DNA from: Octopus sinensis | Lineage: Eukaryota | Direction of reading: 5' to 3' | Length of the DNA stretch: 64,000 bases | Assembly: GCF_006345805.1 (NCBI RefSeq) | Contig: NC_043014.1 | Coordinates: forward strand, 37,014,001-37,078,000 | Part shown: positions 1-64,000 of the stretch, piece after piece | Layout of the letters: each line of letters begins with the position of its first letter | Numbering within the stretch: the stretch's first letter is position 1 | The notes under the pieces: generated by a model | Seen by the model: the letters and a program-made list of their open reading frames with translations, nothing else | Database searches by the model: none | Told to the model about the DNA's origin: nothing | Program-made: the position numbers and the translations under genes

Positions 1-391
1 CTAGACCGGTTCCTGAGCAGGTGGCACATAAAAAACACCATTTGAGCATGGCCGTTGCCACTACCGCCTGAGTGGCTCTCGTGCCGGTGGCATGTAAAAG
101 CACCCACTACATAGGAAGGGCATCCAGCTGTAGAAACTCTACCAGATCAGATTGGAACCTGGTGCAGCCATCTAATTCGCCAGTCCTCAGTCAAATCGTC
201 CAACCCATGCTAGCATGGAAAGCAAACGTTAAACAATGATGATGATGATGATGTGTGTGTTTGCCCCCAACCACTTGACAATCGGTGTTGGTGTGTTTAC
301 ATCCCAGTAACATAGCAGTTCATCAAGAAAGATTGATAGAATGAGTACTAGGCTTAAAAGAAATAAGCCCTGGGAGGTCAATTTATATGAT

Positions 392-810
392 AATGAAATT
401 ATTGTATACAGTGCTCGGGTGCACCACAACTTGTCAGACAGTGCATATAAAGCACATGCAGTAATGTACAAATGTCTGGAAAGCGAACAATGCATGAGTC
501 AGATACATGCTTGTGTGTGTATGGAGGAGAGAAAATCAGGTGTAGTGTTGGCGAATCTCAGAAAGCATGGAAGTTTCGAAGGATGCAATGCTCCGACAAC
601 TAACAACTGATGCCGGCAGTTTGTTCCATGCTTCAGCAACTCTCAGCGTGAAAAAATGTATCCTAAAGTCATGGGAGCTGTGCTGTTTTCTGACTTTGTA
701 AATATGTCCACAGGTGTTAGATGAGTGGAGTTTGAAAAGGTGCTCAGAGTTATTGTTTGTACGATGGTTGATAATTTTCAGTGCCCCAGCGTGGCTGCAA
801 TCTAATGACT
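392..810 (-). mobile_element. CR1/L2-clade LINE 3' end fragment
   Basis: Minus-strand translation FFTLRVAEAWNKLPASVVSCRSIASFETSML is typical of the C-terminus of CR1/L2 ORF2, followed by a 3' UTR and an ATT-rich tail. Confidence 0.75.
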
Positions 811-1523
811 GAAACAAGTAGGAGATATCACACACATGAAATGCAAACATATAAGGCGTTACATTATCCATAGAAAACACTAGAGAAAGCAAAATGGTGT
901 GCAAACAGAACACTCAAAGATGTCACATTTGAGTGCTCTATTTGGCCAACAAAGAGAAATAACAATTGTGTTCAAGCAAGACATTAAATCTATCATAGAT
1001 TATTCTAGTCTAGTGTCTTCTACCCCACTACAATCACCTCATTCTGCACCATCACAGGTTTTATGCAGCCACTTACATGTCAAAACAAAAATAATTAAGT
1101 TGAAAGACCACCAGGAAAATGCAAGATGTTTGATTTATTACTGTGCTAAGTTTCAAACATCGTGGACCCTGCCTCTATATGAAAGATCACATTCAGGCAT
1201 AGATACAATAACACAAAACACTATTACAATGATATCCTTGCTGAACTCTGACAAGCTTAAGCCAGGAAATAGCAACGAGGAAAATTACTGATTCACTGGA
1301 TTTCTGGAGGCAAAAGTGACAAAGGTGCATCTGTACTCCTTGATCAGTGTAGCAAGTAGCCATTTTAGCCATTTTGAAATAAGGTGCGAATTGGTAGCAA
1401 TTGGCAATATGACGTAATGTCGTATTGCTGAAGAAATATTATTGTCGTTTTTCCATTGGTTAATATAACTGCTCATATAGAGATTATAAAAGTAACTTAA
1501 AGAATATGTATATATATATATAT

Positions 1524-1919
1524 AGGTGCAGGAGTGGCTGTGTGGTAAGTAGCTTGCTTACCAACCACATGGTTCCGGGTTCAGTTCCACTGCGTGGCAC
1601 CTAGGACGAGTGTCTTCTACTATAGCCTCAGGCCGACCAAAGCTTTGTGAGTGGATTTGGTAGACGGAAACTGAAAGAAGCCCGTCGTATATATGTATAT
1701 GTATATATATATATATGTGTCTGTGTTTGTCCCCGCAACATCACTTGACAACCGATGCTGGTGTGTTTACGTCCCCGTAACTTAGCATTTCGGCAAAAGA
1801 GACCGATAGATTAAGTACTAGGCTTACAAAGAATAAGTCCTGGGGTCAATTTGCTCAACTAAAGGCAGTGCTCCAGCATGGCCACAGTCACATGACTGAA
1901 ACAAGTAAAAGAGGAAGAG
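1524..1919 (+). mobile_element. tRNA-derived CORE-like SINE (family B, representative copy)
   Basis: tRNA-like head, GGCACCTTGGGCAAGTG core-like block, internal (TA/TG)n, and ...GACTGAAACAAGTAAAAGA tail. Similar copies at ~15711-16103, 16110-16390, 23305-23577, 38975-39365, 47955-48350, 49125-49530, 53342-53730, 60647-61053 (+) and 7690-7860, 61310-61710 (-). Confidence 0.8.
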
Positions 1920-2159
1920 TATGTGATTTCGATTCTTTAAAGTCAAGTTGAGCAGTTATAAAAAACCCTGGATTTTTGGAAAAACTTTAGTGTTTGTTGG
2001 ATGTAACTGAACTCCATGACACTCACTCCTTTGAGACATTGGTGATTTTCATGCCAAGTCCAAAGGAAAGTCGACAAGTCTATTTTGAACTGTTGGTTCA
2101 TTTATTAGTTAGCTTTATGAATTAGCTAGTGAAATATATAGTCATACTTCTACACGACG

Positions 2160-2600
2160 AAAATTATAATAATAATGAAATTATTGTATACAGTGCTCAG
2201 GTGCACCACAACTTGTCAGAAAGTGCATATAAAGTACATGCAGTAATGTACAAATGTCTGGAAAGCGAACAATGCATGAGTCAGATACATGCTTGTGTGT
2301 GTATGGAGGGGAGAAAATCAGGTGTAGTGTTGGCGAATCTCAGGAAGCATGGAAGTCTTGAAGGATGCAGTGCTCCGACAACTAACAACCGATGCCGGCA
2401 GTTTGTTCCACGCTTCAGCAACTCTCAGCGTGAAAAAATGTTTCCTGAAGTCATGGGAGCTGTGCTGTTTTCTTACTTACGGGTGTTAGATGGGTGGAGT
2501 TTGAAAAGGTGCTCAGAGTTATTGTTTGTGCGATGGTTGATAATTTTATGGGTGTCTGCCAGGTCAGCTGCCAGACGTCGGAGTTTCAATGTGTCCATGT
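2160..2600 (-). mobile_element. CR1/L2-clade LINE 3' end fragment (second copy)
   Basis: Closely similar to 392-810 over ~400 bp. Confidence 0.75.
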
Positions 2601-3004
2601 GTTCCTTTCACATGTACATAATATAAAATGTTATATTTATATAATAAGACTGTGTATGAATATGCATTTCTGTTATCATTAAATTATATTTTCTTATAGC
2701 GGTTAAATGAACACGAAGATAATAATATACATACATGACGCTAATATTCTTAGCGTTCCATAAGTATATCAGTAAAAAATATTTGCATTGAAAAATTCAT
2801 TTCAATGAACATATTTTTTTTAATGTTATCATTATCATAATTCAATATCCATGTTCCATGCTGGCATGACTTGGACTCTTCATATAAAGTGCAGATATGG
2901 CCATGTGGGAAGAAGTTTGCTTCCCAATCACATGGTTCCAGGTTCAGTCCCACTGCATGGCACCTTGGGCAAGTGTCTTCTACTATAACCTTGGGCCAAG
3001 GCTT

Positions 3005-3740
3005 TCATCATCATCATCATCGTTTAACGTCCGTTTTCCGCGCTAGCATGGGTTGGATGGTTCGACCGGGGTCTGGGAAGCCAGGGGCTGCACCAGGCTC
3101 CTGTCTGATCTGGCAGTGTTTCTACAGCTGGATGCCCTTCCTAATGCCAACCACTCCGCGAGTGTAGTGGGTGCTTTTTACGTGCCACCGGCACAAGTGC
3201 CAGGGGAGTCTGGCAGCGGCCACGATCGGTTGGTGCTTTTAACGTGCCACCGGCACGGAAGCCAGACAAGGCGGCGCTGGCATCGGCCAGGTTTGGATGG
3301 TGCTTTTTATGTGCCACCAGCACAGAAGCCAGTCGAGGCGGCGCTGGCATCGGCCACGTTTGGATGGTGCTTTTTTAAAAAATGGGAACTGAAATAATCT
3401 CATATATGTATATATAGGCCTCCATGCCGGTGCCACATAAAAGGCACCATTCAAGCATGATCGTTACCAGCATCGCCTTACTGGCACCTGTGCCAGTGGC
3501 ATGTGTAAAAGATTCGAGCAAGGTCATTGCCAGTACTGCCTGACTAGCCCTGTGCCGGTGGCATGTAAAAGCACCCACTACACTCTCGGAGTGGTTGGCG
3601 TTAGGAAGGGCATCCAGCTGTAGAAACACTGCCAGATCAAGATTGAAGCCTGGTGCAGCCATCTGGTTCGCCAGCCCTCTGTCAATCGTCCAACCCATGC
3701 TAGCATGGAAAGCGGACGTAAAACGATGATGATAATGATA
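3005..3740. mobile_element. Two RTE-tail short retroposons (family A) in opposite orientation
   Basis: (CAT)n-TTTAACGTCCGTTTTCC...GCTAGCATGGGTTGG block with a variable number of ~55-60 bp internal subrepeats. Many more copies (1-252, 7885-8185, 37505-37683, 46330-46720, 50030-50445, 51790-52000, 59780-59965, 61740-62000). Confidence 0.8.
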
Positions 3741-4962
3741 TGTATGTCCCTTTGTCTCCTCTATCATCACTTGACAACCAGTGTTAGTATGTTTAGATCC
3801 CCATAACTTAGCAGTTCGGCAAAAAAGACTGATAGAATAAATACTAGAATTACAAAAATTAGTACTGGGGTCGATTCATTTGACTAAAAAGTTCTTCAAG
3901 GTGGTGCCCCAGCATGGCCACAATCTGACTGAAACAGATAAAAGATAAAATGACTGATAATTTTTTTCAAATAAAATGTGACAAAAATTTGGTAAACACA
4001 TGCTTCTGTATTAAATTGCAACTATAGACAAGATAAGAATTTTAAAAAATTTATTGAAAAAAGAACCTTGCTTTTGGTAAAAATATGTATTTTTCAAAAT
4101 CTCAATATTTGGTGTTTTGCATTTTTTTAAGATCACAAAAAAAAAAAAGTTTTATTCCATTAATTCTAAGATTGAATTTTGCAAAGGTTAATTTTCATTT
4201 CTAATTTTATTCTTTAATTAAATGGTCCAGTTTCAGTGTTTTCTTACATTATAATATTTATATATATATATATATATATTTTACATTGAAACTACCTACA
4301 GAATACGGGAACCCAAATGTAATTACCTCCATTGATCTAACAGACATAATGCATCATTGAGGAAGTCTAATAATTCTAAGATATGCAACAGAGTTGTCAA
4401 GAAGGATTATACATTATTTGTTTACAAATTTTATCAACTCTTGTGGCAACCATTATTTTTTGAGTTGTCGCCCTTACCATTGTTCAACATTTACTCTTTC
4501 CTTCATACAGACATAACGTCCATTAATTCAAATTAGTTATCTAAGCTGCAATTAGTTTGAAGTTAACCAACATTAAATATTTTAACACTTGCTCCGTCAT
4601 TACTTAATATTAGATAAATGAAATTTATGTAATGTTTTTAATAAAATCTAAGAATTTACAGTAAAACTAACAGGAAAAATGAAAATTATTTTTAAATCTC
4701 ACAACATGAGATATTCAGCAACAGTACTTTGTAGTAAAGATTGTTTGCCAACATAACATGGCAGTCCTGGTTTACAGCAATATTCGTCCTAAACCAGGAC
4801 TGTCATGTTATGTTGGCAAATAATTTTTACTACAATGAAAAAAAGAATCCTTAATTATAAACCATCGAGTCCTGTGACTTATTGGACAGCTGCAGCACAG
4901 CTTGAAAGCCACAAGGTCACTTAATATATCCTTTCAAGAACACATTCATCTCACAGTTACAT

Positions 4963-5178
4963 TTAACCCATTAGCACATAAACCGGCAACGTCAGGCCCA
5001 AATATTCTCCGTTTTATGTTCAAATTGACCTTTCACACCTGCCCTAAAATATTAGTCTAAAAATAGACAATCACATCCTCAAAATCTCAAAGCTATGAGA
5101 TAATCTGTGATAAATTCAAAACAGTGTAAATAAATAGGCATTACACTTGATAGAATATTCTGAATGCTAAAGGGTTAA
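4963..5178. mobile_element. piggyBac-like MITE (TTAA TSD)
   Basis: TTAA-CCCATTAGCA ... TGCTAAAGGG-TTAA termini. Related copies at 30649-30875 and ~34510-34728. Confidence 0.75.
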
Positions 5179-5709
5179 GGAAGACATTATTTCATGCAAG
5201 CCAACGAAAATTTGCCAGTTATACCTCCCTATACTCATAACTACATCTTACATTAATCTGTACTTACATGATGTCTAATTTAGATTGACCCAAAATTAGA
5301 CAGTTGTGGCAACTGAACTGTAGGTGTTACAACATAACACTGAATCAACCAAGTCTCTGCTACTATCTAACTCCTAACTTGATAATACCATACTGGAATG
5401 TTGTTCACTGCCTGAATGAAATGATGACAGAACATACACAATACACTTTTTCTAAATTCTAAAACAAACACTACTTAAACATATTCTCTTTCAGGCAATT
5501 TTGTTCCTGATAAATATTTACAACAGAGCTGAAGTATAATTAATGAGGAAGCAAATTATATCATGTGTGTGTGTTAGAAAACTAGACTATTTTATTCATA
5601 CTATGGTTTCACAAAGGTATCAAAGTGGATATGTATCTTGCACATAAAATCATAAACATACATATGTCTGTATAAATGTCATGTAATACACACAAATGTA
5701 TGTACATGT

Positions 5710-6010
5710 GAAGGCACATGGCTTAGTAGTTAGGGCATTCAGCTCATGATATTTGGTAGCGTGTAGTGTTCTTGAGCAAGACACTTTATTTAACATTGCT
5801 CCAATCCACTCACCTGGCAAAAATGAGTTTTTGTACCTGTAATCTAAGGGCCAACCTTGTCACAGTCTGTATCACGCTGGATCTCCCTGAGAACTACATT
5901 AAGGAAATGAGTGCCTGTGGAATACTCAACCACTTGCACAGTAATTTCATGAGCAGGTTCTTCCATTGATTGGATCAACTGAAATACTCGTCATAACCAA
6001 CAGAGTGCCA
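5710..6010 (+). mobile_element. tRNA-derived SINE (family E)
   Basis: Head GAAGGCACATGGCTTAGT and GTGTTCTTGAGCAAGACACTTTATTT block. Related copies at ~38275-38585 (+), 41708-42062 (-) and 48990-49120 (-). Confidence 0.6.
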
Positions 6011-7258
6011 GTTATGTATGTATGTTTATAATATAATTCTAGCTGATATTTAAACAAAACAAGTGATTTGTAATTAGTAGCACCAAACTAACAGCAGACA
6101 AGGTCATGTCTTTCACATGCAAACATTTCTTTATCAAATCTACTGCATTTAAAACTATGAGTAAAATGCAAAACGAAGCAACGTTTATCTCATAGAATAT
6201 CAAGACATAGTTTCTGAACATTATTTGATAGACACCACATGCAGCTGCTGTCTCCTATAACAATAATTAAAAATATAACTTCAGTACCTAAAATTATAAA
6301 AACCCTAAGATCTGAAATACTTGGAGTAACTTAACCTCAGAACAAGGATTTTTTTTTTTTCTGACACAAAGAAAGATCACTTTGTTTTACATAATGGAGT
6401 AAGTTTTGAAACTAAAGATATAACTTGGGAACTTAAAAAGCTTATTCTATATTAGCTGTAGCCAGCATTAGCCTTTATAAAGATGTGAATTCTACTTAGT
6501 ATTAAATTTATTAGATCTTATAGCATCCAAATTATTCCATTATTTTTCAATTGCATCAAAATTCATCCGGAATAATGCTTTATAGACCTTCTTGCCAAAA
6601 TTACTCAAGCAGAGTGACTTCTGGTCGCTTTATTGGCCAATACAAATTTTATTTGTCTTTATTGTTTTAACTATTTTGGCAAGCTGGCATGAAACATCTC
6701 AATAAAATTTTCACTACTAATGGAGAATTCTGAGCTGATTTGGTCGATGTTTTTTCATGAAATATTGAAATATTCAGTTTCATCGGTTACCAAAATGCTC
6801 TCACATCATTAAGTACACTCTGCATTATACAATTGGTTTAACCATCAAGGCACATTTAAATTTTGCTGTCAAGTAAAAAGTTACAAACTTACAAATCTAC
6901 CTATGCTATTGCATTCCTTAGAGCATTATTTTTCAAAACTATTGACATTATCTAATATAAAAACTACTAAATCTTTAAAAAAATGTCTTAGCTTCATAAC
7001 TTTACCAACACTGCACACACATTCTGGAGTATTTTTAAAATGTAACTTCGGTAACATGATGTATTTGTGCTTTAGATAAAATCAATTGTCAGTTGACTGA
7101 ATACTGTGAACCATCATCTGATAGTTACTTTTTCAATTAAACTCACAACACTGAAATTTGCGAAACTATATTTCTGGAATATGTCAGTAAATACATACTC
7201 ACATACTCTGCTACAAATATTCTTTATACACTTTGAATACCATTCCTTTATATATATA

Positions 7259-7314
<56 letters not shown>

Positions 7315-7456
7315 CTTCCTATATCTTTTTTTTTTACTTTTTAACTAGTATGTTGTTACTTCATTAATTTTAACATTTTTATATTTATATTTTCAGATTT
7401 TTTTCCACTTGAGATGATAACATCTATTATTGTGATATAGAAATATCAAGCAATCT

Positions 7457-9733
7457 TTATAGGTCTTTACTTTCAGTAGTTACAGATTCAGGTTCTTGTG
7501 AGAGATACCAAAACAGAAATAGGTACACAGCAGCAATTATTACTAGGATTGAGAACACAACCAATATCACATCCTGCAATGAAAAAACAAAAAGAAAAAT
7601 GAAAAGGAGAGCATAGAGTATTTAGTCATAAAATCATATTAAGTGAAAGACATTTTAAACAACTTTAGTTACAGGGAGGTGTATATAATGCAGGGGACAG
7701 GCTTCTTTCAGTTTCCATCTACCAAATCCACTCACAAGGCTTTTGTTGGACTGAGACTAGAGTAAAAGACACTTGCTGAAGGTGCCACATAGTGGGACTC
7801 ACCCTGGGACCATAGGGTTCAGAAGGAAGCTTCTTACCACATAGTTACACCTGTGCCTGGTTAAGGGATAAAAAGACATCACCTTACATCATCATCATCA
7901 TTTAACGTCTGCTTTCCATGCTAGCATGGGTTGGATGGTTCAACTGGGGTCTGGGAAGCCAGAAGGCTGCACCAGGCCCAGTCTGATCTGGCAATGTTTC
8001 TACGGCTGGATGCCCTTCCTAATGCCAACCACTCCATGAGTGTAGTGGGTGCTTTTTACATGCCAGACAAGGCTGGCAAACAGCCACAAGTGGATGGTGC
8101 TTTTTACGTGCCACCAGCGCGGAGGCCAAGTGAGGCTGGCAACGGCCACGATCGGATGGTGCTTTTTACGTGCCACTGGCACGGAGTAAAATACAATTAG
8201 TTTGACAAAATTATTTCTCTCATGTTCACTTGAAAATAAAAACGAAAAATAAACTCTACCATCACCTCATGAAAATAGAGAAACCAAACTGATAAAAATG
8301 TCTTACCGTAATTGGCATTGAAGATTTCTTTAGGTCACTTTTCTTCTTTACTTCTTTGTTATCCTTTTTGGCTTTTTTAAAATTTTCTTTACCTGAGGAA
8401 AATTGACAGAAAAGAGATATCATATTGTTATTTCCCAACTTCTTCATACAATTCTTAAGTCTTTCATTATTTCACTGGTTTCAGGTAGTGAGCAGGGACA
8501 CGTTAGCAAGGTGGACAATATGCTTAACGCCTTTTCATCTGTTTTTATGTTTCAAGTTCAAATTCCGTCAAGGCCGACTTTACCTTCCATCTTTTTGTAG
8601 GGGTCAATGAAGTACCAGTTGATAACAGGCATCGATATAATCGACTTAAACCCACCCCTGAAATTGTTGGCCTTGCGCAAAAAAATTGAAGCCATTAATC
8701 CAGTGGTTTGGAGGCAACAATACTTGTGTGACATTACTTTTAAAAGTTTACATGATAATATTAACCCTCAGTACTTAGTTTAGTCTTATTTTATCATTCT
8801 TTATTGTCAAACGAGCAACTCATGCTAAATAATCAGATATCTGCTTTTAGACCAGTGTAAACATGAATGCAGACACACGCAAACACATCATCATCATCAT
8901 CATGATAATTATCATCATTTAACATCCATATTCCATGTTGACATGGGTTGGATAATTCGACAGGATCTAATTAGCCAGAGTAGTGAATCCTGCTCCAAGG
9001 TTAGCTTTGACAAAGCTTCTATGTCTGATACCCTACCTAACACCAACCACTTTACAGAGGGGACTGGATGCTTTTTATATGGCACCAGCACCAGTGAGGT
9101 GACCAAGTAACTCACAAGACAAGACCCTGAGACAAAGTGAGAGTGCAGTATTGATGGAGGTGGCTTCCAACAAGGTCAACTTTGCCTTTCATCCTTTTGG
9201 GGTTGATAAAATTCATACCAGTTGTACACTGGAGTCAATGTAATCAACTTATCCCCTTCCCCAAACTGGTTGGCCTTGTACCAAAATTAAGAAACAAAGT
9301 TAAGGTAGTGAACTGGCAGAATTGTTAGCACACCAAGCAAAATGCTTAGCAACATTTTATTCATCTTTACGTTCTGAGTTCAAATTCTGTCAAGATCCAC
9401 TTTGCCTTTCATCCTTTCAGGGACAATAGGATAAGTATCAGTCAAGCACTGGGGTTGATGTAATCAACTCATCCCCTTCACCAAACTTGTTGACTTGTGC
9501 CTAAATTTAAAACCAATATTACTTTGGGTTACAAGGCAGCAAGATGGTAGAATCATTAACATGCCAAGCAAAATGCTTAACAGTATTTCATCCATCCTTA
9601 AATTCTGAGAGTTCAAAACAAAGAAACTAAAAGAACATGTTAGAAGAGGCTTTTGTGAATATTATTTACCAATTTGTTTCCGGTGTTGTTCTCCAGCAGA
9701 AACGTGACTTGCCTGTGAATCTTTTTTCGCCAT
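7457..9733 (-). CDS. TRIQK: Triple QxxK/R motif-containing protein (small single-pass membrane protein), 88 aa, 3 coding exons
   Basis: Exons on minus strand: 9733-9670 (ATG; acceptor TAG at 9764-9762; donor GTAAAT), 8392-8307 (CAG / GTAAGA), 7573-7457 (CAG; stop TAA). Phases 1 and 0 join in frame, 267 nt in total. Protein: MAKKDSQASHVSAGEQHRKQIGKENFKKAKKDNKEVKKKSDLKKSSMPITDVILVVFSILVIIAAVYLFLFWYLSQEPESVTTESKDL. The QHRKQIGK motif, basic middle and C-terminal TM helix match vertebrate TRIQK (QYRKQIGK) as I recall it. Confidence 0.88.
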
Positions 9734-9899
9734 GTTTTTAGCTACAAGAGCAATTTCCAATCTACAAAATACAAAATTCTGCAAGAAAAGATAAACAGTA
9801 TGTAGAGTCTGACTTTTAAAATGGTAATCCATTCCTGTTATTATACCATGACATCCAAGCACGTTCAACACAAACTTTTATCAATGCATTATACTTTTT

Positions 9900-10137
9900 G
9901 TTATACATATATATATACATATATATACATATATATATACATATATACATATATATATACATATATACATACATATATACATAATATATACACATATATA
10001 CATATATACATATATATATACATATATACATATAATATACATATATATATATACACATATATATATATAATATATATACACATATATATATACATATACA
10101 CATATATATATACATATACACATATATATATACATAA

Positions 10138-10227
<90 letters not shown>

Positions 10228-10296
10228 ATATATATATACAATAATACATATATATATACATATATATATACATATTATATACATATATATATCGAC

Positions 10297-10327
<31 letters not shown>

Positions 10328-10351
10328 TATATATATATATATATACATTAT

Positions 10352-10382
<31 letters not shown>

Positions 10383-10880
10383 TACATATATATACATATA
10401 CATATATATATATATATATATAGATATATATATATAATACATATATATATATTATACATATATATATATATATAACATATATATATATACATATATATAT
10501 ATATAATACATATATATATACATATATATATACATATACATATATATATACATATATATATACATACATATATATATCACATATATATATACAATATATA
10601 TATACATATATATATACATATATATTATATATACATATACATATATATATATTATACACATATATATATAATACATATATATATATATACACATATAATA
10701 TACATATATATATATATACACATATATATATACATATATAATATACATATATATATATATATATATACATATATATATAATATATACATATATATATATT
10801 ATATACATATATATATACATATTATATATACATATATATACATATATATACAAATAATACATATATTATACATATATATA
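9900..10880. repeat. Degenerate (TA)n/(TACA)n microsatellite, ~1 kb, in TRIQK 5' intron
   Basis: Direct inspection. Confidence 0.95.
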
Positions 10881-10956
10881 CAAATGGCGGTGCCCCAGCA
10901 CGGCCACAGCTCAAGAGCTGAAACTGGAAAACATAAACATAAATATCATTATTACT

Positions 10957-11348
10957 GTTCTATATTTAAGAGATGAGGAATTATGTACATTATTTACATT
11001 CGACAAATATTTGTCCTCATCTTGTTTGTTGTTAACACATTTCGGCTGATATACCCTCCAGCCTTCATCAGGTGTCTCTTGGGGAAATTTCAAACCTGGG
11101 TTCTCATATGGCATAGTGGTTAAGAGCATGGGCTACTAACCCCAAGATTCCAAGTTCGATTCCAAGCTGTGACCTGAACAATAACAATAATAATAATAAT
11201 AATAACATGGAAAAATACCTTAGGAATGAGAACCCAGGTTCAAAATTTCCCCAAGACACCTGAAGAAGGCTGGAAGGTATATCAGCCGAAACATTGTATT
11301 AACAACAAACAAGATGAGGACAAATATCCGTTGTATGTAAATAATGTA
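10957..11348. mobile_element. Inverted-repeat element with tRNA-like head and Penelope-type hammerhead motifs
   Basis: Arms 10957-11107 and 11226-11348 are reverse complements. The spacer has A-box and B-box motifs plus (AAT)n. Each arm has CTGANGA-A-GGCTG-N10-CAGCC-GAAA. Confidence 0.65.
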
Positions 11349-11799
11349 TCATTATTACTATTACACTATAATCTGACTTTGAAACAGGTCTTAATAGCAT
11401 TTTATAAACTAACAGCTAGTTCACCACATTAAGTGGGGTGAGGCAAATTAGTGTGGCAGCATTTTGTCCATCTTCACATTCTGTATTCAAATTCCACTGA
11501 AGTCAACTTTACCTTTCATCTTTTCAGGATAGATAAAAAAAGGTACCTGTTGAGCACAGGGGTTGGGGGTTTGACTTAGCCCTTCCCTTGAAATTTCTGG
11601 CCTTGTGCCAAAATTTGAAATCAAAGAAGATTTAAACAGAATCTAGAGAATTTGATTATTTCTGCAAGACTGCATTTTCTTAGTAATAGAATAAGTTCTG
11701 ATGAATAAAAATATGTGATGCTCATATGTTTTTGTTTTTTTTTCAAAATATTTGCAGTCCCCTAGACTCACTGAGGAGATGACAAGGGGCCAGAACTTG

Positions 11800-12357
11800 T
11801 GGCAATAAAAGGCAGTGAGCTGGCAGAAACGTTAGCACGCCGGGCGAAATGCTTAGCAATATTTCGTCTGTCGACTTCGCCTTCCATCCTTTTGGAGTCA
11901 ATTAAATAAGTACCAGTTATGCACTGGGGTCGATATAATCGACTTAATCCAGTTGTCAGTCCTTGTTTGTCCTCTCCGTGTTTAGCCCCTTGTAGGTAGT
12001 AAAGAAATAGGTATTTCATCTGCCGTTACGTTCTGAGTTCAAATTCCGCCAATGTCGACTTTGCCTTTCATCCTTTCGGGGTCGATTAAGTAAGTACCAG
12101 TTACGCACTGGGGGTTGATATAAACGACTTAATCCATTTGTTTGTCTTCTCTGTGTTTAGCCCCTTGTGGGTAGTAAAGAAATAGGTATTTCGTCTGCCG
12201 TTATGTTCTGAGTTCAAATTCCGTCGAGGTCGACTTTGCCTTTCATTCTTTCGAGGTCGATAAATTAAGTACCAGTTATGCACTGGGGTCGATGTAATTG
12301 ACTTAATCCCTTTGTCTGTCCTCTATGTTTAGCCCCTTGTGGGCAATAAAGAAATAA
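11800..12357 (+). mobile_element. Three tandem tRNA-derived SINE copies (family C, MetaSINE-like central domain)
   Basis: Repeated GAGTTCAAATTCC B-box and GTCGACTTTGCCTTTCATCCTTTCGGGGTCGATAAATTAAGTACCAG block. The family assignment is from memory of the Meta domain. Confidence 0.75.
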
Positions 12358-13779
12358 GAACTTCTGGCAATTTGCTGTTCTTGAGCAAACTCGGCAAGCT
12401 AAGTAAAACTGCAGCCATCCAGACATACAGACATGTCTTTTATGGCCATGACCCCACTCCCTCTCCCAGCTGAGAAGTCTTTGTCCTGCAGTACCAGTGC
12501 CACGTAAAATGCACTTGTGCCAGTGCCACGTAAGATGCACCTGTGCCAGTGCTACATAAATACACCCATGCTAGCAGGATGTAAAATGCACCCTGCACAC
12601 TTTGTACAGTGGTTGGCATTAGGAAGGGTATCCAGCCATAGAAAACATGCCAAAACAGACAACCCATGCCAGCATGGCAAACGGACATTAAACAGTGATG
12701 AGAATGATGATGATGATGATCTGCAGCAAAAGCTAAGTGGATTGACATCAACTTGAAGGAGAAACCAGATTGTAGCATCTTTGTCTATTTTATGGGCAAT
12801 ATTTCCTCTAAGCTGAATGTGTACATATGTTTTGCAAATTAGTGCACACAGGAAAACAGAAAAGATGTGCAGTCACAAAGTTTGCAAGATGAAATCAAAT
12901 TTTTTATTCGGTTATGGTTACTCATGTGGTGTGCACATATTTCGCAAAGAAAGACGAAATTTGCACACGAGCAAATTTTTGTGCACACTCAGCAAAGAGT
13001 TGCATGCAAATTACATTATAATCTTACTTTGAAACAATAAAATAAGTATGTTTATTGGTTAATTTAGTCAACCAAATTTCTGACCTTATACCTACGTTAG
13101 AAAAAAAATCATTATGAAGATGTCTACAGAGTTATTGGTTGCAAAGAAATGAGAATAACTTGATGCAAGCATGGCTGTATAGTCTAAGAAATTAATTTTG
13201 CAATCAAATAGTTCCACTGTGCAATTCCTAAACTTTGGCAAACCAATCCTATGAGAGTAAATAAAAACTGTGCTGAAGCCTACCACACACACACACACGT
13301 GTGTATGTGCATGCATGCTTGTATAAGTCAGTCAAAGAAACTTTAAGGTACATATTTCCTAAAAGGAGAGATATAAGCCATCAGGTAAAATCAACCATTT
13401 GAGAAATAAATATAAACAAAATGAGAACCAGATTAAGTACTGAACTTGACATAGTAACTAAAACCCTTGGTACCTCACTATATCCACCATGCAATGATTG
13501 AAACCTGTGAAATACAAAGTCAATTTTTGTATTGGAGGATTATAATTAATTGAACTGAGTGCATTATTGTACAGGTACTTATTTAATTTACCACTGGATT
13601 TATAAAAGGGAAAAATCTTCCCAGACAAGATTTGAACCCAGAATTTAAGAGAACAAAATTAAATGCATGACAAGGCATTTAGTTCGGTTTTTCATCGTTT
13701 TTATGAAGTCATCACATTCAGTTGGACAAAACTAAGTATACAATTAGAGATTTTTTTAAAAGCTTTAGGAAGTTCATAC

Positions 13780-14090
13780 CTTCAGAAATTACAGCAAAAA
13801 CGAAAAAAAAAAATTTCCAACTATTTTCTACAAACGTCTCATATAAATTCAAATTCAGCTATTTTCTACAAACGTCTCATAAAACTGGCTTTGATAAATA
13901 TATCTAAAAAGAAAATAGTAAACAAACCTAGTATTGGATCGTTAACTCTTTTATGTCGTTTGTCGCTGTTAACTTTTTAAATCTCAGCTGGAGTAGCGAA
14001 TCTCTCTGAATGTGAATAGTTATTACAGCTTTAGTACGTGGCTCTTCGCGATCCACCACTCATCTTTTGGAACCAAGAGCCACGTGTATC
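13780..14090 (-). promoter_or_regulatory. Candidate non-coding first exon / promoter region of TRIQK
   Basis: Minus-strand donor GAAG|GTATGA at 13780/13779. Unique, CpG-retaining sequence with TCGCGA (14046-14051) and CACGTG motifs. TRIQK exon 9761-9670 has an acceptor upstream of its ATG, so a 5' UTR exon is required. The 5' boundary is a guess. Confidence 0.4.
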
Positions 14091-16859
14091 TTAACTTTTG
14101 TACAAGAACGTATGTGTGTGTATGTGTGTGTGTCAGTTACCCAGACATAATACACTTCAATTTAATTTTGAAATATTAGCGATTTTCTTTTCTTTTAGTA
14201 TTGTAATATAGAAAAATTGATATAGTATCGGTTTAAATTGAGTTGGAAGTAATTAAGATCTTTCAGGGATTGTTAAGGGCATTGGGGATAAAAATTAAGA
14301 TTAAAACCAAACGAGACTCTTCGTAATCGCTACACCTGTTAAGAACAGTAGTTTGGTTTCAGCTAATACTCTACACTAGCTGGAACGTTTTCGATCATAG
14401 GTTTTCTCGATAGAGTATGAACTGAAGCTAAACAACTGAATGAGGGAACCTACAAAGGTTCATTTGATCTGCTAGAAACAGTAGTAAAATCTTCCTTAAA
14501 CTACACCCTTCCGTATTAAAATATAAAAGATACATCAAATAATGTAATTCCAAATACACTATATAGATGAAGAAAAGATAAGATGGTCACATTTGCAACG
14601 CTTTTCATCAAAGGGCTGCTCAAGCAGGGCTGACCTACAGATAAACAACCGGGACTCGGGGATCAGCTGACGAGGAACCGAATTCCACAACATTTATTGC
14701 ACAATGTAAACATGAAATAAAGCAAACAAGAGAAAATGATTCTTAGAGTTTCAGAAGTCCAATAATTAAACGTTACTAAAATGTAATCAAAGTAACATTT
14801 TTAAGAAACTGAACAAGCATGTTAAATTTAATTTTTAACCGTATTCTTTGAGATTATGTATAAATAATAATATAATGAAATATTTAGATATTCTCTCCAT
14901 CGATTTCTCAAATATCCAAATTTTATTCCAAATATTAAAGCTAAAACTTGAATATTTAATGGAATACAACTCATATAAAAGGGAAATTGGATATAACACA
15001 CATACATATGCATAAAATGTGATGTGATGTGATGTGCCTTCAAATATTAGATACATCAAGAAAACTTGCCACGTATATAAAATATAAAAATAATAGAGTA
15101 GTTATACACAGAAAGCTGCGGAGAAATTTTTAAAATCACGCACTACAACTCTAATGAAAAGGGGCGAGTGTAGTTCACAAATAAATCAATAGTGATAAAT
15201 GAATCGTATAATTAATTACCTTTTTTTTTTTTAATTATTGTCAAGTAGGTAAAAAAAAATCTAAAGGAGAAGGGAAATCACTCTGATAGTTTTGGAAAGG
15301 ATAGGGTAAGTTAACGAATCACTTAAGAAATTAAGGAATCATGCATTCACATTCCTGTGTCAGAAGAAAAAAAAATTATCATTGAAACAGATTCTTTATA
15401 ATTTCATTTTTAAAACTGGCCTTTGTCAATTCTAAGTATGGCTGGGTGGTTAAGATGATTGCTTTGCAGTCACTTTGTTTTATGACTAGTTCTACTGCGC
15501 CGCACCTTGGACCGACTAGTGTCTTGTGAGTGAATTTCGTAGACGGAAATTGAATGGAAGCCCGTCATTTGCTTACGTTTTCGGTAGCTTAGCTGTTTGG
15601 CCAAAGACCGACAGAAAGTACTGGGGTCGATTTGTTCGACTAAACCCTTCTCAAACAATGCCCAAGTATGGCTACAGTCCAATGACTGAAACAAGTAAAA
15701 GATACAAGATTGCGTGGTAAGTAGCTTGCTAACCAACCACATGGTTCCGGGTTCAGTCCCACTGCGTGGCATCTTGGGCAAGTGTCTTCTGCTATAGCCT
15801 CGGGCCGACCAATGCCTTGTGAGTGGATTTGGTAGACGGAAACTGAAAGAAGCCTGTCGTATATATGTATATATATATGTATGTGTGTGTATATGTTTGC
15901 GTGTCTGTGTTTGTCCCCCCCCACCATCGCTTGACAACCGATGCTAGTGTGTTTACGTCCCCGTCACTTAGCGGTTCGGCAAAAGAGACCGATAGAATAA
16001 GTACTGGGCTTACAAAGAATAAGTCCCGGGGTCGAGTTGCTCGATTAAAGGCGGTGCTCCAGCATGGCCGCAGTCAAATGACTGAAACAAGTAAAAGAGT
16101 AAAAGTATATGACACTTTGGGTAAGTGTCTTCTACTATAGCTTCGGGCCGACAAAAGCCTTGTGAATGGATTTGGTAGGTGGAAACTGAAAGAAGCCTGT
16201 CGTGTATATATATGTGTGTGTGTGTCTGTATTTGTCCCCCCATCATCGCTTGACAACCGATGTTGGTGTGTTTACGTCCCCGTAACGTTAGCGGTTCGGC
16301 AAAAACAAACCGATAGAATAAATCTTGGTGTCGATTTGCTCGACTAAATGCGGTGCTCCAGCATGGCCGCAGTCAAATGACTGACACAAAATTTAAAAAA
16401 TACAACGATTGAGAAGATCTAAACAGGAATGTCATGGACCTTCTCAATATTTTTACATTGACTCCAGTATCCAACTGGTACTTATTTTATGACCCCGGAA
16501 GAGATAAAAGGCAAAGTCGACTGCGGCAACATTTGATAAGCCGAAGTAATACTGGTTTCAATTTTTGGTACAAGGCCAGCAATTTCGAGAGAGGGGTAAG
16601 TCCATTACATGGATCCCAGGACACAAGTGGTATCTATTTTTTTCGACCCCGAAAGGATGAAAAGCAAACTTGACCTCGGCGGAATTTGAACTCAGAACGA
16701 CGAACGGACGAAATACTGCTAACGATTCGGCTAGCTCGCTACCTTAAGCCAAAGTAATGATATAATACATGTAACTTACAAAGTAGATATACACACAAGG
16801 CTGGTTTAGCTATTTCTCCATAAATTGAAAAAATTATGAACGACTTTCGATATTTTTTT

Positions 16860-16899
16860 CTGTATACAGACAGACAGATAGATAGATAGATAGATAGAC

Positions 16900-16932
<33 letters not shown>

Positions 16933-16937
16933 CAGAT

Positions 16938-16999
<62 letters not shown>

Positions 17000-17008
17000 G
17001 ATAGATAG
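16860..17008. repeat. (GACA)n/(GATA)n microsatellite
   Basis: Direct inspection. Confidence 0.95.
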
Positions 17009-18245
17009 AAACAGAAAAAAAGTAACACATACTACAAGTTTAGCATAAGGTACGTCAGGACATGCAACTATAAGTACCAGTATACGTACACAAAGCTAAA
17101 ACACAGGTCTGCACATGCATCGCCTCCCAAACACTTGCATAAATACATACAAACATGCTCAGCTTCCCTATCGACGTTTTTGAGATTCTAATCAAAGACG
17201 CTTGGGTCCAGGTTAGAAACTTGTTCTTTCTCTTTAAAAATAAAACTAAATAATCCTCTCCGCTATAGGCACATTGCCTGAAATTTAGAGAAGAGGCTAA
17301 ATCGCTTACAACGACTCCAGAACTCAACTAGTACTTATTTCATTGACTTGGAAAGGATAAAAGGCAATGCCGACCTCGGGGAAATTTGAACTCAGAACGT
17401 AAAGGCGGACGAAATGCCGCTAAGAATTTTTGTTCAACGAGCTAACGAGTCTACCAGCTTACGTACATATATTGCTCGTTCGAGTTTTTTGTGTTTTCAA
17501 TCATCAGTCAGTCGTTTATCCTCCAATGATCAGAACCTCAAACGAGAAACGATTCATGAAGTACTAATTTGCAAAAGAATAAAATATATCACTCTACTTT
17601 GAATATTGAGTACTCTTTCTCTTTCTTCATCATACATGTTTTCACACGTATTCACAATCATGCATATATACATATGTGTGTACTATGTATGTATGTATGC
17701 ATGTATCAGATAATACAAAAAATATATGCCGAAAAATATTTCTATCACTTCCCCTAAAAATCCTCTAAAATCTGCCTTTAGTTTACCTTAAGATATGCCA
17801 GGCACACCAGGAGAATAAAATTGCTTAAAGTTCAAAGAATGTGTCTTTTAAACATAGAATAAATAATTTCGATCTCATTTCTATTTTCAGTAAAAGATAA
17901 ACTGAAGAACAGGATTGCTGTTTCACTAACTAAAACCGAAACCTTTTATGAATTTTAATCCATTCATTTATATATTTCAGTGGACTTATAATCACTTCCA
18001 CGCCCCCTCGCTAAAAATATAGTCTGACAGAAAAAAAAAATAATAATAATAAAGAAACGTAGATAAAAAAAAAACAACACTAAGTGAAACTTACACAGTA
18101 AAAGAGAGTATACGTAAATCTGTAGTTAACACGCACCTGATGTATCTATGACAACAAATCCTAGGGAAGAACTATGAACTCATAGAGTTACGGGACCTTA
18201 ATCTGAATCTCCTGTCAGCAGAAGTGGCTTCGATAAAGTACGGCG

Positions 18246-18897
18246 ATGGCCGAGTAAGTGATTATATTTTGTTAAACATTTTATAGTATCTTCATTTTAT
18301 GTACATATATTTATATATATATATATATTTTATTATTATATGGCGGTTGTTAATATAGAATAGTGTTTTATTCTTAATGTTGGGATAGGAAAGCATAATC
18401 TTATAACCCAATTTAGACAAACATACCTGTGATTAGAACAATGTTTATTACACCTGTGTAGAATAGTTTTGTTATTTTTCGAAACGTAGTTAGCTTAGGC
18501 TTCAGTTTGAGACCAACACCAAAGATTATGTATATATTTAAATATATTGGTAAAAACGGTAAGATAACAAAAGAAAGAAAGAGACCTCAATATTATGTAA
18601 ATAGAGGAAATTTATCTATAAAATAATATGTACAACTATCTTGACTATTGAATAATTGTACATTTTATTTTATAGATATATTTAAATATATATATATATT
18701 ATATTATATATCAAGCAAAGGTAAAGAAAACGCACACCACCCGTTATATAAATATATAATATAATATTCAACAATTCTTTCTCACTTGAACCGCTGTGGC
18801 GGAAAATTTTTTCTTGAATTTTTTGCTACCCTTATATTGATATATATATATAATATATATTGTATTATATCTATAATATATAAATTATATATTATAT

Positions 18898-18928
<31 letters not shown>

Positions 18929-19014
18929 TATATATATATATATAATACTGTAATTGTTCCATTGTTGTTGTTTTTTTTGTTTCCCGTTGGATTAAATATA
19001 TATATATATATATA

Positions 19015-19046
<32 letters not shown>

Positions 19047-19789
19047 GTGATATATATATATATATATAAATATATATGTATTATATATATGATATATATA
19101 TATATATATAAATATATATGTATATATATAAATATATATATATTATATATATATATAAATATTATGTATATATATAAGATATATGTATATATATAAATAT
19201 ATATATTATATATGTTAATATATAATATATATATATATGTAATATATAAATATAATATATATATATAAATATATATATATGTATATATATAATATATATA
19301 TAATATATATATTATATATAAAATATATTATATATATAAAGATATATATATATAAATATATGTATATATAAAAATATATGTATATATATAAATAATGTAT
19401 ATATATAAATATATATAATATAATATATAATATACTTAAATATTATATAACATATAAATATATATATACATATAAATATTATATATAAATATATAATATA
19501 TATAAATATAATACCTATATAATTAATATATATATATATATAAATAATATATAAATATAATATATATATAATATATATATATATCTAAATATATATATAT
19601 ATATAATATAATATAAAATATTAGATAAATATATATAAATATATATATATAAATATATATATAGATAAATATATATAATATAATATTATATTATAATATA
19701 TATATAGTATATAATTATATTATATATATATAATATCTATATATATATATAAATATATATATAGTATTATAAATATATAAAATGTATAT

Positions 19790-19824
<35 letters not shown>

Positions 19825-20438
19825 ATATATATATATATATATAATATATATATATATATATAATATATATATATATATATAAATATATATATATATAAAT
19901 TATATATATATATATATATATATACTAAATCAAATATAAACTAAATCAAATCAAATCATATATAGATATATAATATATATATATATATAGATAAATACTA
20001 AATCAAATATAAACTAAATCAATCAAATCATATATAATATGTATATATAGTAAATTCTATATATATATAAATATATACGAAATCAATATAAACTAAATCA
20101 AATCAATCATATATATATATGTATATATATAAATATATATATATATATAAATATATACTAAATCAAATTAAACTAATCAAATCAATCATATATATATGTA
20201 TATATATAAATATATATGTATATATGTACCAATTACTGGAGTCATCTTGTTGCTTATTTTTGATTATAATCACCCCGCAAGTTTTTATGGATAACACCAT
20301 ACAAAATTCTGGTGCATCTAAATTAATACCATATTCATTTGAATCTAAATTGTTGCTGAACTTTTATATATATATATATATTATATATATATATATATGT
20401 TATATATATATATGATATATATTTATATAATATTATAT

Positions 20439-20469
<31 letters not shown>

Positions 20470-20698
20470 GTTATATATGTATATAATATTTATAATATAT
20501 ATATGATATATATATATATGTATATATAATATATATGTTATATGTATATATATATATATGTATATGTATATATTATATATGTATGTATATTATATATATG
20601 TAGATATATATATATATATTATATATAATATGTATATATATTATATATATATATGTATATTATATATATATATATGTATTATATATATATATAATATG

Positions 20699-20731
<33 letters not shown>

Positions 20732-20743
20732 TATATATATATG

Positions 20744-20828
<85 letters not shown>

Positions 20829-20875
20829 GTATATATAATTATATATATATATATATCTAGTATATATATAATATA

Positions 20876-20920
<45 letters not shown>

Positions 20921-22273
20921 TATGTGTGTGTATCATGTATCAGATAATACAAAAAATATGCCGAAAAATATTTCTATCACTTCCCCTAAAATCTGCCTTT
21001 AGTTTACCAGGCATACCAGGAGAATAAGATATAAATATGATATTTTAATTATATCATTTAATTCATTTACTGAAATGGATCGAACGTATTTTGATGATTC
21101 AGTGTGACAAAATACCACCCCACCTAAACATAAAGGCGTTTGTCGATAATTCTGTGTTGTTTTTAGATTAAATTACGATACTAAAATTTGTTGTGACATT
21201 CTTCGAGTTTCCTCTGTTTACCACCAGAGGGCTTCTAACATGGCTGTCTAGCATAATTGTTTGGGTTTCCCTGAACATCAAGTCGTTGAGAAACCACCGA
21301 TGGCTTTTGGCTGTCATATTCAAATCAGCGTGGTGGAGTTTGTCCTTCTTCAAGATTAATTTGTAGAAAGAATTTGTATCAGACGTGCGAACTGACAAAC
21401 ACGAGTCAATGGATGAGTTGCTATTTCAGAGCTTATATTTCTCGCCGAGGTTGACTTTGCCTTTCATCCTCTCGGGGTCGATAAATTACGTACCAGTTAC
21501 GCACTGGGGTCGATGGAATCGACTTAATCGCTTTGTCTGTCCTTGTTTGTCCCCTCTGTGTTTAGCCCCTTGTGGGTAGTAAGGAAATATATTTCTCTGA
21601 ATTTACAACCGGATAGTGTTTTTATTAGTATCAGGACGTTGACTGCTATTGACTGAATTAGAAAATATAAACAGGAACCAAGATAAAATTGAGACTCGAA
21701 CGTCATTAAATTTTCTAAGGAAACAAACAATACTGCTTCAGATCTATTTAAATGATACATTTAACAATATTGTTTGCTTGGAAGTTGCGCTGAGAATGCT
21801 ATTTTTCGAGAGTTTCCATGCGGGTTTCTTGCTTCGTCGCCTGTACAAGAATCTGGCGGGGTTACTGTTGTATCGGATCAAAACTATAACGGTTGTTATT
21901 AATTTAAATATAAATATTTGAAGTACCGGTGCTTGTTTCTTTAGAGAATTTGATGACGTTCGTTTTGGTATTGTACTGTTATTCTAGTTTGTATTTACTT
22001 ACCGAACATGGCATACATGTGGTGTACGCACGTGCAGGCCACACACATACGTATATGTGTACGTACGTGTGTATGTTTGTACATACCTGCGAACGTACAT
22101 AGAAGCCCGTAGTATACACGCACGCACACGTTCTTTTGTTTCAGTCATTTGTAAACACACTAACATCGGTTTTCAAGCGATGATGGGAGTCAAACAGACA
22201 CACACAAGCAGTTTTTTTGTTGTTTTACTTCTTTCAGACATGCCACTGATGCCATACACACACACATATGTAA

Positions 22274-22327
<54 letters not shown>

Positions 22328-23162
22328 TGTATATATATTTATATACACACACATATATGTAATATATATATATATATATACACACACAGCACACATAGAA
22401 TATATATATAATATATATACTCACACATTATGTATATATATATACACACTCATATATGTATATATATATATACACACACACATCTATGTAATATATATAT
22501 ATTATATACACACACACATATATATGTATATATATAATATATATACACACATATATGTATATAATATATATATACACACACATATATGTATTATTATATA
22601 TATATATTACCCACACATATATGTATATATATATATATATAAATATACACATATATGTATATATATATATACACACATATATGTATATATATCTATACAC
22701 ACACACATATATATATATATACACATATATATTATATATATTATACACATATATATGTCTATATATATACACTTGCGTCAGAAATAATTAGCACTTCTCA
22801 AATTGCTACATTAATAGGTTAAATCAATTAACCTTATGAGCTGTCTCAAAACGTCTTACGCGATGAGAAAACTTAGTATGGTGTGATTTCGGTCCTTCGA
22901 AGGCGCTACATATATCTATTAAACAAAGGAATATTTGTCTGCATCCGCACTCCAATTTGTTGCACTGCTATGTCACATCATAAGGCTGTAGACTCTCAAA
23001 CTGCTCTGCAAACAAAGTTACGTCATCGTTCTGCGCAACAGTGAACTCGCAACAAAGCAATAGTTCGAGATATGGCCACTAGGTGACAGCACATCCTTGA
23101 GTGAAGAGCAAATCAAGGGTGCTAATTAATTTCTGACGGTAGTGTATACACACATATATATG

Positions 23163-23194
<32 letters not shown>

Positions 23195-25552
23195 TGTATA
23201 TATATATACATATATATATATACACATATATATATATACACATATATATGTATATATACATATATACAAATATATATATAAATATACATATGTATATATA
23301 TACAGGCACAGGAGTGGCTGTGTGGTAAGTAGCTTGCTAACCAACCACATGGTTCCGGGTTCAGTTCCACTGCGTGGCATCTTGGGCAAGTGTCTTCTGC
23401 CTTGTGAGTGGATTTGGTAGACGGAAACTGAAAGAAGCCTGTCGTATATATGTATGTGTGTGTGTTTGTCCCCCTAGCATTGCTTGACAACCGATGCTGG
23501 TGTGTTTACGTCCCCGTCACTTAGCGGTTCGGCAAAAGAGACCGATAGAATAAGTCCCAGGGTCGATTTGCTCGACTATATATATATACATATACATCTA
23601 TATAAAATCAAAATAAGCAACAGGGATATCCAGAGATAATGCAGCATGATCATTTCATGCAATTCCATTTAATAGAACAATGCAATCATTACATCAATTT
23701 AAAAGCAGAGCAATCCTCAGCTGTTCAAAAATTTAATTAAATTAAAACAGATGGATACATTAGTATAATTTTGCCTAAAATCTCCAAGAAGTTAAGGCGA
23801 TAGACAAAGAACATGCTGCCTTCACTCCAGCATAGAAGCTACTAAGAATCAAGAAGATATACATTGTTACAGTTTCTCTGCCTGTCACTGATTTTTTGTT
23901 GTTATGGGGGTCAGTTTTAATTTATAGACTAGTTTATCAAATCCTTGTATATCTAAGGCTGGGAGAACAAAGGGGCAGTATCTGTTAGGGGTAGGTTCTG
24001 AGGGAGCAGACAGAAATCATAGTTGGTATAGTCATAAAAATCAAGATTTATTTGAAGCAGTATCATGAGGTTTGGTAATGGAAAACCTTAAAGCAAGATG
24101 TTAGCTGACAATTAAGTGGGTTGCCCACTAGCAGTCATTGATAATCAAACAAGGGAAGTCTTATCATGTAGTCCTATAGTTAAAATATTTTAAACAATGT
24201 TGCTTTATTGTATAGTTAAAGTTTAGGATTATTAAGAAAAATATTATAACAAAAGGATAGAAATTTTTGAATACTTCAGAGTATATACTCTAAAGTATTC
24301 AAAAATTATAAATCATATATTAGAGCTTGCGTCCACTCTAGTAGAGTCTTCAGATTGAATTTTTTCAGGAGATTCGTCTCTTTTTATAGTATTATTGTGT
24401 AGGGGTGGAGAGAGATATAGAATAGTAAAAGAGGGTGAGGTATAGGGAGAAAGTGCATGTGCTTGTCTTTGTATCTGAAAGAGGTGTCAATGGAAAAGAA
24501 GGAAAGGAAGAGAAGAAGTATAGAAGTAAACACATTTTTTCTTCTTTCTCTCTTCCTTCTTCTCTTTTCCATTGCACTTCTTTCAGATACAAAGGCACAC
24601 ACACACACACACTCTCTCTCTCACTTTCTCCCCATTCCTCACCCTCTTTTACTATCCTATATCTCTCTCCACCCCTACACACTCAGTGATACAATAAAAA
24701 GAGACAAATCTGAAAAAATTCAATCTGAAGACTCCACTAGAGTGGACGCAAGCACTAATATATGATTTATAAAATCATGTAACATATTCATAAATATGTG
24801 TATAAATATATATATATATACGTATAGATATGTGTGTATGTGTATATATATATATTTACATATAGATATATGTGTATATATATATATTTATGTATAGATA
24901 TATGTTTGTATATATATATGTATATATACATATAGATTATGTTATACATAATACATCATATCTATGTTTGTATATATATAATTATCCACGTTAATTACTA
25001 AGAGTATATCTATTTTAATTAGTTAATTAAATAATTGTTAATACAATGCATTTAGTAAAAAATGCTTCTTCAGGGATTCCGGCAAAATTCTTAGTTACAT
25101 CATTTAAAAATATTTATATACTAAATCATTAAAATCGTTATTACTATTATGAACACTAAAAAATATAAAAAAGAAAACAAAAATTTGTTTTCTTTTTTTT
25201 TTTAGCATTCATAATAGTAATAACGATTTTAATGAAGAAGCATTTTTAACTAAATGCATTGTATTGACAATTATTTATTTATTTAATTAGCTAATTAAAA
25301 TAGATATACTCTTAGTAATTAAGCAGAAACATGTCAGAAAATCATTTATTTATATGGATAAATAAATAAAGGATTATTATATCTGCTTCAATTGTCTACC
25401 TTCTTACATTTTGTCGGGACTACATTAAGTATTTGAACTGGAAATATTACTATATGTGGTCAGAACCAAATTCGAGACTGAATTGAATTCTACCTGACTT
25501 TTCTCCCTACTTTGTTATATATACACATACATACATATACACACAACACCAC

Positions 25553-25598
<46 letters not shown>

Positions 25599-25693
25599 CA
25601 CATATATCCTATATATATATATATATATATATTTTATATATATATATATAATATATATATATATATATTATATATATATATTATATATATATA

Positions 25694-25727
<34 letters not shown>

Positions 25728-25788
25728 ATATATATTATATATCATATAATATATCGACTATTTTATAATATATATATATATATTATTT

Positions 25789-25822
<34 letters not shown>

Positions 25823-26050
25823 ATTTTTATATATATATATACATATATAATATATATATATATATCTATCTATATATATTTTATATATATATATTTTATA
25901 TATATCTATATATATATTTTTTATATATATCTATATATATATATATATTATATATTTTATATCTATATATTTTTATATATATATATATATTTTTTATATA
26001 TATTTTATATATATCTATATATTTTTATATCTATTTTATATATAATATAT

Positions 26051-26083
<33 letters not shown>

Positions 26084-26159
26084 TTTTTATATATAATCTA
26101 TAATATAATATATTAATATATATATTTTATATATATTATATATATATTTTATATATATA

Positions 26160-26192
<33 letters not shown>

Positions 26193-26997
26193 TATATATA
26201 TTATCTATATATATTTTATATATATATATATAATCTATATTATATTTTATATATATATTATATATATTCTATTTTATATATATTATATATCTATATATAA
26301 TATATATATTTTTATATATATATATATATATTTTATATATATATATATATTATATTTTATATATATATATATATATTATATATTATATATATGATATTTT
26401 ATATATAGCTATATATTTATATATATATTATATATCTATATTTTTTCTATATATATATATTATTTTTTATATATATATCTATTATCTATATATATTTATA
26501 TATTATAATATTTATATTATATATATATTATATATATATATAATTTTATATATATATATATTATTATATTTTATATATATATAATATATCTATATATATT
26601 TTATATATATATATATATATATTATATTTTATATATATTTTATATATATATATATATATATTATATTTTATATATATATCATATATATATATATAATTAT
26701 ATATTATATTTTATATATATATATTATATATATATATTTTTAATTAATATTATTAATATTTTATATATATATTATAATATATATTTTATATATATTATTT
26801 TATATATATATATATTATATTAATATTTTATATATATCTATATAATATATTATATTTTATATCTAATCTAATATATTATATATATATATTTTATATATAT
26901 ATATATATAATTATAGATTTATATCTAAATATATTATACATTTTATATATATATATCATATATATATTATATATATATATTTTTATATATATATATA

Positions 26998-27037
<40 letters not shown>

Positions 27038-27270
27038 TATATTTTATATATATATAATTATATTTTATATATATATATATATATATTTGTAATAGATATA
27101 TATATATATATATAATTTATTATATATATATTTTATATCTAATATAATATATTTTATATATATATATATATCTATTTTAATATATATATATAATAATATA
27201 TATTTATATTATATATATATATAATTATATATATATATTTTTATATATATATATTATATTATTATATATA

Positions 27271-27317
<47 letters not shown>

Positions 27318-30300
27318 TCTATATATATAAATAAATAGGATAAGATCGTTAATTTTAAAATAAATAACGATTTTATCAAGTGGTCAGCATGGAAAAAATA
27401 ACCTTCAGAGGTAATAATTATTAAAATTATAAATTAGGGTATCTACGAGATACCTCCATGCTGAAAATAGCAGCCATGATCTGACTCTAAAACGTGGTTT
27501 TAGAGTCAGATCATGGCTGCTATTTTCAGTATGGTGGTATCTCGTAGATACCCTAATTTATAATTTTAATAATTTATATATATATATATATAACGGGAAG
27601 CTTTATGAAAATAGACAAAAGACGAAGGCAGGTGGAAAACAAACAAACAATTATATATTTACTCATATATACATGCATACATATGGTGTGTGTGTATATA
27701 TACGTATGCATGTGTATATGTAGTGTGAGATAATTGTTTCACTTTTAATAGTTTCACTATGTATATATTGTATACATTTGAATGAAATCGGTTGGGTAGT
27801 TCTCAAGTTTTAGTGATGCACACATACAAACACATATTCTCAGTTTTATATATATACTTGCAGCATAGCCCGGCGTTGCCCGGGTATGTAAGAGCCCTTA
27901 GTAGGCAACGACTAATCCCAATCTAGTCCTTTCCCTCTAGGGAACGAAGGCGCATGTGTAGGTTGCAATGTCTTCTCTTCACTCCCAAATAAATATCAAA
28001 CAGCTATCGATAATTCAACCCAACCAATTCCTACCAGGAAGAAATTACATTCCCAGTGCGTTACTAGTACTTAATTTATCGACCCCGAAAGGATGAAAGG
28101 CAAAGTCGACCTTGGCGGAATTTGAACTCAGAATGTAACAGCAGACGAAATACGGCTACGCATTTCGCCCGGCGTGCTAATGATTCTGCCAGCTCGCCGC
28201 CGTCTCATAAACACATTCTACCAGTATACGAAGTTTAAAAGTGTTTAGTTAACTAGAAATTGTGTTGACATCTACCGTTCAAAAGGAAAAGATATATATA
28301 TAGTGTGTGTGTGCGATTGATAAGATAAGTACTAGACTTTAAAAAAAACTTTTAAATAAGTACTGGGCTCGATTCGTTCAACTACAGTTCTTGGCGGTGC
28401 CCCAGCGTGGCCAAAGTCGGATCTTTTCCTTTTGAACGGTAGATGTCAACACAATTTCTAGTTAACTAAACACTTTTAAACTTCGTATACTGGTAGAATG
28501 TGTTTATAGAACATCTTTTTCTCTTAGCTTTATTGGGAAAATTCTATAGTTTGTAAGATATTTTGTCTGAAAATCCAAGCATTTCGGCAATTTTAACCAA
28601 TCGATTACCTCCATTCAACTAAAATCATTTGCTGCGTCTAAAACTGAGACAACATCCTGTAACTAACCCTAAACCTCCCCCCTAACCCTAACTTTTTTTT
28701 CTTAATTGTTAAATTAATTTAATTCCATTGCTTTAGTTTTTTTACACGCATAACAATTAAATTAATTTAACAATTAATATAAAAAAATTTAGGGTTGGCG
28801 GGGGGGAGGTTGAGGGTTAGTGACAGGATGTTGTCTCAGTTTTAGATGCAGCAAATGATTTTAGCTCAATAGAGGGCATAGGATTGGTTAAAATTCGAAA
28901 AATTAAACTACGTTAAACAAACAAATTACAATTTTCTCAAGAAAGCCAAGAGAAAAAAATGTTTTATTTTGACACATTCTACCAGTATACGAAGTTTTAA
29001 AGTGTTTAGTTAACTAGAAATTGTCTGCCGTTCAAAAGGAAAAGATCCCCAAAGTCTAATGACTATAGCAAATAAAAGAATACACATACACACACACAGC
29101 TAATTGTGACATTACTGTTACAATTGGTTTCTCATTCTATGTTAAATTTATTCATATTCAATACTTGAAGGTGTGAAAACGCACACAGCCTTAATGTCAC
29201 TGCATAATGATTTCTCATGGAATACTTTCGTTAAACTACTTGAGGATGGGAGCTGTGGGAAGCTGCAACACTCCGGCTGATGCTTCTTGACAAAGGCATT
29301 GACTCAAAACTCGACTGTCAGTTTAAGTCAGATGAATTTTCCTTGCTATTTCACAGCACTGTTATTCATTGCATCAGATCTTGTATTCTAAAGAAGTGGG
29401 AATTACATTATAACAAATTTATATTCATAGGTAGAGTGAAGTTAATTTATTGGTGGTAACTATACATTCAGGGGATTTGTACCCTCTACTACAGGCAAGT
29501 AAAGTATCAGTTAATGCTATACCTAAGAGCATTAACATGGTAATTATAATGATAGGAAGTACCCCTGAAATTAGAATATAGACTGCTTTGGGTCATTATT
29601 AAGTTAGAATTACTCTCCTGCACACTTAGCTTATTGACAGCAAATAACCCCACTTTACATGTCTGATGGAATTAAGTTCCTTTTAATCCTTTTCCTTGCT
29701 TTGTACTTGAAATAATAAAATTGTTGATTATGTTTAGAGATGTAATTGTGACAAGTGCCAACATTGGAGGTTTAATATTGTTGATATTAGGCTTTAAAGG
29801 ATTATTTTATAGTAATTTTATAATCCTATTATGTGAATGATTATATGTTTATTTTATTATAATAATTATGAAGAGAGATAACTACTTTAAAATTTGATGG
29901 AATTATTTGAGATAATCAAATTAGAAATCACGTCTATTCAACTTTGCATTTCTTGACATAGATATATGAAGCTCTCTCTCTCTCACACACACACACCACT
30001 TTATTTTTTCTTGTGCTTACCTAATTTTATTGTTCTCAAAAAACCTGTTATATTCTTTCATTTACATATTTTACACACCATTGACCCTGAGGTTTGCCTA
30101 ACCTATTTATTCTTTGCGATACTTTAGTGCAGTAGATATTTTCTAGGAGTTAATATATACATAAAAATTGAGCTAGGAAAGTCAGATTAAGTTTGAAATA
30201 CACGGACTAGTTTGTCTGGGTTTCTTATTATAGGGTACTTATTTTTTTGTTTTTTGTTTTTTTCTTTAACAATATCTTTACAGCCTCATTCTTATGTTCA

Positions 30301-33300
30301 GTCTTGTCTGGATTGATCTTTTTTCTCTTTCTGTGTTCATTGATTTATTACTAAATACACTTGAATCGATTCAAACTATCTTAAAGTAAATGATTATGGG
30401 CCTTGAATTTATCATTATAATCATCACTATTATTAATATAAGTTGTACCAGTTAAAATTCAAGTTATCAATCTGGTTATATTAACCCTTTCGTTACCAAC
30501 CTGGCTGAAACTGGCTCTGGCTCTGAGTACAAATGTCTGGTTTCCATAAGTTTTGAATTAAAATCTTCCACCGAACCTTAGTCACATTTTATGTTCCTAA
30601 CACTAGCTTCATGATAACTAAGTTATTTTACTAAATTCTTTGTTATATTTAACCCTTTAGTATTCAGATTACTCTGTTAAATGTAATATTTTTTTACTCA
30701 AATTGTTTTGAATTAATCAAGCATTATCTTATAGCTTTGGGGTTTCAATGATGTGATTGTTTATTTTTAGAATGTCAATGTAGGTTAGGTGTGAGAGGTT
30801 AGATATCGCCAGTTTTAATATAAAACATATAGAATATTTGGGCCGGATATGGCTGGTTTAAACACTAAAGGTTTGAAGTAATTGAAAGAAACAGAGCATT
30901 TCAAAATAAATACAGTAACAAAAGGGTTAAGCAGTTAAGTCACTTTTTGATCATTTCCTGGTTGCTGACTTTGGCCATGCTGGGGCACCGCCAAGAACTG
31001 TAGTTGAACGAATTGAACCCAGTACTTATTTAAAAGTTTTTTTTAAAGTCTAGTACTTACTAGCTTGTAGCACATTTTGACAGTTATGTCTTTCTCCTGT
31101 TCCCTTTAGACATTTGTCTCTAGGTTTTTATGCTATATCATTATAACCTTTTTGTATTTAGCTGGCAACATTTTCCAAGCTTTTTATTGCAATGAAGCTC
31201 ACTGAAGCATATAATGAATGTACACTTGGGCCAAAGATTTTTCAACTTGAGTGACATCAGTTTGTGTCTAGTGATGCTGAAAAATTGTCAGATTCTCAAC
31301 AGTTAATCCATAAGTTTAGAAGATTAATGCAATAAAATCATTCTCATACTGTGCCAAGAAAGATTAACTCAACATACTTTTATATTAGTATAAAGACATC
31401 AGTATCATGAGGCAGCATAATTGAAAAGTAAAGGTTGAAAACATAGGAGGTTACTCTTGAGTATAGAAGGATGCATCATATGCTGTATTACTGTTATCCT
31501 GTTATAATTATCAAACGAAATTAGAGTGAATTCTTGCAGAACTACACCACAGATTTTTGTGTACAGTAGTAAAGATCTTTTCAACTTATGGTAATGTCTT
31601 TAGAACCTCATTAAGACATTAATTTTTGAAACCACATATATTTTGAAGTTATTTAATCCATCTATGAAGGTGGTGTTAAGGCCTCTATATTCTCTCTCTC
31701 TCCAAAGAAGACCAAGTGCCTGGCATGTTAGATTTTTCACTCATCCTCAACATTTCAATGTGCTTTACTTTTCTTTTGTGAACTTTTGTGGATTAACTTT
31801 CACCAACACAGACTACCGCAAGTTGCCTTGGATTCTGGATCCTACCCTTTTATTACAATATAACCTGCAACCTCTTTTCACTATGCCTAACTTAAAAACT
31901 TATACATACAGAGTATACACTATGAACACAGAAGGTATCTACTTTCCCTTTTTCCAGCCTGCTGTCACTCAACCTACATCTTTTCGCTGGCATCTTCACT
32001 GAAAGATGATTTGGTTGTCACATACACTTCATCAGCTTGTGCCTCCATCATCATCGTGTCATTCTACCCCATTTTGGACTCAGTTTTACCCTTCTAGCTC
32101 CTTACCAGAGACCTTGCCTTCTCCTTAATGTACTGGATATGTCCTTATTAGTTTTTTTACAGCGACTCATCTGTGACTCACAACATCCACTCTTGCTCCT
32201 TTCCTCTTGTTCTAATCAGATGCTTAACTTAGGGTAGTGCAAATTATTTTGGTCTTTGAAAGGGATGATGCTGGCTCAACATCCCTCCTCCGGGGCTCAC
32301 CACACTTTGTCAGTTCTCTTACTGGTGTGACATTGTCAAGAAGGCAGAGCAGCAGTGGTTTTTTCACATTGATCTCTACAGAGACAATGTCCTCTGTCAA
32401 CTTAGTGACTACCAGTTTTATCAAAAACTTCCAAGAAATAGTATCCTTGCAAACACAATGCTAATCTCTACTATGGCTCACCAGTTCAACTCCTTTGCAT
32501 TACATCCTGCTACCCCACACTCCCACTATGTACTTCTTCCCAAAAGTTGACAAGTCCAACACTCCCGACCAGCCATGCAGTTGGTTAGCAGGCTACTTAC
32601 CACACAGCCACTCTGGGCCTATATACACATATTTCTAAAAGAACAAATGCCTGAAATGCTGGTTGCTTTTTTTTTCTTGTACAAACTTTTATGACATAAC
32701 TTTTGCTGATGCAGTTTCCTCAAATTCCAGATCTTTCCTTAATGCATTTAATCAGTTAGTTGGTACTTATGGCTTTAAGAAACAAAATTATATTATGTAA
32801 CAGCATGGCCCAGGCCCATATACACTCTAAGGTGAATTCTTTTTTTCATGATTAACTTTGGCTTTGTTTAAGTTTTATCTGCCTAAGATTGGAATAAATA
32901 ACTGCCGATAATTTACTGGTCTTTATTCAGTAGATTGTTACCATACCTTTAATAATTATTGGTCTACTCTAAAAGGACTTATCAGCAGTGGATGGTGGAA
33001 TCAGTAAAAAGCTAAACAAAATTCTGTGTGGCATTTAGCTATTGCGCCTTGTGTTCTGAGTTCAAATCCTGCCGAAGTCCTCTTTACTTTTCATTTTTAC
33101 CTTGACTGATAGATACCTGTTATACATTGAAATTGCATTGAAAAAAATACCAGTTATCCATTGAAGCTGATTTAATAAACCATGCCCCACTTCTGCCAAA
33201 AAAATATGCGGTGAAAATAATGATTATTAGGCACAGGCATGGTCGTGTGGTAAGAGACCTACTACCCAACCATATGGTTCTGGGTTTCAGTCTCACTGCA

Positions 33301-36300
33301 TAGCACCTTGGGCAAGTGTCTTCCACTAAAGCCTCAGGCTGACCAAAGCTTTGCGAGTTGATTTGGTAAATTGAAACTTTTCGTTTTGTAGAAATCCTGA
33401 AAGGAAAACCAAAGATGCTCAGCTTCGAGCTGCAATGAACCAGCAACTGAAAGACAGTGGTGAAAGAGAAAAGTGAGTAATTATAGCAAATCCTTTTACT
33501 AGTGTCATTCATTTAATGGTGGCCATGCTGGAGCATTAATGTAAATGTTTTAATTATTAACCAGTTTAATAGTAGAATTGGCTTAATAATGAACTAGAGC
33601 AGTCAATATTGGAAACACTGTGAGAAGGAGTGTGGAATAGGAGTGAGTTTCTAGTAAGTTGCATACGCTGTCGAAATTGGACTCTTAGTTGAAGCAACAT
33701 GACAAAGGACTGAGATACCTGGCACCTTGCTGTATGTGGAAGCACATGGCCTAGTGGTTAGAGCAGCGGACTCGCGGTCGAGGGATTGCGGATTCGAATC
33801 TCAGACCGGGTGATGTGTGTGTTTATGAGCGAAACACCTAAGCTCCACGAGGCTCCAGCAGTAGGTAATGGCGAACTTCTGCTGACTCTTTCACCACAAC
33901 TTTCTCTCACCCGTTCCTCCTGCATCTTGCAGTTCACCTGCGATGGACCAGCGTCCCGTCCAGGTGGGGAACCTATACGCCAAGGAAACCAGGAAACCGG
34001 CCCTTATGAGCCAGGCATGGCTCAAGAAGGAGCAAACAACACCTTGCTGTGCTCATGAAGACCCATAATCCACAGCAGATGTGTCAAGGCTGCTCCCCCT
34101 GGTGAAGAAGACTGGCCTGCAAGATTCCTGCACCAGTGCCATGTAAAAAGCACACATGTCAGTACCATGTAATAGTGCTCATACAGTACCACGATAACTG
34201 CACTCAGCAGATTGTGTAAAGTGGTTGGCATTAGGAAGGGTATCCAGCCATAGAAACCAATCCAAACCAGACTGGAACTTGATGCAGCTCTTGGGCTTGC
34301 CAGCTCGGGTTAAACCAATAAGAACTGGGGTCAATCTGTTCAACTAAAACCTTTCAAGGCAGAGCCTCAGTATGGCTGCAGTCCAATGAATGAAACAAGT
34401 AAAAGATAAAAAGAAATGAGTTTTAGATGATTTGATCATTCAAGTTTGCAACACTCAGCTGTCAGTAGTTCTATATAATTCATAATTATTTCATATTCTT
34501 GCAGTACCCACTGGTATTCAGATTATTCTGTTAAATGTAATGCTTATTTATTCAATTGTTTTGAATTAATCAAGCATTATCTCATAGATTTGAGACTTTT
34601 GTGATGTGATTGCTTATTTTTAGAATGTTATTGTTGGGTAAATGTGATAGACCAGCTCTAGCTGGTTTGAACATAAAACAGGTAGAATATTTGGGCCAGA
34701 AATGGCCTGTTTAAATGCTAAAGGGTTAAAATGTGGAGAAGCACTTCCTTGAAGTCAATTACGTTAATCCTCCATTGAAGAACGCCTCTGACTAGATGTC
34801 AGGCAACTTTATTAATTACATAATAATTATCATTCATCTTCATTATTATTTAACAACCTTTTTTTCATACTGCTATGTGTTGGATGGTTTGAAATGAATA
34901 GACAGGCCACTCTGCAGGGTGGTTGGTTTTAGGAAGAACATCCATCTGTAAAAACTGTACCAAAACAGATACAGAAGTTTGGTGCAGTCTTCTACCTGGC
35001 CAGCTCCTGTCAAACCATCCAACCCATTGAACAATGATGATGAGACAAGCCAGAGGGCTGTGCCAAACTCCAGTGTCTGCTTTGGCATGGTTTCTACAGC
35101 TGGATGCCATTCCTAATACCAACCACTTCACAAAGTGAGTGTGTAGAGGGTGTTTTTTTTTTCTTTTTTATGGCACTAGCACTAGTGAGATCACCAAGTA
35201 CTTGCAAGACAAAACTCCCTCAACTAAGTGGGGTACAGTATTGAGGAATAAGAAAGCTAGATGGAGGGACAGGGGCCGATGTCTTGCAGAAGTGGTGCAT
35301 ACATGTCTTGCCCATCTGAAAAGAGAGAGAGAGAGAGATGCAAGGTCAAGGTACAAGGTGAATATCATCATCATCATCATCATAATTTAACATCCGTTTC
35401 TTATGCTGGCATGGGTTGGGCTGTTTGGCCAGAGCTGGCAAGTTGGAGAGCTGAACTAGGTTCCACTCTGATTTAGCATGGTTTCTATGGTTGGATACCC
35501 TTCCTAATGCCAACCACTTTACAGGATGAGCTGGGTGTCTTTTATGTATCACTAGTACAGATTTCTTTTGTGTTACCAGAACAAGTGCCTTTTACATATC
35601 ACCAGCACTAACCATGACAGGCTGCTACACAATTTCCATCTAACAAGTTCACTCACAAGGCAGTGGTTGACCCAAGTCTATAGTAGAAGACACATGTCCA
35701 AGGTGCCACATGCTTGCAAAATAAGCTTAACCACACAACAATCTAAATATGTCACTAAAATGGATGAAAATGTTTTACTTTTAAATTACACAACTTTAAA
35801 TTGAATTGCTTTAATTCATTATGATTTTCGTAATCTTAAAATACTTTTTTGTGTTTTGTGGGGTTTTCTTTGTTTTGTTTATTTATTGTCTAATTTGTCT
35901 TGAAGAAATCCTGAAAGGAAAGCCAAAGATGCTCAGCTTCGAGCTGTAATAAACCAGCAACTGATGGAGAGTGGTGAAAGAGAAAGGTAATTATGGCAAA
36001 CTCTTTTACTGGTTTCATTCATTTAATGGTGGCCATGCTGGAGCATTAATGTAAATGTTTTAATTATTAACCAGTTTAATAGTAGAATTGGCTTAATAAT
36101 GAACTAGAGCAGTCAATATTGGAAACACTGTGAGAAGGAGTGTGGAATAGGAGTGAGTTTCTAGTAAGTTGCATACACTATCGAAATTGGACTCTTAGTT
36201 GAAGCAACATGACAAAGGACTGAGATACCTGGCACCTTGCTGCACTCAAGAAGAACTATGCTTCCCCTGGCGAAGGGGATTGACCTGAAAGACTCCTGCA

Positions 36301-39300
36301 CCGGTGTCATGTAAAAAACACTGATGCTAGTGCTATGTAATAGTGCTCATGTAGTGCCACATTAACTGCACTCAGCACACTCTGTAAAGTGGTTGGCATT
36401 AGGAAGGGTATCCAGCCATAGAAACCAAGCCAAACCAGACTGGAACCTGGTGCAGCTCTTGGGCTTGCCAGCTCGGGTTAAACCAATAAGAACTGGGGTC
36501 AATCTGTTCAACTAAAACCCTTCAAGGCAGAGCCTCAGTATGGCTGCAGTCCAATGAATGAAACAAGTAAAAGATAAAAAGAAACGAGTTTTAAATGATT
36601 TGACCATTCAAACTATTTTTATAAATTCATTCAAGTTTGCAACCCTCAGCTGTCAGTAGTTCTATATAATTCATAATTATTTCATATTCTTGCAGTACCC
36701 ACTGGTATTCAGATTATTCTGTTAAACGTAATGCTTATTTATTCAATTGTTTTTTTTTTATGGCACCAGCACTAGCGAGTTTAGAAGATGAGTTGTTGGG
36801 GGAAGGTTTGACAGAACCTCACTGATGAGCTGGATTGGTCTTCCCGAGAACAGCATATCATCAGTCATCTTGGACCCCTTTCATCTCCTCCAAGTGGCTC
36901 ATCATCATTGTCAAAACAGATATTATAATTGTTTCAATAAGTGTGATTAATAGTCAGTCACTTGACTTTTCCTAATCAAATACATTCATTGAAGGTAATT
37001 TAATTTTGGTATCTCTTCTTTCTTAATAATTTCAGGTTAAAGGAGTTATTAAGAACTCGATTAATTGAATGTGGATGGAGGGACCAACTGAAAGCACATT
37101 GCAAAGGCTAGTATTACAGTGTAAATAATTACTTTTCATTCTTTCATGTTCATCTCCATTTCAGTGTTATAGATTGGTCGAGTCTTTAAGGCCTCAAATA
37201 AATGCCTTGTGGTATTTTATTTTAACTCTTTGTATTCTGAATTCAGATCCCTCCAAGATCAACATCGTCTCTTGTCTAAACAGGTTCAATAGTATAAAGT
37301 ACCAGAGGGCAGATGGGGAAACGTTCCTCCCTTTCTTACACAGAATCAGCTGCACTGCAATGCGAGGAATGAAGGGCCGTTCATAGCAGCCCTTTCCTCC
37401 AAGACAACCACTTCCACTTTATCTCAGAGTAAGAGTGTGGTCTCTCTGAGACTTTAGTAGAGTATGGCATATAATGGTGATGTGCTGCTATAATTTATTG
37501 CATGTGACACGTAAAAAGCACCCACTACACTCACGGAGTGGTTGGCGTTAGGAAGGGCATCCAGCTGTAGAAACACTGCCAGATCAGACTGGGCCTGGCG
37601 CAGCCTACTGGCTCCCCAGACCCCAGTTGAACTATCCAACCCATGCTAGCATGGAAAACGGACGTTAAACGATGATGATGATGATCTGTGTGCTCAGAAC
37701 TGCACAGAGACACATATTTGCACATGCGTTTAAAGTTGATAATTCACTCTGTTGCTGCTCTTGAGCGTCATTCAAATACTGCAGGTGACTAATTCAACTA
37801 AACTCCTTACTCAAAATGTTTGGCCTTGTTATTATGCAAGGAGGTAAGTTGGCTGGATTGTAGGAGCTTAGGATATTCAGTTATGGATCTTCTAAATTCA
37901 AACCCCACCTAGGTCAACTTAGCCTATCATTCCTTTTTTGTGGATTGATGAAATATAATAACAATCAATACAGGAGTTGATGTAATTGACTAAACCCCTC
38001 CTACCAAAATTGATGGTCTTATGCCTAAATTAGAAACAATTAAAGGTGGCAAGCTGGCAGAATGATTAGCATGCCAGACAAAAGGCTTAATGGTATTTTT
38101 TCTATATCTTAACATTCTGAATTCAAATGCCACCAAGGTCAACTTTGCCTTTCGTTCTTTCGGAGTCTATAAAATAAGTTCCAGTTGGGCACTGGAGTCA
38201 ATATAATCGACTTACCCTCTCCCACCAAAATTGATGGCCATGTGCCTAAATTAAAAACAATTACTGTCACTCAGTTGTTAGAGAATCGGGCTCACAATCA
38301 TGAAGTAGTGAGTTCAATTTGCGAACCAGGCTGTATAGTTGAGCAAGACACTTTATTTCACATTGCTCCAGTTCAATCTGTTGTAGAAATGAGTTGCGAT
38401 GTCAATGGTGCCAAGCTGTATCAGCCTGTGCCTTTCCCTTGGGTAACATCAGTGGCGTGGTGAGAGGAGGCTGGTATGCATGGGCGACTGCTGGTCTTCC
38501 ATAGACCATCTTGCTCAGATTTGTGCCTCGGAGGGAAACTTTCTAGGTGCAATCCCGTGGTCATTCATGACCAAAGGAAGTTTAACCCTTTACTATCATT
38601 ATTATTATAATTATCATTAGTTAGCAGAAATGCTAGAGTGCTAGGCAAAGGATGTTTTAATATTTGATTGTGATCCTCTGTGTTATACTTCAACTATAAC
38701 TTTCAATCATATCAGTACAATAAAATAAAATATCAGCTATACATTAATGTTGATTCAATTGATAAAACTCTTCTGTCATACATTTGAGACTACATTACAA
38801 TGTCAGAAATCAATGTTATATTGCAATTTATATCCTTATTTGTTTGTGTTCTTGTTTTTCAGACATAGTGAAGAAAAAAGGACTTGAATGTGTAACGGTT
38901 GATGATTTGGTCACACAGATAACACCAACTGGTCGAGGTATGTTTGTGTCTCTTCTGCTGCATCATAGTCATTCAGGAATGGCTGTGTGGTAAGTAGCTT
39001 GCCTACCAACCACATGGTTCCGGGTTCAGTCCCACTGCGTGGCACCTTGGGCAAGTGTCTTCTACTATAGCCTCAGGCCGACCAAAGCCTTGTGAGTGGA
39101 TTTGGTAGACGGAAACTGAAAGAAGCCCGTTGTATATATGTATGTATATATATATGTATGCGTGTGTGTCTGTGTCTGTCCCCCTAGCATTGCTTGACAA
39201 CCGATGCTGGTGTGTTTATGTCCCCGTCACTTAGCGGTTCGGCAAAAAGAGACCGATAGAATAAGTACTGGGCTTACAAAGAATAAGTCTTGGGGTCGAG

Positions 39301-40844
39301 TTGCTTGACTAAAGGCGGTGCTCCAGCATGGCCACAGTCAAATGACTGAAACAAGTAAAAGAGTAAAAAAAAAGAGAGTAAGTGTTCCAGGGGACATATA
39401 GAAAAGGGAGGATAAGCTGACATTTGGAGAATCTAGTGGAATTTGTAAAAAAGAACTGGATGTGTAATCTTAGTGTGTGTAAACAACAGAACACAAGCTG
39501 AGAGAAAAATTGACTAGAAGAGAAACCATCTGATATGGGCATACAATGTGTGTGGAAGATACCACTTGTATAAAGAGGTGCTGGAAGAAGGAAATTTAGG
39601 AAGGCATGAGACAAAGTTAGGGTAACTGATTTTAAGATGCTGAACCTCACAAAGGAGACAAAGAATCATGACAAGTGAGGACACACAATGCTATAGAAAA
39701 TTGCCCAACAATATAAGTATGGCAAAACAGTCATAAAATAATGGTAGGTTGAGATACATTGTATATTCTACTATGTATCTCTTGCTCATTATATTCCTGT
39801 TGAGTCTCCGTCTACTACACCCTTTGTTACTCTCTCATCTAGCACTCATTGTCTGTCCTATTAATGTAAAACTCTATCTGTGTAACATCCATTTTTCCAT
39901 ATTTGCATGGGTTGGATGAAGTTTGAGGCAAATTTTCTACAGCCGGATGCCCTTCCTGTTACCAATCCTCACCTGTTTCCAAGCAAGGTAATATTTCTCC
40001 ACCGCCAAACGTGTTCATGTGAAATATTGGAGATGAATGAAAGTGCTTGTATGACAATGACAGTCATTTACAACTGTCACACAATGCCAAGAAAAGGAGA
40101 CAAACACACACAACTGGCTTCTTTCAATTTCCTGTCTATCAGATCCACTCACAAGGATTTGGTCTGCCTGGTGCTATAATAGAAGACACTTGCCCAACGT
40201 GCCACGCAGTGGGACTGAACCTGGAACCATGTGGTTGGTTAGCAGACTTCTTCACCACACAGCCATGTCTTGCACCTCATTTGATCTGTCCATATTCAAT
40301 CTTTCTACCATAAGTCATTATCAATCCCATGTCTCGATGCCTGTTTAGTGAGGAATATGACAACAAATCTGTCCATACACTGACCAGTACCATAACCCTT
40401 CTCTGCTGCAGGTCATCATACTCTCTCTCTCCGAGTGACTCTTTATTACCATGTACCATCATCCATCTCTGATAGTTATTAGCTCTCGCCGTCTCTGTCT
40501 CTTGCAATCCCATCACCCACTACATACACTATAAAGTGGCAGCATGTGTTAGGAAGGGCATCCAGCTATGGAAAACATCAAAATAATGGAACCTGTGTGC
40601 AAGACATAACCTTCTGAGTCATTTAAGATGTCAGTAACTCTAAATAAGAGCTGACTTGGATCATGATGGTCTGTCTGTCCAAGCCATCTCTGTATAGAAA
40701 ATTGAACATAAAATGATGACAGTATACTGATAAATATTTTTTCCTTTTTTTTTTACTTCAGCTCTTGTTCCTGATGATGTTAAACGAGAACTCCTTCAAC
40801 GAATTCGAACATTCCTTTCACAACAAACCCCTAATATGTGGTAA
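18246..40844 (+). CDS. ENY2: Transcription and mRNA export factor ENY2/Sus1 (SAGA DUB module and TREX-2 subunit), 105 aa
   Basis: Exons: 18246-18253 (ATGGCCGA|GTAAGT), 35906-35986 (or 33392-33472), 37036-37106 (GC donor), 38863-38937, 40762-40844 (TAA). 318 nt in frame. Protein: [105 protein letters not shown]. Highly similar to vertebrate ENY2. Confidence 0.96.
18680..20930. repeat. Degenerate (TA)n tracts, ~2.2 kb, including a ~60-bp CTAAATCAAAT minisatellite at ~19925-20190
   Basis: Direct inspection. Starts ~430 bp after ENY2 exon 1. Confidence 0.95.
21221..21232 (+). promoter_or_regulatory. CTCF-like motif CCACCAGAGGGC
   Basis: Matches the CTCF core consensus and sits in unique CpG-rich sequence of ENY2 intron 1. 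Confidence 0.45.
22270..22770. repeat. (TA)n/(CA)n compound microsatellite
   Basis: Direct inspection. Confidence 0.9.
23073..23091 (+). promoter_or_regulatory. CTCF-like motif TGGCCACTAGGTGACAGCA
   Basis: One mismatch from a canonical TGGCCACTAGGTGGCAGCA site. Same orientation as the motif at 21221. Confidence 0.4.
25520..27310. repeat. Degenerate T-skewed (TA)n tract, ~1.8 kb
   Basis: Direct inspection. Confidence 0.95.
28419..29048. mobile_element. 630-bp fold-back non-autonomous DNA transposon (Merlin/Mutator-like), 8-bp TSD
   Basis: Termini GGATCTTTTCC...GGAAAAGATCC, and the element is palindromic along nearly its whole length. TSD CCAAAGTC at 28411-28418 and 29049-29056, inserted in a family B SINE tail. 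A solo TIR arm sits at ~28211-28293. Confidence 0.85.
30481..30930. mobile_element. piggyBac-like MITE with a second MITE nested at an internal TTAA
   Basis: Outer element TTAACCCTTTCGTTAC...GTAACAAAAGGGTTAA. Inner element starts at TTAA 30649-30652. Confidence 0.75.
33392..33472 (+). CDS. ENY2: Duplicated ENY2 exon 2 (exon 2a), intact 81-nt alternative exon candidate
   Basis: Acceptor TTTTGTAG and donor AA|GTGAGT. Same length and phases (2/2) as exon 35906-35986. Encodes (E)[26 protein letters not shown](K) with no stop or frameshift. Confidence 0.6.
33734..34039 (+). mobile_element. tRNA-derived SINE (family D) with 11-bp TSD
   Basis: A-box TGGCCTAGTGG, B-box GATTCGAATC and AAC-type tail. 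TSD CACCTTGCTGT at 33723-33733 and 34040-34050. Confidence 0.88.
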
Positions 40845-41145
40845 TGATACTAAATTCCATGGCATACTGAACGATGTCGTTTTCAGCAAAATGATGACAA
40901 AAGAAACGATACAAAACCAATTGGTGACAGCAATAAAAATGCCCATATTTTTTAGAAACAGATCTAAATACCATTTTTTTTTTTTCTTCTTTCTCCCTGC
41001 TCAGTTTTTCTTATGTTGTATTGTCATTCATTTCCCTTTGCAGCCTCAACAGTATTCTTTCATCTTCTCATAGTTCTATACTGCAAGGACTTTCCATTAT
41101 ATTGAAGAGAGTAATTTACTTTGACCCTGTATATGTATTATAATT

Positions 41146-41151
41146 AATAAA
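41146..41151 (+). terminator. Probable ENY2 polyadenylation signal AATAAA
   Basis: AATAAA ~300 nt after the stop codon, followed by a U/GU-rich stretch (tttttgtttag...tttgtgtcg). Confidence 0.6.
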
Positions 41152-43286
41152 ATCTTTGTGGACTGCATTATTTTTGTTTAGAAATGTTTTTCCTTTTCTT
41201 TGTGTCGTTAGTTAGACAGAAAAGCAGTGACTTCTGATCTTGACCAGGTAGCTACAAGACTAAAACATAGCGAGACACACACATTGTGTGTTTTCCATCA
41301 CAACTAATAACATATTTCACAATTGAGAAGAAACAGGTTAGTAAATATGTTTTCATAGCAGATGCCCTTCTTACCAATAACCCTTACCTGTTTTTCAAGT
41401 AATGAATCTCTTATTTCACATACCTTTGAAGATACAAAGCAAGTTGCTGATGTATTAGAATTAGTAACACTGGTAGTGCACAAATATAAACAAACACACA
41501 TTCACATACATGACACTTCTTTTAGTTTCTGTCCACCAAAGTCACTCACAAGTCTATAGTTTACCTGGGACTATAGCAGAAGATATGTGCCATGCAGTAG
41601 GAACAACCCTGAAACCACGAACTTTTTAACTATATGTATTCAGCTTGGTATGTGTAGGATGGAGTAGCTGAAGTGAACAGGTACTTTATGATAGAATATC
41701 TGGTACCCTACTTGCGCATGATTATGGTTCTAATGGTTCTATTGGAGGGGCAAAAGGGTAAAGGCTCCCTTTGGTCATGAATGACCATGGGATTACACCT
41801 AGAAAGTTCCCCGCCCCAAGGCACATGTCCAAGCAGTTGCCCATGCCTACCAGAATCCCATCTCCACACCACTGATGTTATCAAAAGAAAAGCAAAGGCT
41901 GATACAGCTTGGCACCAGTGATGTTGCAACTCATTTCTACTCCTGAGTAAACTGGAGCAACATGAAATAAAGTGTCTTGCTCAAGAACACAGCCCAGTCT
42001 GGGAATCAAATTCATGATTTCATGATTGTGAGCTTGACACTAACTGCTGAGCCATGCACCCTCAGGGTTTAGGTGTAGGCTTAATTGAATTGTACCAATA
42101 TTTATGACGTTTTATTTTTTTTAGATTCCTATTAGAAATTGAACACAGAATGCCAAACTTTAAGACCTTGCTGTATTTACATTGTCATTGCCTGGAGGAG
42201 CTCTTTAGCAGTGGTTCTCAACTTTTTTGTGTCTATAAATCCCCTTTGATTCCTCTTTTACTCTGGAGGGGTGACCTTCATAGCCATTCAATGTCTAAAA
42301 ACTACTTAATTATTCTGTGTATTGTAGAAACATGACCAATTTATTACACATAAGTTTTAACGAAATCTTATATGGACTCCTGTTGAGAACCACTTCTCTA
42401 TAACAAAGTAGATAAACTGATTCATATGCAACCATAATTGATAGACAGCTTGTGGAAATATACTTGGGTTCTTAAGTAAGAAATATTTGCAAACTTTATG
42501 ATAATTTACCAGATATAAACTGTTAGTGAGTCTCTTCATTGAAGTATAACTTCAATGTTCATAGAGAGAGAAAATATTTAAGAATCTGAACACGTGCGTG
42601 TAAAGTGTATTCTTGTTTCACAGCTGTCTAGTGTCTGAAAATTTTTCTATGTATTTCTCTTAAGCACCTTTAGCCTTTCTCACTCTAAATTTGCTTTCTA
42701 ATTGAAGTACAAAACCACAAATTTGAAGGGAAAGAACAGATATTTACATCAACATGCACATACTACACTGGTATTTCATTTTATAGGCACTCTTTTGTGT
42801 AAGGATGAAAGGGGAAACCAGTCGCTGAACGGATTTGAATCCTGAGAATAAGAAGGGACGATACTGAATACTTCAAAGCATTGTTACTCTACTGTTTCTG
42901 GCATTGGTTGCCATAATAATAATTTCTGACATCATCATCATTTAACGTCTGTTTTCCATACTGGCATGGGTTGGGCTGTTTGACAGGAGCTGTCAAACTG
43001 GAGGGCCACAGTAGGCTTCAGTTTTCTGTCTTAGCTGTTTTCTATGGCTAATGCCCTTTCTAACATGAACCACTTTTCAGAATGCAATGGGTTCTTTTTT
43101 ATGTGGCACCAGCATGAAAGATACAAATTAAATTATTTGGGAGAAGGTGTCAGTTGATTAAATCAACCCTAGTAGTTAACTGGTACTTTATCAACCCCAG
43201 AAGAATGAAAGGCAATGTTGACCATGATAGACTTTGAACTTGGAATGTAAAGAGCCAGAATAAATACTGCAAGGCATTTTCATCAA

Positions 43287-45197
43287 CAATAATGATTCTA
43301 CTGTGGAGGCACATGGCCTAGTGGTTAGAGCAGCGGTCGAGGGATCGCAGGTTCGAATCTCAGACCGGGCAATGTGTGTGTTTATGAGCAAAACACCTAA
43401 GCTCCACGCAGCTCTGGCAGAAGGTAATGGTGAAACTTCTGACTCTTTCACCACAACTTTCTTTCACTCTTTCCTCCTGCATCTTGCAGCTCACCTACGA
43501 CGGACCGGCGTCCCGTCCAGGTGGGGAACCTATACGCCAAGGAAACTGGGAAACTGGCCCTATGAGCCAGGCGTGGCTTGAGAAGGAACAAACAATAGTG
43601 ATTCTACTAATTCACCACCTCAATGATAAAAACAAACAAACATTTACCGAGATATTTACAATTTATTGTTTGGATATTGACAAACAAAACATCCAATCAA
43701 TGAATTCTGTTCCTAAATGCTCATATTGCAGTTGCCAACAGTTACTTCTGCTGCAGATGGGTTTGTCATGAAATAAGCACCTAGCTTCAAGAGAACTGTT
43801 TCGTTGCAGGAGGTTTCATTAAAAAAAAGAAAACAGAATTCAGGTGAACATCACAGGAAAAGCAGCATCTAAAATAAATAAAAGATAAAATAAGATATCA
43901 GTTCTGTTGCAACTGGCCAAGATAAATGATGTCAGTAAAAAGGTTAACAATTCAAATCAGAGCTCTTAATTCACAAAACCTTTCAGCCTTGACTTCAACT
44001 CATTAATTTATAACAGCACTGGCTCTAACTCCTCCATATGTACTTTGACTAATCATATATTTCTTAATGTTAACTGAAAGCATGCAACATACATGGACAG
44101 TATGAATCACCGGGCTACTTTTTAGCACTCTAATTATAATGATTCTACTGTGTAGGCACATGGCCTAGTGGTTAGAGCAGCGGTCGAGGGATCGCAGGTT
44201 CGAATCTCAGACCGGGCAATGTGTGTGTTATGAGCAAAACACCTAAGCTCCACGCAGCTCTGGCAGAAGGTAATGGTGAAACTTCTGACTCTTTCACCAC
44301 AACTTTCTTTCACTCTTTCCTCTGCATCTTGCAGCTCACCTACGACGGACCGGCGTCCCGTCCAGGTGGGGAACCTATACGCCAAGGAAACTGGGAAACT
44401 GGCCCTATGAGCCAGGCGTGGCTTGAGAAGGAACAAACAATAGTGATTCTACTAATTCACCACCTCAATGATAAAAACAAACAAACATTTACCGAGATAT
44501 TTACAATTTATTGTTTGGATATTGACAAACAAAACATCCAATCAATGAATTCTGTTCCTAAATGCTCATATTGCAGTTGCCAACAGTTACTTCTGCTGCA
44601 GATGGGTTTGTCATGAAATAAGCACCTAGCTTCAAGAGAACTGTTTCGTTGCAGGAGGTTTCATTAAAAAAAAGAAAACAGAATTCAGGTGAACATCACA
44701 GGAAAAGCAGCATCTAAAATAAATAAAAGATAAAATAAGATATCAGTTCTGTTGCAACTGGCCAAGATAAATGATGTCAGTAAAAAGGTTAACAATTCAA
44801 ATCAGAGCTCTTAATTCACAAAACCTTTCAGCCTTGACTTCAACTCATTAATTTATAACAGCACTGGCTCTAACTCCTCCATATGTACTTTGACTAATCA
44901 TATATTTCTTAATGTTAACTGAAAGCATGCAACATACATGGACAGTATGAATCACCGGGCTACTTTTTAGCACTCTAATTATAATGATTCTACTGTGTAG
45001 GCACATGGCCTAGTGGTTAGAGCAGCGGTCGAGGGATCGCAGGTTCGAATCTCAGACCGGGCAATGTGTGTGTTTATGAGCAAAACACCTAAGCTCCACG
45101 CAGCTCTGGCAGAAGGTAATGGTGAAACTTCTGACTCTTTCACCACAACTTTCTTTCACTCTTTCCTCCTGCATCTTGCAGCTCACCTACGACGGAC
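43287..45197 (+). repeat. ~846-bp tandem repeat, 2.25 copies
   Basis: The anchor AATGATTCTACT recurs at 43291, 44138 and 44983. Copies are nearly identical. Confidence 0.92.
43303..43592 (+). mobile_element. Family D SINE with 16-bp TSD
   Basis: Same family as 33734-34039. TSD CAATA(A/G)TGATTCTACT at 43287-43302 and 43593-43608. Re-copied at ~44150-44440 and ~44995-45197 by tandem duplication. Confidence 0.85.
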
Positions 45198-45262
45198 ATT
45201 ATTAGGGGACAAGATGAAAGAACCTCCCCTGATATTTCAGGCCTTGTGCCCATAGCAGAAAA

Positions 45263-45662
45263 TCTTCAAAGCGACAGTCAAACCAATTCTACTATATGGC
45301 TCAGAAACCAGGCGGTTGGATGGAACTTACACTCGCCTCCTTATGAGAGCTCAAAATCTCTCGTGGAAGCGCCATCCAACCAAAATACAAATATATGGGA
45401 AACTACCACCTGTATCATCTCTCGTGAAAGGTAGGAGAGTCCAGTTTGCTGGACATTGTTGTAGAACTGAAAACGAGGCAATTTCTACTCTTCTCCTCTG
45501 GAAGCCATCTACTCGCGATACCAGAGGGCACACACTCTCCTACCCTGATGTAATCTGGGATACAGGCATCCAGCAACAGGACCTCCGTAATGCTATGATG
45601 GACCGTGAAGTCTGGTGTAGCATAGTAAATTCCATTGTCTCAACCACGGTCGAATGATGATG
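45263..45662 (+). mobile_element. 5'-truncated RTE/RTEX-type LINE insertion with 11-bp TSD
   Basis: Encodes FKATVKPILLYGSET...RRVQFAGHCCR (RT thumb region) and has a (GAT)n tail. TSD ATAGCAGAAAA at 45252-45262 and 45663-45673, interrupting a SINE tail. Confidence 0.85.
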
Positions 45663-47389
45663 ATAGCAGAAAAGATTATTATTATTATTGAGTGAGAGAG
45701 CACCAGATGCCATCAAAGTGACACCGGGGTAGAAATGTACATCATCATCATTATTTAACGTACGCTGACGATGATGCTGTACATTTCTACCCCGGTGTCA
45801 CTTTGATGGCATCTGGTGCTCTCTCACTCAATAATAATAATAATCTTTTCTGCTATACCCATCATGACTACCTGTCTGATAACAGTAACCATAAAAGAAA
45901 ATTTACAAACATCTTTGTTTACCATTTCAGAAATCTAAATTACATTTGAAGCTAAAATTAAAAGACTGAATCCTTTAATGACCATTTAAAAAAATAAAAA
46001 ATTACTTTAGATAAATAACTTACCTTTTGCAAGATTAAAGTATTGTTTGAATATAAAATTTAAGTGAATATAACATTGAGAGATTACATTGAGTGAAATA
46101 GAAATTATATTGTAAATAATTGTAACGTTTATTCCTACAACACGTTTGAGAAAAACGTATCTATTAGAAAAGAAGCTAAAAAAATCTAAATCCAAAATTT
46201 ATAAACATTTTGTTCTCAGAAACAGAATTCCTGTTGCCAAATTCTCTTTGAGAAACACCTTTAAATCTGATTTGATTGTTTTTCAGTGCAGAAACAGTCA
46301 AATTAGTATCTGTGAAATTGGAAATTTTAATACATCATCATCGTTTAGCGTCCGTTTTCCATGCTAGCATGGGTTGGACGGTTTAACTGGGGTCTGTGAA
46401 GCCGGAAGGCTTCATCAGGCCTAGTCAGATCTGGCAGTGTTTCTACGGCTGGATGCCCTTCCTAATGCCAACCACTCCGTGAGTGTAGTGGGTGCATTTT
46501 ACGTGCCACCCGCACAGGTGCCAGACAGAGCTGGCAAACGGCCACGAACAGATGGTGCTTTTTATGTGCCCCCAGTACGGGGGCCAGGCGAGGCTGGCAA
46601 CGGACACGAACGGATGGTGCTTTTTACATGCCAACGGCACGAGGCCAGTCAGGGCGGCGCTGGCAACGGTCACGAATGGATGGTTCTCTTACATGCCACC
46701 AGCACTGGTAACACATCTGCAATTTCCATTGATCAATTTCGATTCTGATCCTCACTTGCCTCAACAGGTCTTCACAAGTAGAGTTATTAGAATTTTATTT
46801 TTGAGCTGATACATTTTTATCCATTCCAACTCCACAGCTAAGATACTTTACCATACATGCAGTCCACATGAAAGGCACTTATGCCACATAGTAGATGCCT
46901 GTGACACATGAAAGGCACCTGTGCCACATAGTAGACACCTGTGCTGGTTGGCATTAGGAAGGGCATCCAGCTGTAGAAACAAAGCCAAAACAGACGAGCA
47001 CTGGTGCAGCTCTCTGGCTTACCAGTTCCAGTCAAACCATCTAACCCATGCCAGCAAGGAAAACGGAAACTAAATGATGATGATGATATACCAAAAGTAG
47101 TTATTAGTACTAACAGAAAAAACATTTTAGATTGTTGACTTAATAAGGATAACAGTCTCAAAATAGAATTCCTATTTACAGACAGAACATGAAATATATC
47201 ATGACTATAGTATCTGGTAATCCTAATAAAATAATTTCTTACAAGACTAAATATATTTGCAAATTTAAATGAGAAAGTGTCAATAAAAACATTGTATTTT
47301 TTCTGAAGAAAATGTATAACATCAAGTGCAATCTCCCCTTTACTAAACAGGAAGAACACAATCTTTACAAATTAAATTAGCTCTAGCAC

Positions 47390-47395
47390 TTTATT
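47390..47395 (-). terminator. Candidate GPATCH1 polyadenylation signal
   Basis: AATAAA on the minus strand ~200 nt after the stop codon. Other candidates exist further downstream. Confidence 0.4.
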
Positions 47396-47591
47396 GATTG
47401 TGAAAGGATGAAGCCAAACCAGTGGAGTTTAAACTCAGAACTTTTAAATCTTATCCTTTTTAAGTATAAAATTCAATCCGTTTTGTAAAACTTCAATTGT
47501 AGGTTCATATAGGCAACAACAATTCAACAACAGAACTAACCTTGTTATAAATATGGTATGACAGCAGGTGAAATGGATTGATTGAGAAAAC

Positions 47592-49303
47592 TCAGTCTGC
47601 GGATGATGATGAAGAACTGGAAGAATCATATGTCCTTGATGACGAGTGTTTTTTCTTTTTCTTCTTTTTCTTTTTCTGTTTTTTATCTTTTCTTTGCCGA
47701 TGCTTATCCTGCAATATAAACAAATTTGAGACAAGTCACAAAACACTCACATTAAGGACAAGAAGTTTAGTTTTTTTTTTTTAATAAGTTCTCAAATTAG
47801 GTTACCTAAATGCTAAAGTAACTTACATACTAAAATAATGTAAACTATGGTACTGTTTATATTACACAAGGTATTAAACCCTTTTGATACCAACCTGTCT
47901 ACGAACACCCTTGGTTCTATGATAGAAACTTCCTTTTTAAAAGTAACCTAGGCATAAGCTTGGCTGTAGTAAAAAGCTTGCTCCCATCCACATGGTTCTA
48001 GGTTCAGTTTCACTGCATGGCACCTTGGGCAAGTGTCTTCTACTACAACCTCAGGCCAACCAAAGCCTCATGAGTGGATTTGATAGATGGAAACTGAAAG
48101 AAGCTCATCATATATATATTAGTGTGTGTGTGTCTGCATGTCTTTGTATCAATGTTTGTCTCCCACCACTGCTTGACAATCAGTGCTGATGCATTTATGT
48201 CCCCGTAACTTAGTGGTTCAGCAAAAGAGACCAACAGAATCAGTACCAAGCTTTAAAAAGTAAAAGTACTAAGGCTGATGCATTCAACTAAAAATTCGCC
48301 AAAGGGGTGCCCCAGCATGGCCGCAGTTTAATGACTGAAACATGTAAAAGAAAAAGATAAAAGATAAATTTAAAATTCTAACCAAAATTTCATGCTTATT
48401 TATGTTCCAGAAACACTAGTTTAATAATGACAAGATTATTTTACATCAAGAGTTCAATCCAGGCAAGGCATTAGGGCAAAACATGAGACACCTGAAGAAA
48501 GCTGGAGTTTATACGACTGAAATATAGTGAAAGCAACAATCAAGATGAGGACACTACTTTGACCAATACATAATTGTATTACCCAATCAGTACAGAACTG
48601 ACATAAGACATCAATGGAGGTTTATAAGCCTTAAAAATTCACTCTGACTCTGCCTACAGGCATGGCATAGCGGATAAAGGTGCTGAAATGCAGTGCAGTC
48701 ACCTAGTGGTTCAGAGTTCATATCCAGGCAAAGTACTAAGGTAAATCACAAGACACTTGAAAAAGGTTGGAACTTACACAACCCAAAAGTAGTGAATGCA
48801 ACAATCAAGATCAGGACACCACCTCAATTGACAAGTCCCTTAACCCCTTGGGGATCGTTGGGGTGCTGCAGCCATGCAGCCTATCTAGGGCAAGAAAGCC
48901 TGGCAGAGCCTATCCCTCTCCAGGCTAAACTCATCAGATCGTCCAATCCAAGGATTAAAAACCACATGAATCTAACAACCTAACCACAAAGAGATACGCT
49001 TCCACTAAGCGGTACTCGTTTCTACAGCTGAGTAGACTGGAGCAACTTGAAGTGTTTTGCTCAAGAACACAACGCATCGCCCAGTACAGGAATCGAAACT
49101 ACAATCTTACAGTGATAAGAAACTTGCTTCTCAACTACACGGTTTCAGGTTCAGTCCCACTGTGTGGCACCTTGAACGAGTGTCCTCAACTATAGCTTCA
49201 GGCCGACCAAACTCTTGTGAGTGGATTTGGTACATGGAAACTGAAAGAGGCCCATCATGTATACATATATATGTGTGTATATATATATATATATATGTGT
49301 GTG

Positions 49304-49336
<33 letters not shown>

Positions 49337-51045
49337 CTTTCTGTCTGTGTTTGTCCTCTCCTCAACCATTGCTTAACCACCGACGTTGATGTGTTATGTC
49401 CCCAAAACTTAGCAGTTTGGCAAAAAAGACCTACAGAATAAGTACTAGGCTTACAAAGAATAAGTGCTGGGGATGATTTCTTCGACTAAAGACAGTGTTC
49501 CAGCATGGTCACAGTCAAAACTCAAAATGTATAAAAGAAATCATGTGTACAATATCCTAACTACTGAACCACGCTACCTCAACTAATGCATAAAACTTAA
49601 TTGAAACTAGCAAAACGTTTTCCAACAGAAATATGATAACGAAATGGTTGAAATGACTTCAAAGCTTACCTGAAATATTAAGGGTTACATGAAATAAAGT
49701 GAAATACTACACATACCTTTTCTGACTTCTTTGATGTGTGCTTACTTTTGTGTCTGTGCTTTTTTGATGAAGATTTCTTCAGGAACCCAAGAAGTTTCTT
49801 GTCCAATGGATCCAGTTGCTTATTAGATGAACCTAAAAGAAAAAAAGATTTATAAATTTGAGATGATCCACAGAATCAGCAGTTATATATCACCATTGAG
49901 AAAAATAATTCCTAATTTGTGTGAGGCGTTGGTGGAAGTATACTGTGCGTGAGAAGACCCGGCAGGACAAGTGAGACCATAACCCGTGGCTTCTACACGG
50001 GATGTAGCCAGTCCACTTATGCATACCTTTCCTTCTTGGGACACAAAACTCTACTTGTGAAGACCTGTTGAGGCAAGTGAGAATCGAAATCGATCAACAT
50101 CAATGGAAATTGCAGCTGTGATACTAGTGCCAGTGGCACGTAAGAGAACCATCCGAACGTGGCCGTTACCAGTGCTGCCCCAACTGGCCTCATGTCACTG
50201 GCACATAAAAAGCACCATCCGATCGTGGTCATTTGCCAGACTCGTCTGGCACCTGTGCTGGTGGCACGTAAAAAGCACCCACTACACTCACGGAGTGGTT
50301 GGCGTTAGGAAGGGCATCCAGCTGTAGAAACATTGCCAGATCAGTCTGGGCCTGGTGCAGCCTTCTGGTTTCCCAGACCCCAGTTGAACCGTCCAACCCA
50401 TGCTAGGATGGAAAGCGGACGCTAAACGATGATGATGATGATGATTATTATTATTATTATTAAGCTGATAGAATCGTTAGCCTGCCTGGCAAAACAAAAT
50501 ACTTAGCAGCATCTTGTCCATCTTTACATTCAACTTCTGCGAAGGTTGACTTTGCCTTTCATCCTTTTGGAGTTGATAGAATAAGTACCAGTTATGTACT
50601 GGGAACCAATGTAATCAACTAATTCCCAAAATTTCAGGCCTTGTGTCCATAGTATAAAGGATTATTATTATTATTATAAGGCAGCAAGTTGGCAGAATCA
50701 TTAGCACACCGGGCAAAATGCTAAGCAACATTTCATCTGTCTATGTTTTGAGTTCAAATTTTACTAAGGTTGACTTGCTTTGAGCTCACAATTCCTTGAT
50801 GGAGTCATGAAGATGCTGCCATGATATAAACGTGGCAAGCTGGCAGAATCGTTAGCATGCTGGACAAAATGCTTAACGGTATTTCACCTGTCGCGATGTT
50901 CTGAGTTAAAATTTTGCCGAGGCCAACTTTGCCTTTCGTCCTTTTGGAGTCGATAAATTAAGTATCAGTGAAACACTGGGGTTGATGTAATCGACTAGTC
51001 CTCTCCCTCCATATTTCAGGCTTTGTGCCTATAGTAGAAAGGATT

Positions 51046-51076
<31 letters not shown>

Positions 51077-52946
51077 TTAGGCATTAGGAAGGCATCCAGC
51101 CATAGAAACACTGTCAGATCAGACTGGGCCTGGCGCAGCCTTCTGGCTTCCCAGACCCCAGTTGAACCATCCAACCCATGCTAGCATGGAAAATGGACGT
51201 TAAACGATGATGATGATGATTATTATAATTATTATTATTATTATGATGATGATGGTGGTGGTGGTGGTGGTGATGATGATGATGATGCAGCAGCAGCAAG
51301 CTGGCAAAATCATTAGCACACCAGGCAAAATGCTTAGCGGCATTTCATGTTTTTGTATTGTGTTCAAATTCCACTAAGGCTGACTTGCTTTGGGCTCTCA
51401 ATTCCTTGATGAAGGACACTGCCATTATATACGGTTTGTCTTGGACATTTGTAGGCCTGAGAAAAGCCCAACTCTCTCTAGATTCAGACCCGACTACAAC
51501 TGATTTCTTCTACAAAAGAGCACAGCGGACAAATTGAAAGAGTGAGAGAAAGGGAAAAAAATCGATTTCGGTAAAGGACTGGTGTTTTATTTATTGGCTT
51601 TGAAAGAATAAAAGGCAAAGTTAACTTCAGAGAGTGAGAACAATTACTACAGAGCAATGTATCCGACACTCTAATGACTGTGTTAATTGGCCAACGTGTA
51701 TCTGTATCTGATGTGTGTACATTAAAGGTTACCAAAATCTGAAAGATCATCAACATAGGAATGTGCAGGGTCAGGTCACGAAGTAACAGTACTCGATGCC
51801 AGCGCCACCTTGACTGGCTTCTGTGCCGGTGGCACATAAAAAGCACCAACCGATCGTGGCCGATGCCAGACTTACCTGGTACGTAAAAAGCACCCACTAC
51901 ACTCGCGGAGTGGTTGGCGTTAGGAAGGGCATCCAGCTGTAGAAACACTGCCAGATCAGACTGGAGCCTGGTGCAGACCCTGGCTTCCCAGACCCCGGTC
52001 AAACCGTCCAACCCGTGCTAGTGTGGAAAACGGACATTAAACGATGATGATGATGATGTAGTAAAAATAATTATACATCCAAATGTAAACAATAAATATT
52101 CTGACAAATATGATTTACTTGGAGATTTTGTTGTAAACTTTGGTGGAAGAGCTGGGCCATAAACTTCAACTGAGGCTGCCTCATTTTCTGTAGAATCACT
52201 GTCTTTAGAACTGTGAGATGGTGAGATCTTTTCTTTTATGCTTTCAGCATTTTCTTTTTTTCTTTCAAGATTAGGTGCTTGAAAAGTTTCTAAAATAAGA
52301 GGAAAGAAACCAGCTTTTTATGACTCCAACATCATATAATACAAAGTGACTGAATTGATACAATATATTACAGCAGATTCACACAATTCATTTATTTGAT
52401 TTACTTTTGTTTTTTTTATGTTGGCATGGGTTGGATGGTTACTTATCTGAAGCAGTATTTTTTTTACATATAAAAGACCTTCCTATTATCAACTCTTACC
52501 TGTTTTTGCAAGTAAGAAATATATTTATTCCATTAAACTTTGAAGGCAGTGTTATAAATGTTTTGTTTGCAAGGAATATAGACATGATATCATTGATTTT
52601 TCTTTCTTTTTTTTTTGCCAATTAATCTCGTGCAAAGATGAGGAAATGATAATATCCACACATGTATGCATATAAGTGTGTGTGTTTGTTTGTGTACATA
52701 CATATGACACATCTTTCTTACAGTTTCTGTTTACCAATACTACTTACAAGGTACTGGGTGGCCAAAAGCCAAAGTAGAAGATACTTGGCTTAGGTACCAT
52801 GTAGTCTGACTGGGGCTGAGACCCCATGGTTACAAAGTAAACGTCTTACCGAAAACAGACATTGGAACTTGGTGCAGACCTTTGGCTTGCTGGATTCTGT
52901 TGAGCCATGCCAGCATAGAAAATGGACATTAAATGATGGTGATGAT

Positions 52947-53013
<67 letters not shown>

Positions 53014-53850
53014 TTTGTGGAAAACATAAATCCGAGGAAGAAGCACACTCTAAGAAGTAGAGCAGTCTATATAAATATATTTTTTTATAATGGGGAAGGC
53101 CTGTTTATGGGATTGCCCTGGGTTCCCCGTCCATAAAAGGTTTACCTTTATGGTGTATCATTCAGAACCCAAAACTTGTTGGCCTAAGACCTCTTCAAAA
53201 AAATTTTGAAGAGGTCTTAGGCCAACAAGTTTTGGGTTCTGATGATACACCATAAAGGTAAACCTTTTATGGACGGGAAACCCAGAGTAATCCTATAAAC
53301 CCGCCTTCCCCAGCAAAACAATATATATATATATATATATAGGCACAGGTATGGCTGTATGGTAAGAAGTTTGCTTTCCAACCACAAGGTTCCAGGTTCA
53401 GTCCTACTACAGGCCACCTCGGGAAAGTGTCTTCTACTATAGCCTCAGGCCACCAAAGCCTTGTGAGTGGATTTGGTAGGCAGAAACTGGAAGAAGCCCA
53501 TCATGTGTGTGTGTATGTGTGCGTCTGTGTGTCTTTATGCCTGTTTGTCCCCACTACTGCTTGACAACCGGTGTTGGCATGCTTATATACCCATAACTTA
53601 GCAGTTTGGCAAAACAGACTGATGGAATAAGTACCAGGCTTAGCAAAATATTAAGTACTGAGTTCAACTCATTCAACTAAAAATTCTTCAAGGCGGTGCC
53701 CCAGCATGGCCACAGTCTAATGACTGATAAAAGATATGTGTTTGTGTGTGTGTATATATATATATATATATAATAATATAATAAATAAATAAAATATATG
53801 CATATATACATACATATATGTACATACTTACATCTACATGTATATATACA

Positions 53851-53896
<46 letters not shown>

Positions 53897-56408
53897 TACA
53901 GGACACCACAAATAAACGTAGAACACAACGAGAAATGAAAACATAGAATCAAACAAGGAAACGGACTTTTTTTAACAACAAAAAAACAAGGAAACAGACT
54001 TTTTTTAAACAATGAAAAAACAGAGTACAGGACAAGCAATACAAGGAAAATTCCCCTTCATCAGCTGCACCTGGTTCGACTCAATGCATGTTTCGAAGAC
54101 ACATTGAGTCGAACCAGGGGCAGCTGATGAAGGGGAATTTTCCTTGTGTTGTTTGTCCTGTACTCTGTTTTTATCGTTGTTTAAAAAAAGTCCGTTTCCT
54201 TGTTTTTTCGTTAAAAAAAGTCCGTTTCCTTGTTTGATTTTATGTTTTCGTTTCTCGTTGTGTTCTACGTTTATTTGTGGTGTCCTGTACTCATATATAT
54301 ATATATGCATGTATATATACATGTAGATGTAAGTATGTACATATATGTATGTATATATGCATATAATTTATTTATTTATTATATTATTATATGACCGAAC
54401 GCATGCATTATTTCTCTATTTCTCTTCTCCAAGTAAGTTTTTATTATATATATATATATATATATATACATACACACATGCACACAAACATATATATATA
54501 TTTATATGAGAGAGAGACTGAGAGATAGAGTGAAAAAGTTTCAGTCTTCAAGATATTTCATATGGTGAATGTCAGAGTTTTGCAACACACTGTCCTATAA
54601 TAATATACAATGTGGTCTAAAAAAAACTCAGATACATAAATGCAAATTTTATATTCATATTTAACACAGACTGATTTACCTGGTGGTAATGTTGGCTTCA
54701 ATTCTTTCTCTTTGGACTCAGTTTCTTTTGCCCTATTTTTTTCATTTTCATTCACTTCTTCCTTTTTCTTCTTTTCTTCTTCTTTGTGCTCTTCCTTCTT
54801 TCTCTCAGGCTTCTCTTCTTCTTCCTCCTCTTCACTGTCTGAGGATGAGTCAGCAAATATAGCTTTAAAGAGATCCATAGGTGGCCTCTCTCCCTCTTCA
54901 ACAGTCTGAAATGAAAGAAACCAGAAGGCTTCTGTAATCCAATAAAACAAAAGGATTTATTGGGGCAGTTTAAAATATTAGTGTCCCACAACAGCTTCAC
55001 TTCAAAATAGGACATATTATGTGTAAATTCATAAATCAAAATACAATACAATTTGCTGCAAGAAATGTTCATTTAACTCTGAACACAATCCAAGTTCATT
55101 TGTAAACCACCAAAATTCTAAGTTTATTTTACTGCCCTTTAAATGATTAAAGACAAAATTGACCTTGTAACAAAGATGGAATAAGGATAAAGACAGAAAC
55201 CTGGTTGAGAGATTTTCAACCAGGTTGAAAATCTACCAACATACACCAGAAAAGGTAATGGACAAAAAGGGGAAGGCAAAAATCCTCTGGGACTTTGACT
55301 TCCACACAGACAAGGTGTTAGTAACCTTTAGGAGGGTCAAAACAAGAGTGACTAATAATTGATGAGGCAGTGCCAGGAAATCAACATATTAATCATGAAA
55401 GAAAGAGAAAAGATTGCTAAATATGGAGACCTGAGAATTGAGAATGCTAAGATGTGGCAACTACGAGAGTCAAGCATAAAGGTTGTCCCTATTGTCATTG
55501 GAATATTGGGTTCAATACCACCCAACCTGGAAAAACATCTGGAAACTTTAGAAATAACCTACAATCTAGGTGTATTGCAAAAATCGGCCTTACTTGGAAC
55601 TGCATGCATAATGCATAAAGTACTGTCTGTCTGAAGTCCTTGTTGTGACTTGACAGAGAGTACAAACCCCTGGTAGACACAATATCATCAATCAACATCA
55701 CGATATTAGATACTGTGTGATGTCTTAAACAATAATGATAATAATCTTTTCTATTATAGGCACAAGGCCTGAAATTTGGGGAGGGGGACTAGTTGATTAC
55801 ATCAGCTCATGCTTCACTGGTACTTAATTTATTGACCCCGAAAGAATGAAAGGCAAAGTGAACCTCAGTGGAATTTGAACTCAGAATGTAGTGATGGGTG
55901 AAATACCACAAAGCACTTCATCCGGTGAGCTAACAATTCTGTCAGCTTTCTGCCTTAATAATAAGAATCCTTTCTACTAAAGACATAAGCCTGAAATTTT
56001 GGGGGAGGGGACTAGTTGATTACATCAACCCCAGTGCTCAACTGGAACTTATTTTATCGACCCGAAAAAGATGAACGACAAAGCTGACCTTGGCAGAATT
56101 TGAACTCAGAACATTAAGACAGACGAAATGCTACTAAGCATTTTGCCCATTGTGCTAATGATCCTGTCAGCTCACTGCCTTAATAATAATAACTATAGTT
56201 TCAAATTTTGTGACAAGGGCAGCAATTTTGGGGGAGGGGATAAGCTGATTACATCAACCCCAATGTTCAACTGGTACTTATTTTACTGACCCTGAAATGA
56301 TGAAAGGTAAAGTCAACCGCAGGAGAATTTGAACTCTGAAAATAGCAACAGGCAAAATATCACTAAGCATTTTGTCAAGCATGCTAACAATTCTGCCAGC
56401 TCGCTGCC

Positions 56409-56451
<43 letters not shown>

Positions 56452-56688
56452 TAATAACATTAATAATAATAATCCTTTCTACTATAGGCACAAGGCCTGA
56501 AATTTTGGAGGAGGGGGCCAGTCGATTAGATCGACCCCAGTATGCAACTGATACTTAATTTATTGACCCTGAAAGGATGAAAGCTAAAGACAACCTTGGC
56601 GGAATTTGAACTCAGAAAGTAGCAGCAGACAAAATACCGCTAAGCATTTCAGCCAGCATGCTAATGATTCTGCCAGCTTGCTACCTTC

Positions 56689-56733
<45 letters not shown>

Positions 56734-57456
56734 GTAGTAATAGTAATGATTTCTAACATAGGTATAAAGACTTGAATTTCAGATCAAATTCAGTCCCCGA
56801 CTGAAAGGGTTGAATAATAATCCTTTTACTTACTGGTTGAGGGGTTGATGTTATCACTGGTTCTTTGTTGGGACTATCAGAGATGGAAGGTGTAGAGGCT
56901 GGCTTTTCAGCCATTAGGTGACTGAAAATGGAAGGTTTTTCAGGTGCAGAAGTTGTTGTTTTATCACTGGTATTCTTTGCCGTGTTGTCACTGCTCTTTA
57001 CAGGATCATCTGATAATGATGAATCAGCATTGAAAGCAAAAATACAGAGGATTTAAGAAGAAAAAACAAATCCCCAAATAATGAAGTAGAAAAAAAAAAC
57101 AAAGAAAAAAAGCTTCAAAGGGGACATATGATCTTGACATGCATGATAATGATGCTCATTTACAAACATCATATGTCTAAACAAAAGTACACACACACAC
57201 ACACACACACTCATAAAAGAGGCTAAATTGGCTTTGCAGGGATCTTGTTTTTGTATACATTTGCTGCTTTCTTCCAAGGAATCTAATGCTCTTAGCTTAG
57301 TTTTTCCTTGGGGCTGGCCAGATTGGAGCAATCTCAAGTATAATCAGCCAAAATTGCAAAGATAATCTGGTACTTGACTGAGGAAAGAAAACTTCGAATG
57401 ACCCATCCTTTTTTTTCTTTGTATCGTCTATCTGGATGCTTTGTTGTCCCATTTTG

Positions 57457-57492
<36 letters not shown>

Positions 57493-57510
57493 CGGCAAAC
57501 ATACACTTTG

Positions 57511-57552
<42 letters not shown>

Positions 57553-60500
57553 TAATATTGAGGGGTCAGCAAAAGAAATGCATCACCACATACCGAAGTT
57601 CAGAAATAGCAGCCAAAATCTAAGCCATTTCTTCTACTTGATTACTTCGTAATTAATTAGTTTTACCCTTAATTGCTATATATATAGATTAATCAGCCGA
57701 AATTGCGAAGATGATCCGGTTCTTGATTGAAGATTGAAGGCTTCGAATGTCCCGTCCGTTTTTTTTTGTGTGGGACTGAACCCGGAACCATGTGGTTGGT
57801 TAGCAAGCTACTTACCACACAGCCACTCCTGCACCTATTATATATATTTTTACCATAAAAATTTGTCTCATTTAGTGAAACACTAATACATATATCAAAA
57901 ATATAAACAGTTAGGTACAATATAACACCATATATATATATATGTATTTATGTATGTATGTATGTATGCATGTATGTATCATCATCATCATTTAACGTCT
58001 GTTGTCCCATACTGATATAGGTTGGATGGTTTGACCAGGGCTGGTATGGCCTGAGGGGCTGCACGAGACTCCAGTCTGATTTGGAATGGTTTGTACAGCT
58101 GGATACCCTTCCTAACGCCAACTGAGAGTGTAATGGGTGCTTTTACATACCACCAGCTTCCATGCCAGTTGTGTGACACCAGTATCTGCCACTACTACAA
58201 TTTCACTTAGCTTGACAGGTCTTCTCAAGCACAGCATATCACTAAAGGTCTCAGCCACTAGTCATTGACTCCATGAGGCCCAACGTTCAAAGATCATGCT
58301 TCACCACCTCATTCCATGTCTTCCTTGGTTTCCCCTTCCACTATTAGAGATTGGCACTTCTTCATATAGCTGTCCACATCCATATACATCACATGACCAT
58401 ACCAACACAGTCATCTCTCTTGGATACTATATCCAATGTCTGTTATGCCCAACTTTTCTCTCAAGACATTTACACTCTGTCGTACATGCAAACTGACATT
58501 GCATATCCAGCGAAGCACACTAGCTTCATTTCTTTCAAAGCTACACATGTTCTTGGTAGTCACAGCCCGTGTTTCACTGCCATGTAGCATAGCTGTTTGC
58601 ACACAGGCAACATACAATCTGCCTTTCACTCTGACGGAGCGGCCCTTAGTTACGAACAGATGTAGGAGCTCTCTGAACTTTACCCAGCCTATTCTTATTC
58701 TAGCAGCTACACTCTGAGAGCATCCACCTCCACTACTGACTTGGTCACCAAGCTAACAGAAGCTATCAACTACTTCTAATTTTTTCCCCTGGTATTTGAG
58801 GGAGTGTATTTTCCATACATTTTTAATGTTTATTGTACCTGTACACTTCCACACACAAAAAACTAGTTTCCCTGTTAACGTTCCTCTGATATTGCTGCAC
58901 TTCTTATGTGTCCATAGCTTACACTGGATACAGTTTCTACCTACGCCTTTTCTACAGATCAAGCAGGGCTATCTACCTGAAGGAATTTGTGATTTGTCTG
59001 CTTTTCTACTTACTAAGACTTTAGTTTTTGCTAAGTTAACTCTAAGGCTCTTTAATTCTAAACCTTGCTTCCACACCCAAAATTTCTTCTCTTGTTCAAG
59101 TAGTGATTCAGCTATAAGAGCAAGGTCATCAGTATAGAGGAGCTCCCAGAGGCAGCCTGTCTTAAATTCCTCTTGTACTGCCTGGAGGACTATGATGAAC
59201 AAGAGGGAGCTGAGGACTGAGACTTGGTGAACCCCCACTTGTATCCTGAATTCATCGCTATATTCATTGCTGACAGCATCCCTGTACATGGTTTGTACAG
59301 CTCTCACCAACCACTCATCTAACCCTAGCTTCCACATTGACCACCAGATAAGAGAGCAAGGGACTGTCCAAGGCTTTCTGCATGTCGAGAAAAGCCAAGT
59401 ACTGGGGTTTATTTTTGGCTAGATAATCCTCCTGCAGTTACCTAACCAGGAATATAGCATCAGTTGTGCTCCTACATGGCATAAACCCAAACTGCATCTC
59501 ATTTATACTAACTCTCTCCCTAATTAATTGAGCTATGACCCTTTCTGTGACTTTCATCATCTAGTCCAGTAATCTGATGCCTCTGTAATTATTTCTGTCT
59601 AAGGCATCACCTTTACCTTTATAGCAGTTGACTATGGTGCTGCTACACCAACCATTGGGTAGGACTCCCTCATGAACAATCTTATTAATTATATGGGTGA
59701 TTAGGCAATATCCTACACTACCAGATATTTTAAGCATTTCCGTGGTGATTCTTGATGGGCTGGGGGTCTTCTCTGTATTCATCATCATCGTTTAACGTCC
59801 GCTTTCCATGCTAGCATGGGTTAGACGGTTCAACTGGGGTCTGGGAAGCCAGAAGGCTGCACCAGGCCCAGTCTGATCTGGCAGTGTTTCTACGGTTGGA
59901 TGCCCTTCATAACGCCAACCACTGTGAGTGTAGTGAGTGCTTTTTATATGCCACTGGCACAGGTATCCTTAATTACTTTATCTACCAAGCTACAGTCAAT
60001 TCAGATAGCAAGTCCCTCAGTTGGCCTGGGGCTATAGTAGAAGATACTTGCCCCAACACATAACCATGTGTGTACCTTGTATTAACAGCAATAAGAAGCA
60101 GCAAAATTTTAATCATTCTGCATTATTATATTGTTACTACAAGATTCAGTTTTCTGAATCTTATAGTAACATCATTGATAAAATTCCCAAACAATACCAA
60201 CAGAGCACAATATCATCTCAATACAATAACAGATGATTGGGTTGGTAAGATGTTAAGCTACAGGCTAAAGGATTAAATGTTCATCATCATTTAATGTCAG
60301 TTGTCCATGCTGGCATGGGTTGGATGGTTTGACCTGTGCTGGCAAGCTGGATGCCCTTCTTAATGCCAACCACTTTACAGGGTGTGCTGGGTGTTTTCAT
60401 GTGGCATCACACAAGCGCTTTTAGGTGGCACCAGCATGAGTGCTTTTTATGTGGCACTGACACAGGACTCTTACAGGCCAATCTGCTTCAGCAGGGGGAC

Positions 60501-62018
60501 TGCCCTTAACATCACGAGGGGGAATGAATACCAGAACTGTACAGTATCCATGGGTATGACACTTAACTCTCTTTGCCAGAGTCAACCAAACCATGAATTA
60601 GGGACTACAGAGACAACTGACTGTTACAATAAGAATATAGCCGTAAGAGTGGCTGTGTGGTAAGTAGCTTGCTTACGAACCACATGGTTCCAGGTTCAGA
60701 CACTTACCCAAGGTGCGTGGCACCTTGGGTAAGTGTCTTCTACTATAGCCTCGGGCCGACCAAAGCCTTGTGAGTGGATTTGGTAGACGGAAACTGAAAG
60801 AAGCCTGTTGTATATATGTATGTGTATATATATGTGTGTGTAGGTGTTTGTGTGTCTGTGTTTGTTCCCCAACATCGCTTGACAACCGATGCTGGTGTGT
60901 TTACGTCCCCGTAACTTAGCGGTTTGGCAAAAAAAAGAGACCGATAACATAAGTACTAGGCTTACAAAGAATAAGTCCTGGGGTCGATTTGATCGACTAA
61001 AGGCGGTGCTCCAGCATGGCCACAGTCACATGATTGAAACAAGTAAAAGAGTAACTATTTCCTGCACCTTAGCCATGATAGAAGAACTTTGTTTCAACCA
61101 ATTTAATCATTATATTGGGTTGTCATTAATTTTTTTTCATCCCCACCACCTCCTGCTCCATTTGTTTTATTCTTTCCCAATGTTATTTGAATAAACATGA
61201 AAAATATTTTTCTCTGTGGAAGGGAGAGACCCAGGAAGACGTGGGATGTGATGGTGACATATGATCTTCAGATGTTGAGTCTCACGGAGGTGATGACAAC
61301 TGACTGAGACTCTTTTACTTGTTTCAGTCATTTGACTGTGGCCAAGCTGGAGCACCGTCTTTAGTCGAGCATATCGACCCCAGGACTTATTCTTTGTAAG
61401 TCTAGTACTTATTCTATCGGTCTCTTTTGCCAAACCACTAAGTTACGGGGACGTAAACACACCAGCATCAGTTGTCAAGCAATACACACAAACATATACA
61501 TACACACAAACATATACATACACACATACATACATTTATATACATATATACAATGGGCTTCTTTCAGTTTCTGTCTACCAAATCCACTCACAAGGCTTTG
61601 GTCGGCCTGAGGCTAAATTAGAAGACACTTGCCCAAGGTGCCACACAGTGGGACTGAACCCGGAACCATATGGTTCGTAAGCAAGCTACTTACCACACAG
61701 CCACTCCTATGCCTTTACTGTGCTTAAGAAGACATGTCAAACTAAGTGAAATCATAGTCATGGCTGGTGCTGGTGGCACATAAAAGGCACCTGTACCAGT
61801 GACATGTGAAAGGCACCCATGCTGGTGATACATTAAAGGCACCCAGTATACTTTTTGAAGTGGTTGGCATTAGGAAGGGCATCCAGCTGTAGAAATAAGC
61901 CAGAACAGACTGGTACCTGGTGCAGCTCTCCGGCTTACTACTTCCAATCAAACTGCCTAACCCATACCAGCATAGAAAATGGATGTTAAATGATGATGAT
62001 GTAGTAGTTAGTAAGTAA

Positions 62019-62117
<99 letters not shown>

Positions 62118-62145
62118 CAGCAGTAGTAGTAGCAGCAGCAGCAGT

Positions 62146-62200
<55 letters not shown>

Positions 62201-62526
62201 AGTAGTAGTAGTAGTAGTAGTTTCATTACTTTTTTTCTAGCTGTATTCTTCCTCTACAACTTTTGTTTATCATTTTTGAAACTTAAACAAATTCTACCTC
62301 TTTCCAGGTGCATGATGACAGAGTACTAACATCATACTAAACTCAGCACTGCAAGCAAAAATGACAACAAAAAATCATACCCAAGTTGGACTTAATACAA
62401 ATAAAAGACCACACCACAGTACCTTGTTGACATCTGTTTTTCTCTTCTGTTACCGGCGGTGGTGCAAGAAAATCAAAAATGGAATATTTGTCATGTTTTG
62501 CTTTTGGTACACCAATAATACCAGAC
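47592..62526 (-). CDS. GPATCH1: G-patch domain-containing protein 1, 3' part (upstream exons lie beyond 64000)
   Basis: Exons on minus strand: 62526-62423 ([20 protein letters not shown]), 57009-56834, 54905-54680 ([25 protein letters not shown]), 52289-52119 (YGPALPP), 49832-49717, 47708-47592 (poly-K/poly-S tail, TGA). All introns are GT-AG with consistent phases. The RP(S/P)MDLF(K/R)AIF and DKYS(V/I)F motifs are characteristic of the GPATCH1 C-terminal region. Confidence 0.9.
55350..55740 (+). mobile_element. R4/Dong-type (restriction-like endonuclease) LINE 3' fragment
   Basis: [20 protein letters not shown]...[10 protein letters not shown]...[10 protein letters not shown] resembles the REL-endonuclease C-terminus of R4-clade elements. 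Followed by a TAA-rich tail. Confidence 0.7.
55740..56690 (-). mobile_element. Array of four family C SINE copies separated by (TAA)n
   Basis: Units at ~55740-55955, 55958-56180, 56185-56410 and 56465-56688. A similar plus-strand cluster lies at ~50465-51075. Confidence 0.8.
57975..59780 (-). mobile_element. Degenerate RTE-clade LINE (reverse transcriptase plus 3' end)
   Basis: Frameshifted RT pieces: [71 protein letters not shown]. Ends in a (GAT)n tail at ~57980. Confidence 0.88.
62000..62221. repeat. (AGT)n/(AGC)n compound trinucleotide repeat in a GPATCH1 intron
   Basis: Direct inspection. Confidence 0.95.
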
Positions 62527-64000
62527 CTAAAATATACAAACAATACGATTTTAGGAACAAAAATTTTAAGCTTAGTTTCCTTCTCTTGCTCTTCCCTCTG
62601 GCTAGGTAACTAAGTCTCTCCTTTGCAGCAGCACACCTGTTTCTGCTTTTTTTCTTGTTATGTCTCTCTTTCTCTCTCTCTCTCTCTCTCTTTCGGCCAG
62701 GTAACCATGTACCTTCTCTATAGCAAGACACCTGTTTCTACCTCTCTGTCTCTTTGTCACACTCTGATCTTCCCTCATCTGACACAAGATCACCTCCAAT
62801 GCTCCCTCTCCTCTCAAAATACCTTGTCTTGCAAGTTATTTGGTGTCTCTGCCAATGCTGGTGCCATGTAAAAATCATCCAGTCCACACTGTGAAGTGGT
62901 TGGTGTTTGGAAAGACATCCAGCTGTAAAACCCATGCCAAAACTGACTTTGTCCGTGGTGGTGTGACATAAAATGCACTCAGTTCACTCTACAGAGTGGT
63001 TGGTGTTAAAAAGGGCATCCAGTTGTAAAAAACCATGCTAAAACAGACACAGTAGCCTAGTGTATCTTCTACCTGGCCAGCTCCTGTCAAACCATCCAAC
63101 CCATGCCAGCATGGAAGACAGGACATTAAATGATGATGATGATGATGATATGGGTTGCTGACAGAAATGTTAGCACGCCGGGCGAAATGCGTAGCCGTAT
63201 TTCGTCTGCCGTTATGTTCTGAGTTCAAATTCCGCCGAGGTCGACTTTGCCTTTCATCCTTTCGGGGTCGATAAATTAAGTACCAATTACGCACTGGGGT
63301 CGATGAAATCGACTTAATCCGTTTGTCTGTCCTTGTTTGTCCCCTCTATGTTTAGCCCCTTATGGGTAATAAAGAAACAGATATGGTAAGAAATTTCTTC
63401 AACAATTACTGTGCAACACCATGTATAAGTGTTTTATATCATGGCTTCAAGTTAGCCCAATCTTTATGAGTGAAACTGTGAAAGCCTGTTAGATGGACAA
63501 TACCTAGTCTTGAGTCATCATCATCATCACCATCTTTTAACATCTGTTTTCCATACTGACATAGGTTGGACAGTTTGACGGGATGGGTGACAGGACTGTG
63601 TCGAGCTCCAACGTCAGCTCTGGTGTGATTTCTACAGCATGATGCCCTTCTACCTCCCAGTCTGTCATTGGCTCTTGGCACCCAGGTAGCTTTAGCAGAG
63701 TCCAGTTTGTAGCAAGCGTTCATTTAGTGTGGGGTCCTGGTCAAAGAATAATCTATGAGCTGTAGGTTCTTTCCCTCCGTTCCTCCTCCAATCTCAAAGA
63801 CCCTATAAGAAACAATTCAAATTTTTTGCTTAAATCCTAGTAATGGACCGCCCTTCTATTTTTGAAGAAATCAGAAACAAGAATTCTTTACAAGGCTATA
63901 TAGGTACAGTTATGGTTGAGTGGTTAAGAAGCTTGCTTTCCAGCCACTTGGTTCTGGGGTCAATCCCATTGCTTGGCACATTGGGCAAGTGTTTTCAACT

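Follow-up and report, generated by a model that had tools for sequence, protein, structure and literature searches.

The ENY2 gene of Octopus sinensis contains two copies of its second exon, and the question is whether they replace each other or are used together. ENY2/Sus1 is among the most conserved small gene-expression adaptors of eukaryotes. It is common to the SAGA deubiquitinase (DUB) module and the TREX-2 mRNA-export complex. A first-pass annotation of this DNA had proposed that the two copies define mutually exclusive isoforms. We analyzed the locus within a stretch of 64,000 nt (the window). The upstream copy, exon 2a, is probably a conserved optional cassette exon. It would be spliced onto the downstream copy, exon 2b, and contribute an extra helix to a 132-aa ENY2.

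ENY2 gene model and exon pair

The gene contains the following parts.

18246 to 18253, + strand: coding part of exon 1, ATGGCCGA, followed by the donor gtaagt
33392 to 33472, + strand: exon 2a, the upstream and derived copy, 81 nt, encoding (E)...(K)
33473 to 33478, + strand: 2a donor GTGAGT, created by 4 inserted nt (GTGA) that 2b and Argonauta lack, present in 3 of 3 Octopus species
35906 to 35986, + strand: exon 2b, the downstream copy of ancestral type, 81 nt, encoding (E)...(R), the canonical helix alpha1
37036 to 37106, + strand: exon 3, 71 nt, with its GC donor next to it at 37107 to 37108
38863 to 38937, + strand: exon 4, 75 nt
40762 to 40844, + strand: coding part of exon 5, with the stop codon TAA at 40842 to 40844

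The product spliced from the window matches the RefSeq proteins exactly. The junction ends proposed earlier (18253, 33392/33472, 35906/35986, and 37036) are compatible with this complete gene model. The duplicated exon encodes ENY2 helix alpha1, as had been stated, and a genuine tandem duplication is supported. The pair has the equal length and phase, the intron similarity, and the presence in several species expected of one.

The splice sites of both exons are of the U2 type (AG acceptors, GT donors), and an intron of 2433 nt lies between the two. Exon 2a is preceded by ttttgtag and followed by gtgagt. Exon 2b is preceded by tcttgaag and followed by gtaatt. Coordinates, length, and contexts bear out the description of two same-phase 81-nt exons with usable splice sites. 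The contexts stand as first quoted, with the qualification that the weak gaag acceptor of 2b is limited to O. sinensis and reads gtag in O. vulgaris and O. bimaculoides.

The two exons are identical at 74 of 81 bases (8.6% divergence). The mismatches are at exon positions 17, 42, 46, 60, 61, 64, and 81. In the ENY2 frame they give the residue changes T/A, A/V, M/I, K/M (2 nt), D/E, and K/R, and a recount of the seven differences agreed with the first reading that none is silent. Exon 2b is nearer to vertebrate ENY2, also as first described, with 76% identity to human ENY2 over the exon (67% for 2a). The GTGA insertion in the 2a donor is visible in the alignment and in the spacing of the copies (2514 versus 2510). 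It is derived, because Argonauta and every 2b copy have GTAA.

Equal length, equal phase, and usable splice sites would also suit mutually exclusive use of 2a and 2b. Two ENY2 proteins of 105 aa would result, each with its own alpha1 helix, and they could differ in their preference for SAGA or TREX-2 partners. The stronger donor of 2a and the weakened 2b acceptor of O. sinensis make skipping of 2b after inclusion of 2a conceivable. Against this, both exons are U2-type GT-AG, and the 2433-nt intron between them imposes no steric block, so that neither spliceosome incompatibility nor crowding would keep the copies apart. Inclusion of both carries no penalty either. The exon length is a multiple of 3 and the 132-aa frame is open, so double inclusion stays in frame and nonsense-mediated decay would not enforce a choice.

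Duplicated block, introns, and repeats

The similarity of the exons is part of a duplicated block of ~0.9 kb with 88 to 94% identity, which reaches into the flanking intron.

33283 to 33378, + strand: interspersed-repeat fragment just upstream of 2a, family D8, 86% to 39022 to 39117
33379 to 34562, + strand: copy A of the block, with a lineage-specific 358-nt repeat insertion at 33733 to 34090
33473 to 33625, + strand: conserved intron block 3' of 2a, with 4 differences in ~150 nt versus O. bimaculoides and ~11% farther on
34563 to 35873, + strand: spacer of ~1.3 kb between the copies, 58% interspersed repeats, orthologous in O. bimaculoides
35874 to 36753, + strand: copy B of the block, with homology to O. 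bimaculoides copy A from ~30 nt upstream of the exon
35987 to 36135, + strand: conserved intron block 3' of 2b, identical in O. sinensis to the 2a copy from +29 to +149

Positions 33379 to 33732 match 35894 to 36242 at 94%, and positions 34091 to 34562 match 36259 to 36753 at 88%. The D8 repeat family has about 10 copies within the window. In O. sinensis and O. vulgaris, its fragment upstream of 2a supplants all sequence beyond -13 of the 2a acceptor. O. bimaculoides lacks the fragment at 2a, and the sequences around its 2a acceptor and the 2b acceptor are homologous. An origin by a simple longer tandem unit or by recombination between flanking repeats was rejected: the sequence that follows copy B shows no collinearity with the spacer, and exon 3 is present only once.

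The conserved blocks around both exons extend ~150 nt into the downstream intron. Conservation of flanking intron is typical of regulated alternative exons. The intron block is partly repeat derived and lacks conservation in Argonauta. When folded, the conserved blocks had no extra stability over shuffles (z of -0.2 to -1.4) and therefore gave no sign of an embedded structured RNA. An Rfam scan of the whole window matched no family.

One arm of an inverted repeat (35423 to 35554) is complementary to either 34201 to 34315 or 36352 to 36483 at 81 to 82%. Pairing with the latter would loop out 2b, a point in favor of mutually exclusive use. The arms are repeat derived, and the layout 3' of 2b differs in O. 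bimaculoides. A docking/selector system is unlikely, because the layout is not conserved in that species.

The two copies differ from each other over a short interval only. Copy-specific differences all lie within the exon or the 28 intron bases next to it (11 of 109 positions versus 0 of the next 236; P = 2e-6). The identity of the O. sinensis intron copies from +29 to +149 indicates recent gene conversion. The distal intron shows concerted evolution of the copies within species. The exon's escape from gene conversion was considered as proof of 2a function and was downgraded, since selection on 2b alone could suffice.

Stretches of flanking intron are 97 to 100% identical between the O. sinensis copies. 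This is what would be seen if two haplotypes of one exon had been placed side by side in the assembly. Such an artefact is exceedingly improbable. Gene conversion, traceable at individual sites, accounts for the intron near-identity, and the exon divergence of 8.6% is far above allelic levels. Both copies, six fixed differences, the GTGA indel, and the orthologous ~1.3-kb spacer are present in three species.

Species distribution and polarity of the copies

The window is 100% identical to O. sinensis, and the assemblies of O. vulgaris and O. bimaculoides also contain both exons. Only one exon 2 is present in Argonauta. The six fixed differences between 2a and 2b and the GTGA indel are common to all three independently assembled Octopus species. 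Exon 2a is identical in O. vulgaris and differs by 1 nt in O. bimaculoides. Exon 2b has 2 synonymous differences from O. bimaculoides. A divergence age of ~34 My was used for the comparison with O. bimaculoides (PMC10700109).

By this sequence comparison, the exon duplication is real and older than 34 My. It is genuine and not a haplotype misassembly, because three species share it with conserved copy-specific differences. The three-species comparison thus settled a concern of the first-pass annotation, which had also called for a search of other octopods and allowed that 2a might be a dead pseudo-exon. Both copies were found in O. vulgaris and O. bimaculoides, and the 2a frame is open with AG and GT intact in all three Octopus species.

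Judged by its residues, 2b is the ancestral copy and 2a is the derived one. Exon 2b has I, M, E, and R in common with Argonauta and also with P0005, a cephalopod protein of the same cluster that is more distant. Two of the residues altered in 2a (I45 to M and E51 to D) show at least 90% invariance in a set of 54 ENY2 sequences. Exon 2a also changes the hydrophobic M50 to K. Because it alters near-invariant alpha1 residues, 2a would be a poor straight replacement for 2b, which argues against mutually exclusive use.

The following history probably accounts for these features. After the split from Argonauta, an ancestor of O. bimaculoides and O. vulgaris/O. sinensis underwent tandem duplication of a ~0.9-kb block. 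This block comprised ENY2 exon 2, ~30 nt of the acceptor region, and ~770 nt of downstream intron. Exon 2b retained the ancestral sequence as the canonical exon for helix alpha1. Exon 2a gained five or six amino acid changes and the stronger donor GTGAGT, and since then it has remained open, spliceable, and almost unchanged.

Conservation of exon 2a

Exon 2a differs from its O. bimaculoides counterpart by 1 change in 81 nt. Bona fide exons have 0 to 2. Gap-free noncoding windows of 81 nt (n = 1841) have a mean of 5.6 changes, and 6.0% of them have 1 change or none. The empirical P of about 0.06 for the conservation of 2a is suggestive only. The binomial P is 0.002 to 0.04 at a background of 6 to 10%. 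Conservation of 2a is not above that of the adjoining 150 nt of intron. The single 2a change versus O. bimaculoides is V to A, and the residue matches Argonauta and human ENY2 at that site. All 3 species retain the open frame, both splice-site dinucleotides (AG and GT), and the GTGA insertion, even though a repeat has supplanted the sequence 5' of the acceptor in O. sinensis and O. vulgaris. By these comparisons, 2a appears maintained.

The same data may instead reflect a young and effectively neutral exon, spliced at some level or only modelled, and intact through shortness, age, and regional conservation. We consider this possible but not likely. In the interval from the duplication to the O. 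bimaculoides split, the rate of change in 2a was about that of the adjacent intron and the changes fell on otherwise invariant residues, a pattern that relaxed constraint would also give. The all-nonsynonymous pattern of the 7 exon changes has a chance probability of 0.11 to 0.20, which is not significant, and it was rejected as proof of selection. Conservation of 2a has an empirical P of only about 0.06 and equals that of the neighboring intron, a 27-codon frame is easily open by chance at such divergence, and one genus was sampled. On the other side, conservation of 2a over about 34 My is on par with that of constitutive exons. Its lone substitution gives a residue present at that site in Argonauta and human ENY2. 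The improved donor has since been retained, and the acceptor is usable after replacement of the sequence upstream of it by the repeat.

Isoforms on record

Exact look-ups were made in a collection of 15 billion protein sequences. The protein containing 2a and 2b (132 aa) is on record as XP_029647786.1 (O. sinensis isoform X1) and CAI9737746.1 (O. vulgaris model). The protein containing 2b only (105 aa) is on record as XP_029647787.1 (O. sinensis isoform X2). As gene models, and not as reads, X1 and X2 have the 27 residues of 2a as their sole difference. The O. bimaculoides model starts in 2a and runs on into 2b. The form with both copies is the only O. vulgaris ENY2 protein found. Neither a protein containing 2a only nor a protein without either copy was present by exact look-up among the 15 billion sequences. 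No transcript-derived (Logan) Octopus protein was found in the collection, and a search with the N-terminal 64 residues for partial transcript-derived proteins gave zero matches.

The isoforms thus differ only by the presence of 2a, at the gene-model level, as expected of a cassette exon. Since the gene models join both copies or skip the first, 2a looks optional rather than one half of an either/or choice. In-frame inclusion of both exons, which the first-pass annotation had raised as a possibility, is what the annotations contain. The main proposal of that first-pass annotation is not supported. Mutually exclusive use calls for exactly one copy per product, and the gene models contain 2a with 2b or 2b only, with O. 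bimaculoides also joining both. We regard mutually exclusive use as quite unlikely. The presence of 2a in RefSeq isoform X1 and in the sole O. vulgaris protein found also speaks against a neutral exon.

The O. vulgaris annotation was built from Iso-Seq, RNA-seq, PASA, and EVM, and its pipeline also took the O. bimaculoides proteome as evidence (PMC10700109). The three Octopus annotations are for that reason not fully independent. The annotated junctions probably represent real and abundant transcripts.

As a cassette exon, 2a would act as an optional unit because it is 81 nt long and symmetric in phase. When included, it would be joined to 2b to give the 132-aa ENY2, with an extra alpha1-like helix and hinge at residues about 5 to 31. 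When skipped, it would leave the canonical 105-aa ENY2.

Protein family and predicted structure

The family model PF10163 (EnY2) matched over positions 2 to 83 of 83, with a cutoff of 27 bits. The 132-aa form scored 117.1 bits, the 2b-only form scored 115.6 bits, and a hypothetical 2a-only form scored 110.7 bits. In a phmmer comparison, residues ~35 to 127 of the octopus protein matched human ENY2 with an E value of 3.8e-45 and 77% identity.

The structure prediction that had been suggested was run with AlphaFold2 on the 132-aa form. It gave six helices, at residues 5 to 27, 32 to 52, 54 to 68, 71 to 86, 93 to 107, and 110 to 127, with a mean pLDDT of 84. The 2a helix has modest confidence in this model (pLDDT of 57 to 76). 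ENY2/Sus1 is a five-helix articulated hairpin (PDB 4DHX, 3FWB/3FWC, and 3M99/3MHS; PMC3378895), and the last five predicted helices of the 132-aa form make up such a hairpin. Residues ~35 to 127 superposed on human ENY2 in 4DHX by Foldseek, with a target TM score of 0.91 to 0.93 and an rmsd of 1.1 to 1.3. Exon 2b accounts for alpha1 and the beginning of alpha2. Unlike any solved ENY2/Sus1 structure, the 132-aa form has a predicted sixth N-terminal helix and hinge. The model supports 2a adding a sixth, diverged helix ahead of the canonical five-helix ENY2.

The extra helix may alter how ENY2 engages partner helices, namely, ATXN7L3/Sgf11 in the SAGA DUB module and GANP/Sac3 in TREX-2. In the less likely reading of a regulated six-helix form, the helix and hinge would either lengthen the wrap around the partner or act as a competitor of alpha1 in cis. 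A third state could then come from a minor 2a-only isoform. A natural isoform that carries a second, diverged version of the partner-wrapping helix would be a ready probe of how ENY2 is apportioned between SAGA and TREX-2.

Comparison with known systems

Tandemly duplicated, mutually exclusive exons are present in SNAP25 (5a/5b), tropomyosin, 14-3-3 zeta, and the Dscam clusters. The octopus pair resembles the SNAP25 type in its adjoining copies of equal length and phase, the few residue changes in an interaction helix, and the conserved flanking intron. It differs in that the octopus models hold both copies or the downstream one, with no either/or isoform recorded. No enforcing mechanism was found in octopus by way of frame, steric block, U12 sites, or conserved competing RNA structure.

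Tandem exon duplication reportedly gives an in-frame internal repeat or a cassette exon (Letunic et al. in 2002). The octopus exon fits this general description: it is symmetric at 81 nt, its copies are spliceable, and its inclusion adds one structural unit. It departs from the general case in its host, which is a very small (~100 aa), deeply conserved single-domain adaptor in which the exon is a quarter of the fold. The added unit is also a diverged copy of a partner-wrapping helix. The locus is a clean, small example of a symmetric exon that was duplicated and kept. It also shows exon identity persisting beside an intron homogenized by gene conversion.

The first-pass annotation had been aware of no parallel to this ENY2 architecture. 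This was incorrect: the form with both copies is already in RefSeq/ENA models, and two scorpion species of the genus Centruroides have an independently doubled exon 2. Their exon-2-like exons are 81 and 66 nt long and 1.4 kb apart, and both are in the annotated protein. The Centruroides ENY2-like protein (P0007) is 125 aa. Like octopus, it has tandem exon 2 copies in the same phases, with the upstream one more diverged in its C-terminal half. Unlike in octopus, the downstream copy has a 15-nt deletion, and the copies are only about 40% identical. The doubling arose independently, since a single copy is present in other chelicerates and molluscs. The doubled alpha1 exon has persisted for >34 My in Octopus, with an independent parallel in scorpions. 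That a parallel doubled exon is kept in two scorpion species argues against neutrality of 2a.

Octopus and, convergently, Centruroides may make a regulated six-helix ENY2 through duplication of the alpha1 exon, with a tissue-specific shift between the SAGA DUB module and TREX-2. This is unlikely as it stands. The practical weight of the locus is modest: the architecture is already in public gene models, the mutually exclusive claim is unsupported, and expression is at the gene-model level. Literature searches found no paper linking ENY2 with octopus. Among four papers on ENY2 and "mutually exclusive exons", none had a title or abstract on cephalopods or on ENY2 exon duplication.

Whole-gene ENY2 paralogues are known as e(y)2 and e(y)2b in Drosophila (PDB 9JUA) and as ENY2-1 and ENY2-2 in teleosts. 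The octopus case is alike in being a lineage-specific diversification, but here the alpha1 exon only is diversified, within one gene. Doubled-exon ENY2 proteins were limited to Octopus and Centruroides among the best 120 clusters (90%) and 150 representatives (50%), and clustering at 50% would leave cases inside clusters hidden. The long ENY2 proteins elsewhere in this survey have N-terminal extensions.

The duplication of ENY2 exon 2 is real and old, and it is probably maintained. The best-supported mechanism, which is reasonably probable, is optional inclusion of the upstream copy (2a) 5' of the downstream copy (2b). This would give a six-helix ENY2 besides the canonical form.

Gene structure

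Coding pieces were located by tblastn with human ENY2, and splice sites were then read from the sequence. The query agrees with the 4DHX alignment across residues 6-98. The search returned five coding pieces on the + strand of the window.

ENY2 coding exons in the window
18246-18253, + strand, exon 1, coding part (ATGGCCGA/gtaagt)
33392-33472, + strand, exon 2a, 81 nt
35906-35986, + strand, exon 2b, 81 nt
37036-37106, + strand, exon 3, GC donor
38863-38937, + strand, exon 4
40762-40844, + strand, exon 5, stop codon at end

Exons 2a and 2b are mismatched at 7 positions over 81 nt. The residue differences in frame (2a/2b) are T/A, A/V, M/I, K/M, D/E, and K/R, and none of the 7 changes is silent. 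The acceptor and donor are ttttgtag and GTGAGT for 2a, whose donor carries a 4-nt GTGA insertion, and tcttgaag and GTAATT for 2b. All of these sites are U2-type GT-AG. Identity to human ENY2 is 76% for 2b versus 67% for 2a. The first-pass annotation had described the lengths, the 7 differences, the splice sites, the GTGA insertion, and the closer likeness of 2b to human ENY2, and all were correct on recomputation.

The weak 2b acceptor reads gaag through a T-to-A change at the -3 position (window 35903) found in O. sinensis only; it is gtag in O. vulgaris and O. bimaculoides. The exon 3 donor (window 37107-37108) is GC in O. sinensis and O. vulgaris (AAAG/gctagt) and GT in O. bimaculoides (gttagt) and Argonauta (gtaagg). 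GC has recently taken the place of GT here, at a donor that was weak beforehand, yet the annotated ENY2 proteins need this junction. An annotated TRIQK-family gene on the - strand has its coding start (ATGCCATGTTCG/gtaagt) inside ENY2 intron 1, at window ~22012-22014, and runs leftwards. It therefore shares ~3.8 kb with ENY2 in a head-to-head overlap; in Argonauta, the genes are adjacent without overlap.

Extent and age of the duplication

The duplicated blocks, copy A (with 2a) and copy B (with 2b), match at 94% between 33379-33732 and 35894-36242 and at 88% between 34091-34562 and 36259-36753.

Other features of the duplicated region
33283-33378, interspersed-repeat fragment adjoining the 2a acceptor in O. 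sinensis
33733-34090, repeat insertion in copy A, 358 nt
34563-35873, spacer between copies, ~1.3 kb, 58% interspersed repeats

Because the repeat fragment adjoins the acceptor, upstream homology at 2a is only 12-13 nt long in O. sinensis. It reaches ~30 nt 5' of the exon in O. bimaculoides, with the polypyrimidine tract included.

The window matched O. sinensis GCA_006345805.1 at 100% identity (4.2 kb compared). Across this 4.2-kb segment, which surrounds the duplication, O. vulgaris had 97.6% identity and both exons unchanged. O. bimaculoides contains both exons; 2a has a 1-nt difference (V for A), and 2b has 2, both synonymous. Conservation in other octopods, proposed as a check by the first-pass annotation, was thus found in both species, with frame and AG/GT intact. 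Haplotype misassembly was excluded by the presence of both exons in all three species, and an assembly artefact is extremely improbable. Argonauta hians has one exon 2 only, in a 26.8-kb locus. The duplication is therefore older than the split of O. bimaculoides and O. vulgaris, dated to ~34 My (PMC10700109), and younger than the Argonauta split.

The I, M, E, and R of 2b also occur in Argonauta and in a more distant cephalopod protein of the same cluster (P0005). Two of the 2a changes, I45 to M and E51 to D, fall on columns at least 90% invariant among 54 aligned ENY2 proteins, and M50 to K falls on a conserved hydrophobic position. A hypothetical 2a-only protein scored 4.9 bits below the 2b-only protein against Pfam EnY2. 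By sequence comparison, 2a is the derived copy, and its GTGA donor insertion is derived too.

Isoforms

Exact-sequence look-up retrieved the 132-aa 2a+2b protein (XP_029647786.1, O. sinensis isoform X1; CAI9737746.1, O. vulgaris) and the 105-aa 2b-only protein (XP_029647787.1, isoform X2). It gave no exact match for the 105-aa 2a-only protein or for a 78-aa protein with neither copy. The doubled-exon architecture is already within public gene models. The O. vulgaris annotation used Iso-Seq, RNA-seq, PASA, and EVM, with the O. bimaculoides proteome also as evidence (PMC10700109). Exact look-ups and a sequence search of the protein collection found no transcript-derived octopus ENY2 protein. O. 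bimaculoides XP_014784021.1 starts at a Met within 2a and runs on through 2b. Its start codon is the in-frame ATG at window 33435-33437, which 2a owes to its I-to-M replacement. Initiation from an internal promoter or start site there would yield a protein beginning inside the extra helix.

At the gene-model level, 2a is a cassette exon joined to 2b and not an alternative to it. The two copies had been proposed as mutually exclusive; the models hold 2a+2b and 2b-only forms, with no 2a-only protein on record. Double inclusion keeps the reading frame, and the intron between the copies is 2,433 nt. True mutual exclusion is improbable.

Repeat-derived inverted arms lie at window 34201-34315, 35423-35554, and 36352-36483 and are 81-82% complementary across 115-132 nt. 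The arm 5' of 2b can pair with the arm 3' of 2a or the arm 3' of 2b. The latter pairing could in principle loop out 2b, and the arms could affect skipping of 2b or back-splicing. O. bimaculoides does not share this layout.

Gene conversion in the flanking intron

In a six-way alignment of the exon copies and downstream intron, fixed paralogue differences occur only at positions 17-109 (six exonic, one indel, and four in intron +1 to +28). The following 236 nt contain none (P = 2e-6). Sites at which neither copy in one species matches either copy in the other occur only from position 231 on. Distance matrices cluster the exon and proximal intron by paralogue and the distal intron by species. 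The exon identities therefore persisted next to actively converted intron. This persistence could be explained by selection on 2b alone. The O. sinensis 2b intron at +29 to +149 is identical to that of 2a, and older states are kept in O. vulgaris 2b; the pattern indicates recent 2a-to-2b conversion in O. sinensis.

Divergence between species is unusually low, 2-4%, in the ~150 nt of intron directly downstream of each copy, versus ~11% beyond (33473-33732 and 35987-36242). An Rfam scan of the whole window gave no match, and folding of the conserved blocks gave no excess stability. The block is absent as conserved sequence in Argonauta.

Conservation of exon 2a

Exon 2a has 1 mismatch to O. bimaculoides, and the five accepted exons have 0-2. 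Noncoding gap-free 81-nt windows have a mean of 5.6 mismatches, with 1 or fewer in 6.0% of 1,841 (binomial P = 0.002-0.04 for 2a at 6-10% background). The frame, AG, GT, and improved donor of 2a are retained in 3/3 Octopus species. Its acceptor is still usable in O. sinensis and O. vulgaris, although a repeat displaced its upstream region. The evidence for maintenance is suggestive, not conclusive, because the adjoining ~150 nt of intron is about as conserved as 2a and the chance of all differences being nonsynonymous is P = 0.11-0.20. That 2a is a young exon, spliced but without function, is unlikely, though less so than mutual exclusion.

Predicted protein

The 132-aa form was modeled with AlphaFold2 from a 54-sequence alignment (mean pLDDT 84, pTM 0.60). 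Six helices are predicted (5-27, 32-52, 54-68, 71-86, 93-107, and 110-127). Helix 5-27 is encoded by 2a (pLDDT 57-76) and is followed by a break at EKNP. The other five helices superpose on GANP-bound human ENY2 (4DHX; target TM 0.91-0.93) and also on Sus1 as solved within SAGA and TREX-2. ENY2 consists of five hinge-joined helices wrapping a partner helix (PMC3378895). The extra predicted helix-plus-hinge has no counterpart in the solved ENY2/Sus1 structures. It might affect partner binding.

Parallels elsewhere

The literature search found no ENY2-octopus link, and the four papers naming both ENY2 and mutually exclusive exons deal, judged from titles and abstracts, with different subjects. 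The octopus case is a previously undescribed example of tandem exon duplication giving a cassette exon or internal repeat. Among the proteins inspected, the only further animal ENY2 with a doubled exon was from Centruroides. The C. vittatus ENY2-like protein has two exon-2-like segments, identically encoded in GCA_000671375.2, which we take to be C. sculpturatus.

Exon-2-like pairs at the Centruroides ENY2 loci
L006, 9820-9900 and 11198-11263, 81 and 66 nt
L005 (GCA_000671375.2), 10757-10837 and 12231-12296, 81 and 66 nt

As in Octopus, the pair is in tandem with the same phases, ~1.4 kb apart, and both lie within an annotated protein (125 aa). The second exon is 66 nt, whereas Octopus 2b is 81 nt. 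The doubling of the alpha1 exon in Centruroides is independent and convergent. ENY2 exons 3 and 4 occur twice in GCA_000671375.2 (L005 16998-17751 and 19859-20612), with identical translations, and once in C. vittatus. Misassembly or a segmental duplication of very recent date may account for the second set.

ENY2 homologues P0137, P0146, P0147, P0167, P0257, and P0161, presumably plant proteins, contain 'MRASINRPPTPD...' and then a second 'IINxKLxESGE'. The segment looks like an insertion in, or a partial repeat of, helix alpha1. It is another sign of evolutionary plasticity at the alpha1 end of ENY2.
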